This document shows positions 1 to 60,868 of a stretch of 60,868 nt of DNA, piece by piece. The position numbers were made by a program, and so were the translations under genes. The notes under the pieces are model-generated. The model saw only the letters and a list, made by a program, of their open reading frames with translations. It did not search any database and was not told the origin of the DNA. The stretch spans positions 1 to 60,868 of IMG/VR virus record IMGVR_UViG_3300037584_005633; one strand, written 5' to 3'. Origin of the DNA: a virus. Its lineage: Duplodnaviria; Caudoviricetes. The stretch's first letter is position 1. Every line of letters begins with the position of its first letter.

Positions 1-93
1 TGCTCGTCGCAATGGGTGTGTTCGCTTATACGGAGCTGACGGCGAGGTTGGTATCGTTAGAGACATCACGTGAATTATTTCAAAATGATTTGC
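1..93. repeat. 93-bp terminal direct repeat (circular assembly overlap), copy 1
   Basis: Identical to 60776-60868; an ORF reads through the join. Confidence 0.95.
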
Positions 94-308
94 TTAAAAA
101 AAGTGAACAAGTGCCGGTCGATCAAGAGCAGATATTTTTAATCGAGGATCTTTATAAGTCGGTCGAGAAGATGGAAGAAACTCAAGAGATGAACATGACT
201 AACAAAGTTAATATAGAATTTTTAAGAGAACAACTAGATAAAGCATTAGTTGATATTGAAGTATTAAAAGATAAGGTAAGACAGAATGGCAACGGGTCGA
301 GTCACTAA
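3..308 (+). CDS. C-terminal part of membrane-anchored coiled-coil protein starting at 60700 (lysis region, possibly spanin-like)
   Basis: In frame with ATG at 60700 across the join; N-terminal TM then coiled coil; upstream of endolysin. Confidence 0.75.
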   Translation, partial: LVAMGVFAYTELTARLVSLETSRELFQNDLLKKSEQVPVDQEQIFLIEDLYKSVEKMEETQEMNMTNKVNIEFLREQLDKALVDIEVLKDKVRQNGNGSSH

Positions 309-456
309 AAAAATATTAGATCACATAGCACAAATAAACAAAGATAATAAAGCTATGAGTCTAGCTAAAGAATTAAAAAAAGAAGTTGAAATTGGCAAGC
401 ATGGTACGCAAAAATATGTTGTCAAAGAAGGTGAAAACAAAGGTAAGATACTATGA
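286..456 (+). CDS. 56-aa hypothetical protein (not in ORF track)
   Basis: MATGRVTKKILDHIAQ...GKIL; stop overlaps next ATG (ATGA). Confidence 0.7.
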   Translation: MATGRVTKKILDHIAQINKDNKAMSLAKELKKEVEIGKHGTQKYVVKEGENKGKIL

Positions 457-671
457 CAGAGATGGTAATAGCTTTACTTATGATAATCAACGGAGAGATC
501 AAGGAGGCACGTATCCAGACGTCAATGTCTGAATGTCTTAAAGGGGCACGTGTAGCAAAGCGTCAGTTAAAACCAAATGGCAAAGTTAAGTATCAGTGTA
601 TAAAATCAATGGCAGAATTAGAGTCAAATATTGACGGTAGTAAATCTATTAAAAAACTTATATTGGAGTAA
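453..671 (+). CDS. small hypothetical protein with two Cys, lysis region
   Basis: Coupled ORF with hydrophobic N-terminus. Confidence 0.75.
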   Translation: MTEMVIALLMIINGEIKEARIQTSMSECLKGARVAKRQLKPNGKVKYQCIKSMAELESNIDGSKSIKKLILE

Positions 672-673
672 TT

Positions 674-1150
674 ATGGAATTAACACGAAATTTTAGTTTA
701 CAAGAATTAATTAAATCAGATACAGCAATCCGTTTGGATATTAATAATAATCCCAATTCAGGTCAGATAGAAAAATTAAAAGCGCTATGTGAAAATATTT
801 TACAACCGGTACGTGACCACTTCGGCAGAGTAAAAGTAACTAGCGGATTCCGTAGCGAACAGCTGTGTTTAAAAATAGGTAGCTCTGTAAATTCACAGCA
901 TGCTAAAGCAGAGGCCGCAGACTTCGAATGTATGGGTACAGACAATGCTGAATTAGCTGACTGGATTAATCAAAACCTAGACTATGATCAATTGATATTG
1001 GAGTTCTATACTCCTGGTGAGCCTAACAGCGGATGGATACATTGTAGCTACACACCTGATCAACCAAGAAAACAGTTCTTGCATGCTTTTAAATCTGAGG
1101 GTAAAACTAAATATAAACCAATAATAGGAAAAGCAAAGGATTTAATTTAA
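674..1150 (+). CDS. endolysin, peptidase M15A family
   Basis: LTRNFSLQEL, SGFRS, SQHAKAEAADF and WIHCSY Zn-peptidase motifs. Confidence 0.9.
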   Translation: MELTRNFSLQELIKSDTAIRLDINNNPNSGQIEKLKALCENILQPVRDHFGRVKVTSGFRSEQLCLKIGSSVNSQHAKAEAADFECMGTDNAELADWINQNLDYDQLILEFYTPGEPNSGWIHCSYTPDQPRKQFLHAFKSEGKTKYKPIIGKAKDLI

Positions 1151-1287
1151 TGGCAATAACAAGATCACAAATGACTAAACAAGTTGAAGGTCAATTAAGA
1201 GGCGCTAAAGATAAGAAAAAAGAAAAAAAGAAATTGTATACAAAAAAAGATAAAAAAAATCCATTGAGTAAAACTTTTACTGCTTAA
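1150..1287 (+). CDS. 45-aa basic peptide (not in track)
   Basis: MAITRSQMTKQVEGQLRG...; TAATG coupling to endolysin stop. Confidence 0.7.
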   Translation: MAITRSQMTKQVEGQLRGAKDKKKEKKKLYTKKDKKNPLSKTFTA

Positions 1288-1299
1288 TATGGATTTAAC

Positions 1300-1791
1300 A
1301 TGCTTCAAGTAATTGACAATTTTATAGAAAAACCTAAATGGAATCAATTTAGAAACATTCTAACTAGTAGTAATATAAATTGGTTTTACCAAAAACACAT
1401 GGTGCAGAGTGGTAAAAATCCTGATAATCCTTACTTTGCCCATATTTTTTTTCATAAAAATACAATTAATTCTCCTTTTTATGATCCTTTTATAGTAGAG
1501 TGTTTAGAAAGATTAAAAGTTAAAGCAACTATCAGTGTGAGAGCTAACATGAATTTAAGAACTGGTGAAAGATACTATTCTAATTGGCATACTGATAATA
1601 AATTACAAGGTGCCACCACTGCAGTTCTTTATGTTAATTCAAATGATGGTGGTACAGAATTTAAAGATACTAATGAATTTGTTCAATCGGAAGAAAACAG
1701 AATAGTAATATTTCCAAGCGAAACGCAACACAGAGTAAAAACTCAACTTTCAACACCAAACAGGATAGTCATAAATTTCAATTATTTTTAA
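1300..1791 (+). CDS. 2OG-Fe(II) oxygenase
   Basis: HTD...GGT.F...H...R.VINFNY signature. Confidence 0.85.
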   Translation: MLQVIDNFIEKPKWNQFRNILTSSNINWFYQKHMVQSGKNPDNPYFAHIFFHKNTINSPFYDPFIVECLERLKVKATISVRANMNLRTGERYYSNWHTDNKLQGATTAVLYVNSNDGGTEFKDTNEFVQSEENRIVIFPSETQHRVKTQLSTPNRIVINFNYF

Positions 1792-2258
1792 TGTCTGACA
1801 TAGTTTGCATAAATGATTGGTTAGATGATGATTACATAAAATATTTACATTATAAAATACTTTATAATTATCCCCATTATTATGGTGAAAAATCTATTAT
1901 ATCAGATCCGAAACATAAAGAATTTTACAGATCAGATTTAAAAAAAGAAGATCTTGAGTTTTTACATTTTAAATTAATTAAATCCTTTAAAAAAAATATT
2001 AGAGTGATTGAGGCCTATGCAAATATACAACACTCTGACATGAATGGTTCATGGCACCAAGATAATGGGACAACAACATATCTACTTATGGTTTCAGATA
2101 CGTTACGAAAAGGAGAGGGTTGTTTAGAAATCAAAGATAAAAAAATAAATTTTATCCAAAATCAACTTATAGCTTTTCCATCAGAATTATCACATAGAGG
2201 ATTAACTTCAGATTCAACTTTACCAAGAATATCAATAGCTTTTAAAACTGATGAATGA
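1791..2258 (+). CDS. 2OG-Fe(II) oxygenase
   Basis: WHQD...HRG...RISIAF. Confidence 0.85.
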   Translation: MSDIVCINDWLDDDYIKYLHYKILYNYPHYYGEKSIISDPKHKEFYRSDLKKEDLEFLHFKLIKSFKKNIRVIEAYANIQHSDMNGSWHQDNGTTTYLLMVSDTLRKGEGCLEIKDKKINFIQNQLIAFPSELSHRGLTSDSTLPRISIAFKTDE

Positions 2259-2817
2259 AATAATTAATATTTTTAGCACTCCTATTTATATTAAAAAATT
2301 AAATATAAATTTAAATAAATTAAAATTGTTTGCAGAAAATATAGAAAGAAAAAATAACAAAAGAGTAATATCTAATGAAGGTGGTTTTCAATCAAACGAC
2401 TTAGATAACAAACAGGAAGAAGTTCAAGAATTAATTGAAGAGTTAAATAAGAATGTAGAAATATTTAAAAAAGTTTTCAATATTGAAAATATAAAACTTG
2501 ATAATCTATGGGCTAACATAAATTACTATGGAAATTATAACACACTCCATTGTCACATTGATTCTCTCATATCTGGTGTTTTTTATGTACAAACAAAAAA
2601 AGATTCTGGTGCAATTGAGTTTGTAAATGATTTTGAAACCATTGAATATCATTTACAAAAAATCAAAGATAAAGAATATAATATATATAATTCTTCTAAG
2701 TATTTTGTTGTTCCTGAAGATAATCTATTGATTTTGTTTCCAAGTTGGTTAAAACATAGAGTAAAACCAAATTTAACAGAGGATAAAAGAATGTCTTTTT
2801 CTTTTAATTATAATTAA
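2251..2817 (+). CDS. 2OG-Fe(II) oxygenase (TIGR02466-like)
   Basis: WANIN..HCH..SGVFYV..LFPSWLKH.V..R.SFSFN. Confidence 0.88.
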   Translation: MNEIINIFSTPIYIKKLNINLNKLKLFAENIERKNNKRVISNEGGFQSNDLDNKQEEVQELIEELNKNVEIFKKVFNIENIKLDNLWANINYYGNYNTLHCHIDSLISGVFYVQTKKDSGAIEFVNDFETIEYHLQKIKDKEYNIYNSSKYFVVPEDNLLILFPSWLKHRVKPNLTEDKRMSFSFNYN

Positions 2818-3359
2818 TGTCTTTCACTTATTGGTATTGGAATAAAATAATATCGCCACCAGATATAATAAAACTTAATCAAAAAATTAATCTTTATGTT
2901 GAGGATTGTGAAGATAAAAGTGCAGCCAACACAACTAAAATTACAAATGTAAAAACAATTCAATTAGGTCACATTTGGGAAGAAATAAAACCATGCATCA
3001 ACGCAGCTATTACTGTTAACTCTTTTAACTTTGGTATGGATATTTTTGAAATTACGCCTAACGAATTTGCAACTCTAAATGATTATGATGGTTCTGAAAA
3101 AGGAGAGTATGATTGGCATATAGATGGTGAAAGAGATAAGCCATTTGATTTAAAACTTACTTTTATTATTAATCTTTCTGAAACAAATTATGAGGGAGGA
3201 GAGTTTCAACTGATACATCAAAAAAATAAGATAACTGAATTCTCACAAGGTGGTGACGCAATTTTATTTAAATCTTATCATCCACATAAGGTAAAGCCAG
3301 TTACTTACGGATCGAGAAGAACTTTGGTAATATTTTTTAGAGGACCAAGATTAAGATGA
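2817..3359 (+). CDS. 2OG-Fe(II) oxygenase (prolyl 4-hydroxylase-like)
   Basis: YDWHID..KLT..YEGGEF..HKVKPVT.G.RRTLV. Confidence 0.88.
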   Translation: MSFTYWYWNKIISPPDIIKLNQKINLYVEDCEDKSAANTTKITNVKTIQLGHIWEEIKPCINAAITVNSFNFGMDIFEITPNEFATLNDYDGSEKGEYDWHIDGERDKPFDLKLTFIINLSETNYEGGEFQLIHQKNKITEFSQGGDAILFKSYHPHKVKPVTYGSRRTLVIFFRGPRLR

Positions 3360-3496
3360 AAAATAAAGAAAAAAAGAGAAATCTCTTTGCTAAAATGCTA
3401 TGGGTGGGAAGTTTACTGTTCAAGCAAAAGGTGGTAAAATCTAAGAAGTTGTACAACCGAAAAAGGCTTAAACACTATGACAAAACTATGTGCTAG
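3356..3496 (+). CDS. 46-aa basic peptide, ArfA-like (not in track)
   Basis: MKNKEKKRNLFAKMLWVGSLLFKQKVVKSKKLYNRKRLKH; ATGA coupling. Confidence 0.6.
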   Translation: MKNKEKKRNLFAKMLWVGSLLFKQKVVKSKKLYNRKRLKHYDKTMC

Positions 3497-3827
3497 AGGC
3501 AAAGCGGCCGCTAAAAGAAAATTCAAAGTTTATCCCAGTGCATATGCTAATGCATACGCTAGCAAAATTTGTGCGGGTAAAATAAAAGATCCGTCAGGAA
3601 CAAAGAGAAAAGATTGGGGACCTAAAAAAGCAAACAAAGGTGCAGAAATAAAAATTAAAGAAGTGGCAAAAGGTTTACACAAAGCATCCGCACTACATAA
3701 GAAACAAGCTAAATCATTAGATTCAGTTACAAATGCTTATATGGGCAAATTTATAAAACATGACTCAGGTGATATCAATTTATCAAACGAGGCTTCTGTA
3801 GATTATTACGGTGATTTATTAAAATGA
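3477..3827 (+). CDS. basic hypothetical protein
   Basis: KLCARGKAAAKRKFKVYPSAYAN N-terminus, recalled as conserved in marine phages. Confidence 0.8.
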   Translation: MTKLCARGKAAAKRKFKVYPSAYANAYASKICAGKIKDPSGTKRKDWGPKKANKGAEIKIKEVAKGLHKASALHKKQAKSLDSVTNAYMGKFIKHDSGDINLSNEASVDYYGDLLK

Positions 3828-4222
3828 GTGAACGAGGCACTTGTTGGGAAGGGTATGTCCAAAAGGGCATGAAGAAAAAAGGAAATCGTATGGTTCCTAA
3901 TTGCGTTCCAGCAGGTGGTATGAAAAGTGGAGGACTTAAAAAATGGTTTTCAGAGAAATGGGTAGATATTGGAAGCAAACGAAAAGATGGTTCGTACGCA
4001 CCTTGTGGTCGTTCAAAATTAGCATCGGACAAAAAACGGAAGTATCCAAAGTGCGTCCCTGCTGCAAAAGCGGCAAGAATGACAGACTCACAGAAGCAGA
4101 GTGCCGTTGCGAGGAAAAGAAGTAGAGCTCAAGGAGTTGGAGGTAAACCTACAAATGTTAAAACTTTTGCATCTAAAGGTGCGTTTACTAAATTATACTA
4201 TGGTGGTATGATAGATACATAA
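3824..4222 (+). CDS. basic hypothetical protein
   Basis: CWEGY..VPNCV and LKKWFSEKWVD..CGR..YPKCVP motifs. Confidence 0.8.
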   Translation: MSERGTCWEGYVQKGMKKKGNRMVPNCVPAGGMKSGGLKKWFSEKWVDIGSKRKDGSYAPCGRSKLASDKKRKYPKCVPAAKAARMTDSQKQSAVARKRSRAQGVGGKPTNVKTFASKGAFTKLYYGGMIDT

Positions 4223-4383
4223 TGGAAGAAGCAACTGAATATAAAAAATATCTTGAAGCTCTCAGAAAAGCAACTGAGGAAGGAAAGAAGAATAAAAAAA
4301 ATAAACCAATCAAGCCAAAACAAATGTCTTGTGGAGGCATGGGTATAGCTGTTAAAGGCGGAAATTTTAAAGGAGTAATGTAA
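4222..4383 (+). CDS. 53-aa basic peptide (not in track)
   Basis: MEEATEYKK...MSCGGMGIAVKGGNFKGVM; coupled on both sides. Confidence 0.7.
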   Translation: MEEATEYKKYLEALRKATEEGKKNKKNKPIKPKQMSCGGMGIAVKGGNFKGVM

Positions 4384-4709
4384 TGAAAAATGGAAGAATA
4401 AAAGTACACACTAAAATGGGTGGTGGAATGAATAATTACACGGGCGGTGACATGATTAGAGCCAGAGTCGGTAAATCAATTGAAAAGAAAAAAAGTAATT
4501 TAAATAAAAAAACACCTATAAAAGATTTTATAAAAAATACTCTTGAAGGAAAATACATGGATAATAATAGAGGCACAGCAGAACCTTTAGATATTTTAAA
4601 AAAACATAGAATAAGAAAAAAAGTTGCACTACCAAATGCAAAAACAGGTAAATTAATTGGTAAACAAAAAAATCTACCATTACATTTACAGAAAAAAATA
4701 TTAGCGTAA
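4383..4709 (+). CDS. basic hypothetical protein
   Basis: Coupled ORF with repeated xxxG[GK] motifs. Confidence 0.7.
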   Translation: MKNGRIKVHTKMGGGMNNYTGGDMIRARVGKSIEKKKSNLNKKTPIKDFIKNTLEGKYMDNNRGTAEPLDILKKHRIRKKVALPNAKTGKLIGKQKNLPLHLQKKILA

Positions 4710-4716
4710 GGATGAA

Positions 4717-5388
4717 ATGGCTACATCAGGAACTACAAGTTTTAACATTACAATTGATGAAGTTATTGAAGAAGCTTACGAAAGATGTGGCGTAAGAACT
4801 AATTCTGGTAACGATATTAAATCAGCTAGAAGAAGTTTAAATCTATTATTTTCTGAGTGGGGTAACAGAGGTATTAACCTTTGGAAAGTAAAATCCAAAA
4901 CAGAAACTTTAGTAAATGGTTCTGTTACTTATAATACACCAAGTGATTGTAACGATGTCCTTGAAGCTGTAGTCACTACGTCTGGAGGGAATCAACAAAC
5001 TTTAACTAAAATTTCTAGATCTGAGTATATTGCTATTCCAAATAAAACACAGACAGGAACACCTTCTCAATATTACGTTGATAGACAATTAACACCAACA
5101 ATAAGTCTATATTTGGCTCCTGATACGAGTGCGGTTACTAATATATTTTATTATTATCTTGCAAGAATTGAAGATGTTGGAGCATACACTAATACTTCGG
5201 ATATGCCATTCAGATTTTTTCCATGCATGGTTTCAGGTTTAGCGTTTTATTTGTCACAAAAAATTGCACCAGATAGAATACAAGCATTAAAATTATTATA
5301 CGAGGATGAATTAAAAAGAGCGTTAGATGAAGATGGACAAAGGACATCTGTATACATCACACCTAATATTTATTATCCACAGGGTTAA
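4717..5388 (+). CDS. head-tail adaptor / tail tubular protein A-like
   Basis: Size, position and I.EA..R / GTPSQYY motifs typical of podovirus adaptors. Confidence 0.7.
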   Translation: MATSGTTSFNITIDEVIEEAYERCGVRTNSGNDIKSARRSLNLLFSEWGNRGINLWKVKSKTETLVNGSVTYNTPSDCNDVLEAVVTTSGGNQQTLTKISRSEYIAIPNKTQTGTPSQYYVDRQLTPTISLYLAPDTSAVTNIFYYYLARIEDVGAYTNTSDMPFRFFPCMVSGLAFYLSQKIAPDRIQALKLLYEDELKRALDEDGQRTSVYITPNIYYPQG

Positions 5389-5390
5389 CT

Positions 5391-5735
5391 ATGGCATATG
5401 CAAAAGGTAAATACGCAAAATCTATTTCCGACCGTTCTGGTCAAGAATTTCCTTATAGAGAAATGGTCAAAGAATGGAATGGCTCATTAGTTCATATATC
5501 AGAATTTGAAAAAAAACATCCACAACTAGATCCAAAACCTCACACTGCAGATCCTGAAGCCTTGTATAATGCAAGAATTCAAAGAGCTGCACCTGTAGTT
5601 GTTTATCTTGATTTACAATATTGGCCAGGTCAGTTTACATCTAATGGCATGCAACCATCTATTGACCCGTTAGAAGAAAATAAGAAGAGACAGGTGAATT
5701 CTTCATTAGGGAGTGTTACAATTCTTATATCATGA
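5391..5735 (+). CDS. conserved virion-associated protein
   Basis: ISDRSG..FPYREM.KEWNG..E.KHPQL motif. Confidence 0.75.
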   Translation: MAYAKGKYAKSISDRSGQEFPYREMVKEWNGSLVHISEFEKKHPQLDPKPHTADPEALYNARIQRAAPVVVYLDLQYWPGQFTSNGMQPSIDPLEENKKRQVNSSLGSVTILIS

Positions 5736-6427
5736 CGTTTGCAGAATTAATTCAAAAGGTAAGAGATTACACAGAGGTTGATAGTTCAGTTTTAACTGAT
5801 TCTATTCTTGACTCTATGATCAAAGATGCAGAGTTAAGAATTTCAAGAGAAGTGGATGCAGACTACGAAAGACAGTATGTTACAAGTAATTTCAAACCTT
5901 CAAATAGATATTTAGAACTTCCTAATAATGCTGTTTTTCAAGGTAATACTTCAAGATTTAGTTTGTCTGTAAGGGCAGTAAAAGTTTTTAACACCAATAA
6001 CTCACCTACTACAACTGAAACTTTAATTAAAAGAGATGTTTCTTTTATAGATGAGTATAACTCAACAGAAGCTACAGGTGTCCCAAAATACTATTCTAAT
6101 TGGAAAGAAACCTATTTGATAGTAGCCCCTACACCAAACAGTGCATATAAAGTTGAGGTAGATTATGTAATGAACCCTGATCATTTGTCATCAACTAATA
6201 CTACGACATATTTGTCCAATAACTATCAAGATCTACTATTTGTAGCTACGATGATGAATGCTTATGAGTTTTTGAAAGGACCTATGGATATGTACAAACT
6301 ATACTCAGACAAGTATAATGTAGCTATACAGAGCTTTGCGTTAGAGCAAATGGGTGCTAGACGTAGAGACGAGTATACCGATGGTGTGCCAAGGGTTAAA
6401 ATTCCTTCACCATCACCAAATAATTAA
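5732..6427 (+). CDS. second head-tail adaptor-like protein
   Basis: DAE.RI.R, TGVPKYY, VAPTP motifs; tail gene context. Confidence 0.7.
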   Translation: MTFAELIQKVRDYTEVDSSVLTDSILDSMIKDAELRISREVDADYERQYVTSNFKPSNRYLELPNNAVFQGNTSRFSLSVRAVKVFNTNNSPTTTETLIKRDVSFIDEYNSTEATGVPKYYSNWKETYLIVAPTPNSAYKVEVDYVMNPDHLSSTNTTTYLSNNYQDLLFVATMMNAYEFLKGPMDMYKLYSDKYNVAIQSFALEQMGARRRDEYTDGVPRVKIPSPSPNN

Positions 6428-6445
6428 TTATTAAGGAGAAATTTT

Positions 6446-6874
6446 ATGGCAATAACACAAGCAGTTTGTAATTCTTTTAAAAAAGAATTATTAGACGGTG
6501 TCCATGACCTAGATACAGGCGGGGACAATTTTAATTTAGCATTGTATACTAACTCAGCGACTTTAGGTGCAGCAACAACTTCATACACTACAGGTAACGA
6601 AGTTTCTGCTTCTGGTACGTATGTTGCTAAAGGTAAACAATTACAATCGCAACAAACATCATTATCATCTACAACAGCTATTGTAGATTTCGCAGACTTA
6701 TCTTTTACTGGAGTAACTTTAACTGCAAGAGGTGCTTTAATTTATAACTCAACTGACGCTAAAAAAGCAGTTTGTGTTTTAGATTTTGGCGCAGATAAAA
6801 CTGCAACATCAGGAACATTTACAATTCAATTTCCTAACTTTACCTCTACTGCTGCTATTTTAAGAATCGCATAA
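6446..6874 (+). CDS. virion structural (tail) protein
   Basis: SFKKELL..LALY..ARGALIYN..VLDFG; strong RBS. Confidence 0.75.
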   Translation: MAITQAVCNSFKKELLDGVHDLDTGGDNFNLALYTNSATLGAATTSYTTGNEVSASGTYVAKGKQLQSQQTSLSSTTAIVDFADLSFTGVTLTARGALIYNSTDAKKAVCVLDFGADKTATSGTFTIQFPNFTSTAAILRIA

Positions 6875-6891
6875 TTTAGGAGCCCGTTGCT

Positions 6892-8358
6892 ATGGCAGAA
6901 CTTACTTACACAGTTACCGTAGCATCGGGTAACCTTTATGGCGGAGGAACAGGCAACGTCTTTTATTTGGACGGTGCTAGAAATTCTACAGGTCCAGGAA
7001 CTGTAAGCTGGGTTTCAGGTGCAACTTTACGTTTTGAACAAAGTGATGCATCTAATGACGGTCATCCATTAATTTTTTCAACAAACACTAGTACGTCTGG
7101 AATTATTTCTTCGGGAATAACTTATTATCTTGACGGAGCTAGCAACCAAGCAAACTACACAAACACAACTACATTCAATGCTGCTACTACAAGATACATT
7201 GAGGTAACACCATCTTCCGAAACAGATTTTTATTATTTGTGTTATATCCATGGAATTGGCATGGGAGGTGTTTTTGATATTACTCAAAATACATGGGGAG
7301 CAAAAACATGGGGATTTGGTACTTGGAATCTATTAGGGGATCAATCTGTTTCTGCAACTGGTGTAAACGTTACATCAGCAGTAAGTTCTGTTTCGTATTT
7401 TCCATCTGTTGGATGGGGTGCATTGACTTGGGGTTCTCAAGAATGGGGTGAATTTGAAAGTCCTGAAGCAGCTGTTACAGGTATCAGTATTGGTACATTT
7501 GCTATTGGAACTGAAAGCGTAACCGCAAACGCAAACATTATACCAACAGGCGCATCCATAACATCAGCTGTAGGAAACGAAGTTGCTGGAACAAGTGCCG
7601 AAGCTCCAGCCACAGGTCAAAGTATGACTTCGAGTAGAGGTACAGTATTTGCTGGAGAGCTTGTAACTGTTGAAGTTACATCTCCTTCAAATGATCCATG
7701 GGGTAATGAAGCATGGGGTAATGGATTATGGGGTATTGGTGACGGAATCTCATTAGTAAGTGGTGTCGAAGTTGGTATTGGAGAAGCAAATGTTTCTTTA
7801 ACAGGACAACAAATGTCTTCATCACTAGGAACTATTGGTCAAGCTTCTATTTATTCTTTATCAGGAACAAACGCAACAGCTTCTCAAGGAAGTGCTTTTG
7901 GTGGAGAACTTACAATTGTTGAAGTTACATCTCCTTCTAATGACCCTTGGGGAAATGACACATGGGGAAATAGCCTTTGGGGTAATGGTGATGGAAATAC
8001 TTTAATAACAGGTGTTGAAGTCATAATCCCATCAGTAGACACTATTACTACGGGACAAAGCTTAACTACAAATGTAAGTTCAGTAAGCGTAACAGCGGAC
8101 GCAAACACAGGTGCTTTAACGGGACTATCAACAACTTTCTCTTTAGGAACAGCTGTATTAGACGCAAATACTATAGCTTCTCCTTCAGGAATATCCCTAA
8201 CACCAACTCTTGCAAGTGTGGTAGCTGGAGCAAGTGCTGAAGCACCGGTAACAGGATTGCAAATCAACGGTTCTGTTGGTACAATTAACATAAATGCCTG
8301 GGCAGTAGTAGATCCAGATATAACTAACACTTGGACGGTTATTGACGAGGCAGCATAG
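6892..8358 (+). CDS. tail fibre/structural protein with N-terminal cupredoxin-like domain and WG repeats
   Basis: GHP...YYLCYIHGIGMG; WGxxxWG repeats; S/T/G-rich. Confidence 0.75.
   Translation: MAELTYTVTVASGNLYGGGTGNVFYLDGARNSTGPGTVSWVSGATLRFEQSDASNDGHPLIFSTNTSTSGIISSGITYYLDGASNQANYTNTTTFNAATTRYIEVTPSSETDFYYLCYIHGIGMGGVFDITQNTWGAKTWGFGTWNLLGDQSVSATGVNVTSAVSSVSYFPSVGWGALTWGSQEWGEFESPEAAVTGISIGTFAIGTESVTANANIIPTGASITSAVGNEVAGTSAEAPATGQSMTSSRGTVFAGELVTVEVTSPSNDPWGNEAWGNGLWGIGDGISLVSGVEVGIGEANVSLTGQQMSSSLGTIGQASIYSLSGTNATASQGSAFGGELTIVEVTSPSNDPWGNDTWGNSLWGNGDGNTLITGVEVIIPSVDTITTGQSLTTNVSSVSVTADANTGALTGLSTTFSLGTAVLDANTIASPSGISLTPTLASVVAGASAEAPVTGLQINGSVGTININAWAVVDPDITNTWTVIDEAA
7651..7998 (+). 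repeat. internal duplication in fibre gene, 252-nt (84-aa) spacing
   Basis: GELVTVEVTSPSNDPWGNEAWG vs GELTIVEVTSPSNDPWGNDTWG; shared GTTGAAGTTACATCTCCTTC. Confidence 0.85.
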
Positions 8359-8392
8359 ATAAACTATACTTTTTAAAAACAAGGATTAATAT

Positions 8393-9043
8393 ATGGCATC
8401 AAGTTATTCTACAGATTTGAAACTCGAATTAATGGTAACAGGGGAAAACTCTGGTACTTGGGGTGATAAAACTAATACAAATTTAAACTTAGTTCAACAA
8501 GCGATTGCTGGTTATGAAGCAGTTTCTATTGCAGGTGGCGCACAAACGACAGCATTAGCAATGACAAATGCAACTCTTTCAAATGCAAGAAACGCAGTAG
8601 TTGAATTAACAGGAACTATTACAGGTAACCAAATTGTAACAATTCCTAACAGCATTGAAAAAATATACATAGTCAAAAACACAACTTCTGGCGCGTACAC
8701 TGTTCAATTTAAAACAGTAAGTGGCACAGGACCAACTTTTGCTACCACTGATAAAGGTACAAAAATTCTTTACGCTGATGGCACTAATGTAACAGATTTA
8801 TTTTCAGAATTATCACAATTAAATTTGACTAATCAAAATGAAGTAAGATTCGAAGATTCCACTGGAGGAGAGTATGTAGGTTTGAAAGCACCTGCAACTG
8901 TGGGTTCTAGTTTTTCTTTGACCTTACCAACAGCAGATGGCTCAAGTGGTAATGGGTTAACAACAAATGGCGCAGGAGCGTTATCTTTTTCTGATGTAGC
9001 TTCAACAGGAAAAGCTATTGCAATGGCACTAGTTTTCGGATAA
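8393..9043 (+). CDS. tail fibre / structural protein
   Basis: MASSYS.LKLEL..GENSGTWG..TN.N start; STGKAIAMALVFG end. Confidence 0.75.
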   Translation: MASSYSTDLKLELMVTGENSGTWGDKTNTNLNLVQQAIAGYEAVSIAGGAQTTALAMTNATLSNARNAVVELTGTITGNQIVTIPNSIEKIYIVKNTTSGAYTVQFKTVSGTGPTFATTDKGTKILYADGTNVTDLFSELSQLNLTNQNEVRFEDSTGGEYVGLKAPATVGSSFSLTLPTADGSSGNGLTTNGAGALSFSDVASTGKAIAMALVFG

Positions 9044-9067
9044 ATTATAATTAAGGAGATATAAAAA

Positions 9068-9433
9068 ATGGCAGCACCAAATCTAGTTAATGTTTCAACG
9101 ATTACAGCTAAGTCAGTTCAAGCAAACTTGTCGACTACTGTAACAACAGAAATTTTAGCAAACGCATCATCATCAAACAAAGTTTTTAAAATTAACAGTA
9201 TTATTATAGCTAACGTAGACGGCAGTAACTCTGCTGATGCGACTGTGGCTATTACAAAAAGTGGTGGATCACCAATTAAAATTGCAAGCACAATTGCTGT
9301 AGCAGCAGACTCAACTTTAATATTAATCGATAAAAATTCTTCTCTGTATTTAGAAGAAGGAGATAATATCGAAGCAGGAGCTAGTGCAGCTAGTGACTTG
9401 ACTATCACTATAAATTACGAAGAACTAAGTTAA
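9068..9433 (+). CDS. tail fibre-associated structural protein
   Basis: MAAPNLVNV..IANVDG..YLEEGD. Confidence 0.75.
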   Translation: MAAPNLVNVSTITAKSVQANLSTTVTTEILANASSSNKVFKINSIIIANVDGSNSADATVAITKSGGSPIKIASTIAVAADSTLILIDKNSSLYLEEGDNIEAGASAASDLTITINYEELS

Positions 9434-9448
9434 TAGGAGGTCTTAATA

Positions 9449-10288
9449 ATGGCACAAGGACAAGGTGGTATTATAGGCGCTTCAAACATTCCAGTTAATT
9501 CTGTAGCTGGATCACCTGCAGTTAATTCATTTACTTCAGGCGGAACTTATACTGCATCACCAGGCACTAAATTTGTAGAATATCTTATTGTCGGTGGTGG
9601 CGGTGGCGCAGCCCGAATTGGGGGCGGAGGAGCAGGAGGATATAGAACAAACTATCCATCTCCTGTAGCGAATGCTCAACCTGTATCAGGTGGATCAAGC
9701 TACCCTGTCTCAATTGGAGGCGGAGGCGGAGGTTTCTGCGGTGACTATCAACAAGCAAGCAACGGTGGTTCTTCAAGTGTATTTGGAATTACATCTGCTG
9801 GAGGCGGAGGCGGTGGCTCATGGAATGGCCAATCTGGACGACCTGGCGGATCAGGAGGCGGAGGTTCTCAATCTGGAAGCGGAGGACAAGGAAACGTACC
9901 ATCTGTAAATCCACCTCAGGGAAATCCTGGAGGAAATAGTGGTGACCGTGGAGGTGGCGGAGGCGCTAGCCAACCAGGAGCTTCTGCTGGAGGACAAGGT
10001 TCAGAAAATGCAATTTCATCACCTGGAAATTTTTACGCTGGAGGCGGAGGTGGCTCTGACGGAAATTATGCTGGAGGTACAGGAGGCGGAGGTGAAGGTT
10101 CACCTGGAGGCCAAAGTGGTAGTAACGGCAGAGGCGGAGGAGCAGGAGCGAATCACGGTGGCGGCACAAGAAGCGGAGGTTCGGGTGTTGTAATCGTAAG
10201 AGAACTAGATGCTTTTTCAGCTTCTGGTGTATGGCCAACTAAACAAGTCTTTGAAGCAATTAAAGATGGGAATTGGAAATCAGGATAA
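9449..10288 (+). CDS. glycine-rich tail fibre tip / receptor-binding protein
   Basis: YLIVGGGGG..GGGAGG..YAGGGGG..GGSGVVIVR. Confidence 0.8.
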   Translation: MAQGQGGIIGASNIPVNSVAGSPAVNSFTSGGTYTASPGTKFVEYLIVGGGGGAARIGGGGAGGYRTNYPSPVANAQPVSGGSSYPVSIGGGGGGFCGDYQQASNGGSSSVFGITSAGGGGGGSWNGQSGRPGGSGGGGSQSGSGGQGNVPSVNPPQGNPGGNSGDRGGGGGASQPGASAGGQGSENAISSPGNFYAGGGGGSDGNYAGGTGGGGEGSPGGQSGSNGRGGGAGANHGGGTRSGGSGVVIVRELDAFSASGVWPTKQVFEAIKDGNWKSG

Positions 10289-10803
10289 TGGCACATTTTG
10301 CACAAATTAATTCAGACGATAATATTGTAATAAAAGTAGTCGTAATGAACGATGCAGAATGCGCTGCTAATGGAGGAGTTGATTCTGATCAATGCGCAAC
10401 TTGGGTAAATTCTACTATTCCTGATGATGAATGGACTGCAGACACATATTATGATGGAAACTATCCTCAAAACACATATGTAAAAAGATGTGATCCCCAA
10501 ACTCAGTATAATGAACATGTTGATGGAGGTACGCCATTCAGAGGAAATTATCCTGCACATGGATTTTCTTACGATTCTGCAACAGATAAATTTATACCAC
10601 CAAAACTATATTCTAGTTGGGTGTTTAACACTAGTAGATGTGATTGGGAACCAAGTTTTGGTTTTCCAACAAGAAATCATGGTGAAAAAACACTGAATTG
10701 GACTTGGGATGATGATAATCAAAGATGGATTGGTCAAGATTTTGAAAATACTACATCTTTAGTTTGGAGTTCTACTTCCACTGCTTGGGAAATACCAAGT
10801 TAA
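10288..10803 (+). CDS. tail fibre-associated protein
   Basis: MAHFAQI...FRGNY..YD...D.FIPPK..SW; start moved to the coupled ATG at 10288. Confidence 0.75.
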   Translation: MAHFAQINSDDNIVIKVVVMNDAECAANGGVDSDQCATWVNSTIPDDEWTADTYYDGNYPQNTYVKRCDPQTQYNEHVDGGTPFRGNYPAHGFSYDSATDKFIPPKLYSSWVFNTSRCDWEPSFGFPTRNHGEKTLNWTWDDDNQRWIGQDFENTTSLVWSSTSTAWEIPS

Positions 10804-10804
10804 T

Positions 10805-10833
10805 TTGCCTTTTAATTAAAGTAAGTGTATAAA
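10805..10833 (+). promoter_or_regulatory. sigma70-like promoter for second oxygenase cassette (probably leaderless)
   Basis: TTGCCT-17-TATAAA, 7 nt before ATG 10841. Confidence 0.55.
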
Positions 10834-10840
10834 CTTACTC

Positions 10841-11326
10841 ATGTCAATTGAAGTCATAGAAGATTTTTTACCTCAAGACGCTTTTACAAATTTACAAAAA
10901 TTTGTAATGAATAATAGTTTTCCGTGGTTTTATCAAGACTTCGTGATTGATGAAAAAGATCCTTTAGATAATATTTTTTTAGCACATTTATTTTATAAAG
11001 ATAACAGACCCAATAGCGAATTTTATGACATGGTTTGTCAGCCTTTCTTAGATAGATTAAAACCTAAAGCAATAATAAGAATAAAAGCAAACTTATATTT
11101 AAATCAACAAAAAATAATTAAACACAGAATGCACACTGATTTTGAATATCCGCATAAAGGTGCACTCTTCTTTTTTAATACAAATAATGGAAAAACCATA
11201 ATTGAAGATCAAGAAATAGAGAGTAAACAAAATAATTTAGTTTTATTTGATTCTTCAAAACCTCATGCTAGTACAACATGTACAGACAAGAAAGCAAGAG
11301 TTACTTTGGTTTTTAATTATTTATGA
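10841..11326 (+). CDS. 2OG-Fe(II) oxygenase (paralogue of 1300-1791)
   Basis: RIKANL..HTD..NG.T..H.S.TCTD..RV. Confidence 0.85.
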   Translation: MSIEVIEDFLPQDAFTNLQKFVMNNSFPWFYQDFVIDEKDPLDNIFLAHLFYKDNRPNSEFYDMVCQPFLDRLKPKAIIRIKANLYLNQQKIIKHRMHTDFEYPHKGALFFFNTNNGKTIIEDQEIESKQNNLVLFDSSKPHASTTCTDKKARVTLVFNYL

Positions 11327-11985
11327 TCTTAAAAAATTATTATTGGGTTTTTGAAAAAGTTTTGTCTGAAGAGTTTTGTAACAAACTTATTACACACGGA
11401 AACAATTTAAGAGAACGCAAGGGCACAACAGGAGATGCCGATAAATACATTGAGGAACAGCTTGTAAATAGATTTGACGTTACAAAGAACCAATTGTTAA
11501 AAGAGTTTGAAGAAAAAACTAAAAAAAAGCGAGATTCAGATGTTGCTTGGATAGACGAAGAATGGCTTTATAAAGAGCTTTGGCCTTATGTAAATACAGC
11601 TAATAAAAATGCAGAATGGAACTTTGAAATAAATCATACTGAATCAGTGCAATTTACTAAATACAAAATAAATCAATTTTATAATTGGCATCCAGACTCT
11701 TTCGATGGGGCTTATGAAAATCCAAAACAGGAAAACTTTTATAAAAAAATAAGAAAATTATCTATGTGTGTTAATTTAAGTGACCCATGTGACTATCAAG
11801 GAGGTGAACTAGAGTTTCAATTTAGAAATAAAGATGATGCACTCATAGTTACAAAAGAGGATAGATTCAAACCAAAAGGAAGCGTAATTGTCTTTCCATC
11901 TTTTATTTGGCATAGAATAACACCAGTGACTCTAGGAACTCGATATTCTCTTGTCTCTTGGTTTTTAGGATACCCTTTCAAATGA
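11323..11985 (+). CDS. 2OG-Fe(II) oxygenase (PKHD/prolyl hydroxylase-like)
   Basis: QFTKY..YNWHPD..RKLS..YQGGEL..HRITPVT.GTRYSLV.W. Confidence 0.9.
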   Translation: MILKNYYWVFEKVLSEEFCNKLITHGNNLRERKGTTGDADKYIEEQLVNRFDVTKNQLLKEFEEKTKKKRDSDVAWIDEEWLYKELWPYVNTANKNAEWNFEINHTESVQFTKYKINQFYNWHPDSFDGAYENPKQENFYKKIRKLSMCVNLSDPCDYQGGELEFQFRNKDDALIVTKEDRFKPKGSVIVFPSFIWHRITPVTLGTRYSLVSWFLGYPFK

Positions 11986-12488
11986 TGTACAGTCTTTTTC
12001 CAACGCCTGTGTTTCATGAGAATCATAAACATTTATGTGATAGATTTAACAGTTCACAAAATGATTTTAAAATTGTGTCAGACACTTTATTGGATAAAGG
12101 CTTTGAACTTATAAAAAGAATGGGTTTAAAAACAGATTATAATAATCTTAAAATAAAAGACATATGGTTAGAAACATTTAAAGAATATTCAAATCAAGAA
12201 TACCATGTTCATTATAATAGTTTAGTAAGTGGTTTTTTATTTTTGGAAGTAGGCAAAGATACATCTTTTCCTATTTTTTGTGATCCAAGATCTAACACAC
12301 TTTTATACAAAGATATAAATGAATTAGAAAATAAAGATGAAGTATCTGCTATGTCAGAGAGAGTAAATATTAAACCACAACAAGGTGATTTAATAATATT
12401 TCCATCATACTTACCACACATGTTTACTGTACAGAAAAATAATAATATTTTGAGATTTATACATTTTAACTTACATGACAAATTATAA
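11982..12488 (+). CDS. 2OG-Fe(II) oxygenase (TIGR02466-like)
   Basis: HVH..SGFLFL..DPR..IFPSYLPH..RFIHFN. Confidence 0.85.
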   Translation: MMYSLFPTPVFHENHKHLCDRFNSSQNDFKIVSDTLLDKGFELIKRMGLKTDYNNLKIKDIWLETFKEYSNQEYHVHYNSLVSGFLFLEVGKDTSFPIFCDPRSNTLLYKDINELENKDEVSAMSERVNIKPQQGDLIIFPSYLPHMFTVQKNNNILRFIHFNLHDKL

Positions 12489-13095
12489 TTTTCATAAAGA
12501 TGGTTTTACAGTTATTAAGAGCGCTGTCTCTAAGGAGATTGCAGATTTTGCTTTAAGATGTTTATTGTTAAGAAGAAAGGTTACTGACCATATGTTTAAA
12601 ACAAATTACTTAAAAAAAGATAGTATAGATTTTGGAACATGGAATGATGCTCAAGTGCCTGGTACATTCTCAATTTATGCATCAATAGAAAATGAAGTTT
12701 TTTTAATAGAGCTTAAAAATATAATGGAAAAAATTACAAATAAAAAATTATATCCTACATACTCATACTCAAGAGTTTATGAAAATGGAGATGAATTAAA
12801 AAGACATACTGATAGGTTTAGTTGTGAAATATCAACTACACTTTATTTAGGAGGTGACCCATGGCCAATATATATAAGGAATGAGGATACAGATGTCGAA
12901 GTCAATTTAGAAGAAGGAGATATGTTAGTTTATAAAGGTAACATCTTAGAACATTGGAGAAACAAATTTCAAGGGGAACTATGTGGTCAAGTGTTTTTAC
13001 ATTATAATTCTGTAGATACCAAAAATGCAGAGTATAATAAATTTGACACTAGACCTTTTATAGGTTTACCTGTTTCTTTTAAAAATGAAAAATAA
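12475..13095 (+). CDS. 2OG-Fe(II) oxygenase-like protein
   Basis: PTYSYSRVY..LKRHTDRFSCEIS..HWR..QVFLHY. Confidence 0.85.
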   Translation: MTNYNFHKDGFTVIKSAVSKEIADFALRCLLLRRKVTDHMFKTNYLKKDSIDFGTWNDAQVPGTFSIYASIENEVFLIELKNIMEKITNKKLYPTYSYSRVYENGDELKRHTDRFSCEISTTLYLGGDPWPIYIRNEDTDVEVNLEEGDMLVYKGNILEHWRNKFQGELCGQVFLHYNSVDTKNAEYNKFDTRPFIGLPVSFKNEK

Positions 13096-13762
13096 TCTTA
13101 CAATTTATAGCAACATAATACCCATTGATATATTAAAAAATAATTTTTTAAGTTTTCCAAAAAATCTACCAAAATATTATAAAAATTTACCAAGACTTTT
13201 TAATCGCTCAGAGACGAGCACTACAATTAAAACTTGTCCTGGATTTGTAAACTATTTTAGAAAAGTGTTAGTTTTTACATCTCCTTTTGATATGGAGTTT
13301 CTAATATCTAATAATAAGTTAGAGCAGTGGGCAATGGGTAATGGCGATTTTAATAATCTTATGAGTGTGACAACTCATAGTAACTCACAGCTATTGGATT
13401 ATGTACAAAACGATAATTATCAATTTGTAATAAAGATATGTATGTTTAATTATATTCAATCAGATGCACCTTTATATTTTCACAATGCATCATGGGAGTT
13501 TAGAAATTGGGAATGTCTTCCTGGTGTAATACATCCTAAAGATATACCAACTGATTTAAATATGTTTCTACCTATAAGAAAAGAAACGGATAAGATAGTT
13601 ATTAAAAAGGACGAACCATTATTTTATATGTCTTTTGAAACACAAGATGATATTGAACTCCATTTTTCTGGTAAAAAGTTTGATCTGACAAGCCATACCA
13701 ATACTTTGAGCTATAAGTTTTCTATACTGAAAGATAGAATACTTGGTAAAAAAATAGTATAA
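13085..13762 (+). CDS. hypothetical protein of oxygenase cassette
   Basis: TIKTCPG...LPGVI...KDEPL; coupled ORF. Confidence 0.7.
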   Translation: MKNNLTIYSNIIPIDILKNNFLSFPKNLPKYYKNLPRLFNRSETSTTIKTCPGFVNYFRKVLVFTSPFDMEFLISNNKLEQWAMGNGDFNNLMSVTTHSNSQLLDYVQNDNYQFVIKICMFNYIQSDAPLYFHNASWEFRNWECLPGVIHPKDIPTDLNMFLPIRKETDKIVIKKDEPLFYMSFETQDDIELHFSGKKFDLTSHTNTLSYKFSILKDRILGKKIV

Positions 13763-13770
13763 TAAGCCAT

Positions 13771-15690
13771 ATGCCATTAGCTAAAGTACCATTCGCAGCA
13801 GGTTTTAACAAACAAATCACAGCAACCCAGGCTCAAAATGTCTGGATTGATGGTGATAACGTGCGTTTTAGATACGGCATGCCTGAAAAAATAGGAGGAT
13901 GGAATCAATTAAATGCAAATGATTTAGTAGGTGTTGCTAGGCAAATGCACAATTGGTTTGATTTAGATGGTAGAAGGTACTCTGCAATTGGAACAAATAG
14001 AATTCTAGCTATTTATTATGATGAAATATTTTATGACATAACTCCGTTAGATTCAGTAAGAACACAAGCAAACTGTGACATCACCACTACTAATGGTAGT
14101 AACATAGTGACTATCACTACACCAGCTAATCATAATTTACAAATTACAGAACTTGTAGCATTTTCTGCTGCTACAGGATTATCAGGAACTAGTTTTACAT
14201 CTGCTAATTTTACCGATAATCTCTTTGAAGTTTTGACGGTTCCGTCACCAACTACTTTTACTATTCAAATGCCATCAAACGAATCGACAGGATCCGTTAC
14301 AAATAATGGATCTTTAACAATAACACCATACATTGATATTGGTAATTACATTCAACAGCCTGCTTATGGTTTTGGTACTGGTACTTGGGGTCTATCTACA
14401 TGGGGCACATCAAGAACATCTTCTAACTTAATTCTTGATCCAGGCCTGTGGTCATTGGACAATTATGGTCAAACACTAATAGCTACTGTTCATAACGGCC
14501 CAAGTTTTTCTTGGAATCCTGTTGCAGCAGATACAAATGCTCTTGCTACAAGAGCGGTAGCTTTATCTGGTAACCCTACAAAAAGTGTGGCTACCATTGT
14601 TTCTGACAGAGATAGGCACTTAGTTCATCTAGGCACAGAAACTACAATTGGAACCACTTCAACACAAGACAAAATGTTTATAAGATTTTCTGACCAAGAA
14701 GATTTAAATACATATGCACCTACTTCTACAAACACTGCAGGAACTTTTAGACTAGATAGCGGAAGTGAAATTATTGCAGCGGTGAAAGGTAAAGATTACA
14801 TTTTTATTCTTACGGATACAGCTGCATATATTATGCAATTTGTGGGCCCACCTTTTACATTTAGTATAAAACAAGTTGGAACTAACTGTGGTTGTTTGGG
14901 TCCGAATTCTGCAGTATATGTCAACGGAGCTGTATATTGGATAAGTGATGAGGGTGGCTTTTTTGTTTTTGATGGTACTGTAAAAGCCTTACCATGTTTA
15001 GTAGAAGACTTTGTTTTTACATCAAATGGAAATAATTTAGGATTAAATTTTTCTGCAGGCAAAATAACATTTGCTTCACACAATAGTTTGTTTAGTGAAA
15101 TAAACTGGTTTTATCCTAAAGCAGGTTCAAATAACATAGATAGGGTAGTAACCTATAATTATGACGAAAATGTATGGACTGTAGGAACTTTAGCTAGAAC
15201 AACTTACTTTGATCAAGGTGTATTTCCATTACCTTATGCAACAAGATTTTACACAACAGGAACAGGGACTTTTCCTACTGTACAAGGGATCACGAACCAA
15301 GGCGCCAGTAGATTGTATGAACATGAAAGTGGTTTAAACGAAGTTGATGCTAATGGGACTACCACTGCAATACAAGCCTTTATACAATCAGGAGATTTTG
15401 AATTAGACGTTGAAGGTAACGGTGAGTATTTTATTAAGATTAGAAGGTTTATTCCTGACTTTGGTATTCTATCGGGTCAAGCAAAGGTAACTTTAAATTT
15501 AAGAGCTTTTCCAAATGATACACAAGCATCTTCACCTTTAGGACCGTTCACAGTAACACCAACAACAAAACAAATTCATACACGTGCAAGGTCAAGATTA
15601 GCTAGTGTTAAGATTGAAAATGACGCTGTAGATCAAAATTGGAGATTAGGATTATTTAGATTCGACATTCAGCCTGACGGACGTAGATAA
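13771..15690 (+). CDS. tail nozzle / stabilization protein (tail tubular B, P22 gp10-like)
   Basis: 639 aa; W.DGDNVRF..PEKIGGW, IRFSDQE, PDGRR end; position. Confidence 0.75.
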   Translation: MPLAKVPFAAGFNKQITATQAQNVWIDGDNVRFRYGMPEKIGGWNQLNANDLVGVARQMHNWFDLDGRRYSAIGTNRILAIYYDEIFYDITPLDSVRTQANCDITTTNGSNIVTITTPANHNLQITELVAFSAATGLSGTSFTSANFTDNLFEVLTVPSPTTFTIQMPSNESTGSVTNNGSLTITPYIDIGNYIQQPAYGFGTGTWGLSTWGTSRTSSNLILDPGLWSLDNYGQTLIATVHNGPSFSWNPVAADTNALATRAVALSGNPTKSVATIVSDRDRHLVHLGTETTIGTTSTQDKMFIRFSDQEDLNTYAPTSTNTAGTFRLDSGSEIIAAVKGKDYIFILTDTAAYIMQFVGPPFTFSIKQVGTNCGCLGPNSAVYVNGAVYWISDEGGFFVFDGTVKALPCLVEDFVFTSNGNNLGLNFSAGKITFASHNSLFSEINWFYPKAGSNNIDRVVTYNYDENVWTVGTLARTTYFDQGVFPLPYATRFYTTGTGTFPTVQGITNQGASRLYEHESGLNEVDANGTTTAIQAFIQSGDFELDVEGNGEYFIKIRRFIPDFGILSGQAKVTLNLRAFPNDTQASSPLGPFTVTPTTKQIHTRARSRLASVKIENDAVDQNWRLGLFRFDIQPDGRR

Positions 15691-16202
15691 TGCAAGTAAA
15701 AGATATCTCTATTGAGTATTTTAAAAAGAAAATACCTTTTTCAAAAGACTATTTAGAATTTGTAAAAAACCAAAAGCTTAATAATCATGAGGCACAAAAC
15801 AATAATTATGATTATGACGAATCCAATAAAGAACTGTTGGATTTGACGCTTGAACAGCTTGATCCTTTTTTTAAAGAAGTAGGTGTTTATTTAGGTTATA
15901 AAAAATATGGTTTAGTAAAAGCTTGGATACAGCATTATGAGAAGGGTCATTTTCATGATCTGCACACCCACGAATCAATAAAAGATTTCTATTCTTTTTC
16001 TTATATAATCGATTGTACTGAGGATTCTTCTCACTTAAATTTATATAATCCAGGTTATCCCTATTTGAGTTATTATAAGAAAAAAATAAAACCTGAAGTA
16101 GGATTGTGTACATTGTTCCCTTGTTTTTTACCTCACTCGGTTGACCCAAATAAAGATAATGTTAGACTAATAGTAAGTGGTAATATTAAATGGCAAAAAT
16201 AA
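15690..16202 (+). CDS. 2OG-Fe(II) oxygenase (TIGR02466-like), single insertion
   Basis: WIQ.Y..H.LHTH..LFP.FLPHSV.PN..RLIVSGN. Confidence 0.85.
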   Translation: MQVKDISIEYFKKKIPFSKDYLEFVKNQKLNNHEAQNNNYDYDESNKELLDLTLEQLDPFFKEVGVYLGYKKYGLVKAWIQHYEKGHFHDLHTHESIKDFYSFSYIIDCTEDSSHLNLYNPGYPYLSYYKKKIKPEVGLCTLFPCFLPHSVDPNKDNVRLIVSGNIKWQK

Positions 16203-16354
16203 CAGCATACATACCAGAACCAAAAGATCAATATGATGTTTCTAATCAAAGACAAATATTAGAATCAGTTGATGTAATAAAACAACAACTTAATTTTTCA
16301 TATCAAAAAGACTTGAAAGATGAACAAGAAGCGTTTAATTATTTTATATCATGA
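16190..16354 (+). CDS. 54-aa tail-associated protein (not in track)
   Basis: MAKITAYIPEPKDQYDVSNQRQI...; ATGA coupling. Confidence 0.7.
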   Translation: MAKITAYIPEPKDQYDVSNQRQILESVDVIKQQLNFSYQKDLKDEQEAFNYFIS

Positions 16355-16701
16355 CAATTCAATATAAAAACCAAGGTTTTAAACAAGCCGATACAAATAA
16401 AGCTACAGTACTGACATGTCCGTCTGATGCTACAATTATTATAAAAAGTGTTTATTGTGCAAATAATGATGCCTCCTCGGCTATATTAGTAAATATGAAT
16501 TTAGTAGATTCTTCTGCTTCTAGCACTGAATATGAATTTTTCAGAGATGATGTTGCAGCCAAATCACAAATTAATGCCACCCCTCAAGGCTTAAACTTAG
16601 AATCAGGAGATGCAATAACAGTACAAGCGGCTACAGGGAGTAATAAAATTCAAGGTGCTGTGAGTTATGCATTAATAGATAGATCACAAGAAAATGGCTA
16701 A
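16351..16701 (+). CDS. structural protein (similar class to 9068-9433)
   Basis: YKNQG..IIKS...LNLESGD. Confidence 0.7.
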   Translation: MTIQYKNQGFKQADTNKATVLTCPSDATIIIKSVYCANNDASSAILVNMNLVDSSASSTEYEFFRDDVAAKSQINATPQGLNLESGDAITVQAATGSNKIQGAVSYALIDRSQENG

Positions 16702-16822
16702 AGTAAAATTTCTTAATTTCACACCAAGACCAAAACCAAGAAAACGTCCGAGACGTCATACAAAAAGACTTAACAAAAATAAAAAAAGATGTTATAAGCG
16801 CTACAACCGTCAAGGAAGGTAG
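16694..16822 (+). CDS. 42-aa highly basic peptide (not in track)
   Basis: MAKVKFLNFTPRPKPRKRPRRHTKRLNKNKKRCYKRYNRQGR. Confidence 0.65.
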   Translation: MAKVKFLNFTPRPKPRKRPRRHTKRLNKNKKRCYKRYNRQGR

Positions 16823-16824
16823 TA

Positions 16825-17046
16825 ATGACTAAAAAAACTGTTAATATTGGTGGACAAGAAGTTCCCGTAGTTAAAGCCACAGCAATTGAGGAAGTTCTTA
16901 ATAAAAGAACAGGAAAGAAATATGCTAATAAAGCTGATTTTGATAATGATGTTGCTAATCCCAATAGTGACACTACTAACGATGATTTACAAATCAATCA
17001 AAAAATAACAGTTGATTCTTTAGAAGTTTTTGGTAAAACCGAATAA
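16825..17046 (+). CDS. hypothetical protein
   Basis: RBS, coupled ORF. Confidence 0.75.
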   Translation: MTKKTVNIGGQEVPVVKATAIEEVLNKRTGKKYANKADFDNDVANPNSDTTNDDLQINQKITVDSLEVFGKTE

Positions 17047-17984
17047 TGCAACCGTACGGTGGAACTGAAATTCAATTTGATTATTTAAAAAAATTTGTTG
17101 AGTATTCATTATTAGATTCTGTTCAAATAACTACATCTATTCCTGAAAAAGAACCTCTACATCCTGTAAAACCAAATATTCTTTGGTTAAAAAATTCTTA
17201 TGATCAACCTAACTTACATGCCTGGTTCAAAGATAAAAAAAATCATGACAAATATGATTGGTATGTGTTTAATAGTCATTGGAGCTTTGAAAAGTATAGA
17301 TATTTTTTTAAAATACCAGAAGACAAATGTACTGTAATTAAAAATGGAATTGATTACGATGAACTAAAATTAAAAACTGATTTTACTCCACAACCAAAAA
17401 TGAAGATGTGCTACATCTCTACACCATGGAGAGGTTTAGAAGTTGCCTTAGATGCAATGGAAGCAATAAAAGATCCTGATATATCTCTTGATGTATTTTC
17501 ATCTACAATTATCTATGGAAAAACTTTTTTTGAAAACAATGATGAGCCATACAAAGAACTTTATGAAAAGGCAAAAAGCTTATCAAATGTAAATTATATG
17601 GGCTATTGCCCTCACGACCAACTGTTAGGAAAATTAAAAGACTACCAAGTGAATTGTTTTCCTAGTATATGGGAAGAAACTTTTTGTATATCAGCAATGG
17701 AATCTTTGGCTGCTGGTCAATTGCTTATAACTACTGATCTTGGAGCTCTTCCAGAAACATGTGCTGAGTTTCCAGTTTACATACCGTATACGTCTAATAA
17801 AAAAAATTTAAAGGTACAATTAGCAGAAGCTATAATAGAAACAAAAGAAATACTAAAAAGAGATATTTCACAAGGTCTTAAATTTCAACAATTTTATTAT
17901 AAAAGGTTTTATGATTGGAAAATAATAGGGAACTTTTGGACTAATTTTTTAAAAGGAGCGTTAAGTGTCTACAGAAATAAATAA
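17046..17984 (+). CDS. glycosyltransferase (GT-B, GT4-like)
   Basis: GGTE, STPWRGL, PSIWEETFCISAMESLAAG, GALPET. Confidence 0.9.
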   Translation: MQPYGGTEIQFDYLKKFVEYSLLDSVQITTSIPEKEPLHPVKPNILWLKNSYDQPNLHAWFKDKKNHDKYDWYVFNSHWSFEKYRYFFKIPEDKCTVIKNGIDYDELKLKTDFTPQPKMKMCYISTPWRGLEVALDAMEAIKDPDISLDVFSSTIIYGKTFFENNDEPYKELYEKAKSLSNVNYMGYCPHDQLLGKLKDYQVNCFPSIWEETFCISAMESLAAGQLLITTDLGALPETCAEFPVYIPYTSNKKNLKVQLAEAIIETKEILKRDISQGLKFQQFYYKRFYDWKIIGNFWTNFLKGALSVYRNK

Positions 17985-18723
17985 AAAAAGTTTAATGGTA
18001 TGCACGCCTATCCACTCTGAGGTGTCGATGCATTATATGAAAGCTTGTCTTGATTTACAAAAAGAATGTTTACTTAATAAGATAAAAGTTACATTTCAAT
18101 TAATGAAGTCTAGTTTAGTAACACAGGGAAGAAACTTATGTGTATCTGCTTTTTTACAATCAGATGCCACACATATGTTGTTTATAGATTCAGATATTGA
18201 TTTTACAACAAGATCTGCTCTTAGACTTTTTAAATGTGATCATGAAGTTTCTTTAGTGCCTTATCCAATGAAAACAATAAATGAAGCAAAATTTAGAAAA
18301 GATCAAGAAAAAAGACCTGATGATGACTCAAACACATACGGCTTAATTTATCCTGTAACATTTGGTGATGAAAATAAAATTGAACCAAAAGATGGTTTTG
18401 TCGAGGTAGTTAAGGGACCTACTGGTATGATGATGATACAGAGATCTGTTTTTGAAAAATTAATGAAAGAATACAATGAATTGAATATAATTCAACGTAC
18501 TATGGTTAATGGTGAGATGATAGAAAGACCATTTTATTACAATTTTTTCGATTCATACTACAGCCCAAAAACAAAAACATATACAGGAGAAGACTTTTAT
18601 TTCTGTAAGTTATGGACATCCATGGGAGGTAAAATACATGCTCTAATAGACGAGGATATATCACACGTTGGAGAGTATAAGTACACAGGTAAGATGTTCA
18701 ATGAATTCGTAAAAACAGCCTGA
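17965..18723 (+). CDS. glycosyltransferase-like protein (GT-A)
   Basis: SLVTQGRN, HMLFIDSDI (DxD), TGMMMI.R.VF, EDFYFC. Confidence 0.85.
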   Translation: MSTEINKKSLMVCTPIHSEVSMHYMKACLDLQKECLLNKIKVTFQLMKSSLVTQGRNLCVSAFLQSDATHMLFIDSDIDFTTRSALRLFKCDHEVSLVPYPMKTINEAKFRKDQEKRPDDDSNTYGLIYPVTFGDENKIEPKDGFVEVVKGPTGMMMIQRSVFEKLMKEYNELNIIQRTMVNGEMIERPFYYNFFDSYYSPKTKTYTGEDFYFCKLWTSMGGKIHALIDEDISHVGEYKYTGKMFNEFVKTA

Positions 18724-18778
18724 TATTGAAGAATAGCTTTATATAAGTTAAAATACCATAATAACTAGTTAAAATATT

Positions 18779-19729
18779 ATGGATCCATTTACTATAGCAT
18801 TAGCAACCTTTGGCATACAAAAGCTAAGAGGTAAATCAACAAAACGATCACTAAGAGATGCAGCAATAGCAGGCGGTCTTGGTCAATTAGGAGGCATGGC
18901 TGGTATTGGTCCTTTTCAAGCTTTTGGTAGATCAAGTGCAATGCCTGCAATGTTTCAAGGTGGTAATTTTATAGGACAACCCTCAGCAGCACAGATAGCA
19001 AAATTAGGGACTGACGAACTTACTATAGGAGAACAACTTGCATCAACGCCTACGGGAAGTGGTTTGTCTAGAATACTTGGTAAGAAAGATTTAACAAACA
19101 AAATAACAGGTGAGGTCACAAGAGAGGGTTCTGGATTTTTAGGTTTATCTCCAGGTATGCAATTAGGTATAGGTGCAGCAGGATTAACAGCTCTTGGAGG
19201 TGAGGATGAACAACCTGAAATGCCTGAAGGTACTAGACCAGAAGATTATGAAGAGGCAAAAAAGAAAGCAGATGAACAGCTTGAAGGAATTCTAAATACA
19301 TATCAATATGACACTGCAGATGCAGGAAGTAACATGAGTCCTTACAACTATAATAATAATCCTTTATACACTTTTCACAAAGGTGGTATCGCAGAGGTAA
19401 GAAAATTTAATCAAGGTGGTATAAATTATTTACCATCAAAAACTGATCATAATGAAAAAGATATAAACAATTATGTAAGGGCTACAGGATATGTAGAAGA
19501 TGGTTCAGGTAATGGAGACAAAGACGAGGACACAATGTTAGCTCAATTAGCTGATGGTGAATTTGTTTCAAGAGCCGATGCAATATTGGGGGCAGGTATA
19601 ATGGAAGGTGCTAACCCAACAAGTTATAAAGACATGAGAAAAAAAGGAGCGGCTTTCTTTTATGGACAGCAAGCAAAGTTTAAACGAATATTCGATTTAC
19701 TAGATGCAGCCAGAAAAGAAAAAAATTAA
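18779..19729 (+). CDS. internal virion / ejection protein
   Basis: G/A-rich N-terminus; GSG...D.MLAQLADGEFV motif; position. Confidence 0.65.
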   Translation: MDPFTIALATFGIQKLRGKSTKRSLRDAAIAGGLGQLGGMAGIGPFQAFGRSSAMPAMFQGGNFIGQPSAAQIAKLGTDELTIGEQLASTPTGSGLSRILGKKDLTNKITGEVTREGSGFLGLSPGMQLGIGAAGLTALGGEDEQPEMPEGTRPEDYEEAKKKADEQLEGILNTYQYDTADAGSNMSPYNYNNNPLYTFHKGGIAEVRKFNQGGINYLPSKTDHNEKDINNYVRATGYVEDGSGNGDKDEDTMLAQLADGEFVSRADAILGAGIMEGANPTSYKDMRKKGAAFFYGQQAKFKRIFDLLDAARKEKN

Positions 19730-20165
19730 AAAAGAGGTCGTTGTATTATACATCGAACCTAAAAAACTTGACGAATATTGGCCACTCGTTGAGTTCATGT
19801 TGAGAGAGGGTCTTAAATATGATGGTAACCCCATGAATATTGAAGATCTTCGTGAAGAGATTGAAAACGGATCCTTTCAATTGTTTACAATGTTTGGATC
19901 TGATGACGGAATAAAGTACAAAGTATTTGGTGTCTTTGTTACAAGAGTTATGGAGTTACCAAACTTTAAACAATGTGAAGTCATATTATTAAAAGGAGAA
20001 AAAAGAGAGCTATGGCAAGACGAGGTAGCAGAAACAATAGAGCATGTTGCATATCAAAACGATTGCAAACGAATAGCAGTGCATGCAAGACCTGGTTGGC
20101 AAAAGTTCTTAGAAGGTAAACAATGGAAAGTAAAACGTTATTTATATACAAAGGAGTTAAGTTAA
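19704..20165 (+). CDS. GNAT-like protein of ejection module
   Basis: C.RI...RPGW motif; typical position. Confidence 0.6.
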   Translation: MQPEKKKIKKEVVVLYIEPKKLDEYWPLVEFMLREGLKYDGNPMNIEDLREEIENGSFQLFTMFGSDDGIKYKVFGVFVTRVMELPNFKQCEVILLKGEKRELWQDEVAETIEHVAYQNDCKRIAVHARPGWQKFLEGKQWKVKRYLYTKELS

Positions 20166-20166
20166 T

Positions 20167-21018
20167 ATGAGTTTCATCTTTGGAGGCGGAGGTGGTGGCG
20201 GAGGTGGCTCCACTTCAGGAACACAAGTATCGATAGCTAGAGAAGCACCAGAAGTAGAAAGCCGAAAACTCGCACTCTACGATCAGGCAGCAAAATTAGC
20301 TAAAGATCCTATAACAGGAGGCATTCCTGCTTTTCAAGTTGCAGGTCCTAGTGGATTAGAGCAAGCAGGATTTACTCAAGCAGGTACAACAGGCGTTGGA
20401 GGTGCAACAACTGCAGCAGGTATAGGTTCAGTACTTGGTTCTATGCAAGGTCCTAACATTGCACAATTTTTAAATCCATATCAATCATATGTGACTGATG
20501 AAATTGCTAGACAAGGTCAAATGGCACAAAATCAACTTGCAGCGAATGCGGTGCAAGCAGGAGCATTTGGGGGAGGAAGAGAAGGTATTCAACAAGCTGA
20601 ATTACAAAGAGCAACACAAGCAAACATTGGACAGTCATTAGCTTCAGGATTTCAAAATGCTGCAGGTTTGGCTGCTCAACAGCAAGGTATTCAACAAGCT
20701 GGTGGACAGCTTCTTGGTGCTTTAGGAGGTCAGCAACAAGCGATGCAACAAGCTGACATTGCAAGTTTATTACAAGCAGGTGGAGTTCAAAGACAATTAG
20801 GACAGCAAGCTTTAGATGCACAGAGACAAACTACCTTAGCAAGACAGTATGAACCATATCAAAGATTAGAATTCTTAAAAGGTATTATGACAAATTTACC
20901 GACATCACAATCTGCTGTCACAGCGACCACGGCACCAGGAGCTAACCCTATGGCACAAGCGGTAGGTACGGGTATTAGTGCGTACGCAGCTTATAACATG
21001 GGTCAAAGGAGGTTCTAG
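20167..21018 (+). CDS. DNA pilot / ejection protein
   Basis: Q/G/A-rich; F.NPY..V, GAFGG.R. Confidence 0.7.
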   Translation: MSFIFGGGGGGGGGSTSGTQVSIAREAPEVESRKLALYDQAAKLAKDPITGGIPAFQVAGPSGLEQAGFTQAGTTGVGGATTAAGIGSVLGSMQGPNIAQFLNPYQSYVTDEIARQGQMAQNQLAANAVQAGAFGGGREGIQQAELQRATQANIGQSLASGFQNAAGLAAQQQGIQQAGGQLLGALGGQQQAMQQADIASLLQAGGVQRQLGQQALDAQRQTTLARQYEPYQRLEFLKGIMTNLPTSQSAVTATTAPGANPMAQAVGTGISAYAAYNMGQRRF

Positions 21019-23162
21019 TGCCAGCTTTTATACCGTTGATAGGAATGCTTGGAAATCTAGGTCGTGCAGGACTTGGTGCATATAGAACAATGCGAGCCAT
21101 TAGAGCTGCAAGAGCAGCTAAAGGTATGCCTATGGGTTATCAAAGAATGCTTGGCTCACAAGGTGCAGGTTTAGGTAAAGGAACTTCTGGATCAGGATTA
21201 CAAGGTTTAGTGGCTAGAGGAGCTAAAAAAGCTCCAGGAACTTCTGGATCTTTAGAAGCAGGTACAGGTGTGCTTCTCGGTGGTGAAGGGGTTGGAGATA
21301 TTGTTCAAGGAACTAGAGAAGGCGATGTCGGTCAAACTCTTATGGGAATTGGTAGTCTTGCTTTTGGTGCACCTCTTGTTGGAAAAGGTTTAAGACTTGC
21401 AGGTTCACAAAGAACATTGAAAAGAAAATTTCCTGAAACATCAAAAGCTATGCAAACAACAGGTAAAGAATTTACTAAAAGAGTTCCAGGAGGATTAAAA
21501 GGAACAACAGGTGTTGGTCTTGCAGGTATAGGAGGTGGATTAGTGTTAGGTGATAAACCACCAGCAGTTGCAGAGGAAATAAAAAATAGTGATATGAATA
21601 GAATTATAAGTGACAAGCCTGTAGATCTTGTCATTAGTACAATTGAATCAGATAAGAAAAATCCAGAAATAGATACGACTACACCAGAATATAAAAAGTT
21701 AGCGACAGAGGCTTTGACAAAAGCCTATCAACAACAAGAAATTGAAGGTACAACCTCATCTGCTACAGCAGATAGAATTGCAGATGTTATGACATTTACT
21801 ACACCTGGCGGTACAAAAGTAAATAACACAGCTACGATGCCAAATAACAAAGATCCTGAAGCTAAAGATTTAGATGTTGATGACATAAATGATATTGCAA
21901 ACCGACAAAATGCACAGGGAGAAGGTGGTAAAGCTATAATAGATAATTTATCTGATGGTGCAGGCAGTGAAGAGGCTGCTCAATTCAATAGGTTTTACGA
22001 TAGAATTACAAATTTAACAGGCGGCAATGACCAAACAAATAATTTAATTTTATTTAAATTAGGAACAGGTTTGATGAAAGGCAGAACTTCACAAGGTGGC
22101 TTAAGAGGTTTTGTAGATGTACTTGGTCAAGCTGGATCCGACACAGCAGATCTTGCTATGGCATTGTTTCAAAAAGAAAAAGATAGAAGAAATGATTTAG
22201 CAGTTGCGTATTTAAAAGCAAAAGAAAAGAAAAAAACTGATGCAGCTTTAAAAGTGAAAAGTAGAAAAACAGTTGTAGTACAAGATCCGACATCACCTTT
22301 TGGTGCAAAAAGTGTTGAGGTTGGTGTCGACCAAAATGGTTTTGATGTAATGATTGTAGATGATGGTCAAGGTGGCACTACAGCTGTTCCAATGAAATAC
22401 ACAGAATATACAGAGGTAAATAAATCACCTGCAAGAATTGATAAAAGAAGAAAACAATTAGGAAGTATCAATGCAGGTTATCAAATGACACAAGAAATTT
22501 TAGCCTTACCAGAAGGAACGTTTGGTGCCGGTGGTAAGGTAAGGTTAGGATTTGAAAATTTAGTTGGTTCTCTTGAATCAATTGCAAACACTCTCAATAT
22601 AAGAAATATTGGAAGTTTTGATGAAGAAGTCGATGGTATAATTCTAAATGACTATATTGGAGGAAAAAAAATTGATGAACAGGGTAATGAAGTTGCACTT
22701 ACAGAAAAGGAAAGAGAAGATACAGCAAAACTACAAGCTGAATATAGAAAAGAAATTGGTACATTAAATAAAAATTTTAGACCTGATGATAAAGATTTAG
22801 CAAATATAACAAAAGCAAGATTGATTGAGATACGTATGAAATATATCCTTGCTAACGCCTTAAAAGATGAAGATAGATTGACGAGAGCGGACATTGAAGA
22901 TGCTGCACAAGCAACACAAACATTAGGATTAGGGATGTCGGATAGGGTAGTTAGAGGAGCATATGAAAGATTGGCAGAAAGATTCCAAGCTCAATTTAAA
23001 AGAGTTGGTAGAGATTTTATAGAATTAGGAGGAAGTGTTAATTATCTTAATTCATTTGAAGATATGCCTATCATTCGAGAATATCAAAAAAGTTTACAAA
23101 ACAAAATAATTAAACAAAATATTGCTGCCAACAATACGGCAATCCTTGGTACTATAAAATAA
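21018..23162 (+). CDS. internal virion / ejection protein
   Basis: 714-aa coupled ORF with G-rich hydrophobic segments. Confidence 0.65.
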   Translation: MPAFIPLIGMLGNLGRAGLGAYRTMRAIRAARAAKGMPMGYQRMLGSQGAGLGKGTSGSGLQGLVARGAKKAPGTSGSLEAGTGVLLGGEGVGDIVQGTREGDVGQTLMGIGSLAFGAPLVGKGLRLAGSQRTLKRKFPETSKAMQTTGKEFTKRVPGGLKGTTGVGLAGIGGGLVLGDKPPAVAEEIKNSDMNRIISDKPVDLVISTIESDKKNPEIDTTTPEYKKLATEALTKAYQQQEIEGTTSSATADRIADVMTFTTPGGTKVNNTATMPNNKDPEAKDLDVDDINDIANRQNAQGEGGKAIIDNLSDGAGSEEAAQFNRFYDRITNLTGGNDQTNNLILFKLGTGLMKGRTSQGGLRGFVDVLGQAGSDTADLAMALFQKEKDRRNDLAVAYLKAKEKKKTDAALKVKSRKTVVVQDPTSPFGAKSVEVGVDQNGFDVMIVDDGQGGTTAVPMKYTEYTEVNKSPARIDKRRKQLGSINAGYQMTQEILALPEGTFGAGGKVRLGFENLVGSLESIANTLNIRNIGSFDEEVDGIILNDYIGGKKIDEQGNEVALTEKEREDTAKLQAEYRKEIGTLNKNFRPDDKDLANITKARLIEIRMKYILANALKDEDRLTRADIEDAAQATQTLGLGMSDRVVRGAYERLAERFQAQFKRVGRDFIELGGSVNYLNSFEDMPIIREYQKSLQNKIIKQNIAANNTAILGTIK

Positions 23163-26100
23163 TGGCTACTTTAAAAGAATTACAAACAAGATTAGATAAT
23201 AAAACATTTGATCCATCAACTTTAAATGACGAGCAAAAAATAGCGGTTGATATTGCTTTTGAATCTGGTCAATTAAAAGGATACAATTCTGTGTCTGAAG
23301 TAGAAAGAGAAAGAGATATTGGCGCAAAATTGATTGCAAAAGAAAAAGCTAAAAGAGATAGACCTTTTACCGTTGCTACACAAGGCATGATACCACTTAC
23401 AAAAGAAGGTGTAGAAAGATCTGATTTAGAATTAACAGGTGATGTTGCAGGTGCTGCATACGTGTATACAAAGGACATGCCAAAAATTGTTAACTCAATA
23501 ATAAGAGATCCTTCACAAGGTCTTGGAATAGATAAAATGAAAGCTGTTGAAGGTGATTTTAGGAAGTATGAAAGAGCATTACAAAAATTACCTTTTTTTA
23601 GAGGTATAAAAATTTTAAGAAAAACTGCAAGGGCAGTCGGTAAAGTAGCTGATGGTTTTAGAATGGCAGGTAGTGCACCATCGCAACTTTTAGTTACAGA
23701 AGCAAAAGCACAAGTCGCATCAGCAGCTGGTGCTGGAGCAGGTTCAATTTTATATGATGCTGCAAATGTTGCAACAGATGTTAATGTAGCAACTAATAGT
23801 GATTTATCAGAAATTTCAAATAACGATATAAAGAAACTGCCTTATGGACAACAAGTATTAGTGCATGCTGCAGAAGCATCGCGTAATGCATTTTATTTTA
23901 ACTTAGCGGGAACATCACTTGCACCAATTCTTAACGTTACAATGCGTGGTATGAAAGGATGGCTAGGTCTTGGAAGCCCAGAAACAAAAGCATTAGCAGA
24001 AGCAGCGGAACAAAAGGGTATTAAGTTATCTATTTCAACTTTAGCAGACTCAGGAACATTTGGTGGTAAAATTATTAGAGGGTTTGAAAAAGTTTTTGGT
24101 ATTATACCTTTAGTAAATATTTTTGCTAAAAGACAAAGAAAAGCTGTAGAAGAACAAACCTTTAGAGCAATGTTGGATAATGTAGTTGCAAAGGCTCCAT
24201 TGGAGGCAACAGGAATGTTGAATTTAAAATTTTTACCAACGATGCGAGAAAACTTTCAAAAGTATTTTGATATCATAAACAATCGATATAATTATGTAGA
24301 TACTATTGCTGAGAATTTAGGTAATCCGAAGTTTATACCTATGAAAGGTTTCAAAGAAACTGCAGAAAATATAATTAAAAAAATTGAAGATGGTAGTCTA
24401 GAGCCATTCATGGGTAAACAAACAGATTTACCTTATGGCCAAAGAGTTCCTAAGTATGAAGGTCAGTTTGATAAAGGATCACCTTTTGCAGATTCTTTAT
24501 TTAATTTTGCAAACAAAGGAAGAGCTATAGATGATTTTATTACACCAAAACAATATCAAACATTAATAAAAGATTTAGTCAGAGCGACAGAAGCAAGTAA
24601 ATTTACTGATATGAAAGATTTTTTCTTTGGTTTAAAAGCTTCGGCAGTCAATGATTTCAATAGAGTTGCATCTAAAGATAACATTCAAGCATATTTAAAT
24701 AGTACACCTTTTAAACAAGAGTATGATAGTATTTTACAATCGTCAGGAAGAGAGGCAGCAGATGAGTTCGCTGCTAAGATTACAAAAGGAATGGATGATT
24801 TCGGTAAAGAATTAGAGGGAGCGAATCAATTCTTTTCTACATCTGTTTCAGCTTTCAATAATCCTGTAGCAAGAAAGATAGCTAACTCAACACAAAATGT
24901 ATTTGCTAACAAAGCTGCATTGAATATGGAACCCTTCGGTAGACTTCAACCAGATAGAATGTGGGAAGATACTATTTCAAAAACATTTCAAGACCCAAGT
25001 GCGAGTAGTCTCAAACAACTAAAATTTATTTTAGGAGTAGATAATCCTCAAAGTAAATTAGGTAAAGAAGTTTATAACAGAGCAAGAACAAGATATTTCT
25101 TCGATGCTTTATTTAAATCTTATACAAAACAACCAATGATTAACGAAAAAACTATTGGTGACATTATGGATAAAGCAAGAGACATGGGAATCATTAATTA
25201 CAAAGGTAGAAAAGAAATATTCGATTCAGCAGGCACGACTGCATTAGAGGAGACAACAAGAATAGATCCAATCAAAGCAACAAGATATGGCCTAGGTGTA
25301 ACGGATGTGGCTGACATACAGAAACAAGCAAAGACTGCAGGTGAGTTTGATATATCTTTGTTTAAAAAGAATTTAGGTTTAGATAGACCTGGTATGTCAG
25401 AACAAGCTGCAAAGACTGCAGCGCGTGGTAAGTTTCAAGAAATGTTTGGTGGTGGTAAAGTTGGTAAAGATGCAGCTGACGATCTTTTGAAACTTGTAGA
25501 TATTATGGACGCTGAGTTTGGTAAATATATCTCAGACTCAAATTCATTTGTCATGAGAAGAATTATGCTTGGAGGAGTTGGTCAAACAGCCATTGGTGGT
25601 GCTGCACTTGCAGGCTTAGCACAGGGTGGTGTTGGTGCTGCTTTACCTTTAACACTTTTATTAGCTGGAGGTGGATACTTCTTAGCTAGTCCAAAGTCAC
25701 TTAAGTATATGCTTGATGTATACACAGACATGGAAAGATTAAACAAAGCAGGTAAAACGATGGATGTAAGAAATCCACCTAAGTCAATGGTTCGTCTATT
25801 AAATTGGGCTATGGATGAAGATAAAGACTTTCCTAGAATAGATCCTAAAAATATTGATTTTGAAGAAGTGACACAATATTTACTTAATAAAAATATTTTA
25901 GTTCCTGAGCTTGGTTTTACACCACAAGCAATCGATCCTAAACTTAGGGATCAATTTTATCCTGAATTAAAAGTTATAGATAAATCATCACAAGAAGATT
26001 TAGCTAAAGGTATAAACTATTTAGATGGTTCTAATAAAGGCTCTTCACAAGCTAATACAGTTGTTAATTACAATCCATCAGCTCCTGCATATTCAGAGTT

Positions 26101-26257
26101 TGTTGATCCAAGAAATTTACCGCAAAATACAACACCTGCAGCGCAAGCACCTGCAATACAAGCCCCTGCTTCACAAACTATAACTCCACAGAATTTTAAT
26201 ATGCTGTTTCCTAATGATCCATTAGGTGCAGCAATAGCGACAAGAGGAAATCAATAA
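23162..26257 (+). CDS. large internal virion / ejection protein
   Basis: 1031 aa; last large gene of module; LFPND C-terminal motif. Confidence 0.65.
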   Translation: MATLKELQTRLDNKTFDPSTLNDEQKIAVDIAFESGQLKGYNSVSEVERERDIGAKLIAKEKAKRDRPFTVATQGMIPLTKEGVERSDLELTGDVAGAAYVYTKDMPKIVNSIIRDPSQGLGIDKMKAVEGDFRKYERALQKLPFFRGIKILRKTARAVGKVADGFRMAGSAPSQLLVTEAKAQVASAAGAGAGSILYDAANVATDVNVATNSDLSEISNNDIKKLPYGQQVLVHAAEASRNAFYFNLAGTSLAPILNVTMRGMKGWLGLGSPETKALAEAAEQKGIKLSISTLADSGTFGGKIIRGFEKVFGIIPLVNIFAKRQRKAVEEQTFRAMLDNVVAKAPLEATGMLNLKFLPTMRENFQKYFDIINNRYNYVDTIAENLGNPKFIPMKGFKETAENIIKKIEDGSLEPFMGKQTDLPYGQRVPKYEGQFDKGSPFADSLFNFANKGRAIDDFITPKQYQTLIKDLVRATEASKFTDMKDFFFGLKASAVNDFNRVASKDNIQAYLNSTPFKQEYDSILQSSGREAADEFAAKITKGMDDFGKELEGANQFFSTSVSAFNNPVARKIANSTQNVFANKAALNMEPFGRLQPDRMWEDTISKTFQDPSASSLKQLKFILGVDNPQSKLGKEVYNRARTRYFFDALFKSYTKQPMINEKTIGDIMDKARDMGIINYKGRKEIFDSAGTTALEETTRIDPIKATRYGLGVTDVADIQKQAKTAGEFDISLFKKNLGLDRPGMSEQAAKTAARGKFQEMFGGGKVGKDAADDLLKLVDIMDAEFGKYISDSNSFVMRRIMLGGVGQTAIGGAALAGLAQGGVGAALPLTLLLAGGGYFLASPKSLKYMLDVYTDMERLNKAGKTMDVRNPPKSMVRLLNWAMDEDKDFPRIDPKNIDFEEVTQYLLNKNILVPELGFTPQAIDPKLRDQFYPELKVIDKSSQEDLAKGINYLDGSNKGSSQANTVVNYNPSAPAYSEFVDPRNLPQNTTPAAQAPAIQAPASQTITPQNFNMLFPNDPLGAAIATRGNQ

Positions 26258-26433
26258 TGGCTAAAAAATCAGCATTACAAAAGATAGAACATCATGAAAA
26301 AATTTGCAGATACATGCAAAAACAAACATTTGATAGGATAGATAGAATGGAAGCACGAATCGCTAGAATGGAAAAGTTTATAGTAGGTGGACTGGGTGCA
26401 ATTCTTTTAGCTGTACTTTCTAATCATATGTAG
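26257..26433 (+). CDS. 58-aa coiled-coil plus C-terminal TM peptide (holin/XhlA-like; not in track)
   Basis: HEKIC...RMEKFIVGGLGAILLAVL. Confidence 0.65.
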   Translation: MAKKSALQKIEHHEKICRYMQKQTFDRIDRMEARIARMEKFIVGGLGAILLAVLSNHM

Positions 26434-26445
26434 TATAGATCTCGG

Positions 26446-27168
26446 ATGAAGATAATCCGAGAAGAAAACAAATTCACAATTACAGATTACAAATGGGATA
26501 ACAAATATTCTTATAGTAATTATTTTCGAGACGATGACCACGGACCACGAACCTACAAAGTAGGAGAGAAAAAGGTTCCTTCGGTAACAACAATACTTTC
26601 AGCTACACAAAGCCCAGAAAAGAAAGCAGGTCTTGATGCTTGGAGAGAAAGGGTTGGCCATCAAGAAGCTCAACGAATCATGAACCAAGCAGCCACAAGG
26701 GGTACAGAAATGCACTATGTACTAGAAAACTACATAAACGGCATAGGATACTTCAATTTATCTAAAGATGGTGCTCAGGCCAGGTTAATGGCTCATAGGG
26801 TCATAGAAGACGGCTTAGGCCCATTAAAGACTATATTTGGGAGTGAGGTAAACCTAGCATATGAAGATCAATGGGCAGGATCTACGGATCTAGTAGGTGT
26901 CTTTGATGGTAAACCTACAATAATTGACTTTAAACAATCAAATAAACCCAAGAGAGAAGAGTGGATAGAGGATTATTTTTACCAAATTGCAGCATATAGT
27001 TTAGCACATAAGAAGCAACATGGTGAGATCCTACAAGGATTTATTGCTATTTGTACAAAAGATCTATTGTTTCAAGGTTTTAAAATGGATCAATCTAAAC
27101 TATCAGAATATGAAGATAAATGGTTTAAAAAAGTTGATGAATACTATTCTACTTTAGCCACTGCTTAA
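26446..27168 (+). CDS. PD-(D/E)XK exonuclease
   Basis: PSVTTIL, RGTEMH, AGSTD, IIDFK, QIAAY. Confidence 0.9.
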   Translation: MKIIREENKFTITDYKWDNKYSYSNYFRDDDHGPRTYKVGEKKVPSVTTILSATQSPEKKAGLDAWRERVGHQEAQRIMNQAATRGTEMHYVLENYINGIGYFNLSKDGAQARLMAHRVIEDGLGPLKTIFGSEVNLAYEDQWAGSTDLVGVFDGKPTIIDFKQSNKPKREEWIEDYFYQIAAYSLAHKKQHGEILQGFIAICTKDLLFQGFKMDQSKLSEYEDKWFKKVDEYYSTLATA

Positions 27169-28561
27169 CTTCTTCACCTAAGGTTTCTGCACTTAATTTT
27201 AATTTTTTATCTAGAGCTGAAACTATAAATTCATCAATGGTATTTTCTGTTATAAGATCAATGTAAGTTACATTTTTATCTTGACCAATTCTATGAGCTC
27301 TGTCTTCACTTTGTTCACGTACTTCCAAGTTGTACGAATTACTGAAATAAACCACATAAGAAGCAGCTGTAAGAGTAAGACCATAACCACCGGTGGAAGG
27401 ATTACCAACAAAAAAACGGCAGCTACTATCATTTTGAAAACGGGAGACAGCTTGTTGCCTATCTTCCGTTGAAACTTCCCCAAAAATCGAAACCACAGAG
27501 TCAGCACCATACTTCTCCTTAATTTTTTCAATAATAGTTTTTATGTTTTGTACATAATTAGCCCATATTATAAACTTACCCTCTGTCTCTTCCAATATCT
27601 CCATCAATTCTTTAAGCTTAGGACAATCGTCAAATACTTGAATTGTACCATCATCTGATTTAACAAACCCGTTTGTAACCTGGTGTAATCTTAATATTTC
27701 TGTGAGTTTATTAGCAAAAGTGACTTCATCTTGATTAATGATTGCGTAAGCAAATTTTTTTAATCTGTTATAGATTTCTGCCTGTTTGGCTGTAAGATTT
27801 ATTTTTCTCACAGTGTACAATTTATCAGGTAAATCTAAACAATCTTTTTTCTTAACTCTAAAAGAAAAACCTTTAAGCTTATGAGTAAGCTCATCTAGAT
27901 TTGTATAGTATTTAGGAAATAACATTTGTCTTCCGCCCATCTCAATCTGTTGCATTACTGCATATCTCGCTCTAAATGTAAAAAAAGAATCAAAGCCTAA
28001 AAGTTGTGGACTAAGGAATTCACATTGTGTATATAGATCTAATGGAGATTTTGTTATTGGGCTCCCTGTTAGGATTCTTCGGTAGTCTGCTAGTCTACCT
28101 AATTTACAAATGTTTCGTGTTCGTTTTGCTGATCTGTTTTTTATTGTTGTTGATTCGTCTAGTATCATTAGATGACGACAATCTTTTCTAGATAATAATA
28201 ATTTTAATTTATCTACACCAGACTTATGTGATAATGCTTCAACGTTTATAAGAAACCATTTTAAATGTCTTTCAGGATGTCTTTTATCCCCATAAACTTC
28301 CTTGTCTTTATGAACATGTACAACAGATCCAAAACTATGTTTGTCTATTTCACCAATCCAATTTCTATAAACTGAGTTAGGCGCTATAACAATAGCCCAA
28401 TCAATCCAAAAATTTTTAAACATATAGTTTGCATTGTCAATTGCAACTTTTGTTTTTCCTGTGCCCATCTCCATAAAGTATGCATAGCTTCTTTCTTTTG
28501 CACCTGCAGTTAAAGCATCACGTTGATGTTGGAAAGGTTTAGTTTTATAGTTGTATTTCAT
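27149..28561 (-). CDS. SNF2-family (SF2) helicase
   Basis: MGTGKT, DES, LTGSP, GLTLT, QSEDRAHRIGQ. Confidence 0.92.
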   Translation of the reverse strand: MKYNYKTKPFQHQRDALTAGAKERSYAYFMEMGTGKTKVAIDNANYMFKNFWIDWAIVIAPNSVYRNWIGEIDKHSFGSVVHVHKDKEVYGDKRHPERHLKWFLINVEALSHKSGVDKLKLLLSRKDCRHLMILDESTTIKNRSAKRTRNICKLGRLADYRRILTGSPITKSPLDLYTQCEFLSPQLLGFDSFFTFRARYAVMQQIEMGGRQMLFPKYYTNLDELTHKLKGFSFRVKKKDCLDLPDKLYTVRKINLTAKQAEIYNRLKKFAYAIINQDEVTFANKLTEILRLHQVTNGFVKSDDGTIQVFDDCPKLKELMEILEETEGKFIIWANYVQNIKTIIEKIKEKYGADSVVSIFGEVSTEDRQQAVSRFQNDSSCRFFVGNPSTGGYGLTLTAASYVVYFSNSYNLEVREQSEDRAHRIGQDKNVTYIDLITENTIDEFIVSALDKKLKLSAETLGEEVKQWLK

Positions 28562-28562
28562 T

Positions 28563-28615
28563 TTATCCCATCAATATATTTTTTTCTTGACTTAGTCAAA
28601 TTATTAATTTACACG
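28563..28615. promoter_or_regulatory. divergent promoter region with palindromic -35 boxes and ATGGGAT box
   Basis: TTGACT-T-AGTCAA at 28587-28599; minus-strand TATATT-G-ATGGGAT. Confidence 0.55.
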
Positions 28616-28633
28616 GCAATCAAGGAGGTCGTT

Positions 28634-29179
28634 ATGGACTTAGAAGCACTGTCGAAAAATATAACAATCGACACCACAGCATCTCAAGAGATTGCTGAAC
28701 TTTGCAATAAGTTATTGGACATCCAGAAGGAAGTAACAACGTTAGAAGACCAGCTAAAAAAGAAAAAAGCAGAAGAGTTGAAACTTTCCGAATCGGATAT
28801 TCCAAACTTAATGCAGAAAACAGGTGTAAGTTTACTTAAGCTTACGGATGGTTCATCTGTAGAGATAAAACCATACTATGGCGCAAGGATACCTGCATCG
28901 AGAACTGACGAGGCTTTTGATTGGCTCCGTGATAATAATCATGGGGACTTAATTAAAAATAACGTAACTTTGACTTTTGGTAGAAATCAAGACAATGAAG
29001 CAAAATCAATTGTTGACGATTTAAGAAATAAAGGTCATAATGTTAAGCAAGCCGAAAAGGTAGAACCGATGACTCTTAAAGCTTTCGTAAGAGAGCAGAT
29101 TGAAAAAGGGAAAGACGTTCCTGCCGATTTATTCGGTGTTTATGTAGCAACAAGAACCAAGATCACAACGAAGGAGTGA
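28634..29179 (+). CDS. conserved replication-module protein
   Basis: AAGGAGG RBS before ATG 28634; WLR...GDLIKN, VEPMTLKAFVRE. Confidence 0.8.
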   Translation: MDLEALSKNITIDTTASQEIAELCNKLLDIQKEVTTLEDQLKKKKAEELKLSESDIPNLMQKTGVSLLKLTDGSSVEIKPYYGARIPASRTDEAFDWLRDNNHGDLIKNNVTLTFGRNQDNEAKSIVDDLRNKGHNVKQAEKVEPMTLKAFVREQIEKGKDVPADLFGVYVATRTKITTKE

Positions 29180-29181
29180 CA

Positions 29182-30009
29182 ATGCAACAAGCAAAAGAAG
29201 CTGCCAAGGATGTAGCAGTTAAAAAAGAAGCATCCCTTCCATCTACTCTTAATTTGGAAGAGTCAGCAGGACAAGGACAAGAGTTCGTAACTGCTAGGGA
29301 TACTAAACTCCCTATCTTAAAAATCCTTTATAGCAATTCACCTGTACTTGACGAATCAGACGGTAAGTACATTGAATCTGCTAAACAAGGTGACATTTAC
29401 AATGAAACATCTGGTAACCTTTTCAAAGGTAAAGACGGATTAATTGTTGTGCCATGTTTATATATAAACACTTTCAATGAGTGGAAGGACAGAGGAGATA
29501 GCCCAGGTAGACCTGTGGGTATCCACACTGATCCAGCGATAATGTCTACTACTAATCGTGGGGACGATGGTAAGGACAGATTAGAGAATGGTAACTATGT
29601 AGAAGATACAGGAAATCATTTTGTCTATGTGCTTGATAAAGATTATGCGCCCTTGGAAACGGCACTGATCTCTATGAAATCTACTCAGAAGAAAAAGTCT
29701 AAGACTTGGAATTCTATGATGGCAAGTCGAAGACTTAAAGGGAAGAAGGGTTTCTTTACTCCGCCATCTTGGGCAACTGCCTATAGATTGCGAACCACTA
29801 AAGAAAGTAACTCACAAAACTCTTGGTACGGTTGGGTTGTTGAATTCGATAGGTACCTTGATGATCCAAAATTGTCGTCCACATTAGAAGCGACAAGAGG
29901 GTTTTATGAGACTGCAAAGAAAAGCGATATCTTTGGTAAGGTTAATTTTGGTGAAGAGGAATCTGCATCAGAAGCGAAGCAGATAAAAAATGATAGTACC
30001 CCCTTCTAA
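29182..30009 (+). CDS. putative single-stranded DNA-binding protein
   Basis: Acidic tail ending PF; precedes primase; MKSTQ.K.S..WN. Confidence 0.6.
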   Translation: MQQAKEAAKDVAVKKEASLPSTLNLEESAGQGQEFVTARDTKLPILKILYSNSPVLDESDGKYIESAKQGDIYNETSGNLFKGKDGLIVVPCLYINTFNEWKDRGDSPGRPVGIHTDPAIMSTTNRGDDGKDRLENGNYVEDTGNHFVYVLDKDYAPLETALISMKSTQKKKSKTWNSMMASRRLKGKKGFFTPPSWATAYRLRTTKESNSQNSWYGWVVEFDRYLDDPKLSSTLEATRGFYETAKKSDIFGKVNFGEEESASEAKQIKNDSTPF

Positions 30010-31604
30010 TGCAAAAAGAGTTACTTCAATTATTTGAAGGTGACTCTTCCCAATACTTATCCATCTCTCTGACGGGGGAGATGGATGAGAGGGGTAAGAG
30101 AAAAGCTTCATACTCCACGATCCACGAACCAGTCACTGAGAAACTTTGGAAGAATCACGTTGATGGGAAGCACTTGATCGGTATTCGCCCTGAGAATGGT
30201 GACAAACTAAAATGGTCATGCATCGATATAGATCCAGCTAATTACAAACAATACACATCCAAAAAATACGTAGACATAATAAGAGATTTTGAACTACCAC
30301 TAGTGCCTGTTAAATCTAAATCTGGTGGTTTACATTTATTTATATTTTTTTCTGATTGGGCAAACAAAGATAAGGTCAAAGAAAAACTAGAAGAAATAAA
30401 CAAAGAATATTTTTTATCAAAAGAAGTGTTTCCATTAAATAAGGCTGTAGGTATGCCTTACTTTAATGCAAATGCAGCGGTTGAATATGCATTTGATGAT
30501 AACAATACACCACTAATGCTAGGTGGTTTTTTAGAATTAGCAAAAAAGAAAACATTAGATCCAAAAGAATTCCTTAAATACAAAGTAACAGAATACAACG
30601 CAGAAACTGATTGGAGAGACTACCCGCCTTGTGTACAAAAAGTTATACAAGAAGGTTGGACAGGAGACAGAAACAACATGCTATTCAATGTTTGTGTAAC
30701 AGAAATGAAAAAAGCAGAAGGCAATCTGACTGTGAAACAATTGAAAGACATAGCTTGGGATAGACAGAAAACTATTTTTGCGAATCACCCAAAAGGACCA
30801 CTCAAAAGAAATGAAAGTGATGGTACGGCACAATCAGTGCATACAAAAGGATATGAATATTTTTGTCCACCTAAGCATAATTTCGTAGCTTCTATATGTG
30901 ATAAAGAAACTTGTAAACTTAGAAAGCTTGGTATTGGTGTACAAGCACCAGATATTAAGAATGAATTTACAGGTTTGACATATACTGAAACAACAAAAGA
31001 AATTATTTATGAATGTACTTTTAGAGATAGACACATAAGTTTTAGACCTGAAGATACAAAAGACGAGAAGTCTTGGAGAGTTTGTTTAGCTAAATATAGA
31101 ATATTTTGGTTAACACTACCTAGACCAAAGAAGGGGCCAAGTCCATTCGAGCTGCTGATGAAACATTTACTTGAGTCAGCTGTTGAGAATACATCACTAA
31201 AATATGAGGATACGGTTGAAGAAGAGAAATACAATACTCTTAAAATATTTTTTGAAAGCACAATTGAACAAGATGATTTTACAAAATTAAAAGATGGGTA
31301 CACTGTTTTAGATAGTAAAGATAATATTTGTTACTTTAAAAGAAACACATTGTCTGATTTTCTTGATAAAAGAAAAACACCATTCAAGTCGGTAAACCAA
31401 GCTGTTCGACTTTTAGATTGTAAAAAGCATGATTTCTTTGAAGGTGAACGTAATGTATGGTATGTTACTATGCCTGAGTTCGTTAACCACCAAAAAATAA
31501 AACCAAAAACTAACACACAACAAGAACTTAGCGAGATGGATGATGAGTACCACAACAAATTTAGGACTCCAGAAACAAAAACAAATATACAGAAAGACAA
31601 TTAA
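30009..31604 (+). CDS. AEP-superfamily primase (prim-pol)
   Basis: CIDID, KSKSGGLHLF, PPC and further Cys in C-terminal half. Confidence 0.85.
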   Translation: MQKELLQLFEGDSSQYLSISLTGEMDERGKRKASYSTIHEPVTEKLWKNHVDGKHLIGIRPENGDKLKWSCIDIDPANYKQYTSKKYVDIIRDFELPLVPVKSKSGGLHLFIFFSDWANKDKVKEKLEEINKEYFLSKEVFPLNKAVGMPYFNANAAVEYAFDDNNTPLMLGGFLELAKKKTLDPKEFLKYKVTEYNAETDWRDYPPCVQKVIQEGWTGDRNNMLFNVCVTEMKKAEGNLTVKQLKDIAWDRQKTIFANHPKGPLKRNESDGTAQSVHTKGYEYFCPPKHNFVASICDKETCKLRKLGIGVQAPDIKNEFTGLTYTETTKEIIYECTFRDRHISFRPEDTKDEKSWRVCLAKYRIFWLTLPRPKKGPSPFELLMKHLLESAVENTSLKYEDTVEEEKYNTLKIFFESTIEQDDFTKLKDGYTVLDSKDNICYFKRNTLSDFLDKRKTPFKSVNQAVRLLDCKKHDFFEGERNVWYVTMPEFVNHQKIKPKTNTQQELSEMDDEYHNKFRTPETKTNIQKDN

Positions 31605-33174
31605 GATCTTTGGTCCACCCGGTACAGGTAAGACTTGGACTCTTATTGAAAGAGTAGTAAAGCGACATTTAAAAAATGGTGTAGATCCAGAGAAGATAGC
31701 CTTCATATCATTTACAAATAAAGCAGTTGATACCGCAAAGATAAGAGCTCTGGAAGCTTTTCCACATCTTGATTCTAAATCGTTTAGTAGATTTAGAACT
31801 TTACATTCTTACTGCAGAAGATATTTTGAAGAAGAAATATTTGATACCAAAGATTGTATGATTGATTATGCACTTACAAATAATTTTGTAAAACGATCAG
31901 ACAATAGACTATCTCAAGATAACTTTACATATTCTGATTGGTCACTTGGTATTTATGATAAGGCTAGAAATTTGTTAGAAGATCCTGTGCTTGTTTTTAA
32001 AAGAGAAGCACAGAAGAAAGAATCACTTGATGTTTATGTTAGAAAGATAAGCACGTATGAGCATTATAAAACTTCAGGAGGGGAAAGATCTTTTCTAGAT
32101 TTTACTGACATGATTGAAAGAGCTTTACATGAAGTAGAATTTCCTGAGCTAGATGTTTTGATACTTGATGAGGCACAAGACTTTACACCGCTGCAATGGT
32201 CATTGATTTATAAAATGTCAGATAGAGTAAAAAGAATTTATCTTGCAGGTGACGATGACCAGGCCATATATCAATGGAATGGTGCTGATACAAAATACTT
32301 TACTAAATACTTTCCTGGTAGGAAAGTTGTATTACGTAAGACAAGAAGATTTGGAACTGCAATACATCAATTTTCACAAATAGTTAGAAAAGGTATTCTC
32401 GATAGTGTTGATAAGGAATTTGAACCACTTATAAAAGAAGGTCTTGTAAAAAGATATTTGAGTTTCAAGGAGATACCTTTTGAGAAGGATGAAGGTAAAT
32501 GGTTTTTATTAGGTAGGATACACACAACAGTCAATGAGCTCAAAGCACTAGCCAAAGATGCAGGAATCTATTTTGCAGATAATAAAGGTCAAAAATCTTT
32601 TGATCAAAACCAATGGTTAGCAATTAAAGCTTGGACTGCTATATCAAATGGCAGAGAGATAATGAAAAAAGAAGCTGAGGTTATGTATAAATTTATAAGA
32701 CAAGTTACAGATTCTGATTACAGGACACCAAAGTTTTGGAGTAATGAACCAGATTATAAGAGATACAATTTTACTGCATTGAAAGAATGGTGTGGTTTAG
32801 ACTTGCCTGATGAATCACAAAAGAAAGCATGGTGGTGGATCTTACGTAGAAACTTTAAACCAAGACAAGTAATTTATTTTTTAAGATTGTTAAAGAGATA
32901 CAAGCAAAGTAAGTTAGATGGAGCACCCAATGTAATTATAGATACAATACACTCTGTGAAAGGTGATGAAGCGAATCATGTATTGTTATATTCAAAAGCC
33001 AATTGGCCTTCTAGTTTTAGACATAAAAACAAAGATGAGAAATCAAATGAAAAGAAAGTTTGGTATACAGGTGTTACAAGAGCAAGAGATAGTTTGCATT
33101 TACTTAGTACAGATTACAAGTATAACTATCCTATTGGTCAAGATTACTTAGTTTATGTACAGGGAGAGAAATGA
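31540..33174 (+). CDS. UvrD/Rep-like SF1 helicase
   Basis: GPPGTGKT, DEAQD, GDDDQAIY, TIHSVKG.E, YTGVTRA. Confidence 0.93.
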   Translation: MMSTTTNLGLQKQKQIYRKTIKIFGPPGTGKTWTLIERVVKRHLKNGVDPEKIAFISFTNKAVDTAKIRALEAFPHLDSKSFSRFRTLHSYCRRYFEEEIFDTKDCMIDYALTNNFVKRSDNRLSQDNFTYSDWSLGIYDKARNLLEDPVLVFKREAQKKESLDVYVRKISTYEHYKTSGGERSFLDFTDMIERALHEVEFPELDVLILDEAQDFTPLQWSLIYKMSDRVKRIYLAGDDDQAIYQWNGADTKYFTKYFPGRKVVLRKTRRFGTAIHQFSQIVRKGILDSVDKEFEPLIKEGLVKRYLSFKEIPFEKDEGKWFLLGRIHTTVNELKALAKDAGIYFADNKGQKSFDQNQWLAIKAWTAISNGREIMKKEAEVMYKFIRQVTDSDYRTPKFWSNEPDYKRYNFTALKEWCGLDLPDESQKKAWWWILRRNFKPRQVIYFLRLLKRYKQSKLDGAPNVIIDTIHSVKGDEANHVLLYSKANWPSSFRHKNKDEKSNEKKVWYTGVTRARDSLHLLSTDYKYNYPIGQDYLVYVQGEK

Positions 33175-34169
33175 ACCATTTAGATTTATTTAGTGGCATT
33201 GGTGGTTTCAGCTTAGCCTTAGAAAAAGTTGGTTTTAAAACTATAGCTTTTTGTGAAAACGATCCTTATTGTAGATTGTTGCTGCAAAAGCATTGGAAAG
33301 GAGTTACAATACATAATGATATTAAAAAATTGGAAGCGAAGGACATTAAAGAACCAATTGACATCCTCACAGGTGGCTTTCCTTGCCAACCGTACAGTGT
33401 TGCAGGCAAGCAAAAAGGGACTGATGACAACAGATATCTCTGGCCAGATATGTTTAGAGTCATTAAAGAAGTCAAACCCACCTTCATTATTGCAGAAAAT
33501 GTGCGAGGAATTATTAACATCCAAGACGGCATGGTATTCGAAACAGTGTGCTCTGACTTGGAAGCTGAAGGTTTCGAAATCCAGACGTTTGTTATTCCAG
33601 CTGCAGGCGTCAACGCTCCACACAAAAGAGAAAGAGTCTGGATTGTGGGCTACTCCAAACACAATGGATCACTTGCCTCCAAGATCAAAAGAAGGAACAA
33701 TAAAATTGATGACAGGACAGCGGAAGGGCAGAACACGTCCATCGAACCTGAGAGAACAAGTGGATCCAGAGACAATGAGATTGTGGAGAACTCCAGACGC
33801 GAACTGCATGAGAGGTCCAGCATCCGAGAAAAGAATGAAGATGAAATTGGAAAAGAGAATGCCAATCAGTTTGAACGATCAAGTAGCAAATCCACATCTG
33901 ATGTGGCCAACACCAAGGGCGAACAAAGTGACACCAATAATTACAGACAAGAATCGGGAGAAGTTAGCGAACAGGAACAAATCGAATCTAGAAGAGGTCG
34001 TAGCTGGACATTGCGGGAGGCAAGTTGGAGCTCTGAACCCAATGTGGGTAGAGTGGCTAATGGGATACCCGGCAGGGCATACAGACTTAGAGGATTGGGA
34101 AACGCTGTCGTCCCAAAAATCCCTGAAGAAATAGGAAAGGCAATATGGAAAGTACTGAACCAAAATTAA
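33171..34169 (+). CDS. C5-cytosine DNA methyltransferase, catalytic (alpha-like) chain
   Basis: Motifs I (LFSGIGG), IV (GFPCQ), VI (ENV), VIII (HKRERVWIV), X (LGNAVVP); no motif IX in this frame. Confidence 0.92.
   Translation: MNHLDLFSGIGGFSLALEKVGFKTIAFCENDPYCRLLLQKHWKGVTIHNDIKKLEAKDIKEPIDILTGGFPCQPYSVAGKQKGTDDNRYLWPDMFRVIKEVKPTFIIAENVRGIINIQDGMVFETVCSDLEAEGFEIQTFVIPAAGVNAPHKRERVWIVGYSKHNGSLASKIKRRNNKIDDRTAEGQNTSIEPERTSGSRDNEIVENSRRELHERSSIREKNEDEIGKENANQFERSSSKSTSDVANTKGEQSDTNNYRQESGEVSEQEQIESRRGRSWTLREASWSSEPNVGRVANGIPGRAYRLRGLGNAVVPKIPEEIGKAIWKVLNQN
33253..34134 (+). CDS. overlapping +1-frame ORF: putative methyltransferase recognition (beta-like) chain
   Basis: Open for 293 codons inside the MTase gene; three WxTP...L.xxV repeats and motif-IX-like LNPMWVEWLMGYPAGHT; start uncertain. 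Confidence 0.75.
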   Translation: MKTILIVDCCCKSIGKELQYIMILKNWKRRTLKNQLTSSQVAFLANRTVLQASKKGLMTTDISGQICLESLKKSNPPSLLQKMCEELLTSKTAWYSKQCALTWKLKVSKSRRLLFQLQASTLHTKEKESGLWATPNTMDHLPPRSKEGTIKLMTGQRKGRTRPSNLREQVDPETMRLWRTPDANCMRGPASEKRMKMKLEKRMPISLNDQVANPHLMWPTPRANKVTPIITDKNREKLANRNKSNLEEVVAGHCGRQVGALNPMWVEWLMGYPAGHTDLEDWETLSSQKSLKK

Positions 34170-34954
34170 GAATACTATCTTTAGGCGCTGGCGTGCAGAG
34201 TTCAACAATGGCTTTGATGGCTGATGCAGGGGAGTTTGGTGATAAACCTGATGCAGCTGTATTTGCAGATACAGGTTGGGAACCAAAACCTGTAATGAAA
34301 CATTTAGAATATTTAAAAAATGTGATCAGTTACCCAATACACATTGTTAAGAAAGGTAATATTCAAGACGACATACTCACGGCTCTCGCACCAGGCGGAA
34401 ATCAATTCGCTTCCGCACCATTTTATACTTTAAATGAACAAGGTAAAAAAGGCATGGGTCGTAGGCAATGCACAAGAGAATATAAGATTACTCCAATTGC
34501 AAAAAAAATTAGAGAATTATGTGGATTAAAACCAAGACAAAGATTTCCAAAAACAGAACATGTAGAGGTTTGGGTTGGTATATCAACTGATGAGATCATG
34601 CGTATGAAACCATCAAGATTTTGGTGGCAAAAAAATAGATGGCCTTTGATTGAAAAAAAGATGTCTAGGCAGGATTGTTTAAAATGGTATGAAGGTAAGG
34701 GTTTTAAGATACCCGTGAAATCTGCGTGCATAGGTTGTCCGTTTCACGATGATAATTTCTGGATTGATATGAGAAATAACAGGCCTGAAGAATTTGCAAA
34801 TGCTGTAGAATTTGATAAAAGTATGCGTATGCATAATCCAAAAGTAAAAAATTATGTCCATAGATCATGTGTCCCCTTAGACGAGGTAAAGTTTAAGAAT
34901 GATGACGGGCCAGATCTATTTAACAATGAATGTGAGGGTATGTGCGGTGTTTAG
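34145..34954 (+). CDS. PAPS-reductase / PP-loop family protein
   Basis: SLGAGVQS, FADTGWE, CT.EYK, KSACIGCPF, CEGMC. Confidence 0.8.
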   Translation: MESTEPKLRILSLGAGVQSSTMALMADAGEFGDKPDAAVFADTGWEPKPVMKHLEYLKNVISYPIHIVKKGNIQDDILTALAPGGNQFASAPFYTLNEQGKKGMGRRQCTREYKITPIAKKIRELCGLKPRQRFPKTEHVEVWVGISTDEIMRMKPSRFWWQKNRWPLIEKKMSRQDCLKWYEGKGFKIPVKSACIGCPFHDDNFWIDMRNNRPEEFANAVEFDKSMRMHNPKVKNYVHRSCVPLDEVKFKNDDGPDLFNNECEGMCGV

Positions 34955-35150
34955 AAATGTAATCATACAAGCTCTTGAAGATAGATATAATGCTCAAATT
35001 TCTGAAGCTGAAGCAACATTAAAAATATATATGGAGAAACCTGTAGGTATAGGTGAGCATCCACAACATATTGATGAGTGCGATAAACTTATTGAAAAAA
35101 TATCTAGTGCTGAAGAGAAATTAGAAACATTACAAGCTTTTAAATTATGA
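34899..35150 (+). CDS. conserved small phage protein (start probably GTG 34947)
   Basis: PVGIGEHPQ motif. Confidence 0.75.
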   Translation: MMTGQIYLTMNVRVCAVFRNVIIQALEDRYNAQISEAEATLKIYMEKPVGIGEHPQHIDECDKLIEKISSAEEKLETLQAFKL

Positions 35151-35425
35151 GTGATAAAGAAATGTTTGAGGGCGCCTTTCCTCAAGATAAACAAATTGGT
35201 GGATCTCATTATAAAGACTTTCATATTCAACCTTATGAATTCATATCCAAAAATAACCTTTCTTTTTTTCAAGGCAACGTTATTAAATATGTGTGTAGAT
35301 ATTTAAATAAAAATGGTATCGAAGATCTAGATAAAATAATACATTATTGTGAATTAGAGAAGCTTAAAATGAAGGATATGAATGACAAACGTAATAAGAA
35401 AAGACATAACGGTAGCAAAACATAA
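35147..35425 (+). CDS. DUF3310 (SaV-like) protein
   Basis: QIGGSHY..IQP..F..GNVIKY..R..K.G.EDL.K. Confidence 0.85.
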   Translation: MSDKEMFEGAFPQDKQIGGSHYKDFHIQPYEFISKNNLSFFQGNVIKYVCRYLNKNGIEDLDKIIHYCELEKLKMKDMNDKRNKKRHNGSKT

Positions 35426-35582
35426 TTTTAGGTTAGAGATATATCCACAATTAGAAGGATGTGATGACGTTACGTTTGAAATTTATCCTGCAGATTATCA
35501 TGCAGCTCTTTATGCATTTAGTAATAAAGAAAAATTAAATAGATTAATTAGAGAAAAACATATATACGAACCAAAGAAATGA
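35382..35582 (+). CDS. hypothetical protein
   Basis: Coupled ORF. Confidence 0.65.
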   Translation: MTNVIRKDITVAKHNFRLEIYPQLEGCDDVTFEIYPADYHAALYAFSNKEKLNRLIREKHIYEPKK

Positions 35583-37450
35583 CAGGTTTACAATTTACAT
35601 TTAATTTTAAAAAACATATTTGGTCTTGTCCCTCAGAGTACAAAGATTTAAGTGCTTATGATGAAATAGCTATAGATTTAGAAACAAGAGATGATGGTAT
35701 TAATAATAAACTTGGTGCAGGTTGGGCAACTGGTAATGGTTATGTAATTGGATTTGCTGTAGCAGTAGAAGGTTGGCAAGGTTATTATCCATTCAATCAT
35801 TTGGGTGGAGGTAACATGATACCTGAGCAAGTAAAAAATTATATGAAAGAAGTATGTGGTTTACCTAGTAGAAAAATATTTCATAATGCACAATATGATG
35901 TTGGTTGGTTACAACAAATGGGTATACCTGTAAATGGTGAGATTGTTGATACCATGGTAGCTGCAGGTATCATAGATGAGAATAGATGGTCTTATAGTTT
36001 AAATGCATTAGCTAAAGATTATCTTGGTGAGCTAAAGTCCGAGCAAGATTTGAATGAAGCAGCTAAGGATCACGGTATTGATCCAAAGGCTGAGATGTGG
36101 AAGTTACCTGCGGAACATGTTGGTTTTTACGCTGAACAAGATGCACGACTTACGTACCTTTTATGGCAAAGGTTTAAACCAGAAATACATAATCAAAACT
36201 TAACTACAATATGGGAATTAGAAGCAAAGCTGTTACCAATATTATTAAAGATGCGTACTAAAGGTGTGCGGGTTGATGTAGAGAAGGCTCATCAACTAAA
36301 AAAAGAGTTCCAAGCTCAGGAGAAGAAGTATCTAACAAAAATAAAACAGCTAGCAGGCAAAGAAGTAGACATATGGGCAGCAAGACAAATAGGCGAAGCC
36401 TACGACAAGTTAGGGATAGATTATCCACGTACCGACAAAACTCATGAGCCATCGTTCACATCCAATTGGTTAGCTAATTCAAAACACGAAATATCAAAAT
36501 TTATAGCACAGGCTAGAGAGATCAACAAGTTTCATGGTACATTCCTGGACTCAATATTAAAATACGAACACAATGGGAGAATACATGGCGAGATCAATCA
36601 GTTACGTAGTGACAGTGGTGGGACTGTTAGCGGCCGTTTGTCTATGGCTAATCCTAATCTTCAACAGTTACCAGCACGTAACAAAGATTTTGGACCGAAA
36701 ATCAGAGGACTCTTCTTACCTGAAGAAGGATGTAGATGGGGAAGTTTTGACTATAGCCAACAAGAACCGCGAATGGTAGTACATTATGCAGCCTCTATAG
36801 GTGAAGGGTACGAAGGATCCAACGAGCTCGTAGAGGCGTACGCTAATTCAGAAACCGACTTTCACCAAACAGTAGCAGATCTAGCAGGAATAGAGCGTAA
36901 ACAAGCCAAAACAATAGGCTTAGGATTGATGTACGGAATGGGTAAAAATAAATTAGCCAACTCACTCGGATTGTCAACAGAAGAAGCGTCAGCATTAATA
37001 GCCCGGTATAATCGTAAAGTTCCATTTGTAAAACTTTTATCTGATAGATGTATGAAAAAAGCAAGTGATGAGGGTGTCATTAGAACAAAAAAAGGTAGAA
37101 AATGTAGATTTGAGATGTGGGAACCTAGGGATTTTGGCATACACCAAGCTGAAACATTTGAAAATGCATCGTCAAAATATGGTAGACAAAACATAAAAAG
37201 AGCATTTACATATAAAGCATTAAACAGATTAATACAGGGATCCGCAGCAGATCAAACAAAACAAGCAATTATAAGTTGTTATGAGGTAGGGTTTACACCT
37301 AAAATACAAATTCATGATGAATTATGCTTTGATATAAAATCTGACGATGATATAAAAGTGATCAAGGAAACTATGGAAACATGCATGGAATTTAAAGTAC
37401 CAAGTAAAGTAGACGTAGCGTTAGGAGATGACTTTGGACAAGCTTCATAA
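35579..37450 (+). CDS. polA: family A DNA polymerase with 3'-5' exonuclease, Leu762 type
   Basis: DLET, HNAQYD, GRLS..NPNLQQ, DYSQQE, KTIGLGLMYG, IQGSAAD, HDEL. Confidence 0.95.
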   Translation: MTGLQFTFNFKKHIWSCPSEYKDLSAYDEIAIDLETRDDGINNKLGAGWATGNGYVIGFAVAVEGWQGYYPFNHLGGGNMIPEQVKNYMKEVCGLPSRKIFHNAQYDVGWLQQMGIPVNGEIVDTMVAAGIIDENRWSYSLNALAKDYLGELKSEQDLNEAAKDHGIDPKAEMWKLPAEHVGFYAEQDARLTYLLWQRFKPEIHNQNLTTIWELEAKLLPILLKMRTKGVRVDVEKAHQLKKEFQAQEKKYLTKIKQLAGKEVDIWAARQIGEAYDKLGIDYPRTDKTHEPSFTSNWLANSKHEISKFIAQAREINKFHGTFLDSILKYEHNGRIHGEINQLRSDSGGTVSGRLSMANPNLQQLPARNKDFGPKIRGLFLPEEGCRWGSFDYSQQEPRMVVHYAASIGEGYEGSNELVEAYANSETDFHQTVADLAGIERKQAKTIGLGLMYGMGKNKLANSLGLSTEEASALIARYNRKVPFVKLLSDRCMKKASDEGVIRTKKGRKCRFEMWEPRDFGIHQAETFENASSKYGRQNIKRAFTYKALNRLIQGSAADQTKQAIISCYEVGFTPKIQIHDELCFDIKSDDDIKVIKETMETCMEFKVPSKVDVALGDDFGQAS

Positions 37451-37880
37451 AAACCAAGTAGCAGGTGTTGGCTTAGTGGCCTGGCCACTATACATGGTCT
37501 TCAAGGAAAGGTTAACACTAAAAAAATTTGACGATTTAAAAAACAAAGTACCTTTTTATCCAAACATACTAGCCAAAGATATTCAAAAAAATGGTTTATT
37601 ATGCCCAATGGTTTTGAACAACAAAAATCAAATTACAGATGGTGGTGACAGATTTGAAATTTTGAAAAAGGCTGACATCAATGGAAGTCTATTTTATGTA
37701 GCCAAAAGTAAAGAAGAAGAATTTTTTTTTAAAAAATTAAATGACTTAACTTGGGATGAACATCCTGATATGTCCAAATTAATGGAGAAGTTATGGCAAG
37801 GAAAAATGAAAAAATACACAGAGAAAGTTACTCATCTGTTCACAGAAAATGTGAAAACTGCGAATCTCAAGCAATCATAA
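37428..37880 (+). CDS. ParB/Srx-like N-terminal domain protein
   Basis: DIQKNGLLCPMVL...ITDG..R. Confidence 0.55.
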   Translation: MTLDKLHKNQVAGVGLVAWPLYMVFKERLTLKKFDDLKNKVPFYPNILAKDIQKNGLLCPMVLNNKNQITDGGDRFEILKKADINGSLFYVAKSKEEEFFFKKLNDLTWDEHPDMSKLMEKLWQGKMKKYTEKVTHLFTENVKTANLKQS

Positions 37881-37969
37881 TAGAAAATAAAAAATACTAT
37901 TGTGCTCCTTGTGCCCTTAAAAAAGCGGGCATAAGACCCTTAACCAAATTAATGATTTATAAAAATTAA
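37793..37969 (+). CDS. 58-aa zinc-ribbon protein (not in track)
   Basis: GGAGAAG RBS; KCENC...YYCAPC. Confidence 0.65.
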   Translation: MARKNEKIHRESYSSVHRKCENCESQAIIIENKKYYCAPCALKKAGIRPLTKLMIYKN

Positions 37970-37982
37970 TTTAAACTAGTAT

Positions 37983-38168
37983 TTAACCAGTTTTTTTAAA
38001 CAATTGCTCAGCGTCTTTTACACTTTGCTCATTGATCTTAACTCTAAGACCTTTAATTTCAATATCGATCCACTTCATATCAGGGGTAACTCTGCCCTGT
38101 GCTAACGCTTGTGTTGCCCATTTGGACTCTAGCTGTAGCTTCTTCGATATTAACTCCTGTAGTGCCAT
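37983..38168 (-). CDS. hypothetical protein
   Basis: RBS; minus-strand mini-operon. Confidence 0.7.
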   Translation of the reverse strand: MALQELISKKLQLESKWATQALAQGRVTPDMKWIDIEIKGLRVKINEQSVKDAEQLFKKTG

Positions 38169-38355
38169 TGTCTAGCTCCTCATAAGTTAAATGGTATCGT
38201 CTATGTCCTCGACCAAAACCATCTGGTTCAACAGAATATTGTTTGTTATACATATTCTGTACGAAGCCCTCTATCGCAGCCTTATCGTCAACAGCGTTTA
38301 CGACACTAGTAAAATATAGTCCAGCTGCATAACATTGAAAGCGATATTGCTTCAT
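38080..38355 (-). CDS. hypothetical protein
   Basis: Preceded by minus-strand TTGATT-17-TAAGAT promoter. Confidence 0.65.
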   Translation of the reverse strand: MKQYRFQCYAAGLYFTSVVNAVDDKAAIEGFVQNMYNKQYSVEPDGFGRGHRRYHLTYEELDNGTTGVNIEEATARVQMGNTSVSTGQSYP

Positions 38356-38386
38356 AAGATAATCTTATCAACTTTGAGGTGTAAAA

Positions 38387-38617
38387 TCAAGTGTTTTTCC
38401 TGTTCTTGTCAACTATGCAAGTAACATCAAGATAAGAAATATGGAAGCCTCTTGATGTCAAATTAAGCGCAATTTCATTGGCTTTTTCAACTTTTCGTTT
38501 TGCACATTGAGTTTCTGTATAAAAAACTATTGGGTTTTCATTTATATAAGCGCAGTGATTTGTTCCTGTTAGGGGATCAATTAAGCATAATAAACCCATT
38601 AAAAAAAATTCTGACAT
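38387..38617 (-). CDS. hypothetical Cys-containing protein, possibly secreted
   Basis: Hydrophobic N-terminus, four Cys. Confidence 0.65.
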   Translation of the reverse strand: MSEFFLMGLLCLIDPLTGTNHCAYINENPIVFYTETQCAKRKVEKANEIALNLTSRGFHISYLDVTCIVDKNRKNT

Positions 38618-38642
38618 AATTTAATATACCACAAATTTTCTC

Positions 38643-38679
38643 TTGACACAGATAAGACGATTTCCTATATTAATGGGAT
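38643..38679 (+). promoter_or_regulatory. sigma70 promoter with ATGGGAT box
   Basis: TTGACA-17-TATATT-A-ATGGGAT, then GGAG RBS. Confidence 0.8.
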
Positions 38680-38690
38680 AGGAGAAAACA

Positions 38691-38888
38691 ATGAACTTAA
38701 AAAGCAAATCAAAACTATTTCACGCATTAGTCGAGAAAATAGATATAGCATTGGCAACCGAACACAATTTTGATCGTATTGCTGATAAACTTAAAAACTT
38801 ACATATCAAAGTAGGTGATGATTACATGAAACCATTACATACGGATTTATGTACTAAACTTGCAATCAATGAATTGGAGAGCAGATGA
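38691..38888 (+). CDS. hypothetical early protein
   Basis: Promoter and RBS. Confidence 0.75.
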   Translation: MNLKSKSKLFHALVEKIDIALATEHNFDRIADKLKNLHIKVGDDYMKPLHTDLCTKLAINELESR

Positions 38889-38980
38889 GCTGGACACAGA
38901 TCGTAGTTGCTCTACTATTTTTTGCTCTTGTATTTCCAAAGATAACATTATTACTGGTGGGCTACATATGGCTTTTCTAA
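38885..38980 (+). CDS. 31-aa membrane peptide (not in track)
   Basis: MSWTQIVVALLFFALVFPKITLLLVGYIWLF; ATGA coupling. Confidence 0.6.
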   Translation: MSWTQIVVALLFFALVFPKITLLLVGYIWLF

Positions 38981-39153
38981 ATTCTAATTGGAAAGATAAA
39001 CGTGTTGCAGCTATCAACAGAGTAAGTTTTAGGAGGGGTTGGAGTTCTAGTGAGAATAATCCATACTTCGATCAATACACAGTAATAATGGATCCAAAAA
39101 TAAAAACCAAAAAACAAATGAAAAAGGAGTTAAGGATACATGGATATAAATAA
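38968..39153 (+). CDS. hypothetical protein
   Basis: Start reassigned to MAFLNSNWK. Confidence 0.65.
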   Translation: MAFLNSNWKDKRVAAINRVSFRRGWSSSENNPYFDQYTVIMDPKIKTKKQMKKELRIHGYK

Positions 39154-39379
39154 ATTTAAATCTGTTGCCGTAAGAAAACCTGATTATGATCTATTACAAG
39201 GACTTTGTAATGCTAAGTTCAGATCACCAGCGTCAATGATATCAAAATTAGTCAATGAATATTGTGAGTTTCAAGCAGGTAAAAATAAAATGACTGTAGA
39301 ATCTTACAAACAAAAAATTTTAATTAATATAAAACCAACTAAACTAAAGAAAGCGAGGAACGGAAATGCCAGACGTTAA
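39140..39379 (+). CDS. putative ribbon-helix-helix transcription regulator
   Basis: KFKSVAV strand plus two helices (YDLLQGL, SMISKLV). Confidence 0.6.
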   Translation: MDINKFKSVAVRKPDYDLLQGLCNAKFRSPASMISKLVNEYCEFQAGKNKMTVESYKQKILINIKPTKLKKARNGNARR

Positions 39380-39617
39380 CTATGATCCAATGAAAGATTT
39401 AGCTGATGCTTTTAATGGTGTGGATAATAACCTTGAGAATGAAATAACAAGACTGCGCGCAGCTAATAAAAAACTTCAGACAACTTTAAATCAAACGCAA
39501 AGAAATCTGAATGAATTGCAGAAAAATATAAACCTTACCTGTAGTAAAGTTCTAGATATTTTAAGAGATGGTCAAGAATATGGTCATATAGAAGATTATA
39601 CGGAGATAAAAAAATGA
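39366..39617 (+). CDS. coiled-coil hypothetical protein
   Basis: Heptad pattern. Confidence 0.7.
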   Translation: MPDVNYDPMKDLADAFNGVDNNLENEITRLRAANKKLQTTLNQTQRNLNELQKNINLTCSKVLDILRDGQEYGHIEDYTEIKK

Positions 39618-39868
39618 TGTCCGATAAGGATTGTATAGATTTTAACAATTATCTTGATGATTTGAAGACAGGAGTTAGAGAAATAAAAGTAGATAATTAT
39701 ATTAGATACCATGTTCACTCTGTAAAAGGTGGCCATGATATTACTATCGTGACAGGCGATGAAAAAGATCTTAAAAATGTCGTAGCACAGAAGTTCATGT
39801 GTCGATGGCCTGTAGGTAGAAACCCAAGAACAAAACCCTTTACACATGCCAAAGAAAAAGATAAATAA
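39614..39868 (+). CDS. hypothetical protein
   Basis: Coupled ORF, RBS. Confidence 0.7.
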   Translation: MMSDKDCIDFNNYLDDLKTGVREIKVDNYIRYHVHSVKGGHDITIVTGDEKDLKNVVAQKFMCRWPVGRNPRTKPFTHAKEKDK

Positions 39869-40106
39869 AAAGAATATGAAATTTAGTGAACCTTACAAGA
39901 TTTGTAGGAATTGCAACGGAAATGGATATGTAAGAATTATACCCTATTCTGAGACGCAAACCTGCAAAGAGTGTAAAGGAGCAGGTCACTTTGAGAATGA
40001 AAAAATAACCACGAACCAAGAACCAGCAATAGACAACGAGTTTTTATTTAAGCTGTTAGATCTAATTAAGGAGTTCATTCGTGGCAAAAAAAGAACAATC
40101 CACTAA
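39846..40106 (+). CDS. DnaJ-type zinc-finger protein
   Basis: CRNCNGNG and CKECKGAG. Confidence 0.75.
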   Translation: MPKKKINKKNMKFSEPYKICRNCNGNGYVRIIPYSETQTCKECKGAGHFENEKITTNQEPAIDNEFLFKLLDLIKEFIRGKKRTIH

Positions 40107-40344
40107 TCAATTCTTAGAAGCACTTAAAATTCTAGCAAACAAACTAGATAAAAAACAGTACAATAAGGTAACTAGTATTATGTTTCGTCTGTATATGGGC
40201 GATAAGATTGGTTATCGAAGTACTTTTGATCCACAGGTCATGGCTGATATTAATGCTGTATGGCAATTTGGCAGAGAAAAAAAAGTAGAAAAGAAAGCTA
40301 AACTTTACAAATTAAAGATCATAAGGGGTGGAAAAAATGAGTAA
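40081..40344 (+). CDS. hypothetical protein
   Basis: AAGGAG RBS, GTG start; LKIIRGG end. Confidence 0.7.
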   Translation: MAKKEQSTNQFLEALKILANKLDKKQYNKVTSIMFRLYMGDKIGYRSTFDPQVMADINAVWQFGREKKVEKKAKLYKLKIIRGGKNE

Positions 40345-40543
40345 GAGTCGTTACACTATAGAGATGTCGTTAAAAGATCATTTAATACCAGATTCAGGAA
40401 AGTATGCTGGTGAGGATATTCATAAGGTCATTGATGATGTACATACTGATTATGAGGACTCAAAAAACAAAAGAAGAAATATAGAATTAACTATTTACTA
40501 TCGTGACTTACTCTCTTTCCTTATTAAAAATTATGGGCACTAG
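40328..40543 (+). CDS. hypothetical protein
   Basis: Coupled ORF. Confidence 0.6.
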   Translation: MEKMSKSRYTIEMSLKDHLIPDSGKYAGEDIHKVIDDVHTDYEDSKNKRRNIELTIYYRDLLSFLIKNYGH

Positions 40544-40964
40544 TATTGCTTCGCAGCTATTGCAATCAGATGTAAATCCAGACACTAAACTTTGGAGAGG
40601 CGTATTGTGTAATGCAATTGAGGACGCACAACAAAAATCACAAGAACGTAAACCCTCGATTTTTAAGTGTGATGCACACGAATGGATCATGAGTAATGTA
40701 ACTGACTTTCATCAAGTATGTTATTACGCAGGTTTTGAACCTGAAGTTGTAAAAGAAAAATATAAAGTTGCTATCATGAGAGGCGATATTCAATTCTCTC
40801 CACGCAATTTTGCTTGGAAAAAATATTCACAACAATTTACTAAATACAGAAAATGCAAGGATCCAGAATCAAAATCATACCATCGTAAACATCTAGAACA
40901 TTTAAGAAAATGTGTTGATTTGTGTACAACTGTTTTTATATCGAATTTAGTTACTTCCCTATAA
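40533..40964 (+). CDS. conserved hypothetical protein
   Basis: LWRGVL.NA.EDA...W...DF..VC..AG. Confidence 0.75.
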   Translation: MGTSIASQLLQSDVNPDTKLWRGVLCNAIEDAQQKSQERKPSIFKCDAHEWIMSNVTDFHQVCYYAGFEPEVVKEKYKVAIMRGDIQFSPRNFAWKKYSQQFTKYRKCKDPESKSYHRKHLEHLRKCVDLCTTVFISNLVTSL

Positions 40965-41003
40965 ACGAAAAGGGCCAGCACAGTCTCCCGGTCTGGCCCT
41001 TCT
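40962..41003 (-). terminator. intrinsic terminator (minus strand, possibly bidirectional)
   Basis: AAGGGCCAG/CTGGCCCTT stem; minus-strand UUUUCGUUUA tail. Confidence 0.75.
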
Positions 41004-41045
41004 CCAACTAACTTAGAAAGAAATAATTACGGAACGTAATTATAA
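40962..41045 (-). ncRNA. candidate sRNA 2
   Basis: TTGACT-17-TATCTA promoter (41079-41051), 9-bp hairpin, U/C-rich linker, terminator; no ORF. Confidence 0.5.
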
Positions 41046-41084
41046 AATCTTAGATAGTAGTTCTATTGAAATAAGTCAAGTCAT

Positions 41085-41134
41085 TTTTCCTCCTATGTTA
41101 GATAAGGGAGCATAATATGAAAAACAAATCATAC
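41085..41134 (-). ncRNA. candidate sRNA 1
   Basis: TTGACA-17-TACTGT promoter (41169-41141); two small hairpins; anti-RBS/anti-AUG sequence. Confidence 0.45.
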
Positions 41135-41257
41135 CTGGTCACAGTATCGTGGTGCGTCATTGATGTCAAAGTAATAATTACTTTAGAATCGTTCTAAATT
41201 AGTATTTACCCACTGAACGGGATCGGTAGGTTAAAAAGCCAATAAACACGTGACACG

Positions 41258-41506
41258 CTCCTAGAACCAGCCATATACCCACTGCTTAGAAAAAAAATTT
41301 ATTATTTTTTTCTTAAAACTTAAGAAAATATCTAGGAGTCTAGGAATTTTAGTCTATTTACTTTGATACATAAGGGTTTTTTTACTCCTAGAACCAGTAA
41401 AAAAGCTAGGAGTACTCCTAGAAAAGCTAGGAATATTCATTTCTCTTACGAGCAAGCTATACAAAAAAATTACAGGGTATTTTATTTTCTAAGGAAGAGG
41501 TATATA
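41258..41506. repeat. CTAGGA/TCCTAG iteron cluster with palindrome (origin or packaging site candidate)
   Basis: 7 copies; CTCCTAGAACCAG x2; perfect CTAGGAGTACTCCTAG 41406-41421; A/T tracts. Confidence 0.75.
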
Positions 41507-41514
41507 GTAATTTC

Positions 41515-42027
41515 ATGCCCAAGAAAGCAAATCAATTGAAGACAATATCTGAATTAACACCAAAACAACGTAAGTTTGTTGATATATATGTAGCAAACTA
41601 TGGCGAGATTTCGAAGGTTGAGGCAGCTAAACAAGCAGGCTTTACCTCAACTAACAAGTATGGTCCAACAGATCAGGCTAGTAGATTATTAAACCCTGAT
41701 AAAAACCCACATGTCGTAAGATACTATGAAAAACGTATGGCACAAGAATTAGAAAAGGAAGAAAAAGATAAACTCCTGTCGTATAAACATTATGCTCGAA
41801 TGAGAGACACATCAGAAAAAAAAGGCCAAATGACAGCTGCAATAACAGCTCAATTTAGAAGAGATCAAATGGCTGGTCATTTTGTAGATAGAAAAGAAAT
41901 TAGTCATATTGGATTAGAGGGTATGTCTAGAGAACAATTGGAGAAACGACTTGAGGAACTTGAAAATAAGATCGGAGACGCCAAAAACATCATTGACGTT
42001 ACGCCAGATCAAATTACTGAAAACTAA
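41515..42027 (+). CDS. terS: terminase small subunit
   Basis: LTPKQRKFV..Y..AAKQAG..ASRLL HTH pattern. Confidence 0.85.
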   Translation: MPKKANQLKTISELTPKQRKFVDIYVANYGEISKVEAAKQAGFTSTNKYGPTDQASRLLNPDKNPHVVRYYEKRMAQELEKEEKDKLLSYKHYARMRDTSEKKGQMTAAITAQFRRDQMAGHFVDRKEISHIGLEGMSREQLEKRLEELENKIGDAKNIIDVTPDQITEN

Positions 42028-42127
42028 AGATTGGAAAGATTTCTTGACAGTCTTCAACGAAGTACATAATAGTACTCTTGTGACATCCATAGGTGTTGTT
42101 TCAATTAAAACAAAGGATGATAAATGA
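41993..42127 (+). CDS. possible 44-aa hypothetical protein (not in track)
   Basis: TTG start; fills gap; ATGA coupling to next gene. Confidence 0.4.
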   Translation: MTLRQIKLLKTKDWKDFLTVFNEVHNSTLVTSIGVVSIKTKDDK

Positions 42128-42456
42128 AAAGTAAAAGACTTTTGAAAAAAACAAAACACATTGATGTAAACATAAAATTCCCAAAAGAAAAAATAGAACA
42201 TTATCCTTTTGTAGAGGTGCATTGGTTGGATATCGTAGGTGAAACGGGTTGGCAAACTTTTGAACAGCTTAAGAAGTCACAACTTGGTAGAATGATTTCA
42301 CGAGGTTGGATGGTTTCACGTGCAAAAGGTGTTACTAGGATTTTTGCTGACTATGGACTCAAAGATGGAAGAGATGGAGATGAAGGTCATATTGAAACTA
42401 TTGGTGGCACTACTATTATTCCTAATTCAGTAATTACAAAGATCGTGAGATTATAA
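42124..42456 (+). CDS. conserved hypothetical protein
   Basis: V.WLDI...W...S.GW...IP..VI. Confidence 0.75.
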   Translation: MKSKRLLKKTKHIDVNIKFPKEKIEHYPFVEVHWLDIVGETGWQTFEQLKKSQLGRMISRGWMVSRAKGVTRIFADYGLKDGRDGDEGHIETIGGTTIIPNSVITKIVRL

Positions 42457-42668
42457 TGGATCTTATTTTGTTAAATGATGGCTTGTATCAACTTGTAGCT
42501 GTAACTCAAGAGATGATGAAAGGTATAGAGATTATGGCTGAAGTGGATTGTTTTGATTTATGCGATATTCTTAGATTACACCTTACTACATATTACGATG
42601 CACCCCATAATGTTCATGTTATGAATAATGGTACAGGAGACTTTTACGGCTGCATTTGCAATTCTTGA
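42456..42668 (+). CDS. hypothetical protein
   Basis: Coupled ORF; CFDLC..GCIC. Confidence 0.7.
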   Translation: MDLILLNDGLYQLVAVTQEMMKGIEIMAEVDCFDLCDILRLHLTTYYDAPHNVHVMNNGTGDFYGCICNS

Positions 42669-42679
42669 CCGATTTAAAA

Positions 42680-43063
42680 ATGGCTCAAAGCAAAGAATCT
42701 AAGCTGTGGAATGACATTAAAAATTTAGATAGAGATTGGCATTTTACTCGCATAGAATCTAGCACAATTAATGGTATTCCCGATGTACATTGTGTCGTAA
42801 ACAAGCAAGTATTTTGGCTTGAACTCAAAGCGAACACCAGCAAGAATTGTGGCTTGTCAAAGTACCAAATCAATTGGCATATTAAATACTTGAAAGCAGG
42901 TGGTAAAGCGTATATCTTGAATAGGCCCCTCTTGCACGCGCCTATTGAACTTCTGGCCGTGTCCCGTGAATCCCGAATCCCCGTCATTATCCGCAAGTCC
43001 CACGACTTGAGGACCCTGGTTCAGGAGGCAGCTGGCCATCCTTCACCGGGATCTGGGGCGTGA
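42680..43063 (+). CDS. VRR-NUC / Holliday junction resolvase-like nuclease
   Basis: ESKLW..RIE..GIPD..WLELK..Q..W. Confidence 0.85.
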   Translation: MAQSKESKLWNDIKNLDRDWHFTRIESSTINGIPDVHCVVNKQVFWLELKANTSKNCGLSKYQINWHIKYLKAGGKAYILNRPLLHAPIELLAVSRESRIPVIIRKSHDLRTLVQEAAGHPSPGSGA

Positions 43064-43310
43064 ACCCCGTCCCGTGAAGAAAGCCCGTAGTTGCTTGATT
43101 ATTTGATCTTGACAGGAGCTGGCCAGGCGAGCAGCTGGTAAACCTGAAGCCCGATGCCGTTGGAAACCCCATAGTTCCCTGCTTTTTTCAACTGCTCTGG
43201 GACCCAGATGCTGGCAGCAGGTAGCTCGTTTCCCACCCCCACGTCCCGAATGGATCAGGGGTTTGCTTTTGAACTCATAAAGCTCTGGCCAGCAACCAGC
43301 AGCGTAACTT
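42960..43310 (+). repeat. GC-rich bipartite repeats (CCC[A]CG/CCCGT clusters alternating with CAGC/CTGG clusters), block 1
   Basis: About four units roughly 80-100 bp apart; GC far above genome average. Confidence 0.65.
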
Positions 43311-43341
43311 GTGCTTCAGGAAAAGTTCTGAAAAATAGTTC

Positions 43342-43370
43342 TTGACATTTATCCCATGTAATCTTATGTA
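43342..43370 (+). promoter_or_regulatory. sigma70 early promoter containing ATCCCAT/ATCTTAT boxes
   Basis: TTGACA-17-TATGTA. Confidence 0.7.
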
Positions 43371-43376
43371 AGGTCT

Positions 43377-43420
43377 GCGCACGGCAATGGTGTTGAACTA
43401 ACCATTCAACTGCTGTGCGT
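43377..43420 (+). ncRNA. structured 5' leader
   Basis: GCGCACGGCA/TGCTGTGCGT stem enclosing interleaved ATGGT/ACCAT and GTTGAA/TTCAAC pairings. Confidence 0.55.
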
Positions 43421-43441
43421 TAACTAACAAAGGAGAAACAA

Positions 43442-43522
43442 ATGAATACAATAATACCTGAACTAATCTTTGCAGCCCTATGGTTTGCATTACTAACAGT
43501 GACGGGGGTGATCATATGGTAA
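43442..43522 (+). CDS. 26-aa single-TM peptide (not in track)
   Basis: AAAGGAG RBS; MNTIIPELIFAALWFALLTVTGVIIW. Confidence 0.65.
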   Translation: MNTIIPELIFAALWFALLTVTGVIIW

Positions 43523-43848
43523 AGCACATTATGCGTGACCCACTAGAGTCAGAAGAAGCCAAATGGGAGGAGGAGAACAATGTGGCATGGTCCTGTCCCC
43601 ATCACGGTAGAGAAACTTATTTTAATATCAAGAAACTTGAGAGGTCGCGTAAGATGCGGGAGTACGTCTACGTGTGGTTTAAGGACAAAGAGTTCGGAGA
43701 TGAAAAGATGTGGGTGAGAATCACATCGGGTGATAGATCTCGTGGACAGGGAGTCTTAGACAATCAGCCAATTAAGCTTATGTTCATGAAGCTCGGTGAT
43801 ATCGTTAAGTTCAAGACTGACGATGATGGTATCACTTGGGGGAAGTAA
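43516..43848 (+). CDS. DUF2314/YegJ-like protein
   Basis: EKMWVRI...GVLDNQP....GD.V.F. Confidence 0.65.
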   Translation: MVKHIMRDPLESEEAKWEEENNVAWSCPHHGRETYFNIKKLERSRKMREYVYVWFKDKEFGDEKMWVRITSGDRSRGQGVLDNQPIKLMFMKLGDIVKFKTDDDGITWGK

Positions 43849-43965
43849 GTGTTATGGATACTAGCCCTCGCAACACCGCTCATATTCTTTCCGAAACAAG
43901 CAGGATGGGTTTACATCCTGCTGCTGGCAGCTTTGATCCGAGGCTGCACTGGAATCTTTCACTAG
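43849..43965 (+). CDS. 38-aa membrane peptide (not in track)
   Basis: GTG start; LWILALATPLIFFPKQAGWVYILLLAALI. Confidence 0.5.
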   Translation: MLWILALATPLIFFPKQAGWVYILLLAALIRGCTGIFH

Positions 43966-44165
43966 TCTGCCCCCACGCCCACGATCCCCGTGATGCTGGA
44001 GCTCTAGAAGAGACAGCTTCTGCCTGGCCAGCTGGGAACTGGCAGCTGGTAGAATGCACCGGTAAGTACGAGTTTGCAAGGGTTTCTGCCCCCACGCCCA
44101 CGCTGCATCAGCATCAGATTACCTGAATGTTAAGCTAAGGGTCCCAGCAGCCGTCAGGGAGATGC
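43966..44165 (+). repeat. GC-rich bipartite repeats, block 2
   Basis: TCTGCCCCCACGCCCACG at ~43966 and ~44085, each followed by CAGC/CTGG-rich tract. Confidence 0.7.
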
Positions 44166-44197
44166 CGGTGGCGTAAAAAAGTTTTGGAATTTTTTAG

Positions 44198-44226
44198 TTG
44201 CAGGGAGTGATGGGATTTGATAAGAG
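44198..44226 (+). promoter_or_regulatory. sigma70-like promoter containing ATGGGAT/ATAAGA boxes
   Basis: TTGCAG-17-TAAGAG after A/T tract. Confidence 0.5.
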
Positions 44227-44259
44227 TTAGCAAACTAACTAACAAAAGGAGAAACAACT

Positions 44260-44763
44260 ATGGGCTTTGATTTATATAGTCTAGGCAATCATAAAAATAA
44301 GAATGGCGAATACTTCCGAAATAATGTTTGGTGGTGGCGTCCCCTCGCTGACTTCGTATGCGAAAAAACAAACTGCATTGAAGAAGCTGACAAGAAGAGT
44401 TGGCAACACAATGACGGACACGAAGTTGATGAGGTACTAGCAAAACAAATCGCAACGCAATTAAAAGCGTTAATTAAAAGTGGCGAGGTGTCAAAGGCAA
44501 TAAAAGAAAACGAGGAAATGCAAGAAGAAGCTGAACGCAATAATAAATTTGTTCAACGTTGCCACGATATGTTAGCAAAGAAAGTTGAAAAGGAACAAGG
44601 TAAGACAAACCTTGCACCTGCTGACTATCCGAAAGACGATCACGATACTTGGGATTGGATACAATCTAAATATAATTATGGAAGTTCCTACCCTTTCACA
44701 ATGGAAAACGTAGAGGAGTTCATAAAGTTCTGCGAAGATTCACGAGGCTTTAGAATTTGCTGA
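44260..44763 (+). CDS. conserved early protein
   Basis: Strong RBS; MGFD..G.YFRNNVWWWRPL..YPF..ENV.EF..F...S.GF. Confidence 0.85.
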   Translation: MGFDLYSLGNHKNKNGEYFRNNVWWWRPLADFVCEKTNCIEEADKKSWQHNDGHEVDEVLAKQIATQLKALIKSGEVSKAIKENEEMQEEAERNNKFVQRCHDMLAKKVEKEQGKTNLAPADYPKDDHDTWDWIQSKYNYGSSYPFTMENVEEFIKFCEDSRGFRIC

Positions 44764-44784
44764 CAACCTGCGAAGCGTGGGCTA

Positions 44785-44860
44785 ACGCCCACGCCCACGC
44801 CCACGCCCACGACAGCGTGGGGTTGGATAAAGTAAGCTGTAGCTGCCCAGCACCAGTTAC
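44785..44860 (+). repeat. (ACGCCC)x4 tandem plus CAGC tract, block 3
   Basis: ACGCCCACGCCCACGCCCACGCCCACG. Confidence 0.8.
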
Positions 44861-44943
44861 CAGTCGTGGAAGTTCGGACCAAACTATGATGTTTTTATTT
44901 GTAATACTTATATTTATTTTTTTCTTTTTAATTAAATTAATTG

Positions 44944-44980
44944 TTGATTAATCTTTTTTTATTTCTTATATATATGGGAT
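44944..44980 (+). promoter_or_regulatory. sigma70 promoter with ATGGGAT box
   Basis: TTGATT-17-TATATA-T-ATGGGAT. Confidence 0.7.
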
Positions 44981-45009
44981 AACAATTAACTTATGAAAGG
45001 AAAAATGTT

Positions 45010-45357
45010 ATGAGCAATCTAAAAAAAGTCGCAAGACTTATTAAGAAAGCTACAAAAAAAGAACAACAAGACATAGTGAATTATCACTATTCTGTTGAAC
45101 AAGTTAAGTCACAAAAGAAAGCAAATGACTTAATCAAACCATCTCATATTGAGTTGTTTGAAACTTTGAAAACAAATCTAATCATTATAAATAAAGTTGA
45201 TGATGTTGAGGGCTTTGCTCAATTAATCAAAAGAAAAATGAAAAGGTTTGATGTTGCTAAGTTCAAAGAAAAGCACCCAAAAATGTACGAGGAATTTTTG
45301 GTTGATATGGACACAACAGAAATTAAAATCAAAGTTCAAGAGAAAGGACAAAACTAA
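45010..45357 (+). CDS. early protein
   Basis: RBS; RFDVAKFKEKHPKMYEEF motif. Confidence 0.8.
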   Translation: MSNLKKVARLIKKATKKEQQDIVNYHYSVEQVKSQKKANDLIKPSHIELFETLKTNLIIINKVDDVEGFAQLIKRKMKRFDVAKFKEKHPKMYEEFLVDMDTTEIKIKVQEKGQN

Positions 45358-45358
45358 T

Positions 45359-45622
45359 ATGAGTAATCTAATCAAAATGGTTAATCAAATAGTTGAGAAT
45401 AAAGCTAACTCAAATGAAGTTGAACAAGCGAGTACCAATTCAAGTTCAACAACATTGAATTATCAATTCATGTACAAACAATTAGAAAGTGCTGTTGAGG
45501 AAATTATTATTCAGTATCCTAATGACCCAATTGTAAATGAGTTGAAAGCAAAGTTAGTTAATAATCTAAAACCTATTTTAGAAATGATAACTAACGACCC
45601 AAATCAAAACTTTGACCAATAA
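45359..45622 (+). CDS. early protein
   Basis: RBS; start reassigned to MSNLIKMV. Confidence 0.75.
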   Translation: MSNLIKMVNQIVENKANSNEVEQASTNSSSTTLNYQFMYKQLESAVEEIIIQYPNDPIVNELKAKLVNNLKPILEMITNDPNQNFDQ

Positions 45623-45630
45623 AGTTCTAA

Positions 45631-45656
45631 ACCTGTAACCCTTCGGGGTTACAGGT
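45631..45656 (+). terminator. 11-bp perfect hairpin with cUUCGg loop, no U-tract
   Basis: ACCTGTAACCC-TTCG-GGGTTACAGGT. Confidence 0.6.
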
Positions 45657-45853
45657 ACACTCTACCTTCACCACTATCACCACCTGCACCACCTTCGATA
45701 GAGGTACCAAATCTAGTTCCAATCTCAAACTAAAACACAAAATCTAGTTCCCACGTGCAACTTGTAGATGTAACTAGGCGCGCGGGCTAAAAACTCAGTT
45801 ACATAGATGTATAGAAATTTTAAACGATATGGATTATATTGAAAGGGGACCCA

Positions 45854-47329
45854 ATGCAAAAAGAATTACTGACTACTGACCAGCTAAGAATAGCTGTAGA
45901 GAAAAAATGGATTGAGCACATAAAGTTGTGCCAAGATAATTTTATATATTTTGTAAAAGAAGTATGGCCTGATTTTATATGTAGATTGGATCCTAATCCT
46001 AAAAAGTGGGGGCATCATCAACATATAGCTTCTGAGTTCACACAGATTTCAAAAGAAAAAAAAGGAAGGCTCATTATCAATATGCCTCCTAGACATACTA
46101 AATCAGAATTTGCTTCATTCTTATTTCCTGCATGGATGATAGGGAAGTACCCTGGATTAAAAATAATGCAAGTTTCTCACAATGCAGAGTTATCATCAAG
46201 GTTCGGATCTAAGGTTCGTAACTTAATGGAGCAGAGGGAGTATAAACAGATCTTTGGAGATGTTAAACTAAGAGAAGATAGTAAGGCTAAAGGACGTTGG
46301 GAGACTAATCATGGTGGCGAATATTATGCAGCGGGGGTAGGCGGTTCTATCACAGGACGAGGGGCGGACTTACTTATTATCGATGATCCACATACTGAGC
46401 AAGATGCTATGTCAGAATCAGCCATGGAGCGAGCATACGATTGGTATGTATCAGGACCAAGACAGCGTTTACAACCTGGTGGCTCGATAGTCGTGGTTAT
46501 GACTAGATGGGCAGAGGACGACCTGACTGGTAGATTAATCAAGGCTCAGAAAGAACCCAAAGCTGACAAATGGAATTTAATTTCTTTTCCTGCAATACTA
46601 GATTCAGGTAACCCTGTATGGCCTGAGTATTGGGAACTAGAAGAATTAGAAAAAGTAAAAGCATCACTTCCTATTCGTAATTGGTCTGCTCAATATATGC
46701 AGAACCCAACCTCAGAAGAAGGAGCAATTCTTAAAAGAGAATGGTGGTTACCTTGGGAGTCAGAGCATATACCAAAGTTACAACACGTTATTCAATCTTA
46801 TGATACAGCATTTAGTGCAAAAGAAACCGCAGACTATTCTGCCATTACAACTTGGGGTGTCTTCTTTCCAAAGGAAGATGGTAAACCTGCAATGATTCTA
46901 TTAGATGCATTGAAAGGTAAATTTGATTTTCCTGAGCTCAAGGCTGTAGCATTAGAACAATACAAATATTGGGAACCTGAAACAGTAATTATAGAAGCAA
47001 AAGCATCTGGAGAACCATTAACACAAGAATTTAGAAGAGTAGGCATACCTGTTACACCTTACGTTCCATCTCGTGGAAAAGATAAGCATTCAAGGGTAAA
47101 TGCGTGTGCTCCTGTATTTGAAAGTGGAGGTATTTATTATCCTGAAGGCGAAAGATTTGCAGAAGATGTAATTGAAGAATGTGCTGCGTTTCCTCACGGA
47201 GCTTACGATGACTTTGTCGACAGCACCACACAAGCCGTGTTAAGATACCGACAAGGTAGATTCATAGAAATGTTAGATGACTATGAAGAGGAAAGATATA
47301 ACATTCCGAAGGAGTATGTATATTATTAA
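45854..47329 (+). CDS. terL: terminase large subunit
   Basis: MPPRHTKS, IIDDP, TRW..DDL.G, SYDTA, IEAKASG, DDFVDS. Confidence 0.95.
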   Translation: MQKELLTTDQLRIAVEKKWIEHIKLCQDNFIYFVKEVWPDFICRLDPNPKKWGHHQHIASEFTQISKEKKGRLIINMPPRHTKSEFASFLFPAWMIGKYPGLKIMQVSHNAELSSRFGSKVRNLMEQREYKQIFGDVKLREDSKAKGRWETNHGGEYYAAGVGGSITGRGADLLIIDDPHTEQDAMSESAMERAYDWYVSGPRQRLQPGGSIVVVMTRWAEDDLTGRLIKAQKEPKADKWNLISFPAILDSGNPVWPEYWELEELEKVKASLPIRNWSAQYMQNPTSEEGAILKREWWLPWESEHIPKLQHVIQSYDTAFSAKETADYSAITTWGVFFPKEDGKPAMILLDALKGKFDFPELKAVALEQYKYWEPETVIIEAKASGEPLTQEFRRVGIPVTPYVPSRGKDKHSRVNACAPVFESGGIYYPEGERFAEDVIEECAAFPHGAYDDFVDSTTQAVLRYRQGRFIEMLDDYEEERYNIPKEYVYY

Positions 47330-49575
47330 TGTCAGGATTAAAAGAATTAATGGAACAGGAAAGGCTTGAGGACGAGCCTACGTCTACAGTTCCTAAAGTC
47401 AAATCAGATTATACAGAACCTTACGAACCGTCAGCCATTAAAGGTTTAGCTGGGCTCGCGGTCGCTGGTGCGGGAGCCTTTGCTCTTAGAAACCCTATCG
47501 GTAGAGCCATTAGTAGAATTGCAAATCTTAGAACACCCAAGGCACCACTATCACGGAACACGAAGCCAGTTGTTGATGAAGTTGATGAGGTGTTAACAAT
47601 CGCTCCGACTAAAGTTGATAGAGGTAGAGCGGTAGCTAAATTATCTCAACAGGAACAAATACGACAAGAAGCAATTGAAAGATCTAATGAACTGAAAAAA
47701 ATTGCGTACATGAAACCCTTATCTCGTGGTGGTAAGACAAACAGAATTGGATCTTCACTTTGGGATTATATTGCAAGACACCCAATTGCAGGTGCAAGAA
47801 AACCAAGTGAGTGGATTAAAGATTTTAAATCTACAGGTCCTGGATCCTTTAAGACAGGTAATCCTGAATTTAAAAATATTTCACAAGCAGTAAAGAAAGA
47901 TGAGTTGTGGGATTCAAACATAGCTCAATTTGATAAACAAGGAAATCTTGTTGGTGGATTTTTAAAAGTTGCTCAAGAAAAAAATATTCCTCTTACAAAA
48001 ATGGATTTATTATACATCGTTGAGAAGTCACCTGTGAATAATCTTAAAACAAGAAAACTAAGAATGAATACTCAAATTGTTGATGAGGCAGAAGATTCTA
48101 TTGGTCAAATTAATTCTGCTCTTACAGACATTAGAAACAAGGTAGTAGCAATTCCTTCAAGAGGTAAGACTGAAGCTGAGATAGAAACTCTTGCGCAGCT
48201 TGTCAAAGATGCTACAGCAACACAAAAGTCCTTAAATAAAATAGGAGCTAGAATAAATAACAAACTTAGAGTTGTTGAAAGCGATGATATTGATGACTTC
48301 AATAACATATTCTCAGCTGACATACAGGCATTTCAAAACATTGCAGACAAAGCAAGAAACGCTGGTGTAGCAATTGATCCGAATGATGTAACAAGAATTG
48401 TTAATTTTGCTAAAGGTAAAGAATTAGAAATAGGAAGAAAAGTCGGTCTAATGAAAACTCAAGGGTTTACTCCTAAGTATGGAAGTTATGGTGAATATAG
48501 AATAAAAGGTGGAGATAAATATTTTGAAGATGTAGTTTACTATCCAAAACCATTACCAATGGGTCAAAGATTACCAAGTGGTTATAACAACCACTATTCT
48601 GGAATTCCAAATCAAGTTTATCATGTCAGAGGCAGTATTAGAACAGGTGGTACAAACCCAAATCAAAAAGTTATGATGATTGATGAGATACAATCTGACT
48701 ATGCGCAAAAATTAAGAAATATAGATCCTACAAGAATGAAAGTTAAAAATGCTTTTGGTGCTGAGATAGAATTTTTTTCATCTAACAGAAAACTAGAGAA
48801 GATTGTTGAGGATATGAAAATGATTGCACGTAAAGGTGTTAATACCACTTCTGATGATATGTTTAGATTTAACAAACTTAAAAATGATTTTAATGAACTA
48901 AAAAGAAATTCTTTAAACCTCTCCAATATTACAAAACAAGAAGCAGGAGAAGGAATTCCATTCTTACCTTTATATGGAAAAGAAAACTGGGGAACACACG
49001 CATTGAAAAACACAATCAAGAATGCAGCTGATGAAGGAGTTGATTGGGTAGCTATTGCACCTGTGGAAAGACTCCACCATGCAAAACGATCTAAATATAT
49101 AGGTGACATTGAATTCTATGGAACGAGAACAGGTAAAGCAGGATTTAAAAACTATAGTGCAAACTCTAAAGCTAGAGGCGACTCTGAGGTAAGAGTATCG
49201 ACTGACCCAAACAAAAAAGCTACATTACCATCGGCTATGGATAAGCTAGCAAGAGAATACAATTCAGAAGTTGGAACAATACAAATAGCTAAGTCTGATC
49301 CCAAAAAACCATATAAGATAGTTACAAATGTGGGCACAAATAAAAAATTTGGACTATCAAAAGAATCTGAGGGTACTGAACATGTGGTTGCTTTTAGAAC
49401 TGCTGATGAAGCAAAGGTATACCAAGATAGATATGGTGGAGATGTAGTAGAGATTTTAGAGGGAGATCCAAGATTATACTTTGAAGCTTATGCTATCAAA
49501 GTGAACCCAGAAATGGCAACAAAACCATTCAAAGCATACAACACGGGCGGTCTAGTCGTAGATATATTTGCATGA
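47329..49575 (+). CDS. large hypothetical protein, probable virion cargo
   Basis: HY...HVR...IDEIQSD motif; ends YNTGGLV. Confidence 0.7.
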   Translation: MSGLKELMEQERLEDEPTSTVPKVKSDYTEPYEPSAIKGLAGLAVAGAGAFALRNPIGRAISRIANLRTPKAPLSRNTKPVVDEVDEVLTIAPTKVDRGRAVAKLSQQEQIRQEAIERSNELKKIAYMKPLSRGGKTNRIGSSLWDYIARHPIAGARKPSEWIKDFKSTGPGSFKTGNPEFKNISQAVKKDELWDSNIAQFDKQGNLVGGFLKVAQEKNIPLTKMDLLYIVEKSPVNNLKTRKLRMNTQIVDEAEDSIGQINSALTDIRNKVVAIPSRGKTEAEIETLAQLVKDATATQKSLNKIGARINNKLRVVESDDIDDFNNIFSADIQAFQNIADKARNAGVAIDPNDVTRIVNFAKGKELEIGRKVGLMKTQGFTPKYGSYGEYRIKGGDKYFEDVVYYPKPLPMGQRLPSGYNNHYSGIPNQVYHVRGSIRTGGTNPNQKVMMIDEIQSDYAQKLRNIDPTRMKVKNAFGAEIEFFSSNRKLEKIVEDMKMIARKGVNTTSDDMFRFNKLKNDFNELKRNSLNLSNITKQEAGEGIPFLPLYGKENWGTHALKNTIKNAADEGVDWVAIAPVERLHHAKRSKYIGDIEFYGTRTGKAGFKNYSANSKARGDSEVRVSTDPNKKATLPSAMDKLAREYNSEVGTIQIAKSDPKKPYKIVTNVGTNKKFGLSKESEGTEHVVAFRTADEAKVYQDRYGGDVVEILEGDPRLYFEAYAIKVNPEMATKPFKAYNTGGLVVDIFA

Positions 49576-49612
49576 TAATATAAATCTGTTATAACAATAG
49601 GAGATATATATC

Positions 49613-50005
49613 ATGGCAAGTAAAAAAATGAAAAAAGCCTTAGCGATAGGCCTTGGAGTTGGACTTGGTGCTAAATTTTTAGCAGGCAAGGCAAGAGCTG
49701 CAAGTATCGCTAACAACGAAGCCAAAGAATTTGGCTACGGTAAAATGAAAAAAAACTACATCACTAAAAAAGTAAAAAACAAAACATTTATGGGTAAAGT
49801 CAAAGACGCAGTAAATGTGTACAAAGAAAAAGGTTTGAACACAGGTCCAGGTATAAATGCAACATCTAAAAAGGGTGGAACATTAGCTGGAGACTATGGA
49901 ACAGCTTTTGATTACTTTGATATGAATACAGGTGGTCAAGCTACAAAGATGGTTAAAGCAAGAGGTGGAAAATTAGTCAATTTGAAACCAACTAAAATGT
50001 CATAA
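49613..50005 (+). CDS. basic hypothetical protein
   Basis: RBS; MNTGG and ARGG motifs. Confidence 0.75.
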   Translation: MASKKMKKALAIGLGVGLGAKFLAGKARAASIANNEAKEFGYGKMKKNYITKKVKNKTFMGKVKDAVNVYKEKGLNTGPGINATSKKGGTLAGDYGTAFDYFDMNTGGQATKMVKARGGKLVNLKPTKMS

Positions 50006-50007
50006 GG

Positions 50008-52344
50008 ATGGCTGAGGTAGACAAACAAAACGAAATTCCTGAAACAGAGGAAGCTGAAGAAGTTGACGTTGAAATAGAATCGGAACAGGAGACACCAGTA
50101 GAGGAACAACCTGAAGAAGATTTTTTTAAAAACTTAGCTGAAGATATGGATGTCCGTACACTTGGACGAATGTCTTCACAGCTTATATCTGATTATAAAA
50201 AGGATAAAGTTTCAAGAGCGGATTGGGAACAAGCTTACACCCAAGGTTTAGATTTACTTGGTTTCAAGTATGTGCAAAACACTAGACCTTTTCAGGGTGC
50301 AAGTGGTGTAACCCATCCGCTTCTATCTGAAGCTGTTACACAATTTCAAGCACAGGCATACAAAGAATTATTACCAAGCGATGGTCCTGTCAAAACACAA
50401 ATCGTTGGGGCACAGACAAGTGAAGTAGAAGATCAGGCAACTCGTGTAAAAGATTTCATGAACTATATGTTGATGGAAAAAATGGAAGAGTACACACCTG
50501 ACACTGATCAGTTATTATTTTATTTACCACTTGCAGGTTCTGCATTTAAAAAAATTTATTATGATGAAATAAAACAAAGAGCAGTTGCAAAGTTTGTACC
50601 TGCAGAAGATTTAGTCGTACCATATTATGCAACAGATTTAAAAGATTGTGAAAGAATTACTCACGTAGTTAAAATGTCAGAGAACGATGTTCTTAAACAA
50701 CAAAAAGCAGGATTCTATAGAGATGTAGAATTAATTGCCAAACAAGCAGAAAAAAGTCCAATACAAGATAAACTTAATGAATTAGAAGGTGTAAAACCTT
50801 CAGGTAACAAAGAATACCAATATAATATTTTAGAAATGCATGTTGATTGCAACTTAAATGAATTTGAAAAAGAAAATGCAGAGAAAGAAGTCAAACTTCC
50901 TTACATAATTTCAATCGATGAAGGTTCAGGTGAGATTTTATCTATTTACAGAAACTATAATCAAGATGATGATATGCAAGCAAGAAAAGAATACTTCGTT
51001 CATTATAAGTTTTTACCTGGTTTAGGTTTCTATGGTTTTGGTTTGATACATATGATTGGTGGATTATCTAGATCTGCAACACAAGCATTAAGACAATTGC
51101 TTGATGCAGGTACTTTAGCGAATTTACCCGCAGGATTTAAGTCCAGAGGTATAAGAATTCGTGATGATGATCAGCCTTTTCAACCTGGAGAGTTCAGAGA
51201 TGTGGACGCACCCGGTGGTAATATACGTGATCAGTTCCAAATTCTACCTTTTAAAGAGCCAAGTGCAACTTTATTTCAACTTTTAGGCTTTGTTGTACAA
51301 GCAGGACAACGTTTTGCAGCGATTGCAGACATGCAATTAGGTGAAGATGCACAAAATAGAGCTGTTGGAACTACAATTGCTCTCTTGGAGCGTGGCTCAA
51401 GGGTCATGAGTGCGATTCACAAGCGTTGTTACTATGCAATGAGACAAGAATTTAGACTTTTAGCGACTGTTTTTGCCGATTATCTACCACCTATCTATCC
51501 ATATGCAGTAACAAACGCAGATAGATTTGTAAAATTACAAGATTTTGACGATAGAGTAGATGTTATACCTGTTGCAGACCCAAATATCTTCTCAATGTCA
51601 CAAAGAGTGACGTTAGCAAACGAAAATTTGAAAATTGCAGCATCAAATCCACAAATGCACAACCTTAGAGAAGCTTACAGAAGAGTTTATGAAGCATTAG
51701 GTACAAAAAACATCGATGCAATATTAAAACCAGAGATTCAACCTACTCCAAAAGATCCTGCAACGGAAAATGCTGAAGCATTACAGATGAAAATACCAAA
51801 AGCGTTTCCTGAACAAGATCATCAAGCTCACATTGCAGCTCATAGAGCGTTTATGGCCACGAGAATGGTTCAAATCAATCCTATGGTTTACGCTTTGCTA
51901 CAAGGACACATATCAGAACACGTAGCATTACAAGCTCATGGTGAAATAGGTGACATGGTAGAAAATACAGCTGAATTAGCACAACAAGCACAAACTGATC
52001 CACAAGGATTTAAAATATTATTTGATAGTATGGTTGCAAAAAGGGTTGCTGAAATAACTATGCAACTAGCTCAAGAAGAAGCAGGAATGCAAAAACAAGA
52101 TCCTCTTGTTGCACTTAAACAAAGAGAATTAGATTTAAGGGCTATGGATATGCAAAGAAAAGCTCAAGAAACTATGATGGATCAAGATAGAAAAGCAGGT
52201 GAGTTTGAAGAAAGACTTGATTTTGATAAAATGAAACTTGAATCTGCTGAGGATCAAGCAGGAGAAAGAATTAGAATTGCTGAGGAGAAAATGGATATGA
52301 ATGCAGCAATACAACAGGAACGTAACAATGCGAAGAAAAATTAG
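50008..52344 (+). CDS. portal protein
   Basis: GASGVTHP.L.EA..QFQA, GSAFKK.Y, GFYGFG, QLLDAGTL.N, PGEFRDVD. Confidence 0.9.
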   Translation: MAEVDKQNEIPETEEAEEVDVEIESEQETPVEEQPEEDFFKNLAEDMDVRTLGRMSSQLISDYKKDKVSRADWEQAYTQGLDLLGFKYVQNTRPFQGASGVTHPLLSEAVTQFQAQAYKELLPSDGPVKTQIVGAQTSEVEDQATRVKDFMNYMLMEKMEEYTPDTDQLLFYLPLAGSAFKKIYYDEIKQRAVAKFVPAEDLVVPYYATDLKDCERITHVVKMSENDVLKQQKAGFYRDVELIAKQAEKSPIQDKLNELEGVKPSGNKEYQYNILEMHVDCNLNEFEKENAEKEVKLPYIISIDEGSGEILSIYRNYNQDDDMQARKEYFVHYKFLPGLGFYGFGLIHMIGGLSRSATQALRQLLDAGTLANLPAGFKSRGIRIRDDDQPFQPGEFRDVDAPGGNIRDQFQILPFKEPSATLFQLLGFVVQAGQRFAAIADMQLGEDAQNRAVGTTIALLERGSRVMSAIHKRCYYAMRQEFRLLATVFADYLPPIYPYAVTNADRFVKLQDFDDRVDVIPVADPNIFSMSQRVTLANENLKIAASNPQMHNLREAYRRVYEALGTKNIDAILKPEIQPTPKDPATENAEALQMKIPKAFPEQDHQAHIAAHRAFMATRMVQINPMVYALLQGHISEHVALQAHGEIGDMVENTAELAQQAQTDPQGFKILFDSMVAKRVAEITMQLAQEEAGMQKQDPLVALKQRELDLRAMDMQRKAQETMMDQDRKAGEFEERLDFDKMKLESAEDQAGERIRIAEEKMDMNAAIQQERNNAKKN

Positions 52345-53017
52345 AAAATTTCAAGGTGGAGGAATGGATGCCTCCAAATCAGACTTTAAAAGTCCGTCAA
52401 GCAAGGGCTCTGATCACTCACACTCAAGGTTTGAAACAGGCTCTGGATATTATGGAGAAACACCAACAAATACTGGTGGTGGCAAAGGCACTACTATAAC
52501 AAATAACCCACCTGTAAAAACCAAAAAGAATTTAGGTGTGAATGTAAATCCTGTTACAACTGTTTTAAATGTTGCAGGTAGTGTTGTAGGTAACATTCCT
52601 TTTCTTGGTTATGGTGTTGATCAATTAAATAAATTTTCAAAATATACTAAACAACAAACTGCGAAAGGCGAAACTTTATTTGGAAATCCAAAAAAAGGTA
52701 ATAAAGGAATGCCTCTCACTAGAGATTTTTATAGGACAGAAAATAAACCACTTGATGTAACGAGTGCAGAGGGTAAAAGTTATATGAAAGATGCGGGATT
52801 TTTAAAAGGCCCTCCTCAAAATACAGGTGGAGGTGATGGTATTGGAGAAACAAAAAAAGGCTTATGCCCTGACGGCACTAATCCTCCATGTAAAACTCCT
52901 ATTACTCAAATAAAACAACCTGTTTCAAAACCGAACCCTTTCTTAGCTGGTTTTAAAGCATATGACGATGGTGGTGAAGTTGTGATATCATCTAATGTAG
53001 ATAAGGATTTATTATGA
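52328..53017 (+). CDS. hypothetical protein, probable virion cargo
   Basis: FQGGG near N-terminus, YDDGG near C-terminus, CPDGTNPPC. Confidence 0.7.
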   Translation: MRRKIRKFQGGGMDASKSDFKSPSSKGSDHSHSRFETGSGYYGETPTNTGGGKGTTITNNPPVKTKKNLGVNVNPVTTVLNVAGSVVGNIPFLGYGVDQLNKFSKYTKQQTAKGETLFGNPKKGNKGMPLTRDFYRTENKPLDVTSAEGKSYMKDAGFLKGPPQNTGGGDGIGETKKGLCPDGTNPPCKTPITQIKQPVSKPNPFLAGFKAYDDGGEVVISSNVDKDLL

Positions 53018-53190
53018 TTGGAAAAAAATCAGGAGCACCACCTAAAAAAGGACCTAACCCAAATATACCACCTATTAAATTTGGTGAGGGTGGAATGAAG
53101 TGTCCTCATAGAGAATCAACGAATAAAAATGTTTATCCTGGTAATAATAATATACAGGTCAAAGGTTTTAAATTTATAGGAGTAAGATAA
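53014..53190 (+). CDS. 58-aa peptide (not in track)
   Basis: MIGKKSGAPPKKGPNP..FGEGG..QVKGFKFIGVR; coupled. Confidence 0.7.
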   Translation: MIGKKSGAPPKKGPNPNIPPIKFGEGGMKCPHRESTNKNVYPGNNNIQVKGFKFIGVR

Positions 53191-53336
53191 TGTTTACATG
53201 GATATTAGATTTTATTAGAACTCTTCTTTTTAAACCAAGAGTATATGAATCAAAAAAAATAACTTTAGATCCTTGTTGGAAACATATGGTTTTTAAAAAG
53301 GGTTGTCCAACATGTAGGAGTTTAAATGCCGAGTAG
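53190..53336 (+). CDS. 48-aa peptide with CxxH...CxxC (not in track)
   Basis: RBS; PCWKHMVFKKGCPTC. Confidence 0.65.
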   Translation: MFTWILDFIRTLLFKPRVYESKKITLDPCWKHMVFKKGCPTCRSLNAE

Positions 53337-53511
53337 AATATCACAATTATTGGTCTTGCTTGAAGAAGCAAAAGAAAAAGGCGATACAGATAAAGTAAAA
53401 GAAATAGAAAGCGATCTTTTCAAAGAAAGAAAAATGAAAGCTGGTGGAGAGGTCGAAGAAGGTGAAGTAGAATTAGTTAAAGGTGGCGGTTACACAAGCG
53501 ATCTTCTATAA
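53326..53511 (+). CDS. hypothetical peptide
   Basis: RBS; MKAGG motif. Confidence 0.7.
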   Translation: MPSRISQLLVLLEEAKEKGDTDKVKEIESDLFKERKMKAGGEVEEGEVELVKGGGYTSDLL

Positions 53512-53991
53512 ATGTTTGAATTCTTATCTGACCGAGAAAAATTAATATTTTTATCAGGAATATTTGAGGGCGAAGGTTGTTTTGGCCATTATAGCAATGG
53601 TCGAAAGGAAAGACGCATTGAAATACAACTACAAATGACCGATCCTGATGTAGTAAACAAATTTTACCAATTTTTTGAAAAAGGTAGTATTTCCAAGAAA
53701 GAATTTACCAACCATTATAAAACACTATATCGCTGGAAGGTATCAGGGCTAGAGGCTTTAAAAATTCTACATAAAATGTTACCTTATTTTTGTAAAAGGA
53801 GAAAAGAAAATTACTATGGCATGGTTCAATCTATTAGGAATGGCAGTAAAGACGGGAGCGCATATATACTCGAACCGTCAAAAAACAAAACAAGCAATGT
53901 CAGACGCACAACTAATGCATGCACAGAAGATGGCAGCAGGGGAGGAAGCTTACCAGGGCAAACTTCTGGAAGCTCGGCAAAACGATTATAA
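53512..53991 (+). CDS. free-standing LAGLIDADG-type homing endonuclease-like protein
   Basis: FLSGIFEGEGCF helix; MTDPDVV; Y.W.V.G..A..IL..M.PY...RR. Confidence 0.8.
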   Translation: MFEFLSDREKLIFLSGIFEGEGCFGHYSNGRKERRIEIQLQMTDPDVVNKFYQFFEKGSISKKEFTNHYKTLYRWKVSGLEALKILHKMLPYFCKRRKENYYGMVQSIRNGSKDGSAYILEPSKNKTSNVRRTTNACTEDGSRGGSLPGQTSGSSAKRL

Positions 53992-54199
53992 GGACGAATT
54001 TATTTTATTGATTTTGTCCGCGCCCGTGTTGGTGCTCGCTTGGGCAGTTCTAAGTGAAGACCCAACTGCTATGGATAAGGTAAAATTATTCTTTGAATAC
54101 TTCTCGCAGCTTCCGAGCTGGTTTACAAACCTTTGGATCCTTGTCGTTGCGAGCGTTTATGGGATAAAGGGCACTCAAATCTTCAAGGGTAAGAAGTAG
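53816..54199 (+). CDS. holin-like membrane protein
   Basis: KDEF plus two TM segments; LP.W..L..VVASVYG. Confidence 0.7.
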   Translation: MAWFNLLGMAVKTGAHIYSNRQKTKQAMSDAQLMHAQKMAAGEEAYQGKLLEARQNDYKDEFILLILSAPVLVLAWAVLSEDPTAMDKVKLFFEYFSQLPSWFTNLWILVVASVYGIKGTQIFKGKK

Positions 54200-54233
54200 T
54201 TGCATTCAATCATCATTTAGTTATAAGTAGCTT

Positions 54234-54821
54234 ATGTTAAGTGGAGATAGCTACGAATATGAATTACTTGAAAGATGGACTAAAGAATTTGATTGCCAAG
54301 GTTATAAATCATGTGAGATCGGAGTTAATAAGGGATATGGGTCTAAGGTTATTATGGACAATATCACTAATAATTATATCCATGTGGGTGTTGATCCTTA
54401 CGGTGATTTGAAATATCAACACTTCGACAAACAAAAAGATTATCAATGGAAAGGTTATGAAAGAGGAATAGCTCCTACTTATCCAGATACCTTAAGAGAT
54501 CAAATGCTTTATGATTTAATGCCATATCGTAAGCAGGGTAAATTTACTTTATGTAATATGACAGATATTGATTTTATGACAATATCAAAACATAAGGATT
54601 CTAAATTTGCTTTTGTATTTTTTGATGGGCCTCACATGACAAAAGACGTAATTACAGAAGCTGTTTGGTTTGCACAAAGAACAGCACCTATTACAAGATT
54701 TGTGTTTGATGATTACCCTATGTATGATATGAATTTAATAGCAAACATTATGAAGTATTACGGTTTTAAAGGGCTTGAAAAAGGTAAAAACAAAGTTTGT
54801 TTAGAAAAAAATGAATCTTGA
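54234..54821 (+). CDS. class I SAM-dependent methyltransferase (Methyltransf_24-like)
   Basis: EIGV..G.GS, VDPY, FDGPH, FDD. Confidence 0.85.
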   Translation: MLSGDSYEYELLERWTKEFDCQGYKSCEIGVNKGYGSKVIMDNITNNYIHVGVDPYGDLKYQHFDKQKDYQWKGYERGIAPTYPDTLRDQMLYDLMPYRKQGKFTLCNMTDIDFMTISKHKDSKFAFVFFDGPHMTKDVITEAVWFAQRTAPITRFVFDDYPMYDMNLIANIMKYYGFKGLEKGKNKVCLEKNES

Positions 54822-55020
54822 TTTAGATACGTTAGCTCAAATAAAACATTACATAAATAAACAGATCACAAAGGTAAAAGAGGATCTGGTGTACCATGTA
54901 GACACAATCGACAACTTGCAGTATTCTAGGGGGAAACTCAGCGCATTAGAAACGCTGCTACAGGATCTAAAAGACCTGCAGAGAAACGAGGAGAATGTCG
55001 ATGACGATAATAACACCTGA
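54811..55020 (+). CDS. small conserved protein before GroES
   Basis: Y..G...AL pattern, coupled ORF. Confidence 0.7.
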   Translation: MNLDLDTLAQIKHYINKQITKVKEDLVYHVDTIDNLQYSRGKLSALETLLQDLKDLQRNEENVDDDNNT

Positions 55021-55456
55021 TCCCTCAATTGTCGGGATCAAGAAAACAAAGAATGGTGAGGCTGCACCAGATTCAAAAGAAACAGCCATACCTACAGATC
55101 CAGAGGGTATAAAAAAATATCTTAGCATCATTCCAAAACCTGTTGGATACAGACTTTTAGTAAGACCTTACGCAGGTCCGAAAAAAACTAAAGGGGGAAT
55201 TATTCTTACTGATACATCAAGTGAAACAATTCAAATGACGACCGTTGTTGGTTTAGTTGTAGAAATGGGTGATCTTTGTTATGCAGATAAAGAAAAATTT
55301 CCAAAAGGTCCTTGGTGCAAGAAGGGTCAATTCGTAATCTACGGTAGATATGCCGGTTCTAGATTCAAAACAAAATATGGTGAACATCGTATTTTGAACG
55401 ATGATGAAATCATCGCAACAATAGCAAAACCAGAAGATATTCTGCATTTATATTAA
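54995..55456 (+). CDS. groES: co-chaperonin GroES-like
   Basis: P.GYRLLV.P..KTKGGIIL..VV.MG..Y.G..LNDDEIIA. Confidence 0.9.
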   Translation: MSMTIITPDPSIVGIKKTKNGEAAPDSKETAIPTDPEGIKKYLSIIPKPVGYRLLVRPYAGPKKTKGGIILTDTSSETIQMTTVVGLVVEMGDLCYADKEKFPKGPWCKKGQFVIYGRYAGSRFKTKYGEHRILNDDEIIATIAKPEDILHLY

Positions 55457-55468
55457 GGAGGACACATC

Positions 55469-56476
55469 ATGGCTGATGCACAAGAACAAGCAAAGATACA
55501 ACCTGAGGTTGAACTCGATTTAGACGATGTAAAAGAAACAGAAGTCAAAGTTGAGGAGAAACAAGAAGAATCAAAAGAACCAAATTTAAATTCTGGTGAA
55601 GTTGATTTAGGTTACACTACTTATGAAAAAGAAGATAAAGAAAAAATTGAAGTTGAACAAGTAGAGGAAAAACCTGAGGAACAAAAAGAAACTAAACTTG
55701 AAGAAAAAGATGATTTTGATGATTTATCAAAAGTATCTGATTCAGTTAAAAAAAGAATAGATAAACTTACAAGAAGATACAGAGAAGCTGAAAGAAGAGA
55801 AAAAGCTGCTTTGGATTTTGCAAAAGGTTTACAAAAAAAATATGATGATTCGGAGAGTAAATATGACTCTGCGGATGAGAAATATTTAAAAGAATTTGAT
55901 GCAAGGGTAGATGCTCAAAGAGAACAGGTAAAGAAGAAGCTCAAAGAAGCCATAGAGGCTAACGATGCTGAAGCAATCATGACAGCAAACGATGAGCTTA
56001 CGCAATTAACTGTTGAGAAAGAAAAAGCTAAAATCAAAATGGCTGATAGAGAAGCCAGATTGAAACAGCTTGAAGAGCAAAAAACTAGCGTCAAAGAAGA
56101 GCCAAAATACTCAGAACAAGATGTTGTCCCATCAGAGCCTAGTGTAAGGGCAAAAGATTGGGCATCAAAAAACACTTGGTTTGGTAACGATAAAATCATG
56201 ACCAACGCAGCAATGACTGTACACGAAGATCTAGTGGGTATGGGTGTTGATGTTGAAAGTGATGAGTATTATAATGAAATAGATAAACGAATGAAGGAAA
56301 ATTTTCCTCATCGTTTTTCAGTTTCAGAGCAACGTAGACCCGTCCAAAAAGTTGCTTCTGCTGGAAGAAATCAGCAGGGACGTAGATCTGTGAGACTCAC
56401 CAAATCACAGGTGGCTATTGCCAAAAAATTAGGGGTGCCACTAGAAGAATACGCTAAATTCGTGAAGGAGGTATAG
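55469..56476 (+). CDS. capsid scaffolding protein
   Basis: Acidic coiled coil; VKKRIDKLT, N.WFG, V.LT.SQVAIAKKLGV..EYAK; position. Confidence 0.75.
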   Translation: MADAQEQAKIQPEVELDLDDVKETEVKVEEKQEESKEPNLNSGEVDLGYTTYEKEDKEKIEVEQVEEKPEEQKETKLEEKDDFDDLSKVSDSVKKRIDKLTRRYREAERREKAALDFAKGLQKKYDDSESKYDSADEKYLKEFDARVDAQREQVKKKLKEAIEANDAEAIMTANDELTQLTVEKEKAKIKMADREARLKQLEEQKTSVKEEPKYSEQDVVPSEPSVRAKDWASKNTWFGNDKIMTNAAMTVHEDLVGMGVDVESDEYYNEIDKRMKENFPHRFSVSEQRRPVQKVASAGRNQQGRRSVRLTKSQVAIAKKLGVPLEEYAKFVKEV

Positions 56477-56477
56477 A

Positions 56478-56948
56478 ATGAGCGATAAAATAAATAGAAC
56501 TTCACGCGCATCTGAGGAAAAAAAAGAAATAAGAAATAAACCTTGGACGCCACCATCATCTCTGGATGCACCACCTGCGCCAGACGGTTTTGTTCATAGA
56601 TGGATAAGAACCGAAAGTATGGGTTTTCAGGATACTGCAAATGTATCTAAGAAAATGAGAGAAGGTTGGGAATTTGTGAGAGCCGAAGAAATTAAAAATA
56701 GATTAGGTGATCACTCTTATCCAGTCATTGCTCAGGGAACTTACGCAGGTTTGATCGGGGTTGCTGGCCTTGTGTTGGGAAGGATACCAATGGAGATCGC
56801 AAAAAGCCGTGCTGAGTATTTTAGACAAATTACTCAAGACAAAGTAGACTCGGTTGATAACGATGTACTAAAGGAACAACGACCGGAGATGCCGATGAAT
56901 ATTAGTCGACAATCTCGCGTAACTTTTGGTGGTGGAAACAAATCCTAA
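56478..56948 (+). CDS. conserved head-module protein
   Basis: WTPPSSL.AP..G..HRWIR..REGWE.V. Confidence 0.8.
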   Translation: MSDKINRTSRASEEKKEIRNKPWTPPSSLDAPPAPDGFVHRWIRTESMGFQDTANVSKKMREGWEFVRAEEIKNRLGDHSYPVIAQGTYAGLIGVAGLVLGRIPMEIAKSRAEYFRQITQDKVDSVDNDVLKEQRPEMPMNISRQSRVTFGGGNKS

Positions 56949-57003
56949 TAGTTTGGGAATATTCACTCCAAAGTAAAATAAACAATAAAAGGAGAAAACA
57001 ACT

Positions 57004-57582
57004 ATGGCTAATGTAGCTGAAAAATATGGTCTTAGACCAGTAAGAAAGTTAGATGGCTCTCCATTTATTAACGCACAAAACAGATACAGAATTGCAAGTA
57101 ACTACGGTACTGCAATTTTCCAAGGTGACTTGGTAAAACCTGTAACTGGTGGCGGAATCGAAAGAGCAGTTGCTGCTACTTCTGATAAAGTCATTGGCGT
57201 TTTTAACGGAGTGTTCTACACAGACCCTACTACTCAGAAGCCTACGTTTAAGAACCACTATCCTGGATCCGTTGTAGCGAGTGATATCGTTGCTAACGTA
57301 ATTGATGATCCAAATGTGGTCTATTCGATAGACTCTGACGGAGCGTTTGCAGTAGCAGACATCTTCAAAAACTTTGCAATAACAAACGTAACAGGAAACA
57401 CTTTAACAGGTATTTCTGAAGTTCAATTGGACTACAGTGTATCTGGTTTGACAACAAGTGGAACTGTTCTTCAAGCAATCGATATTTCGCAAGATACGCA
57501 AAATAGCGAAGCTGGAAGCGCGAATGTAGATGTGTTGGTTAGAATAAATAACCATTTCTACAGTCAAGGCACAGGCTTATAA
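57004..57582 (+). CDS. head decoration / minor capsid protein
   Basis: YGLRP..IFQGD.V..GVFNG..DDP; directly before capsid. Confidence 0.7.
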   Translation: MANVAEKYGLRPVRKLDGSPFINAQNRYRIASNYGTAIFQGDLVKPVTGGGIERAVAATSDKVIGVFNGVFYTDPTTQKPTFKNHYPGSVVASDIVANVIDDPNVVYSIDSDGAFAVADIFKNFAITNVTGNTLTGISEVQLDYSVSGLTTSGTVLQAIDISQDTQNSEAGSANVDVLVRINNHFYSQGTGL

Positions 57583-57601
57583 TAATAGGAGATTATAAAT
57601 T

Positions 57602-58510
57602 ATGGCTATATCAAGATCACAACTAGTTAAAGAACTAGAGCCAGGTTTAAATGCACTATTTGGCCTGGAATACAACAGATACGACAATGAACACGCAGAG
57701 ATCTTCACTACTGAAACTTCAGACAGAGCGTTTGAAGAAGAAGTAATGTTATCTGGCTTCGGTACTGCAGCAACTAAAGCTGAAGGTGCTATGGTCACTA
57801 TGGATCAAGCGACTGAAGCGTACACATCAAGATACACTCACAACACTGTAGCATTAGGTTTTGCTATAACTGAGGAAGCTATCGAAGATAACTTGTACGA
57901 CAGATTAGCTGGCAGATACACAAGAGCTCTTGCAAGATCAATGGCGCAATCTAAACAAATAACAGCAGCGAACGTTCTAAACAACGGTTTCGACACAGCT
58001 AACGGTGGTGACGGAAAAGCACTTATGACTACTGATCACCCATTAGCGAACGGTGGAACATTCAGAAATGAATTGTCTACTGCTTCTGACTTGTCAGAAA
58101 CTTCACTAGAACAATCGTTAATCGATATTGCTGCGTTCGTAGACGAAAGAGGACTTAAGATCGCTCTACAAGGTAGAAAATTAATAATTCCAAAAGAATT
58201 ACAATTTACTGCTGAGAGAATCATGAGATCACCTCAAAGAGTCGGAACTGCAGATAACGATATCAACGCAATGGCAAACATGGGAATGATACCAGAAGGT
58301 TACAGAGTAAATCACTTCTTAACTGACACGGATGCATTCTTCATTATGACAGATGCACCTAACGGTCTAAAACACTTTGTAAGATCGCCAATTAAAACAG
58401 CGATTGAAGGTGATTTCGACACTGGAAACGTTAGATTCAAAGCTAGAGAAAGATACAGCTTCGGCTTCTCTGACCCTAGAGGAATCTTCGGATCTCCAGG
58501 TGCTGCGTAA
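57602..58510 (+). CDS. major capsid protein (Mu gpT-like)
   Basis: MAISRSQL.KELEPGLNALFG, F.ITEEAIEDNLY, RERYSFG.SDPR; highly biased codon use. Confidence 0.92.
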   Translation: MAISRSQLVKELEPGLNALFGLEYNRYDNEHAEIFTTETSDRAFEEEVMLSGFGTAATKAEGAMVTMDQATEAYTSRYTHNTVALGFAITEEAIEDNLYDRLAGRYTRALARSMAQSKQITAANVLNNGFDTANGGDGKALMTTDHPLANGGTFRNELSTASDLSETSLEQSLIDIAAFVDERGLKIALQGRKLIIPKELQFTAERIMRSPQRVGTADNDINAMANMGMIPEGYRVNHFLTDTDAFFIMTDAPNGLKHFVRSPIKTAIEGDFDTGNVRFKARERYSFGFSDPRGIFGSPGAA

Positions 58511-58531
58511 TATCTAAGTACCTATCTATCT

Positions 58532-58564
58532 AAGGGGGCGGTGTTTTACATCGCCCCTTTTTTT
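58532..58564 (+). terminator. intrinsic terminator after capsid gene
   Basis: GGGGCGGTG/CATCGCCCC stem plus T7. Confidence 0.9.
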
Positions 58565-58580
58565 ATGTATAATATAAAAA

Positions 58581-58646
58581 CCTAGAGTAACTATTATGTC
58601 GACTGGCTAGGCAGACGGTATAGAGACGACATAACTAAAGCTATAC
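58581..58646 (+). ncRNA. doubly pseudoknotted RNA element (candidate Mu-gpT-DE motif)
   Basis: Interleaved stems CCTAG/CTAGG, TTATGTCG/CGACATAA, GTATAG/CTATAC; TATAAT upstream; RBS directly downstream. Confidence 0.7.
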
Positions 58647-58659
58647 AAAGGAGAAAATT

Positions 58660-59205
58660 ATGGCGAATACAACATTTTCGGGACCAGTACGATCGGAAAA
58701 CGGTTTTATTGGAGCAACGAAAAACTCAACAACTGGAGCTTTTACAAATAACTTCCAAATAGATTCATCTGGAAACTATGTAGGAACTCTTATGATTGGT
58801 CAAGGAACTGCTAACGTACCTTGTGCAGCAACTGCTGGAACAAACGAAGTTACATTTTCACAACCAGACAACTCAGTAATAACTTCAATTCAAATAGTTT
58901 GTACATCTGCACCAACTGTTGCATCAGGTGACATTGGTTTTAAAGTTGGAACAGCTACAGGTGGAGCACAATTAGTTGCTGCTATCACTGATCAAATTCT
59001 TGATGCTGGAACAACTGTACCTGCAGGTGCTCACTACCCTACAACTCTTTTAGATACGACTGGAAGCGATGCTTCTCCAGCTGCATCTCCAAGAGCAAAT
59101 GTAAGTGGTGCTGCAAGAAGTATTTTCTGTCAGATCACTACAACTACAACCGCATCTGCTGTTGGTAATTTTGCATTTATTATAAATTACAAACAATTTG
59201 CGTAA
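58660..59205 (+). CDS. virion structural protein (capsid-associated)
   Basis: MANTTFSGPVRSENGF start; T/A/G-rich. Confidence 0.75.
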   Translation: MANTTFSGPVRSENGFIGATKNSTTGAFTNNFQIDSSGNYVGTLMIGQGTANVPCAATAGTNEVTFSQPDNSVITSIQIVCTSAPTVASGDIGFKVGTATGGAQLVAAITDQILDAGTTVPAGAHYPTTLLDTTGSDASPAASPRANVSGAARSIFCQITTTTTASAVGNFAFIINYKQFA

Positions 59206-59215
59206 TATTAAATTA

Positions 59216-59235
59216 GTGGCTCCTACGGGAGCCAC
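59216..59235 (+). other. 8-bp hairpin with cUACGg loop between late genes
   Basis: GTGGCTCC-TACG-GGAGCCAC, no U-tract. Confidence 0.65.
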
Positions 59236-59250
59236 GTACTAGGAGAACAC

Positions 59251-59571
59251 ATGAGTTTTAAAAGTGATATACAAGCCACAAGATCTACTGCTGCGGCAGG
59301 AGCTACAGCTATTATTGAGCAACCTGTAAGACTAAGAGGAATTATAGTTGCATCAGATGGCACAGGAGCTGGAACTTTGGAACTTACAACTACATCAAAC
59401 TCTGGAACAACTTTGTTTCAAGCAGATGTACCATCTGGAGATGTTATTAATTTTAATTTTCCTGAAGATGGAATTCTTTTTCCAAAAGGACTTTTTTGTA
59501 AAACCAAAACTAAAGTGACTGCTTATACTTTGCTTACAGATAAATATTCAGGACCTGGATTAACAACGTAG
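59251..59571 (+). CDS. virion structural protein
   Basis: RLRG...PEDGILF motif. Confidence 0.75.
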   Translation: MSFKSDIQATRSTAAAGATAIIEQPVRLRGIIVASDGTGAGTLELTTTSNSGTTLFQADVPSGDVINFNFPEDGILFPKGLFCKTKTKVTAYTLLTDKYSGPGLTT

Positions 59572-59578
59572 GTTTTAA

Positions 59579-59899
59579 ATGGATTACTATGCTGACTTAG
59601 GTATAGAGATTGATGGTTTCGCTAAGGGCGGTATGCCTGCAAAGAATAAACGAAACTTTAGATCCACAAAATCAGGTGCAGGTATGACCGCTGCAGGAGT
59701 TCGTGCGTATAGACGAATGAATCCTGGTTCTAAACTTAAGACAGCAGTAACAGGTAAAGTTAAAAAAGGTTCAAAAGCTGCAAAAAGAAGAGCTTCTTAT
59801 TGTAGAAGATCAAAAGGACAAATGAAAATGCACAATATAAATTGTAGCAAAACTCCAGAGAAAAGAATTTGCGCTGCAAGAAGAAGATGGAAATGTTAG
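59579..59899 (+). CDS. basic conserved protein
   Basis: FAKGG then GAGMT.AGV..YRR.NPGSKL..RR.SYC.R..RRWKC. Confidence 0.8.
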   Translation: MDYYADLGIEIDGFAKGGMPAKNKRNFRSTKSGAGMTAAGVRAYRRMNPGSKLKTAVTGKVKKGSKAAKRRASYCRRSKGQMKMHNINCSKTPEKRICAARRRWKC

Positions 59900-60030
59900 A
59901 ATTTTTAAAAAAAATACTTGGAATTAATAAATTAGAATATAAAATTAGATTGTTAGAAAGAAAAGAATATTGGAGGACAAAATATAAACATGGCATATCT
60001 GAACGCAAACTTACCTCCAATATACTGTAA
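59893..60030 (+). CDS. possible 45-aa peptide (not in track)
   Basis: MLEFLKKILGINKLEYKIRLLERKEYW. Confidence 0.5.
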   Translation: MLEFLKKILGINKLEYKIRLLERKEYWRTKYKHGISERKLTSNIL

Positions 60031-60703
60031 AGTTAGAAAGGAGTATCTTTATGATTTACAAAAACATCATGGCGAAAGTGAAGACTGTGTTGTCTTCGGT
60101 CTTACATCCATATCAGGACGTGCGATCTTATTTAATATCATGCTTCCAAACGGTGCATGCTTTTGGCGTTTACCTATATCAGCATTTTTTCAAAAAAATT
60201 TTGATAGATCCAATGTGCCAGATATGCAAACGAATGAATTGGAATTGTGGAATAGTTTTAGTTATTGGCCTGCTATTACTTGTTTTGATTGGCTGGATGG
60301 TGTGAACGGAAAATTTTTAGGTTTAGATAAAAAATTTTATCATGGAAAATATTTATTTACAATTGATTGGGCTCATCCAGACGTCAACATCTTGGATACT
60401 GAACATTCTGAAATACCTCAAGAACATAAGTGTGCGCATATATTGGCTCTTAATAACGGGAATTATGCAGCTCAGCCTAATAATCGTATTTTGTGGCACA
60501 TTAATAGTTATACTACTGATAACAGCTGGCCAGACTACAAAGTTCAAAACACATATTGGGACGCAGAGGATAATGACATGGTTACAGAAGATTCGGACAA
60601 AATGTTTTATGAAATGGAAAAAAAAGAACAAACCTTAAGTGAAATGTTAGAAGAAGGTTTTAAAAAAGAACAAGAAAGAGATGAGGATCAAACTTACGAA
60701 TGA
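59990..60703 (+). CDS. conserved hypothetical protein
   Basis: YLNAN.PP..RKEYLYD..RLPISAF..YLFTIDW..EHKCAH..QPNNR. Confidence 0.8.
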   Translation: MAYLNANLPPIYCKVRKEYLYDLQKHHGESEDCVVFGLTSISGRAILFNIMLPNGACFWRLPISAFFQKNFDRSNVPDMQTNELELWNSFSYWPAITCFDWLDGVNGKFLGLDKKFYHGKYLFTIDWAHPDVNILDTEHSEIPQEHKCAHILALNNGNYAAQPNNRILWHINSYTTDNSWPDYKVQNTYWDAEDNDMVTEDSDKMFYEMEKKEQTLSEMLEEGFKKEQERDEDQTYE

Positions 60704-60868
60704 CCAATAAACCACTCAACATCGGAGAAGAGGCACGTGTACAGATGCCGATGAAAACGGTTGCTAGCCTGATCGTGCTCGTCGCAATGGGTGTGTTCGC
60801 TTATACGGAGCTGACGGCGAGGTTGGTATCGTTAGAGACATCACGTGAATTATTTCAAAATGATTTGC
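60700..60868 (+). CDS. N-terminal part of gene continuing at position 94 to 308
   Basis: MTNKPLNIGEEARVQMPMKTVASLIVLVAMGVF; ATGA coupling. Confidence 0.8.
   Translation, partial: MTNKPLNIGEEARVQMPMKTVASLIVLVAMGVFAYTELTARLVSLETSRELFQNDL
60776..60868. repeat. 93-bp terminal direct repeat, copy 2
   Basis: Identical to 1-93. Confidence 0.95.

Follow-up and report, generated by a model that had tools for sequence, protein, structure and literature searches.

The minus strand of the window (the whole stretch of 60,868 nt analysed here) carries, between positions 40962 and 41080, a short element that by a modest balance of probability is a stand-alone sRNA gene, the seed of which pairs with leaders of the phage's own genes and represses their translation. 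Its architecture, its strand, its seed and its complementarity to these leaders are conserved in two subclades of an abundant marine group of SAR11 phages, as shown here in silico. Production of the RNA, its binding and a repressive effect we infer from the sequence. To our knowledge, almost nothing is known about how SAR11 phages order their gene expression, and in the literature searched no RNA regulator was found for phages of SAR11. A conserved sRNA with a seed and a small set of leader targets would be the first such regulator put forward for them and, if made, it would switch phage-gene translation without a protein regulator. Furthermore, three gene families without assigned function, here called A, B and C, become flagged as a co-regulated set, and the presence of a diverged version in the cultured phage HTVC023P, with its cultured host HTCC1062, makes the pairings of 15–19 bp predicted across the Shine-Dalgarno sequence open to experiment. 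We read the element as a new family of phage sRNAs of a kind already known; no Rfam family matches it.

Direct reading of the minus strand from 41080 to 40962 confirmed what the initial annotation had described, namely a promoter-like TTGACT-17-TATCTA, a 9-bp hairpin, a linker and a terminator, with no ORF. The -35 box CTTGACT (41080-41074) is invariant in 29 of 29 distinct sequences and is followed, after a 17-nt spacer, by the -10 box TATCTA (41056-41051). The 5' hairpin, ATAATTACG/TTC/CGTAATTAT (41043-41023), has 9 bp and in the RNA a UUC loop. Next comes the 18–20-nt linker with the seed, UUCUUUCUAAGUUAGUUG(G) (41022-41004), which is unpaired in the centroid fold; its core UAAGUUAGUU (41015-41006) is part of the single-stranded seed region. 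The U-tailed terminator (40962-41004) consists of an outer GC stem (5' arm 41004-40993, 3' arm 40978-40967), an inner stem CGG-GAGA-CUG with a GNRA tetraloop (40990-40981) and, after the 3' arm, the U tract UUUUCGUUU. With its 5' end placed by the -10 box and its 3' end by the U tract, the predicted sRNA has a length of about 80–85 nt (40962-41045, minus strand); the R1 covariance model matches 40962-41048 with 94.6 bits. A 96-nt RNA of the minus strand folds with -33.6 kcal/mol (z = -4.49, none of 200 shuffles being as stable), and the plus strand of the element reaches -24.5 (z = -3.76) in the same test. It is conservation and covariation among relatives, and not the single sequence, that lift the element beyond chance.

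No ORF of at least 30 aa exists on either strand over 40982-41353. The sole ORF touching the element in the program-made list, 40790..40981 (minus strand, 63 aa, GTG start), begins within the terminator and runs antisense to the plus-strand gene 40503-40964. A plus-strand ORF at 41117 (26 aa) was rejected as a gene, its length in relatives ranging from 1 to 52 aa without protein conservation. On the minus strand, an AGGAGG (41094-41089) followed by AUG-ACU-UGA (41084-41076) overlaps the -35 box, and the arrangement GGAGGAA-N(2-6)-ATGACTTGACT upstream of the sRNA is kept in 25 of the 29 distinct sequences. Neither a tRNA nor a tmRNA was found in the window. Rfam 15 gave no match at gathering score over the whole window, C4 (RF01695) included; at E up to 10 there were five weak matches within 40900-41560, all located in 41276-41482 and none on the element.

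The -35 box agrees with the sigma-70 consensus, which may not be that of SAR11, in five of six positions and the -10 box in four of six, the final T missing. A consensus scan did not list this promoter because TATCTA lacks T at position 6, and it missed the terminator because the loop is longer than the 8-nt limit of the scan. Across relatives only the leading TA of the -10 box is kept (TAATGG, TATCAG, TATGAT), and the box is weak in most (TAATGG); the same TATCTA is also the -10 box of the conserved gene A promoter in relatives. In the HTVC023P subclade the -35 equivalents are TTGACA, TTTACA or TTGACG, and 43 of the 45 distinct elements are preceded on the minus strand by a sigma-70 match of at least 9/12, compared with 21% of random windows and 9 of 45 on the opposite strand. 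The window and each of the 29 distinct sequences of its clade have a terminator with a U tract; in one subgroup of the HTVC023P subclade the 3' stem is followed by AUCUAAAAAA, without a U run. The terminator loop GGGAGACU is invariant, yet the same loop caps plus-strand terminators elsewhere in related contigs, and it was therefore rejected as a feature specific to the sRNA; its complement was not found in leaders. With a putative promoter and a terminator of its own and no conserved ORF on either strand, the element is predicted to be an independent transcription unit.

The sRNA gene sits in a 550-nt non-coding region. Its right-hand neighbour is terS (41515..42027, plus strand; PF03592, E = 1.1e-6; phrog_51), and to the left a convergent plus-strand gene of 153 aa without family (40503..40964) shares the terminator hairpin with it. 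The terminator abuts the stop codon of this gene (40962-40964); as the overlap comprises nothing but this stop codon and the terminator, the element is not a cis-antisense RNA of the OOP/sar type. The region next to terS also carries many CTAGGAG repeats and a palindrome. ArfA (PF03889) was not found in the record; nor was a T7-type RNA polymerase (PF00940), a weak blank since the control matched nowhere.

Among 44 terS-related contigs, 9 are truncated; the other 35 have at least 620 nt on the upstream side of terS, and each of these, like the window, has exactly one match to the R1 model, scoring 48.8–106.7 bits. Covariation in related genomes had been proposed as a check in the initial annotation. 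In a MAFFT alignment of the 29 distinct sequences, which was not fitted to the structure, 93.6% of the paired cells can pair, against 26.6–51.9% with slid partners; 12 of 21 pairs over both stems have changed on both sides, and none of 500 shuffles reached any of the five covariation measures. However, the sequences are related, so that shuffles and Fisher tests overstate their independence. Pairs changed on both sides make up 5 of 9 in the 5' hairpin, where three sequences have a U.G pair, and 6 of 9 pairs covary in the outer stem of the terminator. In the terminator, alignment columns 62-69 form a G.U pair in 29/29 sequences, and the minus-strand fold is the stabler one in 29/29 (-30.6 versus -20.6 kcal/mol) as well as in 42/45 sequences of the HTVC023P subclade. 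The invariant G.U pair and the fold energies identify the minus strand as the RNA strand. While the stems drift and covary, the linker between them stays fixed: CUUUCUAAGUUAGUUGG is nearly invariant in the 25 sequences of the main group, and GUUAG occurs in all 29. When the sequences are folded singly (MFE), 12 of 29 from the window clade and 16 of 45 from the HTVC023P subclade leave the seed fully unpaired, and the others pair a part of it. A loose pattern scan of viral contigs gave 80 loci, 23 of which match the model (new ones are L054, L076, L082 and L089); blastn of the element against the phage GenBank collection returned two chance-level matches only (E = 0.6).

A diverged version, composed of a hairpin, YCUYUUUGUUAGUU, a stem-loop and its own promoter, occupies the same place in HTVC023P and 55 related contigs. 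In HTVC023P (record MN698239) it is located after gp20, at the 3' end of this gene; the predicted RNA of about 85–95 nt would occupy about 10814-10908 there and finish at a U10 tract. When 43 diverged elements were put into one alignment, from which L172 (which looks coding) and L177 (without 3' stem) had been removed, RNAalifold returned no consensus pair. The structure was recovered within subgroups only: two subgroup alignments, covering 32 of the 43 sequences, were refolded, and the structure of the HTVC023P-like subgroup was judged from reading the alignment. A relic of a deleted minus-strand gene like gp20 was considered as the origin of the element and rejected in view of the invariant linker, of the covarying stems and of HTVC023P, which has both gp20 and, after it, the element. 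HTVC027P, a cultured relative of the HTVC023P-type phages that is described as lytic, has neither a model match nor an AACTAAC word in the 18 kb around terS. Therefore, the published HTVC027P transcriptome is no test of the sRNA. According to PMC12753301, HTVC027P has no RNA polymerase of its own.

The predicted targets A, B and C, which the initial annotation had taken to be early genes, lie between terS and terL on the plus strand, 2.4–4 kb away from the sRNA element, each with its own sigma-70-like promoter. Gene A, a 26-aa hydrophobic ORF (43442-43522) at 2.4 kb, is preceded by TTGACA (43342-43347), 17 nt and TATGTA (43365-43370), by a leader hairpin with AACUAAC in its loop (43392-43410) and by the predicted pairing site (43419-43439). 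The promoter of gene B (167 aa, 44260-44763) reads TTGCAG (44198-44203), 17 nt and TAAGAG (44221-44226), and the predicted site is at 44233-44255. For gene C (115 aa, 45010-45357), TTGATT (44944-44949) and TATATA (44967-44972), again 17 nt apart, precede a predicted site at 44982-45003 that covers the Shine-Dalgarno sequence. The three leader strings quoted in the initial annotation were found where it had placed them. The duplex with the gene C leader has 19 bp with one bulge and -19.8 kcal/mol (cofold ddG -16.0); gene B reaches -14.9 (ddG -11.7) and gene A -12.5 to -12.9 (ddG -12.0), compared with a cofold ddG between -4.6 and -6.6 in five TIRs taken as controls. No other of the 58 TIRs in the window pairs as well as gene C, whose -19.8 kcal/mol is reached by 2 of 300 shuffled linkers, and four TIRs score -14 or better where 0.96 would be expected. 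However, a scan of the whole strand also finds -19.6 twice within coding sequence, at 47602 and at 60014, so that the pairing energy alone is not exceptional. Words complementary to the seed show no enrichment over the window: AACTAAC occurs 13 times (11.8 expected), TAACTTA 18 times (18.8 expected) and ACTAAC 17 times (32.8 expected).

Searches of Pfam, PHROGs, PDB profiles and a protein atlas, as well as Foldseek against the PDB, gave no function for A, B or C. Genes B and C encode soluble-looking proteins; the best VIA match of gene B is the DNA mimic DMP12 with Z 6.0, below the noise guide, and the gene C model matches uncharacterised phage proteins only. The GC-rich spacer at 43060-43345 folds no better than its shuffles (z = -0.56).

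Comparing each contig's own linker with the gene families of the relatives (families with at least nine members), C, A and B rank first, with medians of -17.0, -14.2 and -13.2 kcal/mol versus -10.8 to -6.8 for the others. Thus, the leaders named beforehand, those of the genes at 43442, 44260 and 45010, turned out to be the three best-pairing families across relatives, and the same result was obtained independently in the HTVC023P subclade. There, gp23 is the orthologue of gene B and gp27 that of gene C, and gp24, gp27 and gp23 rank at the top in 56 loci. The HTVC023P linker GCCUUUUUUGUUAGUU pairs with gp27 over 15 contiguous bp (-19.3 kcal/mol), with gp23 at -16.4, with gp26 at -15.5 and with gp24 at -13.1 kcal/mol; the top four duplexes sum up to -66.4, versus -37.1 in shuffles, and none of 300 shuffles reaches this sum. 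Complementarity at the RBS is conserved across two diverged phage subclades. At least one leader of the motif-SD-ATG type lies downstream of terS in 60 of 62 loci with the element and in 3 of 9 without it, counts that are uncorrected for relatedness.

Linker and leader co-vary in some lineages but not in others. For gene C/gp27 the cognate pairs give -19.8 and -19.3, the swapped ones -10.6 and -11.0. In L016 leader A scores -13.0 with its own linker and only -6.3 to -9.8 with main-group linkers, and in L032 an A-to-G change in the seed meets CUAACC in the leader (cognate -13.0, main-group linkers -7.6 and -8.5). In contrast, L027 shows no cognate preference of linker for leader, leader A of L028 pairs worse with its own linker (-13.4) than with other main-group linkers (-17.5 to -21.5), leader A of the window scores -12.5 with its own linker but -21.2 with that of HTVC023P, and in L016 the gene C leader pairs poorly with the linker of the same contig (-9.3). 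From the earlier proposal of a trans-acting sRNA directed at the phage's own leaders, the complementarity stands in silico as a conserved property, and co-variation backs it in a part of the lineages only.

We propose that the host RNA polymerase would transcribe the sRNA leftwards from the sigma-70-type promoter at the left edge of the region upstream of terS, and that the transcript would end at the intrinsic terminator common to the convergent plus-strand gene. The RNA would then fold into the 5' hairpin, the unpaired seed of 18–20 nt and the terminator hairpin, a shape which covariation supports. In trans, the seed may bind short 5' leaders in three units that have separate promoters, those of gene A, a predicted 26-aa membrane peptide probably heading a small operon, and of genes B and C. 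The predicted pairing spans from the 5'-terminal word, AACUAAC or UUAACUUA, through the Shine-Dalgarno sequence. As a consequence, ribosome loading should be blocked and translation of A, B and C repressed.

The plus strand of the element, on the other hand, resembles a copy of a leader, with AACUAAC, a purine tract and AUG in many relatives, so that the complementarity could be a by-product of paralogy. AACUAAC and the purine tract would then be a leader cassette, a translational enhancer or operator read by a protein or by the ribosome, and the minus-strand sRNA would be incidental. Such a cassette may resemble the enhancer-type leaders of T7-like phages. The word is common to several leaders, the plus strand reads AACUAACAAAGAGG-N6-AUG in many loci of the HTVC023P subclade and AACUAACUUAGAAAGAA in the window. 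We regard this explanation as rather improbable, since no conserved plus-strand ORF follows the motif (its length varies from 1 to more than 13 aa; L178 reads AUG-UAA, and in the window an AUG is missing altogether), and in HTVC023P a plus-strand transcript would enter gp20 in antisense direction. The minus strand is favoured by G.U pairs and by fold energies, it alone has a conserved sigma-70-like promoter, and in most lineages it also has U tracts after the stem. The same promoter and hairpin might also act in cis as an insulator. In this case, plus-strand transcripts that run on from the gene cluster upstream towards the packaging genes would be stopped or destroyed through the minus promoter and the bidirectional hairpin, either by convergent transcription or by an antisense RNA of perfect complementarity, and in trans it would matter little which sequence the linker has. 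The terminator directly adjoins the plus-strand gene 40503-40964, the hairpin is followed on the plus strand by UUCUCC, or CUUUUCC in many relatives, and could end plus-strand transcripts too, and the position between gene modules is constant in 35/35 loci and in 56/67 loci of the HTVC023P subclade. However, an insulator needs no invariant 18-nt linker between drifting and covarying stems and leaves the tracking of the C/gp27 leaders by the linker in two subclades unexplained; furthermore, the left neighbour of the element varies among relatives. Such an insulator appears unlikely.

The sRNA may instead chiefly target mRNAs of the SAR11 host, an option that the initial annotation had also named, or titrate an RNA-binding factor of the host, and its matches to leaders of the phage would then be secondary. 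Precedents are the trans-acting phage sRNAs PreS and VpdS, which according to PMC12197685 act on host mRNAs. Here, among the phage sequences searched, the best partners of the seed are conserved leaders in two subclades and the presence of the element goes along with the presence of these leaders, which leaves a slim chance for the host as the chief target; targeting of host mRNAs need not exclude that of phage leaders. Very improbable is a site that acts as DNA, for packaging (as part of pac), for replication or for the binding of a protein, upstream of terS. The non-coding region beside terS with its repeats and palindrome would suit such a site, but the CTAGGAG repeats fall outside the element, and covariation with G.U pairs, strand-asymmetric stability, the promoter and the U tract are signatures of RNA.

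With respect to known systems, our preferred reading, a stand-alone sRNA pairing with the phage's own leaders, comes close to c4 of P1/P7 and CI of P4, in which unpaired stretches pair with repeated leader sites, among them an RBS of the phage's own genes, and block translation. These RNAs are processed from the transcript that bears their targets and serve lysogenic immunity. Unlike c4/CI (Rfam C4), the element is predicted to start from a separate promoter on the opposite strand, 2.4–4 kb from the targets. In type I toxin-antitoxin systems such as IstR-1/TisB, the sRNA pairs in the 5' leader of a message that encodes a hydrophobic peptide; gene A, a 26-aa hydrophobic ORF with a complementary leader, resembles this peptide class (about 26–30 aa). 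However, the sRNA lies 2.4 kb away, B and C look soluble and gene A has no family match. Lambda OOP and P22 sar, at about 70–80 nt, are similar in that each runs from its own promoter to its own terminator and converges with a phage gene; OOP reaches over the 3' end of cII (PMC12197685). OOP and sar act by full complementarity on the overlapping mRNA, whereas the conserved seed of the element matches distant leaders. VpdS of vibriophage VP882 and PreS of lambda are likewise short phage RNAs with their own promoter and terminator and imperfect pairing, here predicted, with several mRNAs, and PMC12197685 reports that VpdS affects both phage and host mRNAs. They belong to temperate phages of gamma-proteobacteria and are reported as Hfq-dependent, whereas the phages that carry the element are of the HTVC023P type. 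The element has no sequence or Rfam relationship with them and, unlike theirs, its predicted regulon consists of three to four promoter-proximal leaders of the phage itself with a common 5'-terminal word.

A bolder and doubtful extension, together with its variants as a timer or from a 3' UTR, is that HTVC023P-type pelagiphages possess a small post-transcriptional regulon replacing a protein regulator, in which the translation of three to four moron-like genes, each promoted separately between terS and terL, would be timed by a seed RNA made up of GUUAGUU and an anti-SD pyrimidine tract. As one unit starts with a 26-aa membrane peptide, this unit and the sRNA together could act as a phage-borne type I toxin-antitoxin system or as a holin-type timer with the sRNA as the brake. 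The seed RNA of HTVC023P, lying at the 3' end of gp20, suggests delivery also as a 3'-UTR-derived RNA.

With its 60,868 bases the window covers a complete viral record, which carries direct terminal repeats and has nearly all of its genes on the plus strand. The putative small RNA lies on the minus strand, within a non-coding gap of 550 nt (40965-41514) between a plus-strand gene for a 153 aa protein without family assignment (40503-40964) and terS (41515-42027; PF03592, E = 1.1e-6; phrog_51). Direct reading of the sequence finds promoter, hairpin, linker and terminator where the initial annotation had placed them: a -35 box CTTGACT (41080-41074), after 17 nt the -10 box TATCTA (41056-41051), a perfect 9-bp 5' hairpin (41043-41023), an unpaired linker (41022-41004) and a terminator hairpin (41004-40967; inner part CGG-GAGA-CUG), followed by UUUUCGUUU. 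The minus-strand RNA folds with -33.6 kcal/mol (z = -4.49), equalled by none of 200 shuffled sequences; the value for the plus strand is -24.5 kcal/mol (z = -3.76). Simple consensus scans of the window listed neither the promoter, since its -10 box lacks the final T, nor the terminator, since its loop as defined by the tool is too long. Rfam families matched nothing in the window at gathering score and, with E up to 10 over 40900-41560, nothing on the element itself. Judged from the window sequence alone, the case for the element would be weak.

In the phage GenBank collection the sole relative at the DNA level is the cultured Pelagibacter phage HTVC023P (79% over 165 nt of terS; 63% identity between the terS proteins). 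Via terS we gathered 44 viral contigs, whose terS identity is 84-97%, and a covariance model of the element was built on 29 distinct copies. The window has exactly one strong match to this model, and so does every one of the 35 contigs with 620 nt or more of sequence upstream of terS (scores 48.8-106.7 bits); the remaining 9 of 44 reach less far. All these matches are on the strand opposite terS. In the 29-copy alignment the -35 box is invariant and the promoter spacer unconstrained; both stems are variable and the linker nearly fixed, with CUUUCUAAGUUAGUUGG in 25 copies and GUUCUUUGGUUAAGUUAGAUAGG in a diverged group of four. The covariation suggested at the outset as a check was indeed found: in an unfitted MAFFT alignment both stems covary, with changes on both sides in 12 of 21 stem pairs, and 93.6% of cells are paired versus 26.6-51.9% when the partners are slid by 1-3 columns. 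Any of five structure measures was reached by 0 of 500 shuffles. One G.U pair is kept in all 29 sequences, next to many further G.U cells, a U tract follows the stem 3' on the minus strand, and the fold energy is better on the minus strand in 29 out of 29 (mean -30.6 versus -20.6 kcal/mol). Because of the G.U pair, the U tract and the per-sequence energies, we consider it settled, as far as sequence comparison goes, that the predicted RNA is read from the minus strand.

The three genes previously named as early (A, B and C, starting at 43442, 44260 and 45010) are situated between terS, which ends at 42027, and terL (45839-47329; phrog_38, E = 2.2e-112). Gene A is a 26-aa hydrophobic ORF (MNTIIPEL...GVIIW, 43442-43522), absent from the annotation and below the 30-aa limit of the ORF list. 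It heads a small operon, its stop overlapping the start of the next gene. A strict pattern finds it conserved in 16 loci, 14 of which have AACTAAC just 5' of the Shine-Dalgarno sequence. For genes B (44260-44763, model pLDDT 88.4) and C (45010-45357, pLDDT 85.6) sequence and structure searches gave no convincing family or fold; the structure nearest to B is the Neisseria DNA-mimic protein DMP12 (Z 6.0, under the noise guide of the tool), and the model of C resembles solely uncharacterised phage proteins. When the three upstream regions are aligned, a separate sigma-70-like promoter is seen in front of each gene (CTTGACA-17-TATCTA or TATGTA for A, CTTGAT or CTTGCA-17-TAAGAA-like for B and TTGATT-16/17-TATNNN for C), together with a leader of some 25-30 nt starting at AACUAAC or AAUUAACUUA. 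In relatives the gene A promoter has TATCTA as its -10 box, the hexamer that the small RNA promoter has in the window, which eases the doubt over that box of the small RNA. Just upstream of the three promoters there are GC-rich non-coding islands (43064-43340, 44127-44197 and 44764-44880), the first of which is no more stably folded than its shuffled versions (z = -0.56) and the last of which contains (ACGCCC) x 4.5 at 44785-44811. The word TGGGAT (44211-44216, 44975-44980), conserved in the promoter regions of B and C, may be a regulator site common to both.

The complement of the whole linker occurs only at the element locus itself, and short anti-seed words show no enrichment over the window as a whole; among the non-self plus-strand ACTAAC words, 7 of 13 fall within 41650-45595. 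The best non-self duplex on the whole plus strand (44982-45003, -19.8 kcal/mol) comprises leader and Shine-Dalgarno sequence of gene C, an energy that alone is unexceptional, since two coding sites reach -19.6. When only 58 translation-initiation regions are scanned, those of 57 crude gene calls and of the hand-added gene A, gene C ranks first, matched by 2 of 300 shuffled linkers, and four regions are at -14 or better versus 0.96 expected, a result attained by 10 of 300 shuffles. The other two leaders proposed at the outset, those of A and B, take the fourth and fifth ranks between them. When the full small RNA is cofolded with the leaders, the net gain is -16.0 kcal/mol for C, -12.0 for A and -11.7 for B, compared to -4.6 to -6.6 for five control leaders, and the predicted helix spans the Shine-Dalgarno sequence in three of three.

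Pairing was also compared over 29 distinct loci, each with its own linker against its own initiation regions and with genes grouped by orthology to the window; crude gene calls omitted some genes here, including terS and terL. The strongest medians belong to families C (-17.0, n = 16), A (-14.2, n = 20) and B (-13.2, n = 14), those of other families with at least nine members ranging from -10.8 to -6.8. Conservation in relatives, on which the initial annotation had made the idea depend, is seen for the near-fixed linker and for its predicted targets.

HTVC023P and its subclade provide an independent replicate. This phage has a minus-strand gene, gp20, at a place where the window has none, and the model match is marginal (19.9 bits in a large search; 20.8 bits, E = 0.0011, when 901 nt were searched). 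Directly 3' of the gp20 stop the same architecture is found on the minus strand (fold z = -6.3): CTTTACA-17-TAATAA, hairpin, linker GCCUUUUUUGUUAGUUAAC and a terminator with U10. The leaders of gp23, gp24, gp26 and gp27, all four between terS and terL, carry AACTAAC. With gp27 the linker forms a duplex of 15 contiguous bp (-19.3 kcal/mol), and it pairs with gp23, gp26 and gp24 at -16.4, -15.5 and -13.1 kcal/mol; the top-four sum of -66.4, versus -37.1 for shuffled linkers, was reached by 0 of 300. Gene B is orthologous to gp23 (44% identity) and gene C to gp27 (35%). Through the HTVC023P terS, 80 further contigs were gathered, and the element (hairpin, YCUYUUUGUUAGUU, stem-loop) is present in 56 of 67 loci with at least 700 nt upstream, HTVC023P included. 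A minus-strand sigma-70 match of at least 9/12 precedes 43 of 45 distinct copies, versus 21% of random windows and 9 of 45 on the opposite strand, and for 42 of 45 the minus-strand fold is the better one. RNAalifold found no consensus structure for 43 subclade copies in one alignment, which we attribute to the greatly differing stem lengths; two subgroup alignments recovered both stems and left the seed unpaired (18 pairs, 8 compensated; 17 pairs, 11 compensated). Family-wise, gp24 (-15.9), gp27 (-15.4) and gp23 (-15.1) rank first. In both clades together, 60 of 62 element-bearing loci have one or more motif-SD-ATG leaders in the 5.5 kb that follow the terS start, versus 3 of 9 loci lacking the element, a count that ignores kinship. 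HTVC027P, a distant representative of this type (terS identity 33%), has neither element nor motif leader within the 18 kb surrounding terS. A second weak match in HTVC023P (locus L001, 3504-3575, minus strand; 13.8 bits, E = 0.031 in the 901-nt search), directly downstream of the first element, consists of hairpin, UUCCUUUCU, GC stem and CUAAGUUAA without a U tract and may be a degenerate second copy. In the same subclade, plus-strand hairpin-plus-terminator elements about 3 kb downstream of terS, upstream of a gp25-like gene (contigs L210, 8767-8854, and L208, 2915-3003, and similar sites), carry the loop GGGAGACU of the small RNA terminator; this GAGA tetraloop therefore seems to be a habitual feature of terminators in these phages.

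Co-variation between RNA and target appears mixed but present in these comparisons. For gene C/gp27 the linker of each lineage fits its own leader (-19.8, -19.3) but not the other's (-10.6, -11.0). In relative L016 an altered linker fits an altered leader A (-13.0 versus -6.3 to -9.8 with main-group linkers), and in relative L032 a single seed change from A to G faces a C in the leader (-13.0 versus -7.6 and -8.5). On the other hand, the L028 linker lacks UUGG although its leader A retains CCAAC, L027 shows no cognate preference, the window leader A pairs better with the HTVC023P linker than with its own, and the gene C leader of L016 matches its own linker poorly.

We infer transcription, binding and repression as follows. 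Host RNA polymerase would produce a stable RNA of about 80-85 nt, shielded by 5' hairpin and terminator and with its seed exposed; the seed would pair with the word at the 5' end and with the Shine-Dalgarno sequence in three separately promoted mRNAs (four in HTVC023P), by which ribosome loading would be blocked. A trans-encoded base-pairing sRNA works by this logic. The c4/CI system, with anti-RBS sites on the phage's own genes, is among the closest precedents. These phages appear to lack an RNA polymerase of their own: a search for a T7-type polymerase domain found none in the window record, the control of that search being silent as well, and HTVC027P is reported without one (PMC12753301). 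The trans-acting VpdS and PreS are also among the closest phage precedents, and OOP and sar are like the element in size and layout but act in cis (review PMC12197685).

Alternatively, the conserved word could be a plus-strand leader motif bound by a protein or the ribosome, and the plus strand of the element does resemble a leader copy. However, the strand asymmetry favours the minus strand, which also carries the predicted promoter, a conserved plus-strand ORF is absent, and in HTVC023P the plus strand would run into gp20; these points make the plus-strand reading less likely. The leader-like plus strand is also a plausible starting point for the evolution of an antisense regulator. The element could also be a local insulator or act at the DNA level, or the RNA could chiefly target host mRNAs.

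The element is of a known kind, and with no Rfam match its family is new; among the listed literature on pelagiphage small RNA and on HTVC023P, with term look-ups in PMC12753301 and PMC9599517, no sRNA, antisense RNA, promoter or terminator turned up for these phages. Its interest lies in a very abundant phage group, a conserved predicted regulon and a testable version in the cultured HTVC023P.

Further features are located upstream of terS. Direct and inverted CTAGGAG/CTCCTAG repeats, eight or more of them (41268-41440), are conserved in 12 of 12 aligned relatives, with TTCCTAG repeats at the equivalent place in HTVC023P (about 4400-4600 of locus L001); the array looks like protein-binding sites that form either a packaging site or the operators of a regulator. 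The palindrome TTTAGAA-CGA-TTCTAAA (41182-41198) adjoins a possible second minus-strand promoter, TTGACA (41169-41164), 17 nt, TACTGT (41146-41141), whose -10 box is weak and which the consensus scan does not list. From it a longer RNA isoform might arise that includes the mini-ORF AUG-ACU-UGA. On the minus strand at 41076-41094, a perfect AGGAGG, a 4-nt spacer and this two-codon ORF overlap the -35 box of the small RNA, an arrangement kept in 25 of 29 distinct sequences, and the plus strand of this stretch reads UUCCUCCU, which is anti-Shine-Dalgarno-like.

Follow-up and report, generated by a model that had tools for sequence, protein, structure and literature searches.

A conserved, doubly pseudoknotted leader RNA of SAR11 phages, a possible translational control element upstream of a probable capsid-decoration gene

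Does the short spacer between a phage capsid gene and the structural gene that follows it hold a functional RNA, and if so, what does that RNA do? The initial annotation of the window (the whole stretch of viral DNA analysed here, 60,868 nucleotides, record IMGVR_UViG_3300037584_005633) had reported three perfect stems in the order A-B-A'-C-B'-C' within 66 nt, placed 3′ of a TATAAT and 5′ of an AAAGGAG, between a capsid terminator and the next structural gene. All of this is present: the stems occupy 58581–58646, the TATAAT (58568–58573) ends 7 nt before helix A, and the mapped terminator and the following open reading frame bear out the site (Table 1). The upstream gene matches Pfam Phage_capsid_4 (E = 3.1e-12), Mu-like_gpT (31.1 bits) and the PHROG major head protein, and the capsid region is 77.8% identical at the nucleotide level to its counterpart in HTVC023P. 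In most homologous loci a GC-rich hairpin can be seen 3′ of the capsid stop codon, a TAnnnT box ends 5–8 nt 5′ of helix A in 40 of 58 distinct homologues, and an AGGAG-like stretch stands 5′ of the ATG in the printed rows of the homologue alignment; in one clade (L071, L073, L076, L081) no −10 box was seen and the motif lies directly 3′ of the capsid-gene hairpin. Judging from the promoter-like site, transcription would start at, or adjoining, the 5′ end of the RNA. Seventeen RNA-library runs contain parts of the stretch, as assembled contigs, and in the four that we compared with the locus the capsid gene is heavily covered and the leader thinly, with no usable 5′ ends or cleavage sites.

Table 1 Features of the leader RNA and its flanks, in window coordinates
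Feature	Position	Strand	Remark
Major capsid protein gene	57602–58510	+	Upstream neighbour, outside the RNA
Intrinsic-terminator-like hairpin of capsid gene, then T-run	58532–58560	+	13 pairs, 7 G-C
Promoter-like site TTTACA-17-TATAAT	58545–58573	+	11/12 matches; −35 inside terminator loop
Helix A 5′ arm CCTAG	58581–58585	+	RNA 5′ tail; partner 58607–58611
Helix B 5′ arm TTATGTCG	58594–58601	+	Partner 58627–58634; last G (58601) begins the first GAC
Unpaired A between helices B and D	58602	+	A in 58/58 distinct sequences
Helix D 5′ arm CUG	58603–58605	+	Partner 58612–58614
Helix A 3′ arm CTAGG	58607–58611	+	Within loop of hairpin D
Helix D 3′ arm CAG	58612–58614	+	Its G begins the second GAC
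Junction strand A-C-G, D to C	58615–58617	+	A 58/58, C 56/58, G or A 56/58
Helix C 5′ arm GTATAG	58618–58623	+	Partner 58641–58646
Junction strand A-G-A, C to B	58624–58626	+	A 51/58, G 56/58, A 57/58
Helix B 3′ arm CGACATAA	58627–58634	+	First C ends the third GAC
Helix C 3′ arm CTATAC	58641–58646	+	RNA 3′ tail; ends 2–3 nt 5′ of Shine-Dalgarno
Shine-Dalgarno AGGAG	58649–58653	+	Read from sequence; within AAAGGAG 58647–58653; ATG at 58660
Putative controlled gene, 181-aa all-beta protein	58660–59205	+	ORF

Taken in one sequence alone, the stems are not beyond chance. The nested MFE fold, a model outside which pseudoknots fall, has z = −0.23, and 75 of 200 shuffles are as stable; only 2 of 5000 mononucleotide shuffles of this region attain 19 bp in the A-B-A'-C-B'-C' topology, but an equally good triple-stem pattern is present in 21 of 4052 tiles of 95 nt taken from the real, AT-rich window. 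The z-score and the tiles are what speaks for chance complementarity in an AT-rich intergenic spacer that holds no functional RNA.

Comparison with homologues, on which the initial annotation had let its structure depend, revealed many compensatory changes in all three stems. Across about 120 related phage loci 93–98% of cells in the three stems are paired, compared with 20–49% for slid partners. Forty-eight homologous leaders were aligned with plain MAFFT (A1); in this alignment 93.3% of helix A is paired and 5 of 5 pairs show changes on both sides, and 98.4% of helix B is paired and 7 of 8 pairs are so changed. For these two helices none of 500 shuffles reaches the observed score, and slid partners pair in 23–45%. 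Helix A has 93.3–98.5% of cells paired across alignments. On 56 trimmed sequences (A3), helix B is 98.2% paired and 8 of 8 pairs covary (96–98% and 7–8 of 8 across alignments), and helix C is 95.7% paired over five pairs, four of which covary, with a sixth pair, counted apart, at 81.5%. MAFFT did not place the 5′ arm of helix A and the 3′ arm of helix C in one alignment (A1, A3), because linker lengths vary, and the alignments fitted to model R1 split the helix C 3′ arm because the conserved Shine-Dalgarno tail competes with it; helix C was therefore counted on A3, and helices A, B and D on A1, A2 and A5.

A fourth helix of 3 bp, D, also covaries. Its middle pair is UA 44, GC 12, AU 4, CG 1 and other 2 in A2, a count that keeps six dubious rows (window 38617, 38166 and 41037; L045:3063; L043:3004; L036:3037) and two cut rows, and AU 35, UA 12, CG 4, GC 3 and unpaired 0 in another alignment. 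Among the R1 matches, we set aside as noise L036:3037, L045:3063 and L043:3004, which lie inside coding sequence, and those at window 38166 (minus strand) and 41037, with E = 0.09–0.5. Helix B is recovered by RNAalifold unaided, and in it G·U outnumbers A·C by 28 to 1, which identifies the plus strand as the strand that folds. In a swap control over the 58 distinct sequences, arms from one sequence fit each other far better than arms exchanged among sequences: own arms scored 11.05 and swapped arms 8.13 ± 0.25 for helix A, 8.17 and 2.86 ± 0.26 for helix B, and 11.48 and 8.41 ± 0.25 for helix C. These comparisons, and not the single sequence, confirm that the element is a real conserved RNA structure. 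Because of this covariation, with compensatory changes in all helices over more than 100 distinct sequences, the chance reading is already refuted and we give it next to no probability.

The fold is best read as a three-way junction of helices B, D and C that would be clamped by two pseudoknots, with near-invariant junction bases that include three GAC triplets. Pseudoknot A would join the 5′ tail to the loop of hairpin D, and pseudoknot C the 3′ tail to a junction strand, although helices D and A may exclude each other rather than coexist. Helix D and the three-way-junction character had gone unremarked in the initial annotation. Junction spacing is fixed among the 58 distinct sequences (13 nt in 55 of 58, 11 nt in 44 of 58), and the closing pair of helix B is G-C in 55, A-U in 2 and U-A in 1. 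The helices are AT-rich and weak, with duplex energies at 37 °C, initiation included, of −4.7 (A), −7.8 (B), −3.9 (C) and −0.1 kcal/mol (D). The Mu-gpT-DE structure in Rfam suggests that helix D may be closed by the C of the first GAC and the G of the second; an antiparallel G-C/A·A/C-G extension of helix B by the first and third GAC is retained only as an alternative, and covariation cannot decide between the two because the bases are invariant. Of 56 homologues, 28 have a helix C 3′ arm that overlaps the Shine-Dalgarno core and 9 have one that abuts the core; in the other 19 the arm ends 1–5 nt 5′ of it.

Using a DNA pattern made of the junction only (GACTG-N6-CAGACG-N6-AGAC), with the stems left free, we found all three stems in 65 of 74 evaluable matches in viral contigs, as against 1 of 79 matches in prokaryote genomes, which were expected to be mostly chance; this difference, too, argues against a chance origin. 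A gene starting M..T.F.GP follows in 69 of the 74, and the GC content of the motif ranges from 0.28 to 0.61. Model R1 finds the motif, of which the genome holds one copy, in the window and in 63 of 81 loci of a first capsid neighbourhood, as well as in 65 of 80 loci of a second. At L059, L072, L075 and L079 the motif lies about 500–700 nt beyond the capsid stop codon and not directly after it, and at the seven loci that lack the downstream gene (L007–9, L023, L027, L031, L034) the motif is absent too. It is the downstream gene, and not the capsid gene, that the RNA accompanies. Except for one contig in a Gammaproteobacteria assembly, the element occurs in a single phage capsid lineage, and it is strongly conserved in the most abundant SAR11 phages of the ocean. 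A literature search found no paper pairing pelagiphage with pseudoknot and none on a phage capsid-gene pseudoknot RNA motif with covariation; PMC9599517 makes no mention of pseudoknot, riboswitch, noncoding or intergenic.

The downstream protein is probably a capsid decoration or cement-like protein, as judged from its predicted jelly-roll fold (AlphaFold2 pLDDT 79.4). Its best match among solved structures is 7eel_H, from the capsid asymmetric unit of cyanophage Pam1 (E = 1.2e-3), and 44 BFVD entries match the model at E ≤ 0.001, some of them named 'structural protein'; no Pfam family matched. A PHROG match to 'Rz-like spanin' (E = 5.7e-7, 53 residues) was rejected as uninformative. The 16-residue N-terminus, MANTTFSGPVRSENGF, is conserved, and the remainder is hypervariable among phages and varies in length. 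Binding to the capsid explains the conserved N-terminus equally well as would a role as effector of the RNA.

How does the element relate to Mu-gpT-DE, which the initial annotation had invoked by context only? Mu-gpT-DE is Rfam family RF03012, a family with no assigned function, typed there as 'Gene; sRNA' and taken from the motif set of Weinberg et al. (2017), whose main text does not discuss it and whose supplements may describe it, including any pseudoknot. Membership of the Rfam model was not borne out: a covariance-model search of 57500–59500 gave no Mu-gpT-DE match at E ≤ 10, no Rfam family reaches its gathering threshold in the whole window, and R1 in turn has no matches in Mu-gpT-DE loci. 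Positive controls score above the Mu-gpT-DE gathering threshold of 49 bits (L080, 65.3 bits; 14 of 15 pattern-selected or neighbourhood loci, 59–75 bits). The contextual likeness itself stood and was extended, since Mu-gpT-DE occupies the same spot in sister loci (L058, L067, L080, L383, L384, L393, L395, L398) and the two share, by eye, a junction skeleton. The window motif likewise lies directly 5′ of the Shine-Dalgarno and AUG of a gene that follows a Mu-gpT-like capsid gene, both motifs span the interval from −10 box to ribosome-binding site, and the downstream genes of both classes encode the N-terminus M..T.F.GP and belong to the same family.

The skeleton, seen by eye when the L330 class is set against the Rfam consensus, reads CUG-A-CAG-[loop]-CUG-AC-(8–9 nt)-GA-CAG. 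Helix B of the window would correspond to P1, with the same closing G-C from first to third GAC, and helix D to P2, closed by the C of the first GAC and the G of the second; the 5′ arm of helix C would correspond to the internal-loop strand, both pairing downstream, and A 58602 to bulged A6. The window thus has both a bulged A and a P2-type hairpin (CUG 58603–58605 with CAG 58612–58614), and in GC-rich relatives helix D is exactly CAG/CUG, as in P2. The conserved 13-nt 3′ internal-loop strand of Mu-gpT-DE, ACAcUAGCCAcGA, and the 12-nt AC-G-GUAUAG-A-GA of the window are alike in their AC...GA frame and length class and differ in the middle, which in the window pairs with 58641–58646. The architectures differ further. 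Mu-gpT-DE is 53 nt long and its P1 has 4 bp (CCUG/CAGG), the 3′ arm being the Shine-Dalgarno itself (CAGG of CAGGAG), whereas helix B has 8 bp and a 3′ arm 15–26 nt 5′ of the Shine-Dalgarno. P2 is a plain hairpin whose loop does not pair with a 5′ tail, so that there is no helix A, whereas helix D has only 3 bp and its loop is taken up by pseudoknot A. The downstream pairing of Mu-gpT-DE falls on AUG and codon 2, whereas the 3′ arm of helix C lies 5′ of the Shine-Dalgarno. With respect to this downstream pairing, we found a pseudoknot of Mu-gpT-DE onto its start codon, absent from the Rfam model: loop bases are complementary to AUG and codon 2 (89.7% paired versus 9.5–46% when slid), and one of the pairs, G-C in 55 cases and C-G in 8, changes with the second codon (Ala or Gly). 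On the strength of the short shared skeleton, the window motif is best read as a structurally expanded relative of Mu-gpT-DE.

As to function, the initial annotation had proposed a cis-regulator of capsid-accessory stoichiometry, a ribozyme or a packaging RNA. We favour a cis-regulator because the RNA fills the interval between roughly +1 of its own promoter and the ribosome-binding site, because it travels with the downstream gene and because the Mu-gpT-DE form folds in both Shine-Dalgarno and AUG; the ribozyme and packaging-RNA readings find no support here. Specifically, we lean towards a cis-acting translational control leader of about 66 nt, an expanded Mu-gpT-DE relative that hinders 30S binding and is stabilised by an effector. 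Such a leader would start at or beside the transcription start of its own σ70-type promoter and end at the ribosome-binding site of the next gene, and in its folded state would compete with, or sterically hinder, 30S binding, a proposal that follows from where helix C ends, on the Shine-Dalgarno or no more than 5 nt from it. Part of the Shine-Dalgarno is buried in helix C in only about half of the homologues, and in the window it lies just outside that helix, so simple masking does not apply there; Mu-gpT-DE, in sister phages, packs Shine-Dalgarno and start codon into equivalent helices. The near-invariant junction bases would most likely form a tertiary core or an effector site that stabilises the fold, with unassembled structural protein, and hence autogenous control, as a first guess at the effector. 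In this way the leader could set, or feed back on, how much capsid-accessory protein is made relative to the capsid mRNA, which is terminated separately.

The same promoter arrangement bears on two other readings. The knot might be a constitutive 5′-end protector or processing barrier that shields the mRNA from 5′-end-dependent RNases, giving high and stable expression with no switching. The spacing of helix A from the −10 box would leave the 5′ terminus base-paired, the promoter lies just past the capsid terminator, and the Shine-Dalgarno is strong with an A/U-rich spacer to the AUG. A plain hairpin would suffice for protection, however, so that invariant junction bases and two pseudoknots exceed the need; Mu-gpT-DE buries Shine-Dalgarno and AUG, which would lower rather than raise translation, and one clade has no visible −10 box. 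We regard this reading as rather unlikely. A promoter directly 5′ would equally suit a put-like processive antiterminator, and a terminator-like hairpin does lie past the gene (59193–59238); the Rfam label of Mu-gpT-DE would suit a role in trans, as sRNA, packaging RNA or virion RNA. Yet there is no terminator between motif and gene in the window sequence, the motif always ends at the ribosome-binding site, the inclusion of Shine-Dalgarno and AUG in the Mu-gpT-DE fold points to translation, and the genomic copy is single, all of which makes either role very unlikely.

A translational control leader whose junction senses a small molecule is a further alternative. In such a riboswitch the ligand would lock helix C (in Mu-gpT-DE, the helices that hold Shine-Dalgarno and AUG) and turn translation off. 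Two pseudoknots and about ten near-invariant unpaired junction bases maintained across diverged sequences, a 5′ leader position with a 3′ strand that reaches the ribosome-binding site, and marginally stable helices that could need a ligand would all fit, and the element has the character of a 'biochemically sophisticated RNA' by the criteria of Weinberg et al. (2017), as far as their main text gives them. The gene, however, encodes a structural protein of the virion that has no link to metabolism, so that no ligand suggests itself; the window leader has no anti-Shine-Dalgarno stretch (CTCC or TCCT) and no evident alternative conformer, and no expression platform with alternative pairing was seen; and the element is restricted to essentially one capsid lineage. 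No known riboswitch family matches the window among the Rfam covariance models, and we consider a small-molecule riboswitch improbable. Somewhat less doubtful, though still a tentative idea, is the broader one that the three-way-junction core common to both classes is an aptamer, and represents a new riboswitch or autogenous-operator class in the most abundant pelagiphage group, through which a metabolite or free structural protein switches translation of a hypervariable capsid-surface protein. If so, it would be the first known case of a sensor RNA that controls virion composition.

Small ribozymes often occur in phage contexts, and the motif, being compact and pseudoknotted with conserved unpaired bases, could be a self-cleaving one that separates the accessory-gene mRNA from read-through capsid transcripts. 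The strand order resembles that of pistol without P3: in the pistol topology a hairpin stem with a pseudoknot strand in its loop is followed by a second stem, the pseudoknot partner and the second-stem partner. The window motif differs in having neither the P3 hairpin nor a conserved cleavage dinucleotide in a variable linker; the strands between the B and C 3′ arms and between the A and B 5′ arms vary in both sequence and length, so that no such dinucleotide is evident outside the junction. Moreover, the 10 Rfam matches at E ≤ 10 in 57500–59500 include no pistol, twister, hammerhead, HDV-like or hatchet ribozyme, and a gene with its own promoter makes processing unnecessary. A ribozyme is therefore a most improbable reading.

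The RNA would rank with the most frequent structured RNAs of marine phages, and yet Rfam 15 does not detect it. If a translational control leader is the right description, Mu-gpT-DE would gain a concrete, testable reading as a leader locking up the ribosome-binding site of the gene that follows; it would then be no 'downstream element' or sRNA, and the two classes would be one junction core in two architectures. The finding would also bear on how phages dose capsid-accessory proteins whose outer domain is swapped between strains. With 66 nt, four helices, a double pseudoknot and heavy covariation, the fold lends itself well to structure determination and to screens for ligands or proteins.

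The proposed logic has precedents. In the rpsO/S15 operator, the T4 gene 32 leader and the preQ1-II and SAM-II riboswitches the ribosome-binding site is held in a pseudoknot. The window motif resembles these in being a leader pseudoknot with a 3′ strand that reaches the Shine-Dalgarno, and, under the logic proposed here, in a folded state that would limit initiation. It matches none of the four in sequence or by covariance model, differs from them in combining a three-way junction with two flanking pseudoknots, and precedes a gene for a virion protein.

The three stems proposed in the initial annotation are present in the leader exactly where it had placed them, in the order A-B-A'-C-B'-C'. 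Judged from the sequence of the window alone, they are not more than chance: the nested minimum-free-energy fold of the leader is ordinary (z = -0.23), and although stems totalling at least 19 bp in this order arose in only 2 of 5000 shuffled versions of the region, perfect triple stems with that total in pseudoknot order are found in 21 of 4052 tiles (95 nt each) taken from the AT-rich window. Pseudoknot-order triple stems read from one sequence are weak evidence by themselves, and the case for real stems comes from comparison, not from single-sequence statistics.

A search of IMG/VR with the capsid protein gave 80 homologous loci (capsid identity 75-99%). When 48 distinct leaders are aligned with plain MAFFT, pairing stands at 93.3% in helix A, where all five pairs have changed on both sides, and at 98.4% in helix B, where seven of eight have; slid partners in this alignment are 23-45% paired, and the observed score was reached by none of 500 shuffles. 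Helix C, assessed over five pairs in 56 trimmed sequences, is 95.7% paired, and four of the five covary. RNAalifold predicts helix B without guidance, and in a partner-swap control with 58 distinct sequences the observed arm complementarity lay 11-20 SD above that of swapped pairs. The initial annotation had made its case depend on compensatory changes among homologues, and these we found in helices A, B and C; chance complementarity in the spacer is scarcely credible as an explanation. Within helix B, G.U outnumbers A.C by 28 to 1, which indicates that the folded strand is the plus strand.

As an independent test, we searched with a pattern that specifies the junction (GACTG-N6-CAGACG-N6-AGAC) and leaves the stems unconstrained. 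Viral contigs and prokaryote genomes each yielded at least 120 matching stretches. Of the matches that could be evaluated, 65 of 74 viral ones had all three stems, versus 1 of 79 from prokaryote genomes, where most matches are expected to be chance given the size of the database. The sole prokaryote-genome match with three stems (L233, on a 12,143 bp contig in a Gammaproteobacteria assembly) also carries an accessory-type gene, starting MSSTTFSGPVTS; the stems together with this gene make it a probable phage contig inside that assembly.

Two junction positions flanking the 3' arm of helix A covary as a base pair (U-A 44, G-C 12, A-U 4 and C-G 1 in the first neighbourhood; A-U 35, U-A 12, C-G 4 and G-C 3, with none unpaired, in a second, GC-rich capsid neighbourhood). 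Together with an invariant C-G and a G-C beside it, this pair defines a fourth helix, D, which is extended in some sequences (UAG/CUA, AGC/GCU or AGG/CCU). With helix D, the predicted fold is a three-way junction of helices B, D and C, in which helix A is the 5' tail paired with the loop of hairpin D, and helix C is the 3' tail paired with the strand between D and B. The junction holds three GAC motifs: the G of the first pairs with the C of the third to close helix B (G-C 55, A-U 2, U-A 1), and the C of the first pairs with the G of the second to close helix D. The GAC motifs keep a fixed spacing of 13 nt (55 of 58 sequences) and 11 nt (44 of 58), each of the unpaired junction bases A, AC(R) and (A)GA is shared by 51-58 of the 58, and GC content across motifs ranges from 28% to 61%. 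As an alternative, the invariant bases of the first and third GAC could pair as G-C / A.A / C-G. Helices D and A may either form simultaneously, like loop-strand 'kissing' complexes, or alternate.

Features of the leader region and of related loci.
Feature	Position	Remarks
Major capsid protein gene	57602-58510	Pfam Phage_capsid_4, weak Mu-like_gpT; PHROG major head protein
Strong terminator-like hairpin	58532-58560	3' of capsid gene
Promoter-like site TTTACA-17-TATAAT	58545-58573	near-consensus; overlaps capsid terminator hairpin
Helix A	58581-58585 with 58607-58611	
Helix B	58594-58601 with 58627-58634	
Helix C	58618-58623 with 58641-58646	
Helix D	58603-58605 with 58612-58614	covarying pair plus an invariant C-G and a G-C beside it
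AAAGGAG	58647-58653	3' of the three stems
ATG of 181-codon ORF	58660	3' of AAAGGAG
Perfect hairpin GGCTCC-CGTA-GGAGCC	59193-59238	directly 3' of accessory-gene stop codon; probably a terminator
Mu-gpT-DE loop/start-codon complementarity	L404-L482 (e.g. L405:1139-1200); L058, L067, L080	

The record is that of a complete phage, with direct terminal repeats at the ends of its 60,868 bp; it is related to Pelagibacter phage HTVC023P (77.8% nucleotide identity over the capsid region). Terminator and restart promoter are held within 42 nt (58532-58573), the -35 TTTACA occupying part of the capsid terminator hairpin (its loop and 3' arm) and the -10 coming after the T-run, and many homologous loci have a like layout. 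Of 58 leaders, 40 have a TAnnnT box that ends 5-8 nt upstream of helix A, which suggests that the RNA probably begins at about +1. That the leader acts as a 5'-end protector or processing barrier seems unlikely. Four marine RNA-library runs gave contigs that cover parts of the capsid gene (57571-58493) at a summed depth of up to about 2500 and the leader and accessory gene at low depth; these contigs offer no usable ends, and DNA carry-over is possible in them. For the hairpin beyond the accessory gene, a match to the eukaryotic histone 3' stem-loop family was scored as chance. A weak match to R1, our covariance model of the leader, lies elsewhere in the window (38617-38693, plus strand; 25.1 bits, E = 7.7e-4) upstream of an ATG at 38692; it holds a -10-like box, GACAC, AGACG and a small hairpin (ATTTC/GGGAT) adjoining AGGAG, and may be mere promoter and Shine-Dalgarno (SD) similarity.

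The protein encoded downstream of the leader has a conserved N-terminus (MANTTFSGPVRSENGF and variants), about 16 residues being kept in the window (58660-59205) and homologues (M-A-N-T-T-F-S-G-P-V-R-S-E-N-G-F), beyond which it is hypervariable in sequence and length (92 to 248 residues). This remainder differs completely even between phages with nearly identical capsids. The gene looks like a swappable surface-domain cassette with conserved flanks. The window's protein has 648 metagenomic relatives, with no functional name among those listed, and no Pfam family was found for it. Its predicted fold is an all-beta sandwich (pLDDT 79.4), for which the best solved-structure match, a weak one, is 7eel_H of the cyanophage Pam1 capsid asymmetric unit (E = 1.2e-3, TM 0.48/0.59); among predicted phage proteins there are 44 matches at E<=0.001, several named 'structural protein'. 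We propose with moderate confidence that it is a capsid decoration or cement-like protein.

R1 finds the motif in the window and in 63 of 81 first-set loci. Four of the 63 (L059, L072, L075 and L079) have it about 500-700 nt past the capsid stop, yet directly upstream of the accessory gene, and seven loci (L007, L008, L009, L023, L027, L031 and L034) have neither gene nor motif. In these seven, the capsid terminator is followed directly by a homologue of the window ORF 59251-59571. The other first-set loci without the motif comprise three with Mu-gpT-DE, one with another gene in the slot (L065) and seven too short to judge. The second neighbourhood has the motif in 65 of 80 loci, the remainder being five with Mu-gpT-DE, five incomplete and five with other genes. 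Gene and leader behave as a single optional module.

The leader, a four-helix RNA with two pseudoknots, is conserved, goes with one gene family and ends at that gene's ribosome-binding site; a simpler relative, Mu-gpT-DE (RF03012), holds SD and AUG within its helices. The structure is solid and unusual; its function we infer. The fold would restrict 30S access, directly in the 28 of 56 sequences whose helix C includes part of the SD and in the 9 whose helix C abuts it, and sterically or kinetically in the other 19 (the window among them), in which the SD begins 1-5 nt past the helix. It could so set, or feed back on, accessory-protein output independently of the separately terminated capsid mRNA. 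Against a limiting fold, the window's SD lies outside the helices rather than buried, and at 37 C the helices have low stability, though more at sea temperatures. No alternative conformer of the window's leader was evident. The invariance of the junction suggests either an exact tertiary core or a site for an effector. We lean weakly towards autogenous control, with an unassembled structural protein as the effector, rather than a small-molecule ligand or a constitutive function, and a riboswitch is improbable. An antiterminator, sRNA or packaging RNA is very improbable, and so is a ribozyme, which like a packaging RNA had been offered initially.

Literature searches found no description of the motif, which is also absent from two papers on pelagiphages. 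Among pelagiphages, those of the HTVC023P type are reported to be the most abundant group, so the leader RNA should be very common in nature. The initial annotation had invoked Mu-gpT-DE from context. The window's leader has no Rfam 15 match at E<=10, and no Rfam 15 family reaches its gathering score anywhere in the window; the proposed link stands through a shared slot in sister phages and a shared skeleton. Mu-gpT-DE occupies the same slot in L080 (65.3 bits; gathering 49), L058 (43.9), L067 (38.9) and, at 60.6-64.5 bits, in L383, L384, L393, L395 and L398. Its Rfam consensus (CCCUGACAGcc...ggCUGACAcUAGCCAcGACAGGAGAU..AUG) takes in SD and AUG of the next gene, the 3' arm of stem P1 being the CAGG of CAGGAG. 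GC-rich members of the double-pseudoknot class, such as L330, read CUG-A-CAG-[loop]-CUG-AC-(8 nt)-GA-CAG, and Mu-gpT-DE has this skeleton but with a middle of 9 nt. Helix B would then be the counterpart of P1, helix D that of P2 and the 5' arm of helix C that of the 3' internal-loop strand, and on this short skeleton we propose that the two classes are homologous.

The pattern CTGAC-N8-CGACAGGAG matched at least 120 viral stretches, of which 71 distinct ones were examined, leaving out five without an upstream CTGACAG, two at contig ends and one without an ATG nearby. In the 65 Mu-gpT-DE sequences kept, the start codon and codon 2 (UGGCUA) are complementary to bases of the loop that typically read UAGCCA (89.7% of cells paired versus 9.5-46% when slid). 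One pair (G-C 55, C-G 8, other 2) tracks an Ala or Gly second codon, and the outer two pairs are weaker (15 and 19 unpaired cells). This loop/start-codon pseudoknot, its covariation being essentially that of one pair, is supported but not proven; its pairs are absent from the Rfam model, and a 2020 CaCoFold paper reports Mu-gpT-DE among families with extra covarying pairs. Mu-gpT-DE looks like a leader locking the ribosome-binding site, a role that our finding makes testable, and the RNA described here is best filed as a previously undescribed structural variant related to this known family of as yet unassigned role.
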